DNA from: Candidatus Bathyarchaeota archaeon | GTDB taxonomy: Archaea > Thermoproteota > Bathyarchaeia > Bathyarchaeales > Bathycorpusculaceae | Assembly: GCA_963768425.1 (NCBI GenBank) | Contig: CAVYHV010000025.1 | Span: forward strand, 1 to 48,006 | Direction: 5' to 3' | Length of the DNA stretch: 48,006 bases | Shown here: piece by piece, positions 1-48,006 of the stretch | How positions within the stretch are numbered: position 1 is the first letter of the stretch | Layout: each line of letters starts with the position of its first letter | Position numbers and translations under genes: made by a program | Notes under the pieces: model-generated | Told to the model about the DNA's origin: nothing | Databases searched by the model: none | Seen by the model: only the letters and a program-made list of their open reading frames with translations

Positions 1-38
1 TGACATACGTGTCGCTGGAATCCCCACAAGGAAAGTAA
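1..38 (+). CDS. rpl3: 50S ribosomal protein uL3, C-terminal end (partial)
   Basis: Frame 3 reads TYVSLESPQGK*, like archaeal L3 C-termini; lies directly upstream of rpl4. Confidence 0.75.
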   Translation, partial: TYVSLESPQGK

Positions 39-50
39 GGTTGAAAAGTC

Positions 51-845
51 ATGCCAAAACAAAAAACAGCAAAAATCTTTGATCTACAAGGCGAATCAAC
101 AGGCAACATCACACTTCCAAGTGTTTTCTCTACACCTCTTCGACCTGACGTGATAAAACGTGCGGTTCTAGCAATTCAGTCAAGCAGGTTGCAGCCGCAA
201 GGCAGAGACCCGATGGCTGGAAAGCGAACAAGCGCCGAATCACGTGGAACAGGCAGTGCAACCGCAAGGGTTCCCCGCATAAAAGGCGGCAGTGGAAGAG
301 CAGCTTTTGCCCCAAGCACTGTTAAAGGAAGGCAGCCTCATCCTCCAAGAGCTGAAAAGAAAATTCTCAAAAGCATCCCGAAGAAAGAGGCAAAGTTAGC
401 GTTGTTTTCGGCGATTGCAGCAACCGCACAAAAAGAAACGGTAGCTTCACGCGGACACAAAATCGAAGCCGTTGCAGATATCCCACTCATAGTGGACAAC
501 GCAATCGAGGGCTTAACAAAGGCGAAAGAAGTCGAGGAAGCTCTGACAAAACTAGGCGTCTTAAGCGACATTACACGGGTTCGGAACAGCCGGAAAATCC
601 GCGCAGGCAAAGGCAAGCACAGAGGGCGAAAAATGAAGCAAGCCGTAGGACCCCTCATCGTAGTGGTTGACAATAAGGCGTTAGGTAACGCAGCAAGTAA
701 CGTTCCAGGCGTCCAAGTAACGACTGTTGCTAATCTTAACACTGAAATGTTAGCGCCAGGCACGCATCCAGGTCGATTAACCGTTTGGACAAATGGGGCA
801 ATCGAAAGCTTAGATAAACTCTACAGTAAAGGAGAAACCGAATAA
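51..845 (+). CDS. rpl4: 50S ribosomal protein uL4
   Basis: RPDVIKRAV, TSAESRGTG..ARVPR, LAPGTHPGRLTVWT motifs. Confidence 0.97.
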   Translation: MPKQKTAKIFDLQGESTGNITLPSVFSTPLRPDVIKRAVLAIQSSRLQPQGRDPMAGKRTSAESRGTGSATARVPRIKGGSGRAAFAPSTVKGRQPHPPRAEKKILKSIPKKEAKLALFSAIAATAQKETVASRGHKIEAVADIPLIVDNAIEGLTKAKEVEEALTKLGVLSDITRVRNSRKIRAGKGKHRGRKMKQAVGPLIVVVDNKALGNAASNVPGVQVTTVANLNTEMLAPGTHPGRLTVWTNGAIESLDKLYSKGETE

Positions 846-1105
846 TGGATATCAACGAAGTTATTTCTTACCCGTTAATGACGGAATCCGCCAGCGTAAT
901 GGTTGAGAAAGATAACAAACTCATATTTGTCGTGAACTTTAAAGCAGGAAAAAGCGACATAAAAAAAGCCGTTGAAGAACTCTACGAAGTCAAAGTGAAC
1001 AAGGTAAACCTGCTTATCACCCCACAAGGCGTCAAGAAAGCATTCGTGAAGTTGACCCCTGAATTCAAGGCTTCAGACGTCGCAATTAAACTAGGAATAT
1101 TGTAA
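845..1105 (+). CDS. rpl23: 50S ribosomal protein uL23
   Basis: YPLMTE...KKAFVKL; stop/start overlap (TAATG) with rpl4. Confidence 0.97.
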   Translation: MDINEVISYPLMTESASVMVEKDNKLIFVVNFKAGKSDIKKAVEELYEVKVNKVNLLITPQGVKKAFVKLTPEFKASDVAIKLGIL

Positions 1106-1125
1106 GCTAATTGGATGCATGATTT

Positions 1126-1866
1126 ATGGGAAAACGTATTCGTGTTCAGAGACGCGGTCGCGGCGGACGAAACTGGCGAGCTTCTACTCATAAACGAGTC
1201 GCTCCAGCAAAGTACCCTGCGATAACGCCTAAAGAATCCTTTGACGGTTCACTATCTGGAACAATCCAAGCTCTTATGCATGACCCAGGCAGAGGATCAC
1301 CTCTCTCATTGGTGAAATTTGAGAACGGTTTGTCCTTTTACACAATCACGCCTGAAGGTGTCTTCACCGGACAACAAATTAGCTATGGTGGAAAAGCTCC
1401 AGCCGAAATAGGCAACATCGTGTCATTGGGAAAGATACCTGAAGGAACCATAGTTTGCGGTTTAGAGCTGCGTCCAGGTGATGGAGGCAAAATGGCAAAG
1501 TCCTCAGGTGCCTACGCCACCGTTGTCGGTCACACTCCGCAAGGCACAATGGTAAGGCTACCTTCGGGAAGAACAAGGTATGTTGATGATTATTGCTTAG
1601 CAACGGTGGGAGTGGTTTCCGCTTCCGGAAGAATCGAGAAACCGTTCCTGAAAGCAGGCGAAAAATTCCATCTAATGAAAGCTAAAGGCCACAAGTATCC
1701 GAGAACCAGCGGACGCAAAATGGTTCCAGCCGTTCACCCCTACGGAAGCAGCAAACGAAGCTCTCGCAGATGCACAACAACTTCGCATGGCGCTCCACCA
1801 GGACAGAAAGTTGGTTTGATAGCGGCAAGAGGACCAGGACAAAAGAAGAAACGCGCAATCCGCTAA
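1126..1866 (+). CDS. rpl2: 50S ribosomal protein uL2
   Basis: MGKRIRVQRRGRG, HDPGR, LPSG, PPGQKVGLIAAR. Confidence 0.97.
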   Translation: MGKRIRVQRRGRGGRNWRASTHKRVAPAKYPAITPKESFDGSLSGTIQALMHDPGRGSPLSLVKFENGLSFYTITPEGVFTGQQISYGGKAPAEIGNIVSLGKIPEGTIVCGLELRPGDGGKMAKSSGAYATVVGHTPQGTMVRLPSGRTRYVDDYCLATVGVVSASGRIEKPFLKAGEKFHLMKAKGHKYPRTSGRKMVPAVHPYGSSKRSSRRCTTTSHGAPPGQKVGLIAARGPGQKKKRAIR

Positions 1867-1919
1867 AAATGGACAGAAGGTTTATAGCGTTTAGAAAGAG
1901 TTTAAGGTGAAGATGAAAA

Positions 1920-2324
1920 ATGCCGAAAGAATTTAGTTACCGCGGACACAACTTGACCAGTTTGACAGGAATGTCTATGGATGAATTCATAAACCTGCTT
2001 CCTTCAAGACAAAGAAGAAGTCTGCAGCGCGGGTTAACAGCTGAACAACGCATATTGCTCGAAAAGCTTCGTGAAGCTAAAGAGGCGCAGAAACAAGGCA
2101 AAGAAGTCAACCTTAAAACCCATGTTCGAGATCTCATAATTCTGCCTGAAATGGTCGGCGTCAAAATCCAGATACACAACGGCAAAGAATTTGTTGCGGT
2201 CGAAGTGAAGCCTGAAATGATTGGGCACTACACGGGCGAGTTCGCAATTACTAACAAGCCTGTTAGGCATGGAACTCCAGGTATCGGCGCATCGCGGTCA
2301 TCAATGTACGTGCCGCTCAAATAA
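1920..2324 (+). CDS. rps19: 30S ribosomal protein uS19
   Basis: [31 protein letters not shown]. Confidence 0.97.
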
Positions 2325-2477
2325 GCCACTCCTTTCCCATTCTAATTTGTTCTTTTGAGTCCTTCGGGACGAGACTTTAACTGACTTAAATGGAGATCTC
2401 ACTGTTTTCGGTTATTCTTTGTCGTTCCATTTGGGGAAAATTAGGAAGGGTTAAAAGGCAATTTTTACTAGTCTTCC

Positions 2478-3992
2478 TTGAGGATTTTTGGTTTGTTTTG
2501 TCAGCAGACAAGGTGGTCGCGTCTGTTCAATGTAAGTCTGAGCGTTAACGGACAAGATGTAGTTCTCGTTTTTCCAGGCAAACTGAATGCTCCAGATCCC
2601 CAGGTTCCGCTCGCTCTATTGTACATTGCCGCTTCCCTGCGTCAAGAAGGCTTTAAAGCGCGAATTCTTGATATGCGTCTTGAAGATTACCGCAGTTTCG
2701 AAATCGGAACCCCCGTTTTCGTCGGTATAAGCTGCATGAGCGGGTTACAAATCAAATATGCCTTAGAGTTCGCGGAGTACGTGAGAAAGCAAAACCCGAG
2801 TTGCCCGATTGTCTGGGGCGGGGTCCACGCAACGTTGTTACCTGAGCAAACGGCACGCAACAGTTACGTAGACATTGTGGTCCGCGGGGAAGGGGAACTC
2901 ATAGTCAAAGACTTGGCGAACGCGCTTGCGTCACACAAACCTCTTGATAACGTTTTAGGTATAACTTACCGTTCTGGTAGGGTGATCAGAAGCAATCCTG
3001 ATGGCAAAGTAATTGATTTAGATAGAATACCTGTCGATTTACCTTATGACCTTCTGAAAATGAAGCGGTACCCTTCAGTAAAATCAGGCAGATTCCATAT
3101 ACAGACAAGCAGGGGATGCCCACACAGATGCGGCTTTTGCTACAACAGCTTGTTCAACAAAAACAAGTGGCGAGCGAAAAGTGCCGAGCGTGTTCTCGAC
3201 GAAATAGAGTACATACTGGTAAAGTTTCCTCAGGTCAAAATAATAGATCCGATTGACGACAACTTTTTCGTGGATGAAGATCGGGTCAAGCAAATTTGTA
3301 ACGGCATTTTAGATCGGAAACTTGACGTTCAATGGCGAGCTAATTGCCGATTTGACTACTTGTCAACGTATGACAAGTGGTTCCTTGAACTTTTGGAGAA
3401 GTCAGGATGCGTCGAGCTTGATTTTGGGGGCGAATCAGGTTCAGAGCATCTGCAAGAGCTCATCTGCAAAGACGTTACAGCAGAACAAATGGTGCAATCG
3501 GTTGAGAATCTTAAGCGTTGGGCGCCGTCGATTGAGCCTTATGTTTCGTGGATGAGTGGTTTACCTGGAGAGACTGATGAGGATTTGAACCGAACGTTTG
3601 ATTTAATGGATAAAATGTCCAAGGTGAACCCGAAAACTCAGCACTATGGGGTATTTGTCTACACGCCTTTTCCAAGCCCGCTGACCAACACCTTATCCGC
3701 AGAGTTTTTGCCGCCGCGGTCGCTTGAAGATTGGGGAAGGATCCACGTTTTTCATTTTGACCCGCCTTGGCACAGCAATGCGCAAGTGGCAAGGTTGCAT
3801 ACGATTTCAGCTGTCACACGTCTCGCTTTTTTTCCTCAGGCAAGAATAAAAGAACGTGCTTCGGTCTACAAAATTGCCTACACGGTGATGAACAGGATTG
3901 AGAAGTTCCGTTGGAAACACAGATACTTTGGGTTCCCCGTGGAACTAATAATTGTAGATTTCGTTGCGCGGAGAACCAAAGGGTTTCTATAG
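2478..3992 (+). CDS. Cobalamin-binding radical SAM protein (start uncertain)
   Basis: N-terminal B12-binding region (PLALLYIAA, WGGVHAT, VRGEGE) and SRGCPHRCGFC (CxxxCxxC). Confidence 0.9.
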   Translation: MRIFGLFCQQTRWSRLFNVSLSVNGQDVVLVFPGKLNAPDPQVPLALLYIAASLRQEGFKARILDMRLEDYRSFEIGTPVFVGISCMSGLQIKYALEFAEYVRKQNPSCPIVWGGVHATLLPEQTARNSYVDIVVRGEGELIVKDLANALASHKPLDNVLGITYRSGRVIRSNPDGKVIDLDRIPVDLPYDLLKMKRYPSVKSGRFHIQTSRGCPHRCGFCYNSLFNKNKWRAKSAERVLDEIEYILVKFPQVKIIDPIDDNFFVDEDRVKQICNGILDRKLDVQWRANCRFDYLSTYDKWFLELLEKSGCVELDFGGESGSEHLQELICKDVTAEQMVQSVENLKRWAPSIEPYVSWMSGLPGETDEDLNRTFDLMDKMSKVNPKTQHYGVFVYTPFPSPLTNTLSAEFLPPRSLEDWGRIHVFHFDPPWHSNAQVARLHTISAVTRLAFFPQARIKERASVYKIAYTVMNRIEKFRWKHRYFGFPVELIIVDFVARRTKGFL

Positions 3993-3999
3993 CATGCGT

Positions 4000-4428
4000 T
4001 TATGCGCTGTAGTCTCTTCCTTCTGGCTTGGAGCTTGGCGGTTTTCCAGATTCAGCTATTTGAGGCAGAGGAATAGGCGGCGGAATATTCAATATTCTTG
4101 ATATTAGCACCGACTCGACAAAGACAACGTTTGATATTGACTGGATTATAATTTGTGCTGGCGGCTTCTTCTGGTCGTAATCTTTCAGGACCTTGTCGAC
4201 TTCGGCTTTTTCGCCTGCTACATAGGCGTTTCCTTTGAGGCTCAACTGAGCTATCGAAGGGTTAAAGGTGATTGAGAGAACAAACGGCACTTCCAAGGAG
4301 TCATCTTGCTTCTTTTCCATTCCAACTACGTTGATGTTGGTGTTAATTTGAATCGGAGGAATGGGCTTCCGCATATCCCAAAAACGTTCAGCAGAAATGC
4401 TCGTTATTACAACGTTAACTCTAAGCAT
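4000..4428 (-). CDS. Conserved archaeal hypothetical protein, possibly SecB-like fold
   Basis: 142 aa; beta-strand pattern followed by helices and a PPPIPLP C-terminal motif. Confidence 0.7.
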   Translation of the reverse strand: MLRVNVVITSISAERFWDMRKPIPPIQINTNINVVGMEKKQDDSLEVPFVLSITFNPSIAQLSLKGNAYVAGEKAEVDKVLKDYDQKKPPAQIIIQSISNVVFVESVLISRILNIPPPIPLPQIAESGKPPSSKPEGRDYSA

Positions 4429-4474
4429 TATGGGTCATCAGAAGCTAAACGTACAAGCTGGGATTTAAAACTGC

Positions 4475-4753
4475 TTATTTCTGCTTATACCTGGTGAATC
4501 CGCAGTGACCGCAAGTATACCTGTCATGGTGATCTGCCATGAAGTATCCCGGTCCGCACCGCTCGCAAGTTGGGCGTGCTCTGGAGACTTTGTCGCCTTC
4601 TACTTTGTACATCGCGTGGACTCCCTTTTCCTCTTTGTGCTTCTTTTCTCTTTTTCCTTTTTCAGCTTTCTTTGCCGGCGCTGCTCCTTCTGGCGCTACA
4701 GCGGGTGCTGCTGGTGGCTCTTCTTTCTTCGCTACTGGTGGTTTCTTGGACAC
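4475..4753 (-). CDS. rps27ae: 30S ribosomal protein eS31 (S27ae) with Ala/Pro/Lys-rich N-terminal extension
   Basis: CERCGPGYFMADHHDRYTCGHCG zinc finger; follows rps24e. Confidence 0.95.
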   Translation of the reverse strand: MSKKPPVAKKEEPPAAPAVAPEGAAPAKKAEKGKREKKHKEEKGVHAMYKVEGDKVSRARPTCERCGPGYFMADHHDRYTCGHCGFTRYKQK

Positions 4754-5064
4754 TATGCAGTCGCCTCTTCTTTGGGTTTCTCAGGTGGACTGTTACGTTT
4801 CCTGATGTATTCAGGCTCAACTATTTTAGCTTGTTTAACTTGTTGGTAGACGTTAGCCTCTCCCTGGGTAATGTTAGTTCCAGTTTTTGTATGCATCCTC
4901 TTAATGAAAACGACCTCGTCCCCGATTTTCATTTCCATGGCTAAAGCTTTTCTAACTTCCAGCCTCTGAGGTGTTTTCTCTTTGGGACCTTGAATTATGG
5001 TGAAGCCTACTTCTTTTCGCTTTAGAAGCGGGTTATCCTTGGTTGACTCTACTCTTATCTGCAT
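4753..5064 (-). CDS. rps24e: 30S ribosomal protein eS24
   Basis: NPLLKRKEV, TPQR, EPEYIRKRN. Confidence 0.95.
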   Translation of the reverse strand: MQIRVESTKDNPLLKRKEVGFTIIQGPKEKTPQRLEVRKALAMEMKIGDEVVFIKRMHTKTGTNITQGEANVYQQVKQAKIVEPEYIRKRNSPPEKPKEEATA

Positions 5065-5088
5065 AAATATTCACTTGAAGCGTTTAGT

Positions 5089-5641
5089 TCAAACAGTTTT
5101 CTTCCTATTTAGCTTTTCGAAGATTTCCATGGTTTTTAGGAATTTTTTAACCTCAGCTTTTTTCTGCGGAGTAACCTTAACAACCACGATGCCCTTGTAG
5201 GGTTGCCCATAAACCACTACGGAGTTTTTCGGTGCATACAAAACTGCGATAAGGGTCAGCAGATCTTCTTCTCCGTCGATGACAATGTGCGTGTGCTCAT
5301 TTTTATTTATCGCTAGCCTAATCGCTTGGGCTGCTCCCTTGGTTATCGTTCCCTGCGGGTTAGTGACGCAAACAGTTTTTTCTACGCTTACATTTTCCGG
5401 TATCGCTTGGCTTCTTAGCGATTTATTATCGATAATCGTGAGTTGCGGGTGAATGCCATATTTGTGAAGGTTCAGAGATACAACGTCCCCCACTGAAATC
5501 AGTTTAGGCGGCCATTTCTTCTTCCATTATTTTTTTCATTCTATTCATTGTTTCGTCAAATGTGCCTTGAATAAGGGTGCCAAATGGCTCTTTAAGTTTT
5601 ATTCGGAGTTCGGGCGTTATTGCATACTTTATAGACATCAT
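5089..5641 (-). CDS. GTP-dependent dephospho-CoA kinase (DUF359), split by a +1 frameshift near 5510-5525
   Basis: 5' part MMSIKYAITPELRIKLKEPFGTL from 5641; 3' part ISVGDVVS...IDGEEDLL...VYGQP; conserved position between spt4 and rps24e. Confidence 0.85.
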
Positions 5642-5702
5642 TTCAACCCTTGTGGCCCAAAAAATTAGGGTCGGCACGTGTTAACTTGTACCTTAAAATT
5701 GC

Positions 5703-5894
5703 TCAGCGTACTTTTAACGCGTATCTGCCTTTCTCTTTGATGTTCATTGCTTTTGCAATAGCGGAGTTGTCAGGGTCAAACATCACCACTAATCCGCTGT
5801 AGTCTTCGCTGAAACTTGTCGACCGACATTTCGGGCAAACGTTTTCCTTAGTTATAAAATGACAGTTAGTGCATGCTTTTTCACTCAATTCCAC
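5703..5894 (-). CDS. spt4: Transcription elongation factor Spt4 (RpoE'')
   Basis: ACTNCH..CPKC, SAIAKAM, GRYALKVR. Confidence 0.95.
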   Translation of the reverse strand: MELSEKACTNCHFITKENVCPKCRSTSFSEDYSGLVVMFDPDNSAIAKAMNIKEKGRYALKVR

Positions 5895-5902
5895 TCACTC
5901 CT

Positions 5903-6490
5903 CTACTCTGCTTTTTCTTTGGTTTCAGCCTGTTTCTTTTCAGATGGAGCTCCAAGAGGCTCCTTTAGCCATTCAAGTTTGCCTAGAAATGGCTGTCTGG
6001 CTGTGACACCGATTTTTCCTGAACTTCCAGCTCGTCCAAGCGAAACCGCGGTTATTCTAACGCGGACTTGATCCCCTGCTGATAGTTTTCTTTTGCTTTC
6101 TTTCCCAAGAAGAATTCCCTGTTTCTCGTCGTAGGAAATGTAGTCATCCATGAGTTGGGAAACGTGAAGTAACGCGTCCACTGGTCCTATTCGCAGGAAC
6201 GCTCCAAAATCTGCTATTTCAACCACATCCCCCTCGACGACTTCCTGAATGACTGGGTAGAATGTTAGAAGGGAGAATGATACTTTATGGTAGGTTGCTC
6301 CGTCGCCCGGAATTATCTTTCCGATAGGACTCACTTCTATGCTTGACACGGCAATTACATATCCTAATTCCTCGTCAACCACGCCTTCATATTTCTGCTT
6401 TACCTGTTCACGGCCCACTTTTTCCAGAGGGTTGCCAAAAGTTTCTGGAGGAATGCGGATAGTGTCCTGAAGAGTTATGAGTTTAAACAT
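5903..6490 (-). CDS. rpoE1: RNA polymerase subunit Rpo7 (E')
   Basis: IRIPP, GKIIPGDGA, S1 domain DALLHVSQ, RQPFLGKLEW. Confidence 0.96.
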   Translation of the reverse strand: MFKLITLQDTIRIPPETFGNPLEKVGREQVKQKYEGVVDEELGYVIAVSSIEVSPIGKIIPGDGATYHKVSFSLLTFYPVIQEVVEGDVVEIADFGAFLRIGPVDALLHVSQLMDDYISYDEKQGILLGKESKRKLSAGDQVRVRITAVSLGRAGSSGKIGVTARQPFLGKLEWLKEPLGAPSEKKQAETKEKAE

Positions 6491-6492
6491 AG

Positions 6493-6915
6493 TTATGTCA
6501 ATCCGTCAATATCTAGGCGCGATTTTTGTCTCACATAAATCACTGGCACACTTATATCTTTTAGCCTCTTCCGTAGTTGTCTGTCATTGGTAAACACTGT
6601 GGAATTCCAAGCCTTAGAAACTTTGATTATGACATCATCAGTTGACAAGTTCTCAGAGTTTTCCACAGCTACACAATTGCATTTCTCGGATAGCTTCAAT
6701 GCGTAAGCGGCTTCTTTTCGTATTTTAGGCGAGTCCTTGGCTGCAAGTAACTCAAGCTCATTCTTAACGGGTGAGAGTAAAACAAATTCGATGTTTCTGT
6801 TTAGGAGACGTTTAGCTTCTTCAAAAATGTCGATTTTCAATTCTAGCTGGGCAAAAAGCGCGTTTGAATCTAAAATAACCTTTAGCGGTTCCTTTGGCTT
6901 AAGTGAACTTGGCAA
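6493..6915 (-). CDS. PIN-domain protein (Fcf1/Utp24-like)
   Basis: VILDSNAL, DDVII, FTND motifs; upstream of rpoE1 as in many archaea. Confidence 0.88.
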   Translation of the reverse strand: MPSSLKPKEPLKVILDSNALFAQLELKIDIFEEAKRLLNRNIEFVLLSPVKNELELLAAKDSPKIRKEAAYALKLSEKCNCVAVENSENLSTDDVIIKVSKAWNSTVFTNDRQLRKRLKDISVPVIYVRQKSRLDIDGLT

Positions 6916-7071
6916 TTTTGCGCTTCTCCTGTTTCCTTGAAAAGATTTGTTTTGCTTGCTTAAACATTTTGTTTATGGCCCTTTCCTGGGTAAGGTTTTG
7001 GATCAGCCCTGAATTAGCCATTAATTTAAATACCTTGAACAAAATGATTTGTGCAGCGGTTAGGTGAATGT

Positions 7072-7509
7072 ATGCTTCGCGAGAAATCCTGTGGCGCAGT
7101 TGTTTTCGTGAGAAAAGATGGTGTCGCAAAATATCTTCTTTTGAATTACGCTGCTGGGCACTGGGATTTCGTTAAGGGCAATGTTGAAGCTAACGAAAGC
7201 GAGCAACAGACGGTTATCCGTGAATTACAAGAGGAAACAGGCATAACCGGGGCACAGTTCATAGACGGTTTCAGGGAAGATATCACTTACTTTTATAGGC
7301 GACAAGGCTTGACCATCCATAAAGAGGTTGTTTTCTTTGTCATGGAAGCATTCACTGACAAGGTAGAGTTGTCTTTTGAACATGTGGGCTACGTTTGGCT
7401 GGATTACAGGCGTGCAACCGAGAAATTGACTTTTAAGAACTCCAAAGACGTGTTGCAAAAGGCGCATGAATTCCTTAGGACAAAAGGAATAATACAACCC
7501 GTAGAATGA
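7072..7509 (+). CDS. NUDIX hydrolase, Ap4A-hydrolase-like
   Basis: EKSCGAVVF, GHWDFVKG..E...RELQEETG Nudix box, LSFEH; GGTGA upstream of ATG 7072. Confidence 0.9.
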   Translation: MLREKSCGAVVFVRKDGVAKYLLLNYAAGHWDFVKGNVEANESEQQTVIRELQEETGITGAQFIDGFREDITYFYRRQGLTIHKEVVFFVMEAFTDKVELSFEHVGYVWLDYRRATEKLTFKNSKDVLQKAHEFLRTKGIIQPVE

Positions 7510-7514
7510 TTTGC

Positions 7515-8768
7515 CTACTTTGCGAGTATGAGACCGTGCCCAATCAATCTCCAGCGGGCTGTGATCTTTCTGCTTATGGCAACTCTTGAACCTGGCAGCG
7601 CACAGATCGGTCTAGTCAGCTTCACTTTTATGACGTTTTGTTTTATGCTGATGATTTTGCCAACGTTCACTGCTGCTCCAATGTGAAGTAAAAGTGTCTC
7701 GTCAGGGTTAAATTTCTCAACTTTAAGTAGCTCTTTTGTTCCTACTGCCCGTTCTAGTACGTGGGTTTCTAAGGTAATTTCCGTTAGTGTTGGCGGTAGC
7801 ATTCCAACTTTTCCCGCTATGCTTCCTGTTAAGCCGTCTGCTTTCGAGTAAGATGGGTCGAGCAGGGTTCCTACCCCGACTAGTCCTCCACATGTGGCTT
7901 CTTTGACGCTTTGCTCGCCCGCGTGTAAGCTGACTATTTCGCTGATGAGAGGGTCGTAGAATGTTCTGCCTTCTCTTTCAACGCTGATTCCGGGGCGAAT
8001 TTCTATTTCTTCCCCCACGACGAATTTCCCCTGAGCGATTGTTCCGCCGATAATGCCGCCTTCGAGATCTTCGATGGTGTTTCCTGGTTTGTTGACGTCG
8101 AAGGAGCGGATTACGTACATGAGCGGAGGTTTGGTTTCGTCTCTTTTGGGCGTTGGAATGATTGTTTCGATGGCGGTAAGCAGTACGTCGATGTTTATGC
8201 CTCTTTGTGCAGAGATTGGGATAATTGGTGCTTTTTCAGCTACTGTTCCTTTGATAAAGTTTTTGATTTCTTTGTAGCTTTCCAGTGCTCTTTTCTCGTC
8301 AACAATGTCAATCTTATTCTGTACGATAATCAAGTTTTTTATACCGCTAACCTCTGCGGCTGCGAGGTGTTCACGTGTCTGCGGTTGAGGACACGGTTCG
8401 TCTGCTGCAATAACAAGGATTGCGCCGTCCATAATTGCTGCGCCGCTGAGCATGGTGGCCATCAACGCTTCGTGCCCAGGTGCATCGACAAAGCTAATGG
8501 CTCGGACAAATTCTGCGGGTGAGTTGCATTTTTCGCAAATTGGTTTATGAGAGTAATTGTTTGGTGGTTGGCATTTGGGACATTTGTAGATCGGCATGTC
8601 GGCGTAGCCGAGTTTGATTGTGATGCCTCTTTTGAGTTCCTCGCTGTGTCTAGAAGCCCAAGTGCCTGTTAATGCTTGCACCAAAGTTGTCTTGCCATGA
8701 TCTACGTCGCCTATTGTCCCAACGTTAACTTCTGGCTGCTTAGGCAGGGCTTTTCTCTCGTCGCTCAT
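7515..8768 (-). CDS. eif2g: Translation initiation factor aIF2 subunit gamma
   Basis: QPEVNVGTIG.VDHGKTT, RGITIKLGY, DAPGHE, QNKID, WRLIG; start taken at MSDERK. Confidence 0.96.
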   Translation of the reverse strand: MSDERKALPKQPEVNVGTIGDVDHGKTTLVQALTGTWASRHSEELKRGITIKLGYADMPIYKCPKCQPPNNYSHKPICEKCNSPAEFVRAISFVDAPGHEALMATMLSGAAIMDGAILVIAADEPCPQPQTREHLAAAEVSGIKNLIIVQNKIDIVDEKRALESYKEIKNFIKGTVAEKAPIIPISAQRGINIDVLLTAIETIIPTPKRDETKPPLMYVIRSFDVNKPGNTIEDLEGGIIGGTIAQGKFVVGEEIEIRPGISVEREGRTFYDPLISEIVSLHAGEQSVKEATCGGLVGVGTLLDPSYSKADGLTGSIAGKVGMLPPTLTEITLETHVLERAVGTKELLKVEKFNPDETLLLHIGAAVNVGKIISIKQNVIKVKLTRPICALPGSRVAISRKITARWRLIGHGLILAK

Positions 8769-8873
8769 GTTTTTCTCTTCTCTAAATAAACGTAATGAAC
8801 TATGAAAGAACCATGGAAGTTTATAAGGTTTAAGCACGCAGTCTTCTAAACTGCTGCTTATTTTGCGGGTTGC

Positions 8874-9251
8874 TTAAGCTTTGGCTTCAGCGGCTTTTGC
8901 GCCAGGTTTCTCGACGATTTTCATGTTTATCTGCACAATTTCGTCTGTTATTGTGCTGCCACGGACTGTTTTGCGTTTTCTTTCTCCTTTTTTCTTCGGG
9001 GTGAAGCCTGCTCCGCCGCTAAGTACTACGTTTCTTCGGACTCCGCCGTGAACGTTTCCTCTTATGGGGACGCCGTCTCTGTCTGAGCCGCCAGTTATTA
9101 GAACTTTGTGTGCTGGCAGGTCGACTATTGAGCCGTCTATGGTTTCTCCGACTCTTCTACCGATGAATGGTGCCGCTCTTGCTTCTTCAAGTTCCACGAC
9201 TTTTGATGTTCCAGCCTCGGGGTCTGATACTATTATCTTGAATTTTGCCAT
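8874..9251 (-). CDS. rps6e: 30S ribosomal protein eS6
   Basis: MAKFKIIVSDP, ITGGSDRDG, GERKRKTVRG, QINMKI. Confidence 0.95.
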   Translation of the reverse strand: MAKFKIIVSDPEAGTSKVVELEEARAAPFIGRRVGETIDGSIVDLPAHKVLITGGSDRDGVPIRGNVHGGVRRNVVLSGGAGFTPKKKGERKRKTVRGSTITDEIVQINMKIVEKPGAKAAEAKA

Positions 9252-9372
9252 TTGCGGATTTACTCTCCAGCGGAGTATGAATTTGGGGTATCTCTCTATT
9301 AAGGATTTATACGGAAAACGCTTCTGTGCGGGCTTCTTTAAGGAAGTAAGTTTTGGGTAGGCAAAAGCTTTA

Positions 9373-10623
9373 ATGCAACATAGGAGTGCATTTTTGGCTA
9401 TGTGGCGGTTAGGGTTCTTCTTCCATGACGTAGCCTTCGGATTGCTAACCGTCTTCATACCGCTCTATGTCGTTGCTTTTAAGAATACTAGCATTTTAGG
9501 TGGACCACTGCTCGCCCTTGGCGTAATGACTTCAATCGCGATTTTCTGCTCAATCCCCGCTTCGTTTCTCTGGGGGTACCTCTGCGACGCTACCCGTCAC
9601 TACAAAATCTTCATTCTTCTTTCTTTCTCATCGATCGCGACAATCCTTTTCCTCATGAGTCTTCCCTTCGCGCAGAACTTAATCGTATTTGTAGGTTTGT
9701 ATGTGGTTATGCAGATACTTCACGTAGCGCATGAGTCGCCCAAGAATGTGCTTGTCACAGAACATTACAGCCGTAATGACTGGGAGAGAACTTTCGGTAT
9801 TTACGAAGGTATCACCGAAATGGGCACCATCGTCGGTTTAGCGATGGGTATAATTTTGTTTGCGTCTTCACTTGGCTTATCGACCTTAACAACTTACACA
9901 CTTTACCTTTGCAGCGCGTTGAATGTGGTAGCGTTGGTTATGGCGGTTCTACTCGTTGCTGACCCATTGCTGATTTTCGAACGTCGTCTGGTCGGCATCG
10001 AGCGAAAGATGGATTACGTTAATCGCGGGTTTGAAGGTTCATCGAGGCTTATGGATGGCTTGCGGTGGAATGGAAAACTTAAAGAAGACAGATTTACTGG
10101 TTTCGTGTTGGCAATAGTTCTATTCGCTCTCGCCACCAGCCTCTTCTTCACGCCCCTGCCCATCTTCCTGAAAGATGGCTTGCATTTGTCGACAAAGTGG
10201 GTTTACTTTGCGTATATTTTGAACTCTGTTGGGGGGACGACTGGTTACTTCCTGATTGGTCGCAAAGCCCAATCAATGAATATACGAAAACAAATGCCCC
10301 GCTTTGTGCTCCTGCGCAGCATACTTATTTTCTCGCTTGTCGGAGTAATTGTTTTTACTTTCCAGCCTGCAATAATGACGGGGATTTTGCTGATTTTCAT
10401 AGGGTTCGCCTACGCCATGTTCTACATTATGATGCTTTCACTATCAATGGAGGTCATACCTCAGGGAAAAGCAGGGCTCTTCGATGGAATGGTTGGTTTA
10501 GGATCAGCATTTGGCGCCTTCTTCGGGCCATTTCTCGCATTCAACCTGAATTACACGTTTATGTTCATCATAACTGCCGTGGTTTTCTTAGTTGCTTTCT
10601 TAACTTTGAAATTGTTCAGATGA
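9373..10623 (+). CDS. MFS transporter
   Basis: About 12 hydrophobic segments; WGYLCD motif-A-like loop. Confidence 0.85.
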   Translation: MQHRSAFLAMWRLGFFFHDVAFGLLTVFIPLYVVAFKNTSILGGPLLALGVMTSIAIFCSIPASFLWGYLCDATRHYKIFILLSFSSIATILFLMSLPFAQNLIVFVGLYVVMQILHVAHESPKNVLVTEHYSRNDWERTFGIYEGITEMGTIVGLAMGIILFASSLGLSTLTTYTLYLCSALNVVALVMAVLLVADPLLIFERRLVGIERKMDYVNRGFEGSSRLMDGLRWNGKLKEDRFTGFVLAIVLFALATSLFFTPLPIFLKDGLHLSTKWVYFAYILNSVGGTTGYFLIGRKAQSMNIRKQMPRFVLLRSILIFSLVGVIVFTFQPAIMTGILLIFIGFAYAMFYIMMLSLSMEVIPQGKAGLFDGMVGLGSAFGAFFGPFLAFNLNYTFMFIITAVVFLVAFLTLKLFR

Positions 10624-10989
10624 AGCATTTTTGTGGCAGGTTTTGGTCATAAGTACGATGGGCCCTTCCCAGGCTTTTGGGAACCCATTTTTACGTGGGT
10701 TCTTGATGGAAATATTGGGGTACCCTATAGGGTATGTAGCTAAGGGCAGGATTGGTTTTAGGTTGATTCTTTGATTTAGGGTTTGAAATGCAACTTCACA
10801 ATCGAGAAATAAATAACAGAAACTTGGGTGAACGGTTGCTGGCGCTTATTTGGAAAATCTGGAAGAGCCTAATTGACAAGGGGCCAAATTTTTGGTTGCG
10901 GGTTTGCTGAAAAGATGAAGGATGCTTGTAATTTCGCCGAAAAAATGCAAGAAATAGAGGAAAAAATTGGTGAGCTTTGTGCTCGGGTT

Positions 10990-12432
10990 TTATTCTGTGT
11001 GGACTCTGAAGAGGTCGATGTCTTCACGCATGGCTGGCGTCAGTTCAAGGAAGTCTCTTACTGCGCGTTCGACGTCTTTGGACTGCGTTACGTACCGTCC
11101 AACGATGAGAATGTCTGCGCCCTGCTCCAAGGCTTCTTTGGCTGTTTCAGGTACGATTCCGCCTGCAACCGCAATGAGGAATTTCTTGTCTGGGAATGCT
11201 TTGCGTATCATTTGTATGCGTTCGAGCCCGCAGGTCTTTCCGCTTTCCTGATCTATTCCTCTGTGCAGAATGATGATGTCTGGGAACTCCTTGATTGACT
11301 TCACTTTCGCCATCACGTCTTCAACGTTCATCATATCGATGACGGCGTAAATTCCGAGGCGCTTAGCTTCATGCACGAATGCGTCCAATGTTTCGCCCGG
11401 AGCAAGTCCTGAGGCAACAACTGCATCTGCTGTGTCTTCGTAGGCGATGTCAACTTCAACTTTTCCTACGTCAAGGGTCTTGAGGTCCGCAATCATGAAT
11501 GTGTCTTTGGAAACTTGGCGCATGTCGCTGATTACTTTTGTTCCGTACCGTTTGATTAGCGGGGTTCCTGCCTCAATGATGATTCTGTCGCTTCCTGGAA
11601 GCTGAGCCAAAACCTTTTTGGTTTTCTCAATCTCTGGCGCATCCATTGCAATCTGCAAGTATGGCGGTCTCCACAGCCGTGGAACTTTGAATCCCATAAT
11701 TGGGTGTTTTGAACGATCCTTTTCGTAGATGATCTTTTCGTATGATGGATAATTTTTCAGTGCCCTTTGAAGCGCCATTTTTGTTGCGCCGTAATTGTAC
11801 TGGTAGATTCTTCTGTAATCGGTTGCTTGGGGATGGATGAATACGCTACATATTATGACCCAGTCGTCAAGGTGCTCGCGGGGGATGATGCCTTCCTCGG
11901 TGGAATCTGCGATGGCCTTAGCAACTGCTGCTTGTGCGGGACCAAAAATCTTTCCGGTGTCCGCCATGTTCTTGACGGTTACTTTTGGCACGATTAGTGT
12001 GTGGGGTTTAGGCGGCAAATTAGGTCTGATAACTGCCAAGAGCGGTGTATGACCTGCGGAAAGGTTTGTCATGCCGTTGGCGAATGCATGGCCTACTGGG
12101 CCATCTTTGTCGCCGATCATTAGGTCAATGTGGGCAACTTCGTTGCCTTCCCCAACCAAGGATTCGCCGATTAAGTAAGTGCTTCCGGAACTTTCTTCTG
12201 GAGCATCTGCAGCGGCTGTCGGTATATGGTCAACGATTTCTTTAAAATCGACACTAAACTCCTTCAGCCAACTATAAAGTGTATCTCTATGAATATCCAT
12301 TTCCTTTGCCGTTCCGATAACTGTCGGTTTTGCCGGCTTATTCTTTGTTCCAACCTCTTTTTTTGCTGCTTCCGTCAACACTTTCACAAGTTCTTCTCGA
12401 GTTTCTGGCTTCTTAATATCTGCTCCCGACAT
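10990..12432 (-). CDS. fae-hps: Bifunctional formaldehyde-activating enzyme / 3-hexulose-6-phosphate synthase with extra N-terminal HTH-like domain
   Basis: Fae: IGESLVGEGNEVAHIDLMIG, GPAQAAVAKA, YNYGATK; Hps: LQIAMD, EAGTPLIK, ADLKTLD, HRGID, VAGG, IVGR. Confidence 0.93.
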   Translation of the reverse strand: MSGADIKKPETREELVKVLTEAAKKEVGTKNKPAKPTVIGTAKEMDIHRDTLYSWLKEFSVDFKEIVDHIPTAAADAPEESSGSTYLIGESLVGEGNEVAHIDLMIGDKDGPVGHAFANGMTNLSAGHTPLLAVIRPNLPPKPHTLIVPKVTVKNMADTGKIFGPAQAAVAKAIADSTEEGIIPREHLDDWVIICSVFIHPQATDYRRIYQYNYGATKMALQRALKNYPSYEKIIYEKDRSKHPIMGFKVPRLWRPPYLQIAMDAPEIEKTKKVLAQLPGSDRIIIEAGTPLIKRYGTKVISDMRQVSKDTFMIADLKTLDVGKVEVDIAYEDTADAVVASGLAPGETLDAFVHEAKRLGIYAVIDMMNVEDVMAKVKSIKEFPDIIILHRGIDQESGKTCGLERIQMIRKAFPDKKFLIAVAGGIVPETAKEALEQGADILIVGRYVTQSKDVERAVRDFLELTPAMREDIDLFRVHTE

Positions 12433-12648
12433 TTAATTTGCCCTCTGGTCTTTTTTGTGCACTACCTAATATATAAAAATGTCGGAGAATTAGAAAAACA
12501 ATGAAGGTTTCCCCAACGATTTTAGCGCTTTGTTGCCGCTTTGATGTTGCATCATTCGGGGAACCGCGTTTTTCTCTTTACCGAAAGATTTGGCGTTAAA
12601 TCTATATACCTTGAAGTTTTATCTGTTCCATCCCGCGAGGTAGGTTTG

Positions 12649-12852
12649 ATGTCTTGGACTGACTATGCATGTTTGGGCGCTTTCATTCTGGGGTTTTTGC
12701 TGTTCATAGTGGGCGCAAACATCTACAATGCAATCGTTGGCTACGGTGGCCTATACCTGTCGATCGGTGCAATCATGGCGTACCTCATTATATTCATATA
12801 CAAAGAATTCACTAAGCAACCTGATCAGCAACCGTTGACTACAACCACTTAA
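12649..12852 (+). CDS. Small two-TM membrane protein
   Basis: MSWTDYACLGAFILG...; two hydrophobic stretches; GAGGTAGG upstream of ATG 12649. Confidence 0.65.
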   Translation: MSWTDYACLGAFILGFLLFIVGANIYNAIVGYGGLYLSIGAIMAYLIIFIYKEFTKQPDQQPLTTTT

Positions 12853-14375
12853 AAACCGTAGATCGCGCCGTATTTCTCGTTCAAGTAAGACATGAAAGCC
12901 TCACAGTTCAAGTTTTTCCCTGTTGCTTTCTTGATTAGTTCCTCTGGTTCGTAAAGGTTGCTTTGGCATTGAACGTGTTTTTTCAGCCATCCATTGGGCT
13001 GGTTTAGCTTCCCCTTTGCAAGTTCGATTCGCCATTCTGGCATGTCTTTATTTAACGCCGCTAGTATTTGCCCGCTATAGATGTTGCCGAGCGCGTAACT
13101 TGGGAAGTAACCATAAAGGCCGCTTGCCCAATGGGTATCCTGCATTACTCCTTCAGAGTCATCCTGAACTTTTATGCCCAAGTAGTCAGCATATTTCTGG
13201 TTCCAAATTTCAGGAAGTTCGTCGACTTTGATTTTGCCGGAGAACAGGTCTCTTTCAATTTCGAAGCGGACGACGATATGCAGATTGTAGGTTACTTCGT
13301 CGGCTTCTATCCGTATTTTTGAGAGCTCAACCTTGTTGATCGCCTTCACAAACTTGTCCACTTCAAGGTTTGAAAGGCTAGGCGCTATTTTTTTGATTTT
13401 AGGCGTAAGACCCATCCAGAATTCTTTTGAGCGTCCGATTATGTTTTCGTAGAAGCGCGATTGTGATTCGTGTATGCCAAAAGAGCATGGGGACCCTATC
13501 GGCTGAAACTTCCATTTAGGGTTAAGGTTCTGCTCGTACTTAGCATGCCCACTTTCGTGAAGAACAGAAAAGATCGAGCTTGCAAAATTGTTCGAGTAAT
13601 AATGCGTTGTTATGCGAACATCATCGTAGTAACCTTCAGTAAAGGGATGTTCCGTTTCGTCAATTCTTCCTCGCGCCTCAGGAGAAGAAGTGTCGTAACC
13701 TAAAGCATGAGTCAGAAGGTGCGCAATTTGCCGTTGGTTCTCAATTGGAACTGGCTGGCGAAGTATTGATGTTTCAGGTTTGCTTTCGCTGGATTGAATT
13801 TTATTTATAAGCTGTTTTAATCCGCTTTGAAGCTTGTTAAACGTTGAAGTAATTGTTGATGCGGTCATTTTGGGTTCAAAATTGTCGATCAAAGCTTCAT
13901 ACGGCGTTTTGGTTTCCTTCACTTTCATGAGAATTTCTGACGCTTCAAAGCTTAAGTCCAAAAGCTTCTGTAAGGAGGGTTTGAAAACGCTGAAGTTCTT
14001 TTGAGACTTAGCCTTCTTCCAAACATTTACAGTTATTGCTTCTTGTTTGGCAATTTCAGCGACCAATTTTTCCGGCAGGCTTGTTTGCTCCCGGTAACTT
14101 TTATTGATTAGGTAGACGTTTCGTTTTTCAGCTTGCCTCATCAATTCGAACTCAGGGTTCGCTTGTATGGCGCTTAGTAGGTTCCCGATTTTTGGGTTGG
14201 TGCTCATTTGATGATTGATACGAGTTAGTAGGGACAACTGCATGCTTCTTTGTTCAACGGCTCCGGGCGGCATCATGGTTTCCATGTCCCAATGAATTAT
14301 ACCTTCGGCTGTTACTAGAACAGAAATATCTTCAATTTTCGATAAAAGTTCTTTATAAGCGCTGGAGCAGTTCAT
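12849..14375 (-). CDS. Carboxypeptidase, family M32
   Basis: HPF, DVRITT, HESGH (HExxH), HESQ, IRIEAD, QDTHW, GYFPSY. Confidence 0.95.
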   Translation of the reverse strand: MNCSSAYKELLSKIEDISVLVTAEGIIHWDMETMMPPGAVEQRSMQLSLLTRINHQMSTNPKIGNLLSAIQANPEFELMRQAEKRNVYLINKSYREQTSLPEKLVAEIAKQEAITVNVWKKAKSQKNFSVFKPSLQKLLDLSFEASEILMKVKETKTPYEALIDNFEPKMTASTITSTFNKLQSGLKQLINKIQSSESKPETSILRQPVPIENQRQIAHLLTHALGYDTSSPEARGRIDETEHPFTEGYYDDVRITTHYYSNNFASSIFSVLHESGHAKYEQNLNPKWKFQPIGSPCSFGIHESQSRFYENIIGRSKEFWMGLTPKIKKIAPSLSNLEVDKFVKAINKVELSKIRIEADEVTYNLHIVVRFEIERDLFSGKIKVDELPEIWNQKYADYLGIKVQDDSEGVMQDTHWASGLYGYFPSYALGNIYSGQILAALNKDMPEWRIELAKGKLNQPNGWLKKHVQCQSNLYEPEELIKKATGKNLNCEAFMSYLNEKYGAIYGF

Positions 14376-14497
14376 TTTTGGTCACTTCTGATTTATAGTG
14401 AAATTCGGTGTATTTATTTTTCACTTAGGCTGGCTAACGCTTATCTGATTGGAGGCTCTACAAATGTTAATAGTCGAATTGTTGAAGGAAAAATCAA

Positions 14498-15194
14498 ATG
14501 AGTAACGCAAGTAATGTAGAATCCAGTAAGACATTAGCTGGCCTTGGCTCCATACTCTTAATACTCACACCTATCCCATACGCAGGTGTAGTTTTAGGTA
14601 TAATTGGTGCTATCCTGCTATTAATTGGAATTAAGGGTCTCGCAAGTTACTATCAAGACAACGGAATCTATGAAAACGCAGTGATGGGCGTTGTATTCTT
14701 AATAATCGCCGTAATAGCGTTTGCAGTTGCCATTGCGGCATTGGCAATCGGTTTCGCAACTTTAATCGGATTTCGGCCTGGGCATCCTAGCATTTTTGGC
14801 GGGTTTGGTCATTGCTTTCGTTTTCTATCTAGTTGCAGCCATGCGCTTAAGAAAAACTTTCGACACGCTTGCACAGAAATCGGGAGAACAATCGTTTACG
14901 ACCGCCGGGACTTTACTTTGGTGGGGCGCCATTCTGACAATAGTTCTTGTTGGCTTTATACTGATATTCCTCGCTTGGATATTTGCCACTGTAGGCTTCT
15001 TCTCCATGAAAGCGCAACAGCAACAACCTTATTCTTCACAACCGTACGTCTCGCCACCGCCATCTGTTCCTCCAATAGCCTCGCCCACTGCAACTCCAAC
15101 GACGATGGCACGTTATTGCCCTAACTGCGGTGCGCCGGTAGCACCAGATGCAACTTTTTGCTCCCACTGCGGAAAACAATTGCCACCAGCTTAA
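14498..15194 (+). CDS. DUF996-like membrane protein with C-terminal zinc ribbon, split by a +1 frameshift at about 14771-14773
   Basis: SKTLAGLGSILL N-terminus; continues in the next frame with FTTAGTLLWWGAILTI...CPNCG...CSHCG; removing one T from TTT joins the frames. Confidence 0.8.
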
Positions 15195-15271
15195 AACCTG
15201 TTTTGTTTTTTATTTTTTATTTAGCAATTTAATAGATAACCGTCATGCCACAGATATGGAAAACAGATTCT

Positions 15272-16757
15272 TTAGTTCGGGCTTGAGGTTTGGGCTTTGT
15301 TTTTAGGGAATTTGTAGTTTTTGGCTAATAGACTCAGAGCGAGTATGATAAACATTAAAGTGATGCCAATTGCGAAAATTGTGTTGAAGGCTGTTTTGTC
15401 TCCGAACTTAATGGCATATGGCGGCACGGGTAGCTTTACAGTGGCGTAGTAGGTTGATATTATCGTTGTAGCAAGTACGGGGCCTATAGCTCCTCCTAAG
15501 TTTCTTAACATAGTGTTCATCCCTAAACCTACTGCTGTGTTTTCTTTAGGCACTGAAACCGAAATCATGTTCACTATGGGGATGATCAGGGAGACGAGTC
15601 CAATGAGGCTGAATGCTACATCAATGGTTAGTTCCATTGTAGTTCCCCTAAAGAACGTAAAAAGCAACAGACCAACGATGCTCACTGATGCTCCCAACGC
15701 GAGTATAGGTTTAGGTCCAATTCTAGTTACAAGCCTGCCCATAACAGGCCCCACAATAAGCATCACAAGCGTTGCTGGGGCAAGCGTCAATCCCGTAGTA
15801 ATGATGTCGAGTCCTAACCCGTAGGGTCTTCGGGTACTGAGCGTAATAGATGACAGCGAAAAACAAAAGAAACATTCCCATACTGGATAGTATGCCAACC
15901 AAGTTTGCGACAAGAACGTTCCTGATCTTCAGGAGCCCCAAATTAATAAGCGGGCTTGGGCGGGTGTTTTCAAACACAAAGAAGCTGACGATCAAGATTA
16001 AGCCAGGTATAAGGAAAGCAATGTTTTCCAGTGACAACCAACCCAAGTTGGGCGCTTCTGTCAGGTAAAGCAGTACAAGAACTATGCCCGCCATAAGCAT
16101 TGTTGCGCCCGTGAAATCTACTTTGCTTTTCATGCCAGGCACATCTTTTTTGAGCATGACGGCGACGATAAGGAACAAGATGATACTCAGTATGAACGCC
16201 GTGTGGAAAGCCCATTCCCAACTGAGATCTTGAACGATATATGCCCCTATGATTAAGCCTGCGGCAGCTCCTATAGCGAAAGTTCCGCTTATGATGCCTT
16301 GTGCAGTAGCTACCCGCTCTTTGGGGAAAATGTCAGTGATAATCGCTAAGCCTAATGGAACAACAGCGAAGCCTACGCCTTGGACAGCTCTTGAAGCAAT
16401 CAGCATGTAGATGCTTGTCGAAAACCCAGCTAATCCTACGCCTGCAATGTAAAACAGCAGGACTGTGAGAAAAATCTTCTTCTTGCCATATATGTCGCCT
16501 AGTTTCCCGAAAAGCGGCGAAACCGCTGCTCCGACGATTAGGAAAGCGGAGGTTATCCATGAGGCGATTGTGTCTGTGGTTGAAAAATGGTTTTGGATGG
16601 TTGGGATTCCTGGGATAACCATCGTTTCAACGTAGTTGATCAAGAGTGCGACTGAGGTTACGGTCAATAGGACTTTTGTAGGGTAGCTTAATCGGCTGTT
16701 TGTCGGGATACTGTTTGCTGGGGTTGCTGTGTTTGTGTTCATTTTTGGCACCGTCAT
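15272..16757 (-). CDS. MFS drug-efflux-type (DHA2-like) transporter, split by a +1 frameshift at about 15827
   Basis: GKLGDIYGKK motif A, RAVQG; YAQYPK joins PYGLGL if one base is removed. Confidence 0.85.
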
Positions 16758-16899
16758 CTGAAAATAGCAACTCAGTCAATTAATATACTTATTGAAAAGG
16801 CGGAATGGCACTTTTCTGATTCAGCAATTTCTCCACTAAAATGCAGTTTTGTCTATTACTATTGCATAATTCAGTGGAACTAAAATAAAGGCTCCTAAA

Positions 16900-16975
16900 T
16901 GCTCCTGCCGGGATTTGGACCGGGTCGCCGACTCGAAAGCCGCAGGCATACTTGACCGGACTATACTACCGGAGC
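16900..16975 (-). tRNA. Degenerate tRNA-Glu(TTC) (pseudo-tRNA or error-containing copy)
   Basis: Minus strand GCTCCGG TAGTATAGTCCGGTCAAGTATG CCTGCGG CT-TTC-GA GTCGG CGAC CCGG TCCAAAT CCCGG CAGGAGC A; archaeal tRNA-Glu-like, but with defects in the anticodon stem, T-arm and acceptor stem. Confidence 0.75.
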
Positions 16976-17044
16976 GCTTTTGCTAGAAGCATCAAGCAGA
17001 ATGCTTTTTCCCTCGAATAAACCTTACCCTTCCAGAACTTGATC

Positions 17045-17557
17045 TCAGCTAGCTTGGGGTTTTTTGGTTGCAGACTTAGGTTTAAACAAAAATCCCGTTA
17101 TCTGTTCGACAAGCTTAGCTTGGGTTTTCACGGTTTTTTCAAGTTCTTGGATTCTTTTTTCCATGTCGTTTGAGAGGATTTTCCCTTCGATTCTGTTTGC
17201 TGAGCGGAACATCAGCAGCATTTTGAAGACATCAGCGATTGCTTTTTCCTGCTCCTCGGCAGATGCGGGTTTTATTCCGGCTATTACGGAAAGTTGATCG
17301 ACGTAATGTTCTTTGATTTTGAGTTCTGCGTTCACTGAAGGGTCAGTTGGAAACGAGATGCTGAACGGCGTTTGCTTAGCTAATTCCGCTGCTGTTGGGA
17401 AACGGATTATTATGTCTCCTCTTATCCAGGAGGCAACGAATTCAGTCACGTAGCGTCGAATATCAGCTGGACTGAAAAGCAGCGAAGGTTCAATTTTGGT
17501 TTCAGGTTTTCCTTTGATCCTCACGCTAATGACTTTTTTGTCTGGGCTGCTCGACAT
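17045..17557 (-). CDS. Hypothetical protein with C-terminal coiled coil
   Basis: 170-aa ORF; MEKRIQELEKTVK heptads; family not recognised. Confidence 0.7.
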   Translation of the reverse strand: MSSSPDKKVISVRIKGKPETKIEPSLLFSPADIRRYVTEFVASWIRGDIIIRFPTAAELAKQTPFSISFPTDPSVNAELKIKEHYVDQLSVIAGIKPASAEEQEKAIADVFKMLLMFRSANRIEGKILSNDMEKRIQELEKTVKTQAKLVEQITGFLFKPKSATKKPQAS

Positions 17558-17638
17558 CGCTTAATCCTTCCCATCAACAGTTCTTCTGCTTTTCTTCTTA
17601 GCATCAACTAGTATTTAAGAAAAGATGCAGCAAAGATG

Positions 17639-18925
17639 CTAAAAAGAGATTTTTGCCGCTGACGGAATTTTGCCTAAAATCTTCCTCGTTGCCTTCTCCA
17701 CCTTGTCACGATCAGTCTCGTTAGTGTATACCCGCAGGATGTTCATGAATCCTTTAAGGGTTTCAAAAATCTTCGACATCTCGCTAAGGCGTTCCTGGCT
17801 TCTTTCGCCCGCTTGGTTCTTGGTGAAGACCGGAATTTCCATAGATTCCATGAGCACTGCGTGGTGGTAGGGTACAGAGGGCACTGTAGGCACGTCGATT
17901 ATGACGGATTCGATATTGACGCTTGCTTCTTTAGCGATTTCGCTTTGCATTTGGCGGCGGTAGGATTCCCTGCCGAAAATGTTGCTTATCATGGTGTCTT
18001 TATTGTAGAAAGTGCGTTCGTAGGCGCACTTTAGCATTTTGCGTCTTTCAAGGTCTTCGATTATTCCTTTAGAAGCTGCGCATTTCTTTAGTGCAGTCCA
18101 AACTGAGTAGTCATCAAGAGCCATGTACTCTTCCGGACTCTTGAACGCTGTCAACCCTAATTCATTGTTGGCTTTTTCCATTGCGGTTGCCAGCATGATT
18201 TGTGCTGCTCTTCCGACGCGGTGGAAATAGATGCTCTTGAAAGATTCAATGCGAGCAATCATGAAAGCTTCAAGGGCTGAGAGGGCGCCAAGTTCCACTG
18301 CCAAATTTTCGCCTAAGACATCAAGCGCATGGATGAGTCGATAAACATCGATGAAGCCATATTCTGCGCCTGTGTGGTAAGTGTCCCGAACGATGAAATC
18401 TTGTTTGTCAACGTCTACGGCGCTGCTGATTATCTGGTCCAAGAACGCTTTGCCTGGCTTGTGGAGTTTTCCGACGGCGAGGCCTGCCACTTCATTGGGT
18501 TTGTACCCCATTTTTGAAAGTTTGTCGCCGACTTCGCTTTTCTCAATAATCCACGAGGTGATGTCTTCATGTGTTTTCTCCAAATCTTTAATCAGCAGTT
18601 GCTCAAACACGTGTGAAAATGGTCCGTGCCCTGCATCATGGAGCAACGCGGCGATCCTACACATGTCAACTTCCTCTTTGTCAAGAAGCCTCGAAACATT
18701 AGGGTTCTCCAAAACTTTACCTGCCAAATACATCACGCCAACGCAGTGTTCAAAACGTGTGTGGTTCGCCCCGGGGTAAACGAATTCTGACCCTGCCAGC
18801 TGCCTCAGGCGCCTCAGTCGCTGCATCGGATATGAGTCGATTACGCTTTTTTCTTCTTCAGAAATGTACACGTACCCGTGCACAGGATCCTTTATTTCTC
18901 CCCAGTAAGCATTGGGCACAAGCAA
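17639..18925 (-). CDS. HD-domain phosphohydrolase (SAMHD1/dNTPase-like)
   Basis: DPVHG, QRLRRLRQL, HTRFEH, LLHDAGHGPFSH, DVDKQD..RD. Confidence 0.92.
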   Translation of the reverse strand: MLVPNAYWGEIKDPVHGYVYISEEEKSVIDSYPMQRLRRLRQLAGSEFVYPGANHTRFEHCVGVMYLAGKVLENPNVSRLLDKEEVDMCRIAALLHDAGHGPFSHVFEQLLIKDLEKTHEDITSWIIEKSEVGDKLSKMGYKPNEVAGLAVGKLHKPGKAFLDQIISSAVDVDKQDFIVRDTYHTGAEYGFIDVYRLIHALDVLGENLAVELGALSALEAFMIARIESFKSIYFHRVGRAAQIMLATAMEKANNELGLTAFKSPEEYMALDDYSVWTALKKCAASKGIIEDLERRKMLKCAYERTFYNKDTMISNIFGRESYRRQMQSEIAKEASVNIESVIIDVPTVPSVPYHHAVLMESMEIPVFTKNQAGERSQERLSEMSKIFETLKGFMNILRVYTNETDRDKVEKATRKILGKIPSAAKISF

Positions 18926-18991
18926 TCCTCCAACTGCAAGTTATATTTATTTATCTCCCTATAATGTTAACGCTGACTAGGGTTGCAAAAA

Positions 18992-19594
18992 ATGAGTGAG
19001 AAAGGGATGTTTATTTGTGTTGAAGGCTTAGATGGTAGCGGAAAAACCACACAGGCCCAAATCCTGACGGAACGACTCGGCAAAAACTACGGTACAGTTT
19101 TGACGGCTGAGCCAAGCCGAGGCAAAACGGGGACCTACATCCGCGAAGGCTGCCTCTACGAAGAGAAACGTTTGCCAACCGCGGCTGAAGCATTGCTATT
19201 TGCAGCTGACAGAATAGAACACGTTGAAAACGAGATTAAACCCGCCTTAGAGCAGGGAAAGGTTGTGATTTGCGACCGATACATCTACTCGTCATATGCT
19301 TATCAGGGTAGCGCCGGCCTTAATTTAGGTTGGATCAAAAGAATTAATTCTTATGCTCTTAAGCCTGATTACTCCGTTTTTATCGATGTGACTCCTGAAC
19401 GAGTACTTGAGAGGTTGCGAAGAAAGAAGTCCGTGATGGAGACCTTGCAAATTCAGCGGAATGTTCGCGAAGTCTACTTAAGCTTTGTGAGAAAGGGGGA
19501 GCTTGCCTTGATTAACGGGGAAGGAACACGAGACGAGGTAGCTGATTCCCTGTTTTCCAATTTTCAAAGTTTCCTTGCTAGCCGCTTGAAATAG
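18992..19594 (+). CDS. tmk: Thymidylate kinase
   Basis: EGLDGSGKTT P-loop, LLFAADR, DRY..SS.AYQG. Confidence 0.95.
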   Translation: MSEKGMFICVEGLDGSGKTTQAQILTERLGKNYGTVLTAEPSRGKTGTYIREGCLYEEKRLPTAAEALLFAADRIEHVENEIKPALEQGKVVICDRYIYSSYAYQGSAGLNLGWIKRINSYALKPDYSVFIDVTPERVLERLRRKKSVMETLQIQRNVREVYLSFVRKGELALINGEGTRDEVADSLFSNFQSFLASRLK

Positions 19595-19671
19595 CGTTTG
19601 CCCAAAGGCAAAAAACCCATTCCCCACAACAGAGCTGCAGAAGAAAAGGAAAATACAAGGGTTTTTGGCTT

Positions 19672-20772
19672 CTAGTCTTCTCTCCATTTGAAAAGTCTGA
19701 CTGCCAAGGCGAATATTACAACCGTTATGACTGCTACAACCGTCAAGTCAATTATTGCGCCTGTGTAGTTCGAGTAAACCATTACGTTGTTTAAGCCTTC
19801 AATCACGTAGAAAAGTGGCAGAACATGGGCGATTGTTTGTAGATATTGTGGCATGATGCTGATTGGGAAAAAAGTACCTGAGAGGAACATCATTGGAAAC
19901 GTCACTATGTTGCCGATTACACCTGCAGTTTCAGGGTTTTTAGTAACTGTTCCGACAAGCATGCCGAGCGATGCGAAGAGCGTGGGACCGATAAGCAGAA
20001 AAGGTGTAAGCCAAGGCGTCAACGTCACGCTTGCGCCGTACACCAAAATCCCCACCACAACCATCAAAACGAAGCTTATGGCGGTTAAGACGATGTACCA
20101 CATTATCTTTGAGGCAAGCCACTCAAACTTTGTCAGCGGCGTCAGCGACAGTTGCTTGAACAGCTTGGTCTTCTTGTAGTCAGAGGATATGTTAACGAGG
20201 CTGAACATGGGGCTAACAAGGATGGCGAATCCGATTAAGCCTGGGACAAGAAAATCAATGTATTTTGTCTGATGAGTGTTAACAGTAGTGGGGGTTATGC
20301 CGATTATAGGTATCGCATTCGCCTTGTAGTAGTTAAGGTTGAAATAGTTGATGACTCCGTTCACGGTGCCGCTTACTATGCCGCTGGTGCTTGACGTCGG
20401 ATTCCCAAAAACCGTAACATTCACAGGGCGACCCGCCGTGTAATCGGCGGAGAAGTTTTCTGGGATTACGATTCCGTCCGACGATGAATGTGCGGCGAGG
20501 TATTTTGAAAAGTCCTCTGAAGTATTCACAGTGTGAACCCTAATCGTGCTTGAGCTGTTAAGTGCCGATAGAAACTTTGATGAAATTGGGCCATTGTCTT
20601 TGTTCTGAGCATAGACGCTAATTTGAGTCGAGCCGCTGCTTGAGAAGATGGCACCGAAAATCAAGATCAAGATAACTGGGAAAATAAGTCCGAAGAAAAG
20701 TCCGAATCTGTTCCTTAGGTATCCGCGGCTGAAGACTTTGAAGTCAGCCAATATTCTTTTTCCACTAGACAT
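19672..20772 (-). CDS. ABC-2 type transporter permease
   Basis: YIDFLVPG, PMMFLSGTFFP, about 6 TM segments. Confidence 0.92.
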   Translation of the reverse strand: MSSGKRILADFKVFSRGYLRNRFGLFFGLIFPVILILIFGAIFSSSGSTQISVYAQNKDNGPISSKFLSALNSSSTIRVHTVNTSEDFSKYLAAHSSSDGIVIPENFSADYTAGRPVNVTVFGNPTSSTSGIVSGTVNGVINYFNLNYYKANAIPIIGITPTTVNTHQTKYIDFLVPGLIGFAILVSPMFSLVNISSDYKKTKLFKQLSLTPLTKFEWLASKIMWYIVLTAISFVLMVVVGILVYGASVTLTPWLTPFLLIGPTLFASLGMLVGTVTKNPETAGVIGNIVTFPMMFLSGTFFPISIMPQYLQTIAHVLPLFYVIEGLNNVMVYSNYTGAIIDLTVVAVITVVIFALAVRLFKWRED

Positions 20773-21751
20773 CTTTCAGCCCTTCCCCATGCGCATGCTC
20801 ATCAAGTATTTCGCCGTGTTCGCTCAGCTTTCGGCTGACGAGCTTAACGAAAACGTCGTCTAAGCTGTCTCGGCGGGTCTGGATATCGCCCCAATCCATT
20901 TTTGACTGTTCAGCAGCCGCTAAAGCCGCTAATGCATCAATTTGTTGTTTGATTGGAACGCTGATTACTCCTCTTGCGGAGTCGTAGTCGACGTGAAGTT
21001 CCGTATTTGCCTTGATGTACTTTGCTAACTTTTCGGATCCGCGGATTTCAAGCCTTTCGCCTGAACCGTGCTCGGTTATGATTTCGTCGCTTGTTCCCAT
21101 AGCAACGATTTTTCCATGGTCCATGATAGCTACTCTGTCTGACAACTGCTGCGCCTCATCAAGGTAATGGGTTGTCAAAATGATTGTTTTGCCTTTAGCT
21201 TTCAACCCTCGGATGACATCCCAGATTGCTCTTCTAGCATTCGGGTCCAAGCCCGTGGTGGGTTCGTCAAGAAACAGAAGTTCGGGCGTGTTTACAAGTG
21301 AAAGAGCCAATCCCATTTTTTGTTTTTGCCCGCCGGAGAGACTATCAAAGTTGGTTTTAGCTGATTCTTCAAGCAAAACCTCCTTCAAAACTTCGTCAGG
21401 GTCTACTTTTATATCAAAAAGATCCGCGTAGTAAATGATCGCTTCCCTTGGGTTTATCTTTTCAATAAAATTGAACTCTTGCGGGATAACGCCAATCCTT
21501 TTATGAAGGTCATAACCTTTTTTCCACGGGTCGAAACCAAGAACCAGCGCGTCGCCTCCATCCCTTTCACGCAACCCCTCCAAGATTTCTATGGTTGTGG
21601 TTTTGCCTGCGCCGTTGGGACCTAAAAGGGCAAAAACTTCACCGTTGTTAACAGTGAACGAGATGCCATCTACAGCTTTTAAGCTTCCGTAATTCTTCTT
21701 TAGATAATGGACCTCAATGGGAATCAAAGTGTTAGCCCCTTTTTTTGCCAC
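20765..21751 (-). CDS. ABC transporter ATP-binding protein
   Basis: GPNGAGKTT, LSGGQ, LFLDEPTTGLD, TTH. Confidence 0.95.
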   Translation of the reverse strand: MAKKGANTLIPIEVHYLKKNYGSLKAVDGISFTVNNGEVFALLGPNGAGKTTTIEILEGLRERDGGDALVLGFDPWKKGYDLHKRIGVIPQEFNFIEKINPREAIIYYADLFDIKVDPDEVLKEVLLEESAKTNFDSLSGGQKQKMGLALSLVNTPELLFLDEPTTGLDPNARRAIWDVIRGLKAKGKTIILTTHYLDEAQQLSDRVAIMDHGKIVAMGTSDEIITEHGSGERLEIRGSEKLAKYIKANTELHVDYDSARGVISVPIKQQIDALAALAAAEQSKMDWGDIQTRRDSLDDVFVKLVSRKLSEHGEILDEHAHGEGLKDV

Positions 21752-21836
21752 TGATCTTAAAGCATTTCTCCTGTTTTTTTGCGTTGAATTATTCTTATAT
21801 AAGTTTCGGCTATAGATCTGGGCGGTTCTAAATAGT

Positions 21837-22355
21837 TCACTCGGTGTTGCTCACTTGTCTTTTCAGTGCCTTCCGTTTGGAAGCTCCGTTTAACCTATTG
21901 AAGATAAACAAAGTCAAATCTTCCGGGGGCACGTACCTGAGCCCCTTTTTATGGTAAACTTGAATTTCAAAAATACTTCGGTTGTACACTGTTCTGAGGA
22001 GGTAATAATCGAATTTTAAGACCCTTTTTTTCTTTCCCTCGCCCAGGTAGTAGCGAATAACGCAGAAAAAATCCATATTTTCCAAAGCCTGATTTGCAAG
22101 CAGATTCGTCACTTTCCCAACTTCTTCCTCGTCAACGTAGCTGAAACAATCTGCTTCGGCTAAACCGAACTCAAAAATGATGTGACAATTTGGAACTGTA
22201 GGATGCCCAACTTCTTCAAATGTGAATTCTCTCTTGTTTATTTCATAGAGCGCTTGGATTAACCTTTGTTGAAGATGTCGGCTTGGGATGTTTGAGGTAA
22301 AACTCTGCACATACTGGATGTTTTCTGGAAAATTGTCGAAAACGCCCAGCGTCAA
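21837..22355 (-). CDS. Hypothetical protein
   Basis: 172-aa ORF directly downstream of the UPF0148-like gene; globular composition. Confidence 0.7.
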   Translation of the reverse strand: MTLGVFDNFPENIQYVQSFTSNIPSRHLQQRLIQALYEINKREFTFEEVGHPTVPNCHIIFEFGLAEADCFSYVDEEEVGKVTNLLANQALENMDFFCVIRYYLGEGKKKRVLKFDYYLLRTVYNRSIFEIQVYHKKGLRYVPPEDLTLFIFNRLNGASKRKALKRQVSNTE

Positions 22356-22361
22356 ATATTC

Positions 22362-22748
22362 CTACTTTGCTTTTTTCATTTTTTGAACTTTGTCGAGGCT
22401 GTCAAGCAACTGTGATAACGTGGCGCTTAACTTTTGCATTTCTTCCACGTCTTGGGTTTTTTCGATTTTGTCTTGTAAGTCATTGATTTTGTTGAGCAAT
22501 GTTGATTCAAGCTTGTCGTAAGCTGTTGTGCTTGTGGATTGGGCGGCTGCGAGTTCTTCGCCTTCTTTTACGATAACGACTTTTTTTTGGTCTTTTGCGC
22601 ACCACAAACTCCCATCTTGTAGCCGGAAAAGCGGTGAGGAACAGACAGGGCATGAAAGATCGGTTAAAGTGGCCCCTTGCAGGAGCAGGTCAGCCATGCG
22701 TTTGATAGGTGTATCGTTTTCTTTCTTTTCTTGCAAGAACAACCCCAA
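22362..22748 (-). CDS. UPF0148 / autoantigen-p27-like zinc-ribbon protein
   Basis: MADLLLQGATLTDLSCPVCSSPLF...C followed by a coiled coil. Confidence 0.88.
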   Translation of the reverse strand: MGLFLQEKKENDTPIKRMADLLLQGATLTDLSCPVCSSPLFRLQDGSLWCAKDQKKVVIVKEGEELAAAQSTSTTAYDKLESTLLNKINDLQDKIEKTQDVEEMQKLSATLSQLLDSLDKVQKMKKAK

Positions 22749-22811
22749 AGTAAATACGTGTCAATACTTATATAACTTGATTTACTTGGAGAAATCAGTG
22801 GGGAGTTTATT

Positions 22812-23090
22812 ATGGTTCGCAAGAAGAAAGCCGAAGAATATGAAAGCAAAATTCAACAGGCGCTAACTGTGCTTGCAGAGGTTTCCGAGGACAGTACAAC
22901 ACCTAGGAACATAAGGCGCTCAGCCAAAGACGCTATAAACGCCCTCCAAAGCGGCGAATACACACCAGCTGTACGCGCTTCAAACGCCGTCTCGCTTTTG
23001 GACGAGATTCTTCAAGATCCTAACATGCCCCCCTACACGCGGGTTAAGCTCTGGAACGTAATGAGCTTCATCGAAGCAATAAAAGATTAA
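22812..23090 (+). CDS. UPF0147 family protein
   Basis: DSTTPRNIRRSA, DPNMPPYTR. Confidence 0.92.
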   Translation: MVRKKKAEEYESKIQQALTVLAEVSEDSTTPRNIRRSAKDAINALQSGEYTPAVRASNAVSLLDEILQDPNMPPYTRVKLWNVMSFIEAIKD

Positions 23091-23160
23091 TCAGCTTCAA
23101 ACAAGCTTCTTTTAAATAGTTTTAGAAAGAAACCGTCTGTTCACTTTGGTTGGTTTGCAG

Positions 23161-23634
23161 TTAGTTTCTCTGTTTAGATGGTTTCTTTGCTTCCTTGTAC
23201 GACAAGGCGCAGTGGATGCAGCAGAACGCTGTTTCTTTGCCATTTAAAAGTTCATGATAGCCGCCTTCATAGACCTTGCATCCGCAGTGAGCGCAGACGT
23301 ATAGACTTGGTTCAATTGCAATTGAAACCAGGTCTGCAAAGCGTTTGAAAAGTTCCGAACAAAGTTCTCTTCCTGCCTCGGTTAGTTCGAAAATCTTTCT
23401 TTCCTTCTGCCCGACGGATTTGACGATATGTTTGACTAAGCCTTTCTCTTCCAACTGTTGAAGGAATGGGTAAACTAGGCTTGGGCTAACGTCTTTTTTG
23501 ACTCTTTTCTTGAATCGGCTGATGATGCTGTATCCGTGCGCTGGTCCCTCGTACAGTATGGTGAGTATGTAGAAGCGTGAGAAGTCGCTGATTAATTCGT
23601 CAAAATTGTTTCCAGATTGGTTATCGTCAGGCAT
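23161..23634 (-). CDS. PadR-family regulator with C-terminal Cys-rich metal-binding domain
   Basis: HGYSII, SLVYPFLQQLEEKGLV, RKIFELTEAG; CAHC...FCCIHC. Confidence 0.9.
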   Translation of the reverse strand: MPDDNQSGNNFDELISDFSRFYILTILYEGPAHGYSIISRFKKRVKKDVSPSLVYPFLQQLEEKGLVKHIVKSVGQKERKIFELTEAGRELCSELFKRFADLVSIAIEPSLYVCAHCGCKVYEGGYHELLNGKETAFCCIHCALSYKEAKKPSKQRN

Positions 23635-23807
23635 TCTTTTCGCAAATTCATAAAGAGATGTTTAGTCATATTAAATGTTTTTTTAGATATATGCTGAAAA
23701 GAGCCTAACTCCTCCGCAAAATGGTACGTTTTGCATTTCACGGGGTTGCGCCAACAGATATATGCTACCTGTTACATTTCACTTTGGGTTCAGGGAGGAG
23801 TGCGCCA

Positions 23808-25199
23808 ATGAAATATGACGTTATAATTGTGGGTGCGGGGCCAGCAGGCATCTTTTCAGCGCTAGAACTAACCGAGAAAACAAACTTAAACGTCCTCATA
23901 ATCGACAGGGGGCCAGACATTGACAAACGTAAGTGCCCATCTAGCCGAGGATTCGAATGTGTGCATTGTGAACCTTGCTCAGTTCTTTCAGGCTGGGGCG
24001 GAGCAGGCGCCTACAGTGACGGAAAACTTACTTTGTCAACAGAGGTCGGCGGCTGGCTAAATCAGTACGTTTCAACTAAAGAACTTCAGGCGCTCGTTAA
24101 ATATGTCGATAGTATCTACCTGAAATTTGGGGCAAGCGACCGAGTTTACGGCGGCGACAGCGAAAAAGTGGATGAGATCGAACGTAACGCCTCCCTTGCC
24201 GGATTGAAGCTTATCAGGCAAGAAGTCCGTCACATGGGCACGGACAAATGTAGTGAAACCCTTCATCGAATGCGCAAAGAACTCAATGGGAAAATTACTT
24301 TTCACCCAAAATCAGAGGTTAAGGCGCTTCTCACCGAGAACCATCTGATCCAAGGTGTGGAAACTGTTGACGGCGAAAAAATCTTCGGCAAATATGTGAT
24401 AATTGCACCTGGCAGGAGCGGCGCAGAATGGCTTCAAACTGAAGCTCAGGTTCGCGGATTGAAAACTGTGAACAACCCTGTTGACATCGGCGTGCGCGTT
24501 GAAGTTTTAGCCTCGGTCATGGAAAATTTGACTAAGACGCTTTATGAGCCAAAACTCGTTTATTACTCAAAGCAATTTGACGACCAAGTGCGAACTTTCT
24601 GTGTCTCGCCCTACGGCGAAGTCACCACGGAATCCTACGACGGCGTATTAACTGTTAACGGGGGAAGCTACGCGGAAAGAAAAACCGATAACACAAACTT
24701 TGCTATCCTCGTTAGCACTTCGTTTACGGAGCCCTTCAAAGAGCCTATTGCTTATGGCAAATACGTTGCTAGGCTTTCAAACCTCTTAAGTGGAGGCGTA
24801 ATGGTTCAACGCCTAGGCGATTTAGTTGTTGGACGCCGCTCGACACCTGAACGGTTAGCGCGAAGCGTGGTCAGCCCAACTTTGAAAAACGCTACTCCAG
24901 GCGACTTAAGCTTCGTTTTACCCTACCGATACCTAGTAGACATCCGCGAGATGCTTCAAGCCTTAGACGTCATAGCCCCTGGGATCCACTCAAGGGACAC
25001 TTTGCTCTACGGTATAGAAGTCAAGTTTTACTCTTCCCATCTGCAACTTAGTAATTCTTTGGAAAGCAAAATCCAGAACATGTTCACCATAGGCGACGGT
25101 GCAGGAGTCACACGCGGGTTGATTCAAGCTTCAGCTTCAGGCGTAATCGTGGCGAGGGAGATTTTGAAACGTGAGCACTTAGTTGCGGCACAGACCTGA
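23808..25199 (+). CDS. FAD-dependent oxidoreductase
   Basis: YDVIIVGAGPAG, GGAGAYSDGKL, DIGVRVE, GDGAGVTRG; GGAGG upstream of ATG 23808. Confidence 0.92.
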   Translation: MKYDVIIVGAGPAGIFSALELTEKTNLNVLIIDRGPDIDKRKCPSSRGFECVHCEPCSVLSGWGGAGAYSDGKLTLSTEVGGWLNQYVSTKELQALVKYVDSIYLKFGASDRVYGGDSEKVDEIERNASLAGLKLIRQEVRHMGTDKCSETLHRMRKELNGKITFHPKSEVKALLTENHLIQGVETVDGEKIFGKYVIIAPGRSGAEWLQTEAQVRGLKTVNNPVDIGVRVEVLASVMENLTKTLYEPKLVYYSKQFDDQVRTFCVSPYGEVTTESYDGVLTVNGGSYAERKTDNTNFAILVSTSFTEPFKEPIAYGKYVARLSNLLSGGVMVQRLGDLVVGRRSTPERLARSVVSPTLKNATPGDLSFVLPYRYLVDIREMLQALDVIAPGIHSRDTLLYGIEVKFYSSHLQLSNSLESKIQNMFTIGDGAGVTRGLIQASASGVIVAREILKREHLVAAQT

Positions 25200-25245
25200 A
25201 AGCCTGCTTTACGTCATCAATATTTCGACCTTAGCGTTTCTGAAG

Positions 25246-25622
25246 TAATGTTAGGTTATATGTTATAGGCTTAAAATCTTGAAATAAGCATGAAGCTTCA
25301 GGCGAAAACGAAGCGGGATAAAACTTTGGGCAACGCTCTTCTAGACTGTATCAACAAAGTGTATTGACATTTGACCGACCGGTCGGCTTGTACACACAAG
25401 AGAGAACCTACCTCCCCTACCGCACCAGCCACTTTGCTATACCATATAACTCGATACCATAACTGACCATGAAAGGAGAGCTGCAAAGTGCTTAAAGCTT
25501 CTCGTTTGCTCACCTGTATATGCAAAGTGTATATGCAAACTGTATATGCATTGACCCGACCGGTCGGCTTGTGCACACAAGAGAGAGGGGGCCCTTCCTT
25601 GTTGACAAATAACTTAACATTA
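25246..25622. mobile_element. Non-autonomous MITE-like element (377 bp)
   Basis: Left end TAATGTTAGGTTATATGTTA; reverse complement of right end TAATGTTAAGTTATTTGTCA (17/20 identical); flanked by AGCGTTTCTGAA(G) at 25233-25245 and AGCGTTTCTGAA(A) at 25623-25635; no credible ORF. Confidence 0.78.
25346..25586. repeat. Duplicated module: 13-bp TGTAT..CAAA units + CCGACCGGTCGG palindrome + CTTGT(A/G)CACACAAG hairpin
   Basis: Copy 1 at about 25346-25405 (palindrome 25375-25386); copy 2 at about 25514-25586 (palindrome 25556-25567). Confidence 0.9.
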
Positions 25623-25692
25623 AGCGTTTCTGAAAACTTTAAAAGCGACCCTATATTATCAACCAATATTAAAAATAGGCAGAGATGTGAAA

Positions 25693-26229
25693 ATGAGCGA
25701 TAACAGCGATGTATTATCTAAAGTTAAAGGTCAAATGAACCTTCCCGAGCGCATAGCCGCTTTTGTTCCTGGTTTCCGCGGTTATAAGGAAAAAGAAATA
25801 CGTCGTGAAAGCGACAAGCTCATCAGGAATCACTTATACATGAAACTATCAATTGAAAAGACCGATCTGAGAGATATAGAGCAGAAGCTGGCTGACCGCC
25901 GCTACTTCGATGTCTTGACAGACATGGATCGGCTACTAGCCAAGATGGATCGCGTTGTCGAGAAGATTAATCATGCGTCCTATGGGTACAGCGGCTTTTT
26001 TGACGCTGTAAAGGTAAGAGAAGATAACCTTGATAACATGATAGCTTTCGACAATAAGCTTCTGGATGGAATAGTCGCTTTGACAACGGAAATTGATGCT
26101 TTCAAAGCTGACCTTTCCAGCGGCGCAACCTCGAACCTGAAAACTCGAGTTCAAAACGTAACTGACAAACTTGACAGTCTAGAAAACACATTTGATCAAC
26201 GTAACGAAGTAATTATGGGAGTGAGCTAA
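25693..26229 (+). CDS. Helical conserved hypothetical protein (SPFH operon partner)
   Basis: PGFRGYKEKEIRRESDKLIR, YGYSGFFD; 1 bp before the SPFH gene. Confidence 0.8.
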   Translation: MSDNSDVLSKVKGQMNLPERIAAFVPGFRGYKEKEIRRESDKLIRNHLYMKLSIEKTDLRDIEQKLADRRYFDVLTDMDRLLAKMDRVVEKINHASYGYSGFFDAVKVREDNLDNMIAFDNKLLDGIVALTTEIDAFKADLSSGATSNLKTRVQNVTDKLDSLENTFDQRNEVIMGVS

Positions 26230-26230
26230 A

Positions 26231-27223
26231 ATGCCGCAAGTTATAGAATGGGCAAGTTCCAATGCAAATTCCGACGAAATAATCTACAGGTATCCAGTCG
26301 AAGACATAACCTGGGGAGCCCAACTCATTGTTCACGAGTATGAAATGGCCGTTTTCTTCCGGGACGGCAAAGCCTACGATGTTTTTGGCGCCGGCAGGCA
26401 CACACTGACAACACTTAATTTACCTTTGCTTACAGGATTGCTGACGCGCATAGCAGGATTCGGCGCTAACAAGCCGTTCAAAGCAATGGTCCTCTACATT
26501 GCCACTAAAGTTTTCAACGGCAAGTGGGGTACAAGCGCACAAACCACAGAGTTAGCTCCGCTGAAAGTGTTCGGGCAGTTTCTCTTCAAAATTGAAGACG
26601 CCTCGTTGTTTGTGAATGAAGTGGTCGGTGGACAGAACGCTTACACAACGGATGACGTTAACAACTTCCTTCGGGGTTTCTTAAACGAAAAGATAATAGC
26701 GGAACTCTCGCACTACGACTTAATCACTGTTTTTACCAAAATCCAAGAAACCTCGATAATTGTCAAAAACTCAGTTTTAGACTACTTCAAACGCTTAGGC
26801 ATTGAACTAACAGACCTCCGATTCGAAGGTATCGACACAACGCCAGAATACCGAGAACGGCTGTTTTGGCTTAAAACCGGTAGCACTCCAGCCGATACAG
26901 TCTTACGAATGGAAACGGTGAAGAGCGCAGCTGCGTCTCTTGGTCAAGGAGGCGGTGGCGGCGGAGCAGGCCTAGGCACAGGCATGGTGCTCATACCGCA
27001 AATTATGAATTCAGCAGGTCAAGTTCAAGCGCAAGCCCCCACAGCAGCCCTTGTGATATGCCCCAAGTGCGGTGCACATGTTCCAGCTACATCAAAGTTC
27101 TGTCCCGAATGCGGATCCTCACTTACTCCTCCATCACAAGCCACAATCAACTGCCCCAAATGCGGTCACTCGATTCCTGCAAGCTCAAAGTTCTGTCCCG
27201 AATGCGGCGCAACAATTTCGTAG
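26231..27223 (+). CDS. SPFH (band 7, YdjI-like) domain protein with two zinc ribbons
   Basis: QLIVHEYEMAVFFRDG, GRHTLTT.NLP, KWGT; Gly-rich linker; CPKCG..KFCPECG twice. Confidence 0.9.
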   Translation: MPQVIEWASSNANSDEIIYRYPVEDITWGAQLIVHEYEMAVFFRDGKAYDVFGAGRHTLTTLNLPLLTGLLTRIAGFGANKPFKAMVLYIATKVFNGKWGTSAQTTELAPLKVFGQFLFKIEDASLFVNEVVGGQNAYTTDDVNNFLRGFLNEKIIAELSHYDLITVFTKIQETSIIVKNSVLDYFKRLGIELTDLRFEGIDTTPEYRERLFWLKTGSTPADTVLRMETVKSAAASLGQGGGGGGAGLGTGMVLIPQIMNSAGQVQAQAPTAALVICPKCGAHVPATSKFCPECGSSLTPPSQATINCPKCGHSIPASSKFCPECGATIS

Positions 27224-27235
27224 GATGACAAAGAC

Positions 27236-27583
27236 ATGTCTGAAAGTAGGCGGCAGCTGCTAACCATTGGCGTTTTCTTCATAATAGTAGTGGTCGCCAT
27301 ACTTCTCTATCCGACTAATGTAACTCATAACTGGGCGAACATTTTCCAACTGATCTTTATTCTGTTCGGAGTTTGGATCTTGGTTCTTGCAGCTATGAGA
27401 GCTCAAAGCTCTCAAAAGTACGAACGCTCCGCATACAGCACGATTCAAATGGGTGTGCTTCTCATGGCTTTGGGTGGCGCATGGTTCCTGTGGGGTTACA
27501 GTTGGATCTACTCGATAGCTTTGTTGTTGCTTGCCCTCGGCGCTATTGCAATCGCTTCAGCTATGCGAAAAAAGACTCCTTAA
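27236..27583 (+). CDS. Small four-TM membrane protein
   Basis: Four hydrophobic segments; 12 bp after the SPFH gene. Confidence 0.8.
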   Translation: MSESRRQLLTIGVFFIIVVVAILLYPTNVTHNWANIFQLIFILFGVWILVLAAMRAQSSQKYERSAYSTIQMGVLLMALGGAWFLWGYSWIYSIALLLLALGAIAIASAMRKKTP

Positions 27584-27649
27584 GCCATTTTTTGGCTCTA
27601 AACATTTTTCTATGTCCTTGTGCAGTCAATTGGCAGAAGGCTCAAAGTT

Positions 27650-29251
27650 ATGTCTGAAGAAGTCATCGGGCGCGGAACATGGTACGACATGATGGCTAAA
27701 AAAGTAGTCGACCGTGAGCGCGAGCTTGGCAGAAACATGAGTAGACTCCGCACGGAGATGGGTCTTGGCGCCTCAGGGTTCCCACATATCGGTAGCCTAG
27801 GAGACGCAGCACGCTCCTACACTGTCACGCTTGCCCTGCAGAATTCAGGCTTTAACTCTGAGTTGATTGCTTACTGCGATGACAAAGATGGCTTGCGCAA
27901 GGTTCCAGTAGGGCTATCGCCGGATTTGGAGCAATATCTTGGCTACCCTGTTTCCAGCATTCCTGACCCTTTCGGTTGCCATGAAAGCTACGGCAAACAC
28001 ATGAGCTCGCTTCTTTTGGAGTCCTTAGACAAATGCGGGATAGAGTACCGTTACTTTTCTGCAAAAGAAGTCTATGAGAAAGGATTGCTTCTTAACGAAA
28101 TAAGAACCATCTTGTTAAACGCTAAGAAAGTCGGCGAAATCGTTAAAGAGGAAGTCGGTCAAGAACGCTACACCGAAGTTCTACCATTCTTCCCTGTCTG
28201 CAGCAACTGCGGTCGCATCTACACCACAAAAGCCTACAGGTTCGAATCAGAAACCGATAAAGTTCTCTACAAATGCGAGGGCCTTGAAATCCGCGGCAGA
28301 CTCATCGAAGGCTGCGGGCACGAAGGCGAAGCAGATATATCGAAAGGCGAGGGAAAACTCACTTGGAAAGGCGAGTTCGCGGCTCGCTGGAAAGCGTTAG
28401 ATATACGTTTTGAAGCATACGGAAAAGACATCGCAGACTCAGTGAATATCAACGATCGAATATGCCGTGAAGTCCTCTCTTTTGAACCACCTTCCCACGC
28501 AAGGTATGAGATGTTTCTTGATAAAGGTGGAAAAAAAATCTCGAAATCAGCAGGCAATGTTTTCACGCCTCAAGTTTGGTTCCGCTACGGTTCCCCCCAA
28601 TCGTTACTACTTCTTATGCTGAAAAGGTTTGTCGGTACACGGAATTTGGATGTTTCGGATATTCCAGTGTACATGAATGAGCTTGACTTCCTTGAAGATG
28701 TTTACTTCGGAAGAAAACAGGCTGCCGAAAAAGAAGCAGTGAAGCTTAGAGGCTTGTTTGAGTACTGCTATGTTGCGAAGCCGCCATCAAAGCTAACCAT
28801 TCATGTGCCCTACAATCTGATGGCATTCCTCGTTAAGATGGCGCCTGAAGAGTGTCTGGAAAACTATGTCGCAGAGAAACTTCAAAGCTATGGTTACCTC
28901 CAGAAAGGCCAACCCTTAGACGGTAACTTGAAGCAACGCGTTGAATACGCTTTGAACTGGATCGGGGACTTTGAAGAAATCAAAGAAACAGACGTGGCGC
29001 TGAAGCCGGAAGAGAAAAAAGCAGTCGCCGAACTTACAGCCAACCTTGAAACTGAAGTTGAACCAGACAAAATTCAAAACGCCATCTTCAGTGCTGCAAA
29101 AAACAACGGAGTTCAACCTGGCAGTTTCTTTAAGATACTGTATCAGATTCTGATGGGAGCACCCCAAGGTCCGCGTTTAGGTCCGTACGTGCTTACCATG
29201 GGGAAGCAGAATGTTATTGCAGCTCTGAAAAGGGCTATAAGCAAAAACTGA
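27650..29251 (+). CDS. lysS: Lysyl-tRNA synthetase, class I
   Basis: SGFPHIG (HIGH-like), KISKS, GKLTWK, GPRLG. Confidence 0.95.
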   Translation: MSEEVIGRGTWYDMMAKKVVDRERELGRNMSRLRTEMGLGASGFPHIGSLGDAARSYTVTLALQNSGFNSELIAYCDDKDGLRKVPVGLSPDLEQYLGYPVSSIPDPFGCHESYGKHMSSLLLESLDKCGIEYRYFSAKEVYEKGLLLNEIRTILLNAKKVGEIVKEEVGQERYTEVLPFFPVCSNCGRIYTTKAYRFESETDKVLYKCEGLEIRGRLIEGCGHEGEADISKGEGKLTWKGEFAARWKALDIRFEAYGKDIADSVNINDRICREVLSFEPPSHARYEMFLDKGGKKISKSAGNVFTPQVWFRYGSPQSLLLLMLKRFVGTRNLDVSDIPVYMNELDFLEDVYFGRKQAAEKEAVKLRGLFEYCYVAKPPSKLTIHVPYNLMAFLVKMAPEECLENYVAEKLQSYGYLQKGQPLDGNLKQRVEYALNWIGDFEEIKETDVALKPEEKKAVAELTANLETEVEPDKIQNAIFSAAKNNGVQPGSFFKILYQILMGAPQGPRLGPYVLTMGKQNVIAALKRAISKN

Positions 29252-29259
29252 TTTTTTCA

Positions 29260-29904
29260 AACAGCAGGCATGATCGGCTACGACACTCGCAACCCACTTC
29301 AGGCGATTACTGTAGAGCTGTTTTTGATGAAGCAGGAAATAGATACTTTGCCAGACAGCCCACGCAAAGTGGACGTTCAAGAAAGTCTACGCACATTGCA
29401 GGAACAAACATACTACATTAGCAAGATTATTTCTGACATGCAAGATTTCGCCAGACCCCTCAACCCCGAATTGGGGGAAGTTGACCTGCACGCATTCATA
29501 CTACAACTGATCTCAACAGTCCAAGTGCCCGGAAACATCAAGTTGTCCAGGAATGCAAAAGCAACCCCCTCAAGTGCAAGCCGATTCTGCATTCTAAAAA
29601 CGGATCCTCGTAAACCTAGTTACAAACGCCATTCGAGCGATGCCAAACGGCGGTAACCTGAAAATCAAAGCCTTTTCAAGAGAAGAACAGCGTCAACGTA
29701 ACGATCCCAGACATGGGCATCGGTATCTCCGATGAGGTAAAATCGAAACTTTTCCAGCCGCTTGTGGCAACCAAATCTAAGGGTCAAGTATTCGGGTTAG
29801 CCGTTGTTAAACAATTGATGGAAGCCAGGGAGGGACGGTGTGTTTTGAGGCAAGCTTGGAAAAGGAACTCAGTTCAAAATAGTTTTCCCGAAAAAAATAA
29901 CTAA
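29260..29904 (+). pseudogene. Decayed sensor histidine kinase (HisKA + HATPase remnant)
   Basis: QTAGMIGYDTRNPLQ H-box with His replaced by Tyr; in another frame, after an in-frame TAA, KRILVNLVTNAIRAMPNGG (N-box); then DMGIGI...TKSKGQVFGLAVV; no sensor domain. Confidence 0.85.
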
Positions 29905-29980
29905 CCTACGAATCACCACTATTTTTAAGTCTAAGCAAAGTATTTACTATTCTGCCCCAAATTTTTGGGCGCAAAAGCTT

Positions 29981-30058
29981 GGGCTCGTAGTCTAGTACGG
30001 ACAAGGCATCGGCCTGCGGAGCCGGGAATCCTGGGTTCAAATCCCAGCGGGCCCGCCA
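29981..30058 (+). tRNA. tRNA-Arg(GCG)
   Basis: GGGCTCG/CGGGCCC acceptor stem, TCGGC-CT GCG GA-GCCGG anticodon arm, CTGGG TTCAAAT CCCAG T-arm, encoded CCA. Confidence 0.96.
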
Positions 30059-30168
30059 CTTAAGTTTAGATTTTCAGCTTCTTTTTTCCCAAGAAAATTT
30101 GTATAGTCCAACGATGAAGCTATTTCACAAAAGCAGAACTAAAAAATCAGAAAAGATTCACAGCATAC

Positions 30169-30846
30169 TTATTCTCTGCTGGAGAGCACTAGGATGTAGT
30201 CTGCGGTGTCTGCGCACATATCTGCGGCTTGCTCAATGAATTCAATGAGGTCATCGAATATCACCATGGCTCCGACGTTTATGTTCACACCGTATTTTAC
30301 AAACAGGCTTTTGCACTTAAGGTATTCAACGTCAATTGCGTGCTCAATCTCGCCGACCTTCTTGGCTTCATTAATTGCTTCAGTTGGGTTCGACGAAATC
30401 TTTTCTATGCTGCTTCTAAGCGTTTGAGCTGTCTCCACAAGCTTTCCCGTCATGACCACTGTTTTGTCGCTGAGTTCCTGTGGGATGTCTGCGCCTGAAA
30501 GCATCTCAAGGCATCGCGCGGCGTCTTTAGTGTGGTCAGCCAAAGTATCAAGCCGTTTGACCAGATGCAACAAATCTTCACGGTAATCTGCAACTAGTGC
30601 GGCTCCTTTGGATAACTCCATGAAAACATCTGTTCGAAGCGCGTCAACGCCTTCCTCAGTCTTGTAGAGGTTGTCTATGTATTTTTGTGCTTCTTTGAAA
30701 TTCTTCTCTGAAAAGCTCTTCATTGCTTTATGAAGCCACGTTACCGTGTCGAACGCCTTTGTTATCTGGTCATGCGCAAGTTCTAGTCCTCTGGTTTTAC
30801 GGCGTTGCTCAAACCAATCGTAACTTTTTCTCTCCACACTTAACAC
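30169..30846 (-). CDS. DUF47 / PhoU-like protein
   Basis: EEGVDALR, REDLLHLVKRLD.LAD, EHAID, ADMCAD helical repeats. Confidence 0.9.
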   Translation of the reverse strand: MLSVERKSYDWFEQRRKTRGLELAHDQITKAFDTVTWLHKAMKSFSEKNFKEAQKYIDNLYKTEEGVDALRTDVFMELSKGAALVADYREDLLHLVKRLDTLADHTKDAARCLEMLSGADIPQELSDKTVVMTGKLVETAQTLRSSIEKISSNPTEAINEAKKVGEIEHAIDVEYLKCKSLFVKYGVNINVGAMVIFDDLIEFIEQAADMCADTADYILVLSSRE

Positions 30847-31246
30847 CGGTTAAATATTGAAACAGTTGCAGATATAACCCTTATCGTTTATTGCGCCCGT
30901 AAATAATTGTCGAAGTTTTCAATACACATGTCTTTCTTTCTTAATGTCCGCTTTTTTGGCTTTTCATGGTACGCAGGCGTCAATTGCTAAAAGCCAATCC
31001 ATGAGATCGGCGTTTTTAGCCTTCGCTTGTTTTTTCCCATTTATTTTGCTCTTCAAGTTTTCCCCCTCAAATTCTCGCTGTAGTAGCCATGCTTAGACAT
31101 GGTTGAAGTACCATGGCATTTCTTGATTTGCACGCTGCTTTCTTGCTTTTTTCTTCTGCATGGGACTTTCAAGAAACCATCAGTTTTTCCGCTTATTTGG
31201 ACTGTGCAAATAGTATATAGAGAACAACTTATTCTATATAGAAAAA

Positions 31247-32164
31247 TTAGGTTTCCAATACGGCCTTTGCTAACCTAATTTTATCTTCTAAAGACTTCAT
31301 CACGGTATCTGTCACTTTCACTTCGATTCCGAGTTGCTCAACTTTGCTCTTTTCATCAATATCCCTAGCGTCGATTACAAATGTGTCAAGAAAATCCTCG
31401 TAGAGTTTCGCCACCGAAAAAGCTGAAACTTCAAGGCCTAAACTACGCATCAGTTTATCTGCGGGACCTTTGATTGGGGCGCCGTCAACTATGGGGCTGA
31501 CCCCGACAATCTTTGCATTTGTCTTCCTCAACGCGTCTTTGATGCCGTCAATCGACAGCATGCTTCCTATGCTGACTATTGGGTTGCTAGGGCAAATTAT
31601 AACCATCTTCGCGTTCAATATTGAATCAACGGTTTTGGGTGCGGGTTTCGCTTGAGAAGAGCCGACGAACTCAACGCCTAATACGTTGTCTTTGGCTTGT
31701 CTCTTGACAAAATACTCTTCAAAATGTATCAGCCCTTCCGCAACTTTTATCCAAGTTTCAAACTTGTCATCCGTCATCGGCATTATGTAAGCTTTTACTC
31801 CTAAACAGCGGCCAATTTCTTCAGTAACCTCAGAAAGTGTGAAACCTTTCCTTAGCAGGTTTGTTCTAACAATATGCGTGGCGAAATCTCTATCCCCGAT
31901 GCTAAACCATGTTTCTAAACCCATTTTTCTGAGCGTTTCGAGGCAGTGGAAAGTGTCGTCTTTTATTCCCCAGCCTTTCTCATTATCGACAATGCCTGCT
32001 AAGGTATATTGTACAATGTCGATGTCAGGTGAAATGTGTAAGCCGAACATCTCCATGTCGTCGCCAGTATTGACAATCACCGACAAATCCTCTTCTTTCA
32101 CAAGCTCAGTTAAGCCAGTTAGAAACCTTGCCGCTCCAACCCCGCCTGCTAGCGCTGTAATCAT
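31247..32164 (-). CDS. cofD: 2-phospho-L-lactate transferase (F420 biosynthesis)
   Basis: LAGGVGAARF, VNTGDD, ISPDID, GDRD.ATH, PSNPIVSI, GPADKLM. Confidence 0.95.
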   Translation of the reverse strand: MITALAGGVGAARFLTGLTELVKEEDLSVIVNTGDDMEMFGLHISPDIDIVQYTLAGIVDNEKGWGIKDDTFHCLETLRKMGLETWFSIGDRDFATHIVRTNLLRKGFTLSEVTEEIGRCLGVKAYIMPMTDDKFETWIKVAEGLIHFEEYFVKRQAKDNVLGVEFVGSSQAKPAPKTVDSILNAKMVIICPSNPIVSIGSMLSIDGIKDALRKTNAKIVGVSPIVDGAPIKGPADKLMRSLGLEVSAFSVAKLYEDFLDTFVIDARDIDEKSKVEQLGIEVKVTDTVMKSLEDKIRLAKAVLET

Positions 32165-32181
32165 AAACCACTGCACCACAG

Positions 32182-32637
32182 TCAATGGGTATGTTTCTCT
32201 GAGACCCAGTATTCGCTGGAGCCTTTTTCGGTGACTACTCGTTCTTTTTTGAAGATCGGCGCTTCGCTTTTGTACCTCTCAACAGTTTCACGCAGAACGC
32301 TGAAAACTTCCGGTCGATGGGAACCTGCTACAGCAACGTAAACTAAGTCGTCCCCAACTTTGAATTCGCCTAGTAAATGGTGAATTTGAACGTTAACTAT
32401 CCCGGGCTTTTTGTTTAAGTCATCGCATATTTTGCCGAGGACTTGGTCGGCTTTTTCTTCGTAAGCTTCCAGATGCAGCTTTTCGACCTTCTGTCCATCA
32501 AAGGTGTCGCCTCTCACCACTCCTATGAAAAGTCCTATTGCGCCGGCTTTAGAGTAATCTGGGTCCTTCTTAATGTTGTCAATAGCGTCTTGTATAGTGA
32601 AAGTTCCTTTTTCGTGAACTCCTGCTTTTGCCGACAA
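32182..32637 (-). CDS. moaE: Molybdopterin synthase catalytic subunit
   Basis: GAIGLFIGVVR, LEAY, HR, K..APIFKKE. Confidence 0.92.
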   Translation of the reverse strand: MSAKAGVHEKGTFTIQDAIDNIKKDPDYSKAGAIGLFIGVVRGDTFDGQKVEKLHLEAYEEKADQVLGKICDDLNKKPGIVNVQIHHLLGEFKVGDDLVYVAVAGSHRPEVFSVLRETVERYKSEAPIFKKERVVTEKGSSEYWVSEKHTH

Positions 32638-32819
32638 GATGATGCTTCCTGCTTTCGTTTAGAAGTTTCTAGATTAAGGTTTCTAAAGTATTTTGCCCTA
32701 AGATAAGCTTTTGAAAAAATCGATTTAGAGAAGGATAGAAAAAAACCGCTTTTTCCGCCGCTCAGCAATGTTATGGTTTTAGGCCTCGTCAGTTTTTTGA
32801 ACAATTCAAAATGAAAAGT

Positions 32820-32846
32820 TCAACAACAACATCAACAACAACAACC
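32820..32846. repeat. Imperfect (CAA)n simple repeat
   Basis: tCAACAACAACATCAACAACAACAACC in the rps3ae-moaE intergenic region. Confidence 0.8.
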
Positions 32847-33018
32847 AAAAAACGAATTGTTGTCGTTCCCTCTTTAAGATCTCGCGAAGACAAATTGTGT
32901 TAACTAAAAGCATTAGCCTCTACGTACGGGACAGCATCTTGAAGGAAAAGCTCCAGTATAAATCTCGAATTTAAAAACTTGCTATGGATCGACGGTTAAA
33001 TAGGAAATAATGGGTTGC

Positions 33019-33666
33019 TTATGCTTCAGCTACTTCCTCAGGCTCTGCGGGTCCGGTTGGGGTCTCTTTCGCCTTCCCTTCGATCTGAGGTGCCGCTAAG
33101 AGTTTAGATTTCCTTATGCCGACATGCCGGAGTGGTGCCACTTCTTTGGCTTGATTGTAGATGTCTGAAGCGATTTTGCCGAGAACCATTTCTTGGACGA
33201 ACTGGTCAAGGGATAATGCTTCGGCTTTTTCATGGATTGTTTTGTCCATTATCTTGCGGATTATCTTTTCCTGTGACGTTTTTATTCTTGAAAGTGTCAG
33301 TGCCGAAACGGCGATTCTGAGTTTGTATCCGTCTTTTGTGGTTAGGTTGATTAATGAATCAACTTTGGTTGTTCGTCTTCTGACCAAGCTGCGGAGGTAA
33401 TCCCGCGAGTACTCATGACCCTTGAAGAGTGTCTTTGCGGTTTTCGCGTCGATCTCGTTAACTTGGAAGAACATTTTTAAATAATGATGTGAAAAATCAG
33501 CAGTTATGTCGTACAGTGTGGCTTCGACAACTCTTCCAATCAGCAGTTTTGGATCTTCAGCTGGAATGGAGCCTAACTCAACGTTGCCAAAGAAGGACGG
33601 TGCAACGACCATGTACCATGCTTTTCCACGCCACTTATCTTTTACATGTCTCGTTTTTGAAGACAA
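33019..33666 (-). CDS. rps3ae: 30S ribosomal protein eS1 (S3Ae)
   Basis: KDKW..K.WY...AP, GRVVEATLYD, DYLRSLVRR, IRKSKLL. Confidence 0.96.
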   Translation of the reverse strand: MSSKTRHVKDKWRGKAWYMVVAPSFFGNVELGSIPAEDPKLLIGRVVEATLYDITADFSHHYLKMFFQVNEIDAKTAKTLFKGHEYSRDYLRSLVRRRTTKVDSLINLTTKDGYKLRIAVSALTLSRIKTSQEKIIRKIMDKTIHEKAEALSLDQFVQEMVLGKIASDIYNQAKEVAPLRHVGIRKSKLLAAPQIEGKAKETPTGPAEPEEVAEA

Positions 33667-33717
33667 AGCTATTTCCCCGAACGCGCAGTCAACATTCTCA
33701 TAGAAATATTAAAAGGT

Positions 33718-35007
33718 TTACCGCTTTTTGTCTATTTTTTCTCTGTCGCCCATGTATTTTCGCAAGGCAACTGGTATGTTTATCGAGCCGTCTTCCTGTT
33801 GATTGTTTTCCAGCAATGCAACTATGGTTCTTCCCGTAGCTACAGCCGTGGAGTTCAAGGTGTGCACAAACGCTTTAGGCGCCGCGCCTTCCTTTTCCCG
33901 ATATTTTACGCCTAAGCGTCTTGCTTGGTAATCTGTGCAGTTGCTGCATGAAACAACTTCTCGGTAACCGTTCTGTGCGGGCATCCACGCTTCAATATCG
34001 TATTTTTTGGCTGCAACTGTCCCAATGTCGCCCGTGCAAACATTCACGACACGGTACGGCAACTCAAGCTTCTGAAGTATCTCCTCAGCATTCAAAAGCA
34101 GCTCTTCATGCAGTTTGGCTGAGTTTTCTGGCTTGCAAAAGATGAACTGCTCAATTTTGTTAAACTGATGGGTGCGGAAAATTCCCCGTGTGTCTTTTCC
34201 GTGGGCGCCTGCTTCCTTCCTGAAGCAGCTACTTATTCCCGCGAGTTTTATGGGCATATCCTGTTCTTTGAGCACTTCATTCATGTACATTGCGGCCATC
34301 GGATGCTCAGAAGTCGCAATCAAATACAGGTCTTCATTTTCCACTTTGTAGAGCACGTCTGCAAAGTCTCCCATCGCTGTTACCCCTTCATAAGCTTCAC
34401 GGGTCATCAAGCAGGGGGGAATAATTGCCGAGTAGCCCTTCTTGGTTAACTCTTCAATTGCAAGGCTCATCAACGCCATATCCAGTATGGCAACTTGGTT
34501 CTTGAGGTAAAAGAATCTTGAGCCGGAAACTTTACCAGCCCTTTCCATATCAATCTGGTCCAATGCCACAGCTAGGTCAATGTGGTTCTTTACTGGAAAA
34601 GCAAATGTCGGGATTATTCCCCAAGTTTTAACCTGAACATTATCTTTGTCGTCTTTGCCGAATGGGACACTGTCCTCCAGCAGGTTCGGCAGCCGCATAA
34701 GGTAATCATGGGTCTTCAGCTCTTGCACTGAAACCTGTTTTTCAACAATCCCGATTTTTTCGTCAACATCTTGCGCCTTTTGGACTTCCTCGTCAGCTTC
34801 TTTGCCTGCTCTTTTTAGTTTTGCGATTTCAATGGTTATCTGTTTTCGTTGGTGGCGCATCTCGTTTAATTTAGTGAGATTTTGTCGCCATTCCTTGTCA
34901 ATTCCAATTAAATCCTGTAGCATTTGGAGGCATTCAGGGTTGCCGCGTTTTGCCAAATTGGACTTGACAAGTTCCGGGTTCTCTCGGATAAGCTTTATAT
35001 CTAGCAT
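33718..35007 (-). CDS. serS: Seryl-tRNA synthetase (standard type)
   Basis: MLDIKLIREN, LIATSEH, FRKEAG, RTHQFNKIEQF, EVVSCSNCTDYQARR, HTLN. Confidence 0.97.
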   Translation of the reverse strand: MLDIKLIRENPELVKSNLAKRGNPECLQMLQDLIGIDKEWRQNLTKLNEMRHQRKQITIEIAKLKRAGKEADEEVQKAQDVDEKIGIVEKQVSVQELKTHDYLMRLPNLLEDSVPFGKDDKDNVQVKTWGIIPTFAFPVKNHIDLAVALDQIDMERAGKVSGSRFFYLKNQVAILDMALMSLAIEELTKKGYSAIIPPCLMTREAYEGVTAMGDFADVLYKVENEDLYLIATSEHPMAAMYMNEVLKEQDMPIKLAGISSCFRKEAGAHGKDTRGIFRTHQFNKIEQFIFCKPENSAKLHEELLLNAEEILQKLELPYRVVNVCTGDIGTVAAKKYDIEAWMPAQNGYREVVSCSNCTDYQARRLGVKYREKEGAAPKAFVHTLNSTAVATGRTIVALLENNQQEDGSINIPVALRKYMGDREKIDKKR

Positions 35008-35182
35008 TACCGTCACACGCAAATTCCTAACTTAAGGAATTCAGCTATTTAACTTTGTGATGTGAGATAAAAGCCTAAAACGGTTTATTCATAACCTGAA
35101 TAATGCAGAGAGAGCTTGATTAACCGCTGAACAATAAAAGGCTTAACTACAAATTGCTTAGAGTTGACGGTGAAGGCATTCA

Positions 35183-36733
35183 ATGGCAAGCATAGAGTTG
35201 GTACTTTCCGCATTCTTGCTACTAACTTTCATAGCTGCGCTTATTTCAATAAAAGCCAAAATGCCCTACACTCTGATTCTGGTTCTCACGGGTGTCCTAA
35301 TCACACTTTTTTTTGGTTTACTGTCGCTTCAGGGAAGCCCGATACAAGGGCAAATGCAGAGCATAACTGCGCAGATTCGGTCGCTTTATGATCTGCTTAT
35401 CCAAGGCGGTGAAGGCGGACTATATGTTGGGCTGATTGTTCCGCCACTAATATTTGAAGCGATGATTCACATCCGCGGCACGGACTTGAAAAGCGTAATA
35501 AAACCATCCTTGGCTCTTGCGACCATTGGTGTTCTTATAGCAACCGTCGTCACAGGCTTGATTTTATGGAAAGTGGTCGGCCTATCAATTTATGTCTCGT
35601 TTTTGTTCGCTGCCTTAATTGCACCGACTGATGTTGTGACTGTTTTGGAGGTCTTTCGTCATGTCAAAGTTCCATCCAAGTTGGCGACCCTCCTGGACAC
35701 TGAGGCAACCTTCAATGACGCAACAGCAATCGTCGTCTTCACTATTATTCTCTCAACGATCGGTCTTCAAAAAATAAACGTGCTGAGTTCTCTTTCAAAC
35801 TTTGGGTTTACCCTGGGCGCTGGAGTCCTAATAGGGCTAGGCGTGGCTTTCGCCGGGGAGGTCCTCTCAAGCCTAATCGAAGATAGAGTTGCCGAAACCA
35901 TTCTAACGATAGCAGTTGTTTACGGGTCGTACGCATTTGCATCTGGTATCGGTGCCTCCGGATTAATCGCGGTCGCAGTTGCTGGATTATATTTTGGCAA
36001 CTTTACGATTCGAACGGCCATGGAACCTTCGACGAGAGAAGCAGTCGAGATCTTTTGGCAGATCGCTGCTTTCATCGGCAACTCAATAGCTTTCCTTCTA
36101 ATTGGCTTCCAAGCAAACATCATCACTTTTCCTCAATCAATCCTGGTTATCTTGGCAGCTTTCGCAGCTGTAACAGTATCTAGGGCAGCCACCGTGTATC
36201 CGATACTTGCCTTCTACAGGAAGATCAGCGGGAAAATGACGTCTGTTTGGAGCAACGTCGCAATGCTTGGCGGCGTCAGAGGTGCACTTTCAATCGCGCT
36301 TGCAGCAACTATCACCACCTCAGCGATTATTTCCACGGCAGACCTGCATACGATAGACACAATGGTTTTCGGAGTTGCATTCATCTCCATAATGCTGCAG
36401 GTGCCTCTATTATTCAGGTACGTTAAAAGAGCAATGCCTGAAGTTGAAGCCTTCAAAGAAACGGAGCTTGACGACCAATTTGCTCGTTTGTCTTCCTACA
36501 TAGAAGAGATGCATAGGCTACGGTTAGAAGGCAGAATTTCTGAAGCTGAGTTCGCAGAGAGACTCGAAGAAAGCAAAATTGAGCTTGAAAGGCTGATTGC
36601 AACATCCCGAGTGACGGTTGAAACAAGAAAGATAATTCGTGCAAGAGCATCCATTCTTTTCCCCCGTCTACAAAATACAACAAATCAAAAACAAAAAGTT
36701 AAGAAAAAAGAAAAAGAGCAAAAGTCAAAGTAA
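35183..36733 (+). CDS. Na+/H+ antiporter, CPA1 (NhaP-like)
   Basis: PPLIFEA, APTD, EATFND, GGVRGALSIALA. Confidence 0.92.
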   Translation: MASIELVLSAFLLLTFIAALISIKAKMPYTLILVLTGVLITLFFGLLSLQGSPIQGQMQSITAQIRSLYDLLIQGGEGGLYVGLIVPPLIFEAMIHIRGTDLKSVIKPSLALATIGVLIATVVTGLILWKVVGLSIYVSFLFAALIAPTDVVTVLEVFRHVKVPSKLATLLDTEATFNDATAIVVFTIILSTIGLQKINVLSSLSNFGFTLGAGVLIGLGVAFAGEVLSSLIEDRVAETILTIAVVYGSYAFASGIGASGLIAVAVAGLYFGNFTIRTAMEPSTREAVEIFWQIAAFIGNSIAFLLIGFQANIITFPQSILVILAAFAAVTVSRAATVYPILAFYRKISGKMTSVWSNVAMLGGVRGALSIALAATITTSAIISTADLHTIDTMVFGVAFISIMLQVPLLFRYVKRAMPEVEAFKETELDDQFARLSSYIEEMHRLRLEGRISEAEFAERLEESKIELERLIATSRVTVETRKIIRARASILFPRLQNTTNQKQKVKKKEKEQKSK

Positions 36734-36878
36734 GAATCGGACGGCGCATCTTAAACTTACAAAATTTTTGTGAGGAGAGAAATTCAAAAAATAAGAGAAG
36801 GTTTGGGTTTGGTTAGGTAGAAAACGGGAAAGGCTTTTCTACAGCCAACCCATAATCAGCTTTAACACCCATCCCAAG

Positions 36879-37526
36879 TTGAGAAACCCCTTGCTGACGA
36901 AACTAAAGAAAAAAGTTCAGCAAATGCTGACATCGGAAGCACAAGCCGCTCACAAAATAGGTTTAACTCCCAACAAGGTGAGCCTAATCGGCTTCATTCT
37001 CGCTTTTGCATCCGCCGCTGGCTACGGTCTAGCTCAAGACCACCCTTGGCTTTTGCTGCTTGCAACGGCTTTTCTCTTGGCTTCAGGATTCTGCGACACT
37101 CTTGACGGAATTATCGCACGAATCTTCCGACAGGTGACGGTTTTCGGCGGGTTCTTCGACTCAGTTCTCGACAGATACGCCGATGCAATCGTTTTCGCTG
37201 CCATATTGATTGCTGGATTATGTAACGCTGCTTGGAATGCATTTTGGGGTCCTCTTTGGGTTCTGGCTGCTTTGGTGGGTTCTTTGCTGGTAAGTTACAG
37301 TCGTGCAAGGGCTGAGGCTGTGGGATTAAAGATGGAGTCAGTTGGATTGGCTGAACGGGCAGAACGGATGTTGATTTTAGCCGCTGTCAGCGTAGCGGCG
37401 TTTTTCTGGTTGCCCGCCTTAGGCTACGGTATAGCCTTGATAGCGGTGCTTTCAAACTTTACAGTTATACAGAGAGCATTGTATGTGTATAAAGAATTAA
37501 AGAAAAAAGCAGTATCAGTTGCTTAG
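36879..37526 (+). CDS. CDP-alcohol phosphatidyltransferase (archaetidylinositol phosphate synthase-like)
   Basis: TPN, D.LDG.IAR....T.FGGFFDSVLDRYAD, SYSRARAE, ERAER. Confidence 0.92.
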   Translation: MRNPLLTKLKKKVQQMLTSEAQAAHKIGLTPNKVSLIGFILAFASAAGYGLAQDHPWLLLLATAFLLASGFCDTLDGIIARIFRQVTVFGGFFDSVLDRYADAIVFAAILIAGLCNAAWNAFWGPLWVLAALVGSLLVSYSRARAEAVGLKMESVGLAERAERMLILAAVSVAAFFWLPALGYGIALIAVLSNFTVIQRALYVYKELKKKAVSVA

Positions 37527-37813
37527 TATCTTCTTCGGGCTTTTGAGTGGCGTTCGCTTTCGGCTCTAACGTTGACTATTCCACGGTGAACCGCGCACGA
37601 TATGCAGTAATATTTTGTGTCAACCCATGAAGCTAAAAATGTGCCTTTTTGTCGAAGTTCTTTGGCTAGTTGAGGCTCGACAAACGATACGCGGCGAGTA
37701 GATCTCTTTGCCTTGTCACGTGGCACCTGTGCCCCGCAATTTGCGCATTGTACAAGGCTTCCGCTTCCTTTACTTCCTTTTGATCTTCCTCGGCTTTTTC
37801 GTTTAGATGGCAA
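37523..37813 (-). CDS. rps26e: 30S ribosomal protein eS26
   Basis: VQCANCG..VPRDKA, YCISCAVH.GIV.VR. Confidence 0.95.
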   Translation of the reverse strand: MPSKRKSRGRSKGSKGSGSLVQCANCGAQVPRDKAKRSTRRVSFVEPQLAKELRQKGTFLASWVDTKYYCISCAVHRGIVNVRAESERHSKARRRY

Positions 37814-37863
37814 TTATTTTTACCTCTTTCTCTTCTATTTTTCACATTATGCATTAAACTATC

Positions 37864-38772
37864 TTATATATCTGCTCTTAATTTTAAGAGCGAAGCGACG
37901 TTCGCTTCCCGATTTATTAAAGGAACAATTTTTCCGTCTGGCGACGTCATCAACGTCGTAACTCCAGGACCATGTCCAGCTGTGACACAATTCGAATGAA
38001 TCACCACACCCACCGAAACTGCGCCTTGACGGTAAATCCTCCCGAACGAGTGGTCCGCGTCAACGATCGCTACCAAATCACCAAGCCTCAGCGTTTCCAA
38101 TTTGTATTGGTCAACAACTGCTTTATCAAACATTTGAATGTCGTAATCTCCCGAATTAACTTGGTTTGCCCCTAACCCTGAACCCATAACAGCGGCTGGA
38201 ACAACATGCGTGACAGGAACCAAAAGCTTGTTCTCTTTCGGCTGAGGATCCCATGCGGCAAGCAAAGCTGGGTCCATGTTGAAGACTTTGATTTCTGGAA
38301 AATCGACTAGTTTTAAACCCGTGCCGAAGGCTTTCACAAGGATCTTGTCTCCAAGCACAAGCTTATCCAAAATTCCTGAGGGAAAATCAATTAGCACATG
38401 CTCGATCCCGCCGTGCTTCCCCGTGACAACGCCTCTTGCGCCTTTGCCGTCACCGTTTACTACTATTGCTTCGTTTCCCACACAAGACAACACGTTAAAT
38501 GCTGTGTTAGCTGCGACTCCTGATCGTGAATCGTTTTCCTTGTTCTCTGCGCTTACGCCTGGCTCAACGTGGTCCGCTTCCCAACCGCAGGCTAGGTCGC
38601 CGACTCTTAGATTGTAGGTGATGCCGCCGACGCTTGGCAGCACATGAGGTTGCCCCGTTGCAGACACCGTGTAGACTGACCTGATGGTTGGGCTGGCAAT
38701 TTCACCCATAACTGAGATTTTTATAAGTTTTTCATTGTTGGTTGTCAGCATAAATAGTTCCCTGTTGGGCAT
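37864..38772 (-). CDS. DUF4438-like protein
   Basis: GGITYN, ADHVEPGVS, GKHGGIEHV, GSGLG, DYDI, GHGPGVT. Confidence 0.8.
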   Translation of the reverse strand: MPNRELFMLTTNNEKLIKISVMGEIASPTIRSVYTVSATGQPHVLPSVGGITYNLRVGDLACGWEADHVEPGVSAENKENDSRSGVAANTAFNVLSCVGNEAIVVNGDGKGARGVVTGKHGGIEHVLIDFPSGILDKLVLGDKILVKAFGTGLKLVDFPEIKVFNMDPALLAAWDPQPKENKLLVPVTHVVPAAVMGSGLGANQVNSGDYDIQMFDKAVVDQYKLETLRLGDLVAIVDADHSFGRIYRQGAVSVGVVIHSNCVTAGHGPGVTTLMTSPDGKIVPLINREANVASLLKLRADI

Positions 38773-38902
38773 TATGTCCTATCCGCGGAAGTGGCTAATA
38801 AACTTCACAGAGCAATTCTTGAGCCTAAGCAAATCTTAAATTATGCGTCCCTTTATTGTTGCATTGGAAGTTAAGCCTGCTAAAATTGTTGGAAGAATTG
38901 CA

Positions 38903-39481
38903 ATGTCCGAAATAGGGTTAAGAACAAAAATGCTGGTTAGAGATGTAATGAGCAGCCCAGTCGTCACGATGAATGAAAACGCAGCTTCAAACCTTGCCGC
39001 CGCAGCCATGGACCAGAACGATTTAGGATGCGTAATTGTTACCAACAAGGCTGGACAATCAATCGGTATAATCACGGAGCGGGATTTGGTCGTTAGGGTG
39101 TTGGCGAAGAACATTAAGCCAGACACAGTGAAAGCAAAGGAAATCATGACTACCCCCTTGGTTACTATTGAACCTGAAGCAACAATTAGTGAAGCTGCCC
39201 GAAGGATGAACCGGCTGGATATCAGGAGGCTCGGCGTGATCTACAAGGGCAATCTTGTCGGCATAATCACTGCCAAAGATGTCTTAGGTGTGATGCCTGA
39301 GCTCATCGAGATAATCCAAGAGAGAACACGCATCGAAGGCGCAGCCCGCACCGAAGAAGGCGAGGAAGTTCCCCTGTCAGGGTACTGCGACCGCTGTAAC
39401 ATTTATACTGACACCCTTAAAGAACGAAACGGACAGAACATTTGCGACGAATGCCGAGTTGAACTCGAAGAAGAAAAGTAA
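38903..39481 (+). CDS. CBS-pair protein with C-terminal zinc ribbon
   Basis: VRDVMSSPVVT, GIITERD, IRRL; GYCDRC...CDEC. Confidence 0.9.
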   Translation: MSEIGLRTKMLVRDVMSSPVVTMNENAASNLAAAAMDQNDLGCVIVTNKAGQSIGIITERDLVVRVLAKNIKPDTVKAKEIMTTPLVTIEPEATISEAARRMNRLDIRRLGVIYKGNLVGIITAKDVLGVMPELIEIIQERTRIEGAARTEEGEEVPLSGYCDRCNIYTDTLKERNGQNICDECRVELEEEK

Positions 39482-39937
39482 AAGGCTGCCTGTTTTCGCT
39501 TTAATTTCCAAACTGGCTTTCTTCAGATTCATTTGGTTTTCGAGCTATGCCTTTATCGGCTTGCTGAACCCTGCTTTTGTGAGCCCAATGCATGTTGAAA
39601 TACCGAAACGCCGTAACGAAGAAGGCTTTTCATCGCGCTTGCTCTTTTTCTGGGAACGCTAGCGACGCCAGTGATTAAGCCGTAAAGGGCGAGAGCGGTC
39701 ATGGTCAGGAATGTAGATTTCGAATAGACTGCAAGTTTCAATATGAGAAGGAATAGTTTTGAAAACACACCCTCTGACTTCCCTGAAAAGACAACCAAGC
39801 CCCTTTTCAATCAACAGTTATCTCCGCGGAAAAGAAAGTTAAGGGTTTTGCTTGATTCCTATCGTTCCTTTTCGTTGCAGCTTCCCAACAGAAGCTTTTA
39901 ACCAAACCCGCCGCTATTCAATAATCCGTGAACCAAC

Positions 39938-41284
39938 GTGATTGTTGATTCTGTCCTTAACAACGCCAAAGCCTACCTGAACGGGCAAATCGTCGAATGC
40001 AGCATAGCCATCGAAGAAGGCAAAATCTTCAAAATCGGCAAAGAAACCCAAATGCCCAGCGCCGACGAAAAAACCAACTTAAAAAGCCACCTTGTCCTGC
40101 CAGGCTTAATCGACGAACACGTGCACCTGCGCGACGAAGGGAAAGCGCACAAAGAAGATTTCTACAGTGGAACCGCCGCCGCAGCCGCAGGAGGTTTCAC
40201 AACAGTTCTCGATATGCCTAACAATGAACCCGTTACAATGAGTGTTGATACGCTGAGGAACCGCATGGCGTTGGCTCAAAGAAGAATTCTGGTAAACGTG
40301 GGGTTTTACTCTGAATTTCCGAAGAAACTTGCCGAAGTCCAGGACATAGTTTTCGAAGGAGCGGTTGGCTTTAAGCTTTTCATGGGATCCCAAGTGGGTG
40401 GATTGAATATTGACGATGACGAAGAGTTACTGGACGCCTTCAGGGAAGTTGCGCCGTTGGGTGAGGTTGTAGCAGTACACGCCGAAGACAAAGCCTTGCT
40501 CAAGGCAAACGAGACCAGACTCAAGCAAGCCAAAAAAGTTAGCGTCTCGGCTTTCCAAAATGCTCACTCTGAGGTCGTTGAATCTAAAGCCATCCAACGC
40601 TTGCTGAAAATAAGTGAACCGACTAGTGTGCGCCTCCATTTTTGTCATGTTTCAACGAAAAACGGCTTGAACGCGATTGAGGAAGCAAAGAAAGCGGGTC
40701 GGAAAGTAACATGTGAAGTTACTCCAAACCATCTTTTGCTATCAACTGATGATTTGGGACGAGTAGGGCAAATGTTGATCATGGCGCCGCCGCTTCGAAG
40801 CGCTGATCAGGTTGAAGGGCTCTGGAAGGGTCTGGAGGTAGGTTGGATTGATTCTTTAGGGTCCGACCACGCACCACATACTGTGGAAGAGAAAGCTGCA
40901 AGCAGCGTTTGGGATGTCAAAGTAGGCGTTCCAGGATTAGAAACAACGTTGCCTCTTATGTTGACGGCAGTTAGGAAGAACCGTTTCTCTCTGAAGCAAG
41001 CCATGTCACTTTTGGCAGAGAATCCAGCTGATATTTTCGGTTTGAGCGACCGTGGTCGTTTGGAGCAGGGAAAGAGTGCGGATTTAGCGGTTGTGGATTT
41101 CAATGCTAAATTTGAGATTGATGCTTCAAAATTTAAGTCTAAAGCAAAATTTTCCCCCTTTGATGGGTGGGAAGTGCAAGGTAAGCCTGAGAAAACCTTC
41201 GTCGGAGGGCTTCTTGTTTTTGATGAGGGCGAAATAGTCGCGAAGGCGGGAATTGGCTCTCTTGTTCGGAGAGGCTCCCCTTGA
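39938..41284 (+). CDS. pyrC: Dihydroorotase family amidohydrolase
   Basis: PGLIDEHVHLRD, DMPN, HAED, HVST, EVTPNHL, GSDHAPH. Confidence 0.9.
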   Translation: MIVDSVLNNAKAYLNGQIVECSIAIEEGKIFKIGKETQMPSADEKTNLKSHLVLPGLIDEHVHLRDEGKAHKEDFYSGTAAAAAGGFTTVLDMPNNEPVTMSVDTLRNRMALAQRRILVNVGFYSEFPKKLAEVQDIVFEGAVGFKLFMGSQVGGLNIDDDEELLDAFREVAPLGEVVAVHAEDKALLKANETRLKQAKKVSVSAFQNAHSEVVESKAIQRLLKISEPTSVRLHFCHVSTKNGLNAIEEAKKAGRKVTCEVTPNHLLLSTDDLGRVGQMLIMAPPLRSADQVEGLWKGLEVGWIDSLGSDHAPHTVEEKAASSVWDVKVGVPGLETTLPLMLTAVRKNRFSLKQAMSLLAENPADIFGLSDRGRLEQGKSADLAVVDFNAKFEIDASKFKSKAKFSPFDGWEVQGKPEKTFVGGLLVFDEGEIVAKAGIGSLVRRGSP

Positions 41285-41775
41285 AGTTCTTAGCTGATAG
41301 CATGCTGGGGAAACTTTCACGTTGGCTACGCATGCTAGGTCAAGATGTTACCTACAACGTTCAACTGAACGATAACGAGCTTTTGGGCTTGTCGAAGAAG
41401 GAAAGCCGCTTTTTGCTGACTAAAGATTTGGAGCTTTACCGACGTGCATCCGCGATTGGGGTTGACGCTTTTTTTGTTGAAGGCAAATCGGAATCTGAAA
41501 GATTGGCTGAAGTTGCTGATAGATGCGGGTTGACCTTGGAGGTTGATATGGAAAAATCTTATTGCCCCATCTGCAACACCAAGCTTAAGACTACCCCGAA
41601 AGAACGGCTTTCAGGCGAGCTTCAGACGAACACCTATACCTACTACGATAAATTCTGGAAGTGCCCAAACTGTGGACAAATCTACTGGCAGGGAGCTCAC
41701 TGGAATCAAATTACCATCACCCTGTATGAAGCGCAGACGAAACTGCAAAAATTAAAAGAAAAAATAGAATCTTAA
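41281..41775 (+). CDS. Mut7-C RNase domain protein
   Basis: [28 protein letters not shown]...[13 protein letters not shown]. Confidence 0.92.
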
Positions 41776-42014
41776 GATAGCCATTTCAAAGGTATGTCTT
41801 GGAATGTTCCATCGGGCAATGTTCGCCTAATAGTTATTGGAAGAATTGATGCATCAAGTTCTTTTAACGCTATGTCGATTGGGTTAGTATTTTCACTTGC
41901 ATCCACCAAAATCGGCGCTCCCATCGAGATTTGAAGAGCTCTAGCTCCAACAATTCTTGCTTTCTCGAAGCGAGTAATTTTGGGTGGTCCAACAATTATT
42001 TTTTGTTCTGACGT
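41772..42014 (-). CDS. rpoK: RNA polymerase subunit Rpo6 (K), absent from the ORF track; apparent ACG start
   Basis: Manual translation [33 protein letters not shown]...DIALKEL...[12 protein letters not shown]; GGAG upstream of ACG at 42014. Confidence 0.93.
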
Positions 42015-42028
42015 TTTTTGTTCTCTCC

Positions 42029-43678
42029 TTAGTAGGGCATTCCGCCCATACCGCCCATTCCCCCTGGAGGCATCGGTGGGCTCTTCATTTTGCCTGAGGC
42101 GATGACATCGTCGATCTTGAGTATCATGGATGCTGCTTCATTTGCGGATTTTATTATTTGTTTCTTGACTGAGAGCGGTTCAAATATGTTTACTTTTGAC
42201 ATGTCCTTTATTTTTCCTTCTAAAACTTCAATGCCAGCCCATGTTTCTCCTTTTTCATGTCTGGTTCTCAGTTCCACAAGTATGTCAATGGGGTCTAATC
42301 CGGCGTTTTCAGCCAGTGTTACGGGTATAGATTCGAGGGATTCTGCGAAAATTCTGATTGCCAACTGTTCTCTTCCTGTAACAGATTCAGCATACTTCCT
42401 AAGTACGCTAGCCATTTCCATTTCGGGTGCGCCTCCTCCAGCAACGATTTTGGGCTCTTGAATTAAGTCTCTGATTACGCAGAGTGCGTCGTGTATTGAG
42501 CGTTCTGCCTCGGCGGTCATGCGTTGTGTTGCGCCCCTGATTAGGATGGTTACTGCCTTTGGGTTTTTGCATCCTTCGATAAAAGTCATCTTGTCATCAG
42601 CGATTTTGCGTTCCTCAACCAAAGCTGCGTATCCAAGGTCGGTCGCCGCAAGGGCATCTATACTTGAAACTATTTTTCCGCCGGTGGCTCTAGCCAGCTT
42701 TTCCATGTCAGATTTCTTGGCTCTTCTAATTGCGATTACTCCTTTTCTTGAAAGGAAATGCTGAACCATGTCATCTATGCCTTTTTGGCATACTACGACG
42801 TTTGCTCCTGATGCCAAGATTTTGTTTGTCATGTCACGCAGCATTGTTTCTTCTTCGTTTAGGAAGGCTTCAATCATTTCCGGGGTTTCAATGTTTATTT
42901 TGGAGTCTAATTCGGTTTTTTCAATTTCCAAAGAAGCATCAATCAATGCAATCTTGGCTTTCTCTATTCGCTTAGGCATACCCGACTGAACAATTTCTTT
43001 ATCTAAAACTATGCCGTAAATAAGTGTCGTATCGCTGAGTGACTCGCCTGTTTTCTTCTCAATCTTCACATCGTCAACATCTACCTTGTATACGCCATTT
43101 TGCTTTTCCGCGACTGCAAGCATCGCTTTAACAGTTAAATCAGCTAAGTAATCTTTGTGTTCAGCTACGATTTTGCTTCCCATTGATGTTGTGGCTGCTT
43201 TTTTCAGAAAGTCCTGCGATTTCAAATCGACAGGAATGGCTATTTTCTCAAGGGTTTTAAGTGCTTTGTCAGCTGCCTTTCTGTAACCGTCAATTATCGT
43301 TGTTGGGTGAACGTTTTTGTCGATTAGTTCTTCTGCTCGGCTAAGTAGTTCGCCTGCTATTATGACTGCAGAGGTAGTTCCGTCGCCTGCTTCATTGTCC
43401 TGTGTTTTGGCTACTTCAACGAGCATTTTGGCTGCTGGATGTTGGACATCCATCTCATCCAAAATAGTGCGACCATCGCTTGTTATCGTGGTGTCTCCAA
43501 AGTTGTCGACTAACATTTTATCCATGCCTTTTGGACCTAAAGCGCTTCTGACGCTTTCAGCAATAACTTTGGCAGCAGTGATGTTTCCGTGCTGTGCTTC
43601 TCTTCCACGGGACCTGTTTGATCCTTCCTTCATAACGAGAACGGGTACCCCGCCTGCCTGTGTTGGAAATGATGACAA
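42029..43678 (-). CDS. ths: Thermosome (group II chaperonin) subunit
   Basis: [25 protein letters not shown] tail; TTG start at 43678 with GGAGG upstream. Confidence 0.96.
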
Positions 43679-43832
43679 ATCAGTAAACCTCCATTTATAA
43701 TGCGAACAACAACAAATATTACTAGCCATATAAGTTTTTCTAGGCAGGGTATGACGATTAAAGCCTAGGCGTAGCGTTTTTGCATCATTTTGCCATTTTT
43801 CGGGGTTTTCTTGTTTTCTTTTCCGCCGTGGG

Positions 43833-44336
43833 TTAATAGATTGAAACTTTGGCTATCCCTGTAATCTTTAGCAGCTCAGGAATTAATTCTCCTGGAATTT
43901 TCTTCTCAACTATCAGGGTGAGTTTCGGTTCAGGCGAAAGTTCAGGATCGTCTACTATGGCCTGCCTAATGCTCAACCCTGCTTTGTTCAGTAACATTGC
44001 GGCGTTGGATAAGATACCCGGGGACTTTGCATTCACAGGCGTTATCTCTAAGACCCCTAGATTGAGATGTTTTGCTATTTCTTTAAGTGAATGCCCTGCG
44101 GGGCGCATTTCTTCAAAAATCAGTTTGAGTTCAGCATCGGATTCTATTGAGTGCAATGTTTCGTTTACTGTTCGCCGGTCCACACCGGCGGCTCTTGCTA
44201 CGCGTACGGGCGGGATTTCGATTTGGTTTAGGCATATTTTGTCGTTTTGGACGCTTAAACCGTTTTCTATTAGGACGCGTGCTACTTTGAGTCTTTCGGG
44301 GTAGTCTTGCAACTGGTCTTTAATCATGTTCCACAT
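43833..44336 (-). CDS. TrpY-like HTH + ACT regulator
   Basis: VARAAGVDRRTV HTH; C-terminal ACT-like PGILS..SIRQA..DDPE; divergent from trpB2. Confidence 0.8.
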   Translation of the reverse strand: MWNMIKDQLQDYPERLKVARVLIENGLSVQNDKICLNQIEIPPVRVARAAGVDRRTVNETLHSIESDAELKLIFEEMRPAGHSLKEIAKHLNLGVLEITPVNAKSPGILSNAAMLLNKAGLSIRQAIVDDPELSPEPKLTLIVEKKIPGELIPELLKITGIAKVSIY

Positions 44337-44400
44337 TTGTTTCGCTTGTGTGTTTTTGTTCTTCTAAGTATAAATATGTTGTTTGTGTTTACTTTTGCTA

Positions 44401-44447
44401 TGTACATAAGTGTACACAAAAGTTTTAAATAAAACTTTAAAGTACAC
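44401..44447. promoter_or_regulatory. TRP-box-like operator between regulator and trpB2
   Basis: TGTACA at 44401-44406 and 44411-44416 (4 bp apart), AGTACA at 44441-44446; inverted repeat AAAGTTTTA/TAAAACTTT around a TTTAAATA TATA-like box. Confidence 0.75.
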
Positions 44448-44479
44448 TTCTCTGCCTTCAACTAAAAGGACGAAAAAAT

Positions 44480-45898
44480 ATGCCAACCACCATGAAAAAA
44501 ATATTCCTACCCGAAGAAGATATCCCAAAAAAATGGTATAATATAGTACCCGACCTGCCAAAGCCGCTTCCACCATTTATTGACCCAGCAACGAAGCAGC
44601 CTGGCGTCGGAATTGTCCCAAGAATTTTCCCAAAAGAAATTATCGGCCAAGAAATAAGTCAGGAGCGATGGATAGATGTTCCTGACGAGGTGCGAGAGGT
44701 ATACCGTATCTGGCGTCCCTCACCGCTATTCAGAGCTCTTAATTTGGAAAAAGCGTTGAAAACACCCGCTAAAATCTACTATAAGTATGAAGGCGTCAGC
44801 CCAGCAGGAAGCCACAAACCCAACACCGCGGTACCTCAAGCATATTACAACATGAAAGAAGGCACCGAACGCTTATCTACAGAAACGGGCGCGGGCCAGT
44901 GGGGTTCAGCTTTGGCGTTTGCAGCCATGACTTTCGGGCTAAAAGCCACTGTTTACATGGTGCGTGCAAGCTATGATCAGAAGCCTTATCGAAAGATGAT
45001 GATGAAAGCCTTCGGTGCAGAATGCATTGCAAGTCCAAGCAACAAAACTGAGGCGGGAAGAAAAATCCTTGCGGAGGACCCGGATAACAAAGGCAGCCTC
45101 GGCATAGCCATCAGCGAAGCAGTCGAAGATGCACTTGTCAACGAAAAAGAAACTAACTACGCGATCGGCAGCGTTTTCAATCACGTTTGCTTACACCAGA
45201 CCGTTGAAGGTTTAGAAGCTAAGAAGCAACTTGAACTGGTGGATGATTATCCCGACGTGGTCTACGGCTGCATAGGCGGCGGTAGCAGTTTCAACGGTTT
45301 GATGTGGCCATTCTATTATGACCAAGTTTCAAAGAAGGCACCTAAGGAAACAAAGTTCGTCGCGACTGAAGCTACTGCCTGTCCAAAAGTAACAAAAGGA
45401 TATTACCAATATGATCACGGCGACACAGCAAAACTGACACCGCTTGTCCCAATGCACACAATTGGTCACGACTTCATCCCTGCACCTATACACGCAGGCG
45501 GATTACGTTACCACGGTATATCCCCAGTAATAAGCGTCTTAGCGCAGGAGAAAAAGATGACGACTGAAGCTTTCAACCAACTAGAGGTTTTTGACGCCGC
45601 GAAACTATTCCTCCAAACCGAAGGCATCATCCCAGCGCCTGAACCATCCCACGCGATCAAAGGCGTTGTTGATGAGGCACTTCGCTGCAAGAAGACAGGG
45701 GAAGCAAAAACTATCCTGTTTGTTCTCTGCGGACACGGCTATTTCGACATGGCAGCCTATGACGAATACTTTAGCGGCAACCTGCAACCCTACGAATACC
45801 CAGCCCAGAAAGTCGAAGAATCAATGAAGAAACTGAACAAACTCTATCCGTGGCTCGACGAAGTCAACAAGAAATACATAAGCTGCGAAACCATTTAA
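44480..45898 (+). CDS. trpB2: Tryptophan synthase beta chain type 2 (TrpB2)
   Basis: GSHKPNTA (PLP lysine), [33 protein letters not shown]. Confidence 0.93.
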
Positions 45899-46360
45899 AA
45901 CCCCAACTCTCCAACTTTTCTTTTTTTGTTTGACTCAAAAAAGCATTCTTGTGTCACCGTTGACGGAAGCCAGCAGCCCACAAGGTGCTTTGCTAATTTC
46001 AATAAATCTGCCCATGAATTATATAGCCTTATCACTTCGTCGTGGAGATTTTTCAGATTAAACAGATTTCACTAGGTGTTTTATGTTTTTTAACTAATAC
46101 AATTTTTGACGCGAAGGAACTTTAATGGACTTCTGCAGACTATAAGCGAGTCAAAAAGACAGTAGAGGACTTTAACCATGGGAAACGGTGCTAAAGGATA
46201 CAACCTGCAAATGATTCAAACTTCTCCACAAAAAAGCAACTTAAGGCACAGAGTACAAAAAATCTCTTTTCTAACCCACTCTGTCAATCAAGCTTTCTGG
46301 AACATGCCTCTAAAGGTTACCTGGTTAGCTAAAGGCGACAAACTCATTTCTTTATTCTGT

Positions 46361-46420
46361 GAATTGTCAAATTTTGTCATAAATTGTCATTTTTTGTCAA
46401 ATATTGTCAAATATTGTATC
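46361..46420. repeat. 10-bp-period tandem array with TTGTCA core
   Basis: TTGTCA at 46364, 46374, 46384, 46394, 46404 and TTGTAT at 46414. Confidence 0.88.
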
Positions 46421-46653
46421 AATGTGCAAGCGATTCAAGCTCTGCTTTAAAAAAGCAACCCAAAACACAAACACAAAAAATTGCCGTATTCCCTTCACGC
46501 AAAAACAGCTTATTCAAATCTTTTAAGAACTCAGCATTAAAAACCCAAAAATTAACGTTCCTCAACAAATTTCAGGTGTAACTATAGAAGCATTTAACTC
46601 AAATAGACATGTTTTTCTTTTTGTTTAAGCAACCCAATGCTTAGGTTGTTCGA

Positions 46654-47790
46654 TTGTCAGCTCCCGAGAAAAATCTGCCTAAAAGAAACGTTGGCTTCAT
46701 CGTTAACCCAGTTGCAGGAATGGGCGGCGCAGTTGGGCTAAAAGGAACAGACGGCAAAACCATTCTAGCCAAAGCGATAACTCTGGGTGCAAAACCGGTA
46801 GCCTCTCATAGAGCGGAAACTTTTCTCGCTGGACTGGTTGCCGTTAAAGAAAGCCTCCGTTTAGTTGTTGGAGCCTGCAACATGGGCGAGACTGAGGCAA
46901 AAAAATGCGGCTTCACTTGCAAAGGGATAGGCGATAGTAAAGAAGAAACCACACCTGATGACACGCAAAATGCTGCTCGAGAAATGATAAATCAACGGGT
47001 AGATTTGCTCGTTTTCTGCGGTGGTGACGGAACAGCACGCGACATTTACAAAGCCGTCGGCCTAAACGTTCCGGTGCTTGGCGTTCCGACAGGCGTCAAA
47101 ATGCACAGCGCCCTCTTCGCTGTAACCCCTCAAGCCGCCGCAAGAGTCGCGATAGGGTACCTTTGGGGCGGGTTGCCACTGCGGGAAGCCGAGGTCATGG
47201 ATATTGACGAGGAAGCATTCCGGGCGGGTCGTCTTTCCGCGGAACTTTACGGTTACATGCTTAGTCCATTCGAGCCACATTTAATTCAGGGAAACAAACT
47301 TGAAAGCCCCACCACTGAAAATGAGGTACGTAACCAAGCGGCAATCGCCATATACATCATAGAAGAAATGAAACCCGAAATCATCTACATCCTTGGGCCG
47401 GGAACCACAACCCGTACAATAAGCGACCTCTTGGACGAGAAGAAAACCCTGCTGGGAATTGACCTTTTCCAAAACAAAAAGATAATTTTACGCGATGCAA
47501 ACGAAAAACAAATTCTAGAAACTATTGCAGGCAAGGTTACGAGGGTTGTTGTGACGCCGATTGGTGGCCAGGGCTTCGTTTTTGGAAGGGGCAACCAGCA
47601 GATAAGCGCCAAAGTCATCCGCCAGGTAGGCATCGACAACATTATTGTGGTTGCATCTAAAAGTAAGTTGGACAAGTTGAAGAGTTTAAGGGTTGACACT
47701 GGCGATTCAGAGTTAGACATGGAATTTCGAGCCCGCGGAATCAGAGTTATAACTGACTACAAGACCAAGCAACAAATCCTAATCGAATAA
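46654..47790 (+). CDS. ATP-NAD/AcoX kinase family protein
   Basis: NPVAGMGGAVGLKGTDG, GGDGTARD, GVKMHS, GQGFVFGRGNQQ, LRVDTGD. Confidence 0.9.
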   Translation: MSAPEKNLPKRNVGFIVNPVAGMGGAVGLKGTDGKTILAKAITLGAKPVASHRAETFLAGLVAVKESLRLVVGACNMGETEAKKCGFTCKGIGDSKEETTPDDTQNAAREMINQRVDLLVFCGGDGTARDIYKAVGLNVPVLGVPTGVKMHSALFAVTPQAAARVAIGYLWGGLPLREAEVMDIDEEAFRAGRLSAELYGYMLSPFEPHLIQGNKLESPTTENEVRNQAAIAIYIIEEMKPEIIYILGPGTTTRTISDLLDEKKTLLGIDLFQNKKIILRDANEKQILETIAGKVTRVVVTPIGGQGFVFGRGNQQISAKVIRQVGIDNIIVVASKSKLDKLKSLRVDTGDSELDMEFRARGIRVITDYKTKQQILIE

Positions 47791-48006
47791 CTTTCGGGTT
47801 GTTTTCACTCCCAAATCTTGCTTGTCCAGTGCCTTCCATATCTGTTCTCTGATTGGACGTTTCGATTTTTCCGTCGGAAGCACCCTGGAAACAACATTTT
47901 TTGCCTGTGAATTCACCGACTAAATCTTGCCACGAAAAATTACCTCAAAATAAACTGAGAACAAGTTTTTTATCAGCTTATGCCGTCGTGGCGTTGCTGT
48001 CATCGA

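Follow-up and report, generated by a model that had tools for sequence, protein, structure and literature searches.

A 381-bp non-autonomous element beside an archaeal TATA box carries the ends of an IS6-like cargo transposon family

We analyzed a 48,006-nucleotide stretch of a Candidatus Bathyarchaeota archaeon (the window), which corresponds to contig C25 of the 2.96-Mb, 91% complete genome G000, and located in it a short inserted element next to the TATA box of a host operon. We consider it likely that this 381-bp element is a non-autonomous member of an IS6-like family of cargo transposons with 9-bp target duplications, moved by the DDE enzyme of that family and guided by the promoter. The insertion itself, its ends and its 9-bp duplication are observed directly, the same ends surround transposase-bearing elements, and the insertions lie at a fixed distance, on one side only, from a BRE/TATA motif. 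As a MITE the element is ordinary; the promoter-position rule of its family is not.

We compared the limits of the element with those given in a first-pass annotation, which had placed it at positions 25246-25622 (377 bp, ends complementary at 17 of 20 positions), had seen no transposase inside and had proposed a target-site duplication of 12-13 bp. The 377 bp and their ends are as described, and we found no transposase ORF between them. A 12-bp direct repeat is also present in the window sequence (25233-25244 and 25623-25634), but the target duplication is not 12-13 bp long: it measures 9 bp in the register of the two sister copies on contigs C22 and C28 and in 29 of 30 related elements. The 13th base of the flanking repeat does not match, and a 12-bp reading leaves an unpaired base at the left end (25245). 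In the C22 and C28 copies the termini lie 2 bases further out than 25246/25622. Applied to the window, this register gives an element of 381 bp (25244-25624) between perfect 9-bp duplications on the plus strand at 25235-25243 and 25625-25633, a target found in single copy in the empty alleles described below. Judged from the window locus alone, the length of the duplication is ambiguous between 9 and 12 bp. The 12-bp repeat exists because the terminal bases of the element match the flank, and both deviations of the window copy's ends from the local consensus lengthen the flanking repeat to 12 bp. The window copy is also without one base found in all three empty alleles, and its TATA box is thus found at offset 5 rather than 6.

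The left terminal inverted repeat (25244-25265, plus strand, 22 bp) is decayed and agrees with the family end at 16 of 22 positions, the right one (25603-25624, minus strand) at 19 of 22. They are complementary to each other at 17 of 22 positions, and TGTT is retained in both. A search of genome G000 for ends matching at 17 or more of 22 positions together with a 9-bp repeat returned the window element as the only match among 15,849 repeat pairs, and two shuffled-genome controls returned 1 and 0 matches (7,030 and 7,234 repeat pairs). Ends and 9-bp repeat by themselves are only modestly beyond chance; decisive for the reality of the insertion are the empty alleles and the sister copies. We rejected a structured-RNA reading of the element, as positions 25150-25750 gave no Rfam match at E≤1. 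The ends show motif likeness to integron attC and Xer/dif sites, a reading that we dropped in view of the 9-bp duplications and the DDE transposase found between such ends.

Copies with different flanks and an empty site with a single target had been proposed as checks on the insertion, and both were found. The empty site is represented by one genome (G035) and by contigs from two public sequencing runs (X5 and X3). In G035 both flanks align (86% and 89%) around a single copy of the target, and the X5 and X3 contigs join across the element site, one of them skipping 390 bases. The filled left junction is present with 0 differences in a contig of run X1, a run that may not be independent of the assembly. 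Genome G000 contains three complete copies with duplications: the window copy and the copies on C22 (211 bp, duplication 9/9) and C28 (212 bp, duplication 8/9), both of which have flanks different from those of the window copy. The window element is non-autonomous and MITE-like, and must have been moved in trans, as originally suggested.

Elements with the same ends were sought outside this genome. A degenerate end pattern scanned over 120 genomes of the genus revealed inward-facing end pairs 0.7-5.8 kb apart in Bathyarchaeia. The exact 19-bp end matched 104 times in the GTDB collection, and of 80 records listed for the family end, 67 carry Bathyarchaeia in their titles. From the matches, 80 loci were fetched. 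Of the fetched loci, 33 resolve into 20 distinct pairs and 47 are unpaired, two alternative inner pairings (L151, L206) having been left out. The duplication is 9/9 in 16 of the 20 pairs, 8/9 in three and absent in one, and identity at 12 bp is at most 5/12 in all 20. Ten pairs enclose a transposase gene, which is broken in three, and ten do not. The duplication is likewise 9/9 in every one of ten more elements that we selected by their transposase, disregarding an internal 8-bp chance pair in L331. Taken together, a 9-bp duplication is present in 29 of the 30 related elements and an IS6-like zinc-finger DDE transposase in 20. The autonomous members are 2.2-5.8 kb long and carry passengers to either side of the transposase. 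A cTGTt motif occupies positions 5-9 in the family end; the tips are GA in the autonomous relatives and mostly CG in the G000 copies. PADLOC at E≤1e-10 assigned 17 of 71 cargo proteins, in 13 of the 29 elements scanned, to defence types comprising methyltransferases, type I specificity subunits, GmrSD-like HEC-06 and SspD. Insertion at promoter edges would explain how defence genes can move around these genomes and leave host genes unbroken. In some members (L151, L172, L206) a second copy of the end lies 26 bases inside the first.

The transposase of the family has about 300 amino acids, an N-terminal four-cysteine zinc domain and a DDE core formed by D111, D170, E210 and K217. It scores 70.8 and 72.8 bits against PF13610 (cut-off 27), and 129.6 and 123.8 against the NCBI IS6 model NF033587, the first value exceeding the cut-off of 125 and the second falling just short of it. 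The 9-bp elements group in a clade of 13 rows, with support 97/93, within a tree of 30 rows. A transposase bounded by the same ends, which the first-pass annotation had suggested looking for, thus occurs in other genomes (20 elements), but none was found in G000: the G000 assembly contains no cognate transposase, its best match being 34-35% identical and in a separate clade, with other ends and an 8-bp duplication. The intact IS6-like enzyme of G000 itself, encoded on C9 and 35% identical, falls in a clade separate from the 9-bp elements. It belongs to a 3.3-kb cargo element of the other branch (L267, C9:92838-96112) with perfect 50-bp ends, an 8-bp duplication, a 371-aa transposase and a TATA-like word 5 bases beyond its duplication. 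We set the C9 transposase aside as the mobilizer given its other ends, its 8-bp duplication and its separate clade, although some cross-mobilization of the window element by this enzyme is conceivable. We instead infer that the zinc-finger DDE transposase of the IS6-like family would have moved the 381-bp element in trans. Autonomous elements with CG tips were found neither in genomes of the genus nor in metagenomes. The metagenome search gave 32 matches, of which one is homologous to the element (L272, at a site matching C9) and 0 have a transposase; the others look like chance matches in other organisms. Genome G000 also has two unpartnered family-type ends. One (L365, C7:5520) is identical to the ends of a 48-50% subclade, and the other (C3:14340) is preceded by a 3' transposase fragment of another clade.

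We compared the family to described IS6 elements. It shares with the IS6/IS26 family a PF13610/NF033587 DDE transposase, the cTGTt motif within the end (positions 5-9) and the existence of short non-coding derivatives that keep both ends, and with the longer clade-h members a zinc finger in the transposase (Varani et al. 2021, PMC7986276). The passages of that review on the family describe 8-bp duplications, GG tips, cTGTt and caaa motifs and elements of about 800 bp with a transposase gene only, together with two MITEs and one passenger-carrying member, ISDsp3; in contrast, we find 9-bp duplications, GA or CG tips, no caaa motif and autonomous forms of 2.2-5.8 kb with passengers. The same passages give no promoter targeting. 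Since the elements depart from IS6 in tips, duplication length and size of the autonomous form, we refer to them as IS6-like. Closer in tips and duplication are the archaeal elements ISH15 (CG/CA ends, 9 bp) and ISPfu5 (GA ends, 9 bp), in a comparison made by description only; the article that lists them doubts that the archaeal members belong in IS6 and argues that a separate family may be needed for them (Harmer and Hall 2019, PMC6807381). As described there, these are 0.7-0.85-kb single-gene elements with transposases of 211-237 amino acids, whereas the enzyme here has about 300 amino acids, an N-terminal zinc domain and accompanying cargo. Our literature searches, which covered sources other than ISfinder, subscription papers and supplements, returned no description of the element family or of TATA-anchored insertion, and the words TATA, promoter, passenger and Bathy are absent from the main text of a 2026 survey of archaeal insertion sequences (PMC13343696).

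We next considered the position of the insertions relative to host promoters. The first-pass annotation had noted a box before an SPFH operon, and a TTTAAAAG box is indeed found at 25638, about 50 bp upstream of the first gene of the operon. The BRE and TATA box occupy 25631-25646 on the plus strand (TATA 25638-25645), score 8.8 bits and are conserved in the empty alleles. They are followed, outside the element, by the first two operon genes (25687-27223, plus strand), a 180-aa ORF whose product matches no family above cut-off and an SPFH/band-7 protein with zinc ribbons; SPFH is thus the second gene. The oxidoreductase gene is adjacent to the operon only in G000 and G035, and in many congeners (L003-L013) it is separated from it by about 0.8-1.1 kb of other DNA. 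The promoter matrix was trained on 1,162 upstream regions of G000, from which it recovered a BRE-TATA motif. Reading outward from 70 distinct ends (11 non-Bathyarchaeia loci left out), we counted 23 TATA-like hexamers that start at offsets 6-8 beyond the duplication, and no other offset has more than two. Outward positions 10-21 show a compositional bias, first A-rich and then T/A-rich, and the duplicated 9-mers share little sequence. In the discovery set, 15 of 22 rebuilt target sites score above 4 bits at matrix offsets 6-8, a window chosen after the profile had been seen, compared with 6.7% of 4,000 random intergenic sites (z 9.3); four of the 22 score below 2 bits. L200, which has no duplication, was excluded from this test. 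For the held-out elements the window was fixed beforehand, and 10 of 10 pass with 5.2-9.8 bits, each on one side only (two sites share a host promoter, leaving nine independent). The matrix peak comprises 15 sites at offset 7, with 6 and 5 at the neighboring offsets and at most 4 elsewhere, and the transposase points both ways relative to the TATA box (6 and 4). The window site has its TATA box at offset 6 in the empty alleles, as is usual for the family. Insertions of the family thus lie about 5 bases upstream of a TATA box, and closeness to the TATA box is a family rule rather than incidental.

It had been suggested that the insertion could affect the promoter. The core promoter (BRE/TATA) of the SPFH-containing operon is, however, left intact by the insertion. 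With the bases that adjoin the BRE restored by the duplication, the host promoter would remain functional, and only sites further upstream of the BRE would be displaced. A BRE/TATA-like site (25616-25631, minus strand, 8.6 bits) arises at the right junction and reads back into the element; it may be a hybrid promoter or matrix noise.

Several explanations other than promoter-guided insertion by the family enzyme were weighed. The original proposal, a MITE of the IS4 family or of a casposon with a true 12-13-bp duplication, draws on the perfect 12-bp repeat around the window copy and on the presence of 16 PF01609 (DDE_Tnp_1; IS4/IS5/IS1182-type) matches in G000. None of the 16, however, is bounded by these ends on both sides within 3.5 kb (the best pair agrees at 22 and 15 of 22 positions), and a 12-13-bp duplication conflicts with the 9 bp of the sister copies and of 29 of 30 relatives and with the low identity at 12 bp in the 20 pairs. 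No PF01867 (Cas1) match was found in the 91% complete genome and no Cas1 family among the proteins from end-bounded elements (23 scanned with Pfam, 71 with PADLOC), and elements bearing these IS6-like ends carry an IS6-like enzyme. Both leads now appear extremely unlikely. It is also conceivable that insertion is untargeted and that selection purged copies that hit genes or broke promoters, sparing those upstream of TATA boxes. Indeed, all sites are fixed insertions in natural genomes that have already passed through selection, and promoters are abundant in intergenic DNA. Yet under selection an insertion anywhere upstream of the BRE should be tolerated, whereas the peak is 1-3 bases wide, and the random null was already intergenic; we regard this explanation as very unlikely.

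The main competitor to guidance by host factors is a transposase that reads the BRE/TATA DNA itself, by sequence or bendability, without a host transcription factor. The A-rich and then T/A-rich bias at outward positions 10-21 could come from a direct preference for sequence or shape, and contact of the transposase with TFB or TBP is itself presumed. On the other hand, the duplicated 9-mers have little in common, the signal is one-sided in nearly all elements, where a symmetric transpososome reading DNA would tend toward a palindromic bias, and the matched words vary in the way real promoters do. Direct reading thus seems doubtful. For the fixed position we infer a different cause: a core promoter bound by TBP and TFB would guide the transposase to a site about 5 bases upstream of the TATA box. 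If insertion is targeted at all, guidance by TBP/TFB is the mechanism that we prefer, with some reserve.

TBP and TFB are common to archaea and eukaryotes. A single-offset landing upstream of an archaeal BRE/TATA would parallel yeast Ty3, the closest mechanistic analogy, which likewise uses a DDE enzyme and, through TFIIIB/TBP, integrates at a set distance from Pol III promoters with little harm to genes (bioRxiv 10.1101/2021.07.27.453949). Ty3 differs in being a eukaryotic LTR retrotransposon with a chromodomain that inserts near the start site of tRNA genes, with its contact seen by cryo-EM (bioRxiv 10.1101/2021.07.27.453949). Unlike Ty3, the family described here consists of DNA elements upstream of the BRE of protein-coding genes, with a presumed factor contact. 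Such elements may be of use as a safe-harbor integration tool for archaea.

We then investigated the interior of the element, where the first-pass annotation had missed a doubled control module of 13-bp repeats that occurs in about 25 copies in the genome. Core 1 (25347-25400, minus strand) has two 13-bp repeats accompanied by a 12-bp palindrome and by a hairpin-like 14-mer, and corresponds to the upstream control region of a regulator gene. Core 2 (25515-25581, minus strand) has three 13-bp repeats of another sequence type with the same palindrome and hairpin, and is 95% identical over 84 bp to C6:247757. Genome G000 has 25 copies of the oriented core, two of them inside the window element, and an element end of at least 16/22 lies near 9 of the 25. 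The core directly precedes the start of a 111-aa gene that is intact on C30 and decayed elsewhere. Of 120 genomes, 41 contain homologues of this regulator. Among 29 homologous genes, 25 have 12 or 13 bp as their best upstream period, and 18 score at least 13/20 at period 13, a value that none of 110 control windows attains. A decayed, frameshifted 5' stub of the same gene appears to make up the 68 bases next to the left end (25266-25333, minus strand), with about 22 codons from a TTG start at 25333 and cut by the left end. The evidence is weak but in register: a coding-only DNA profile gives a value in four of five copies, 2.1 bits in the window copy and 4.1, 2.5 and 1.1 in others, with none for C22 (maximum 1.8 bits in 1,200 shuffles), and the C9 copy of the stub is still in frame. 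Stub and upstream core together indicate that, in the basic unit of about 211 bp, a pair of ends encloses the 5' control region of the regulator gene along with its first codons. The regulator gene itself was not found inside cargo elements in 130 end-bearing loci; only the core was found there, in three loci from two genomes.

The regulator protein has no Pfam, PHROG or PDB sequence match. Its structural model (pLDDT 81) has an extended N-terminus, two helices and an extra C-terminal helical domain, and residues 7-52 weakly match DinJ (Z 4.9, rmsd 3.3, 44 aligned) and RelB (Z 4.8, rmsd 3.2, 46 aligned); the best Foldseek E value is 0.71. Ribbon-helix-helix autorepressors of the CopG/Arc/RelB/DinJ type have short repeats directly upstream of their own gene. 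The regulator resembles them in its extended N-terminus followed by two helices and in the short repeats before its gene, and is unlike them in its extra C-terminal domain, in the 12-13-bp period and in that most repeat copies are without a gene. It is a probable ribbon-helix-helix repressor, and the core is probably the autorepressor operator. The 13-bp repeats could alternatively serve an element of viral origin as a signal for replication or packaging. In favor of this, the regulator gene has a terminase-large-subunit-like gene as its neighbor at five loci, each from a different genome, and at two of these loci it is found between tRNA genes. Against this, the repeats lie directly before the start codon across homologues that are 38-85% identical, 9 of 14 wide loci have no viral neighbors, and the only proteins to which the N-terminal 50 residues align are DinJ and RelB, both of the ribbon-helix-helix type. 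We consider a viral signal unlikely.

Next to the regulator gene on C30 (L253:15153-17610), and likewise in L254, L257, L258, L264 and L265, we found a two-gene module composed of a 101-104-aa ORF and a 487-490-aa terminase-large-subunit-like gene (phrog_2, E 5e-37), in either orientation. It is located between tRNA-Leu and tRNA-Thr in G000 and G086, and no further virus-like ORFs are evident around it among the ORFs scanned. L058 (G035:C2:153.7-155.7 kb) and L259 resemble a stack of decayed units: after the intact regulator gene come additional 3' fragments of it, with small RHH or PIN-like genes in between.

The window copy also suggests that miniatures place a probable operator at the edges of promoters and undergo recombination with its approximately 25 dispersed copies. 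More tentatively, it is possible that an archaeal IS6-like branch docks on TBP-TFB and inserts just outside the BRE, so that its miniatures deliver repressor operators beside host promoters. This would amount to a genome-wide safe harbor, a prokaryotic counterpart of Ty3 targeting, and the one intact repressor gene in G000 could bring new genes under its control.

The 381-bp copy is chimeric. Between the two cores, about 100 bp (25411-25510, plus strand) were captured from the C14 locus: they align to it in G000, and also in G084 and G086, in which the sequence continues into a DUF1015 host gene. The captured DNA contains a decayed right end (approximately 25437-25458) together with the final five codons and the stop codon of the DUF1015 gene (25492-25509, minus strand), and is joined to Core 2 by a 5-bp microhomology (about 25506-25510). 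Contigs in run X5 represent single-core forms that skip 174-184 bp. Compared with the unit of about 211 bp, this copy has gained about 170 bp, comprising the second core and C14-locus DNA. It is likely that dispersed cores recombined, before or after insertion, and that this would have added both segments. A stretch that includes a C14-type locus (L139, G121:C8:1300-20900) has a long inverted duplication at both of its ends, 18.8 kb apart and enclosing housekeeping genes, which is either a real inverted repeat or an assembly artifact. At C14 of G000 (L050, C14:360086-360131), two cores flank a right end that meets a left end with exactly 9 bases between them. G084 and G086 lack this 227-bp addition, and its 9-mer recurs 7 bases outside the left end at C9:181914; the junction may represent a looped-out circle that re-entered by homology.
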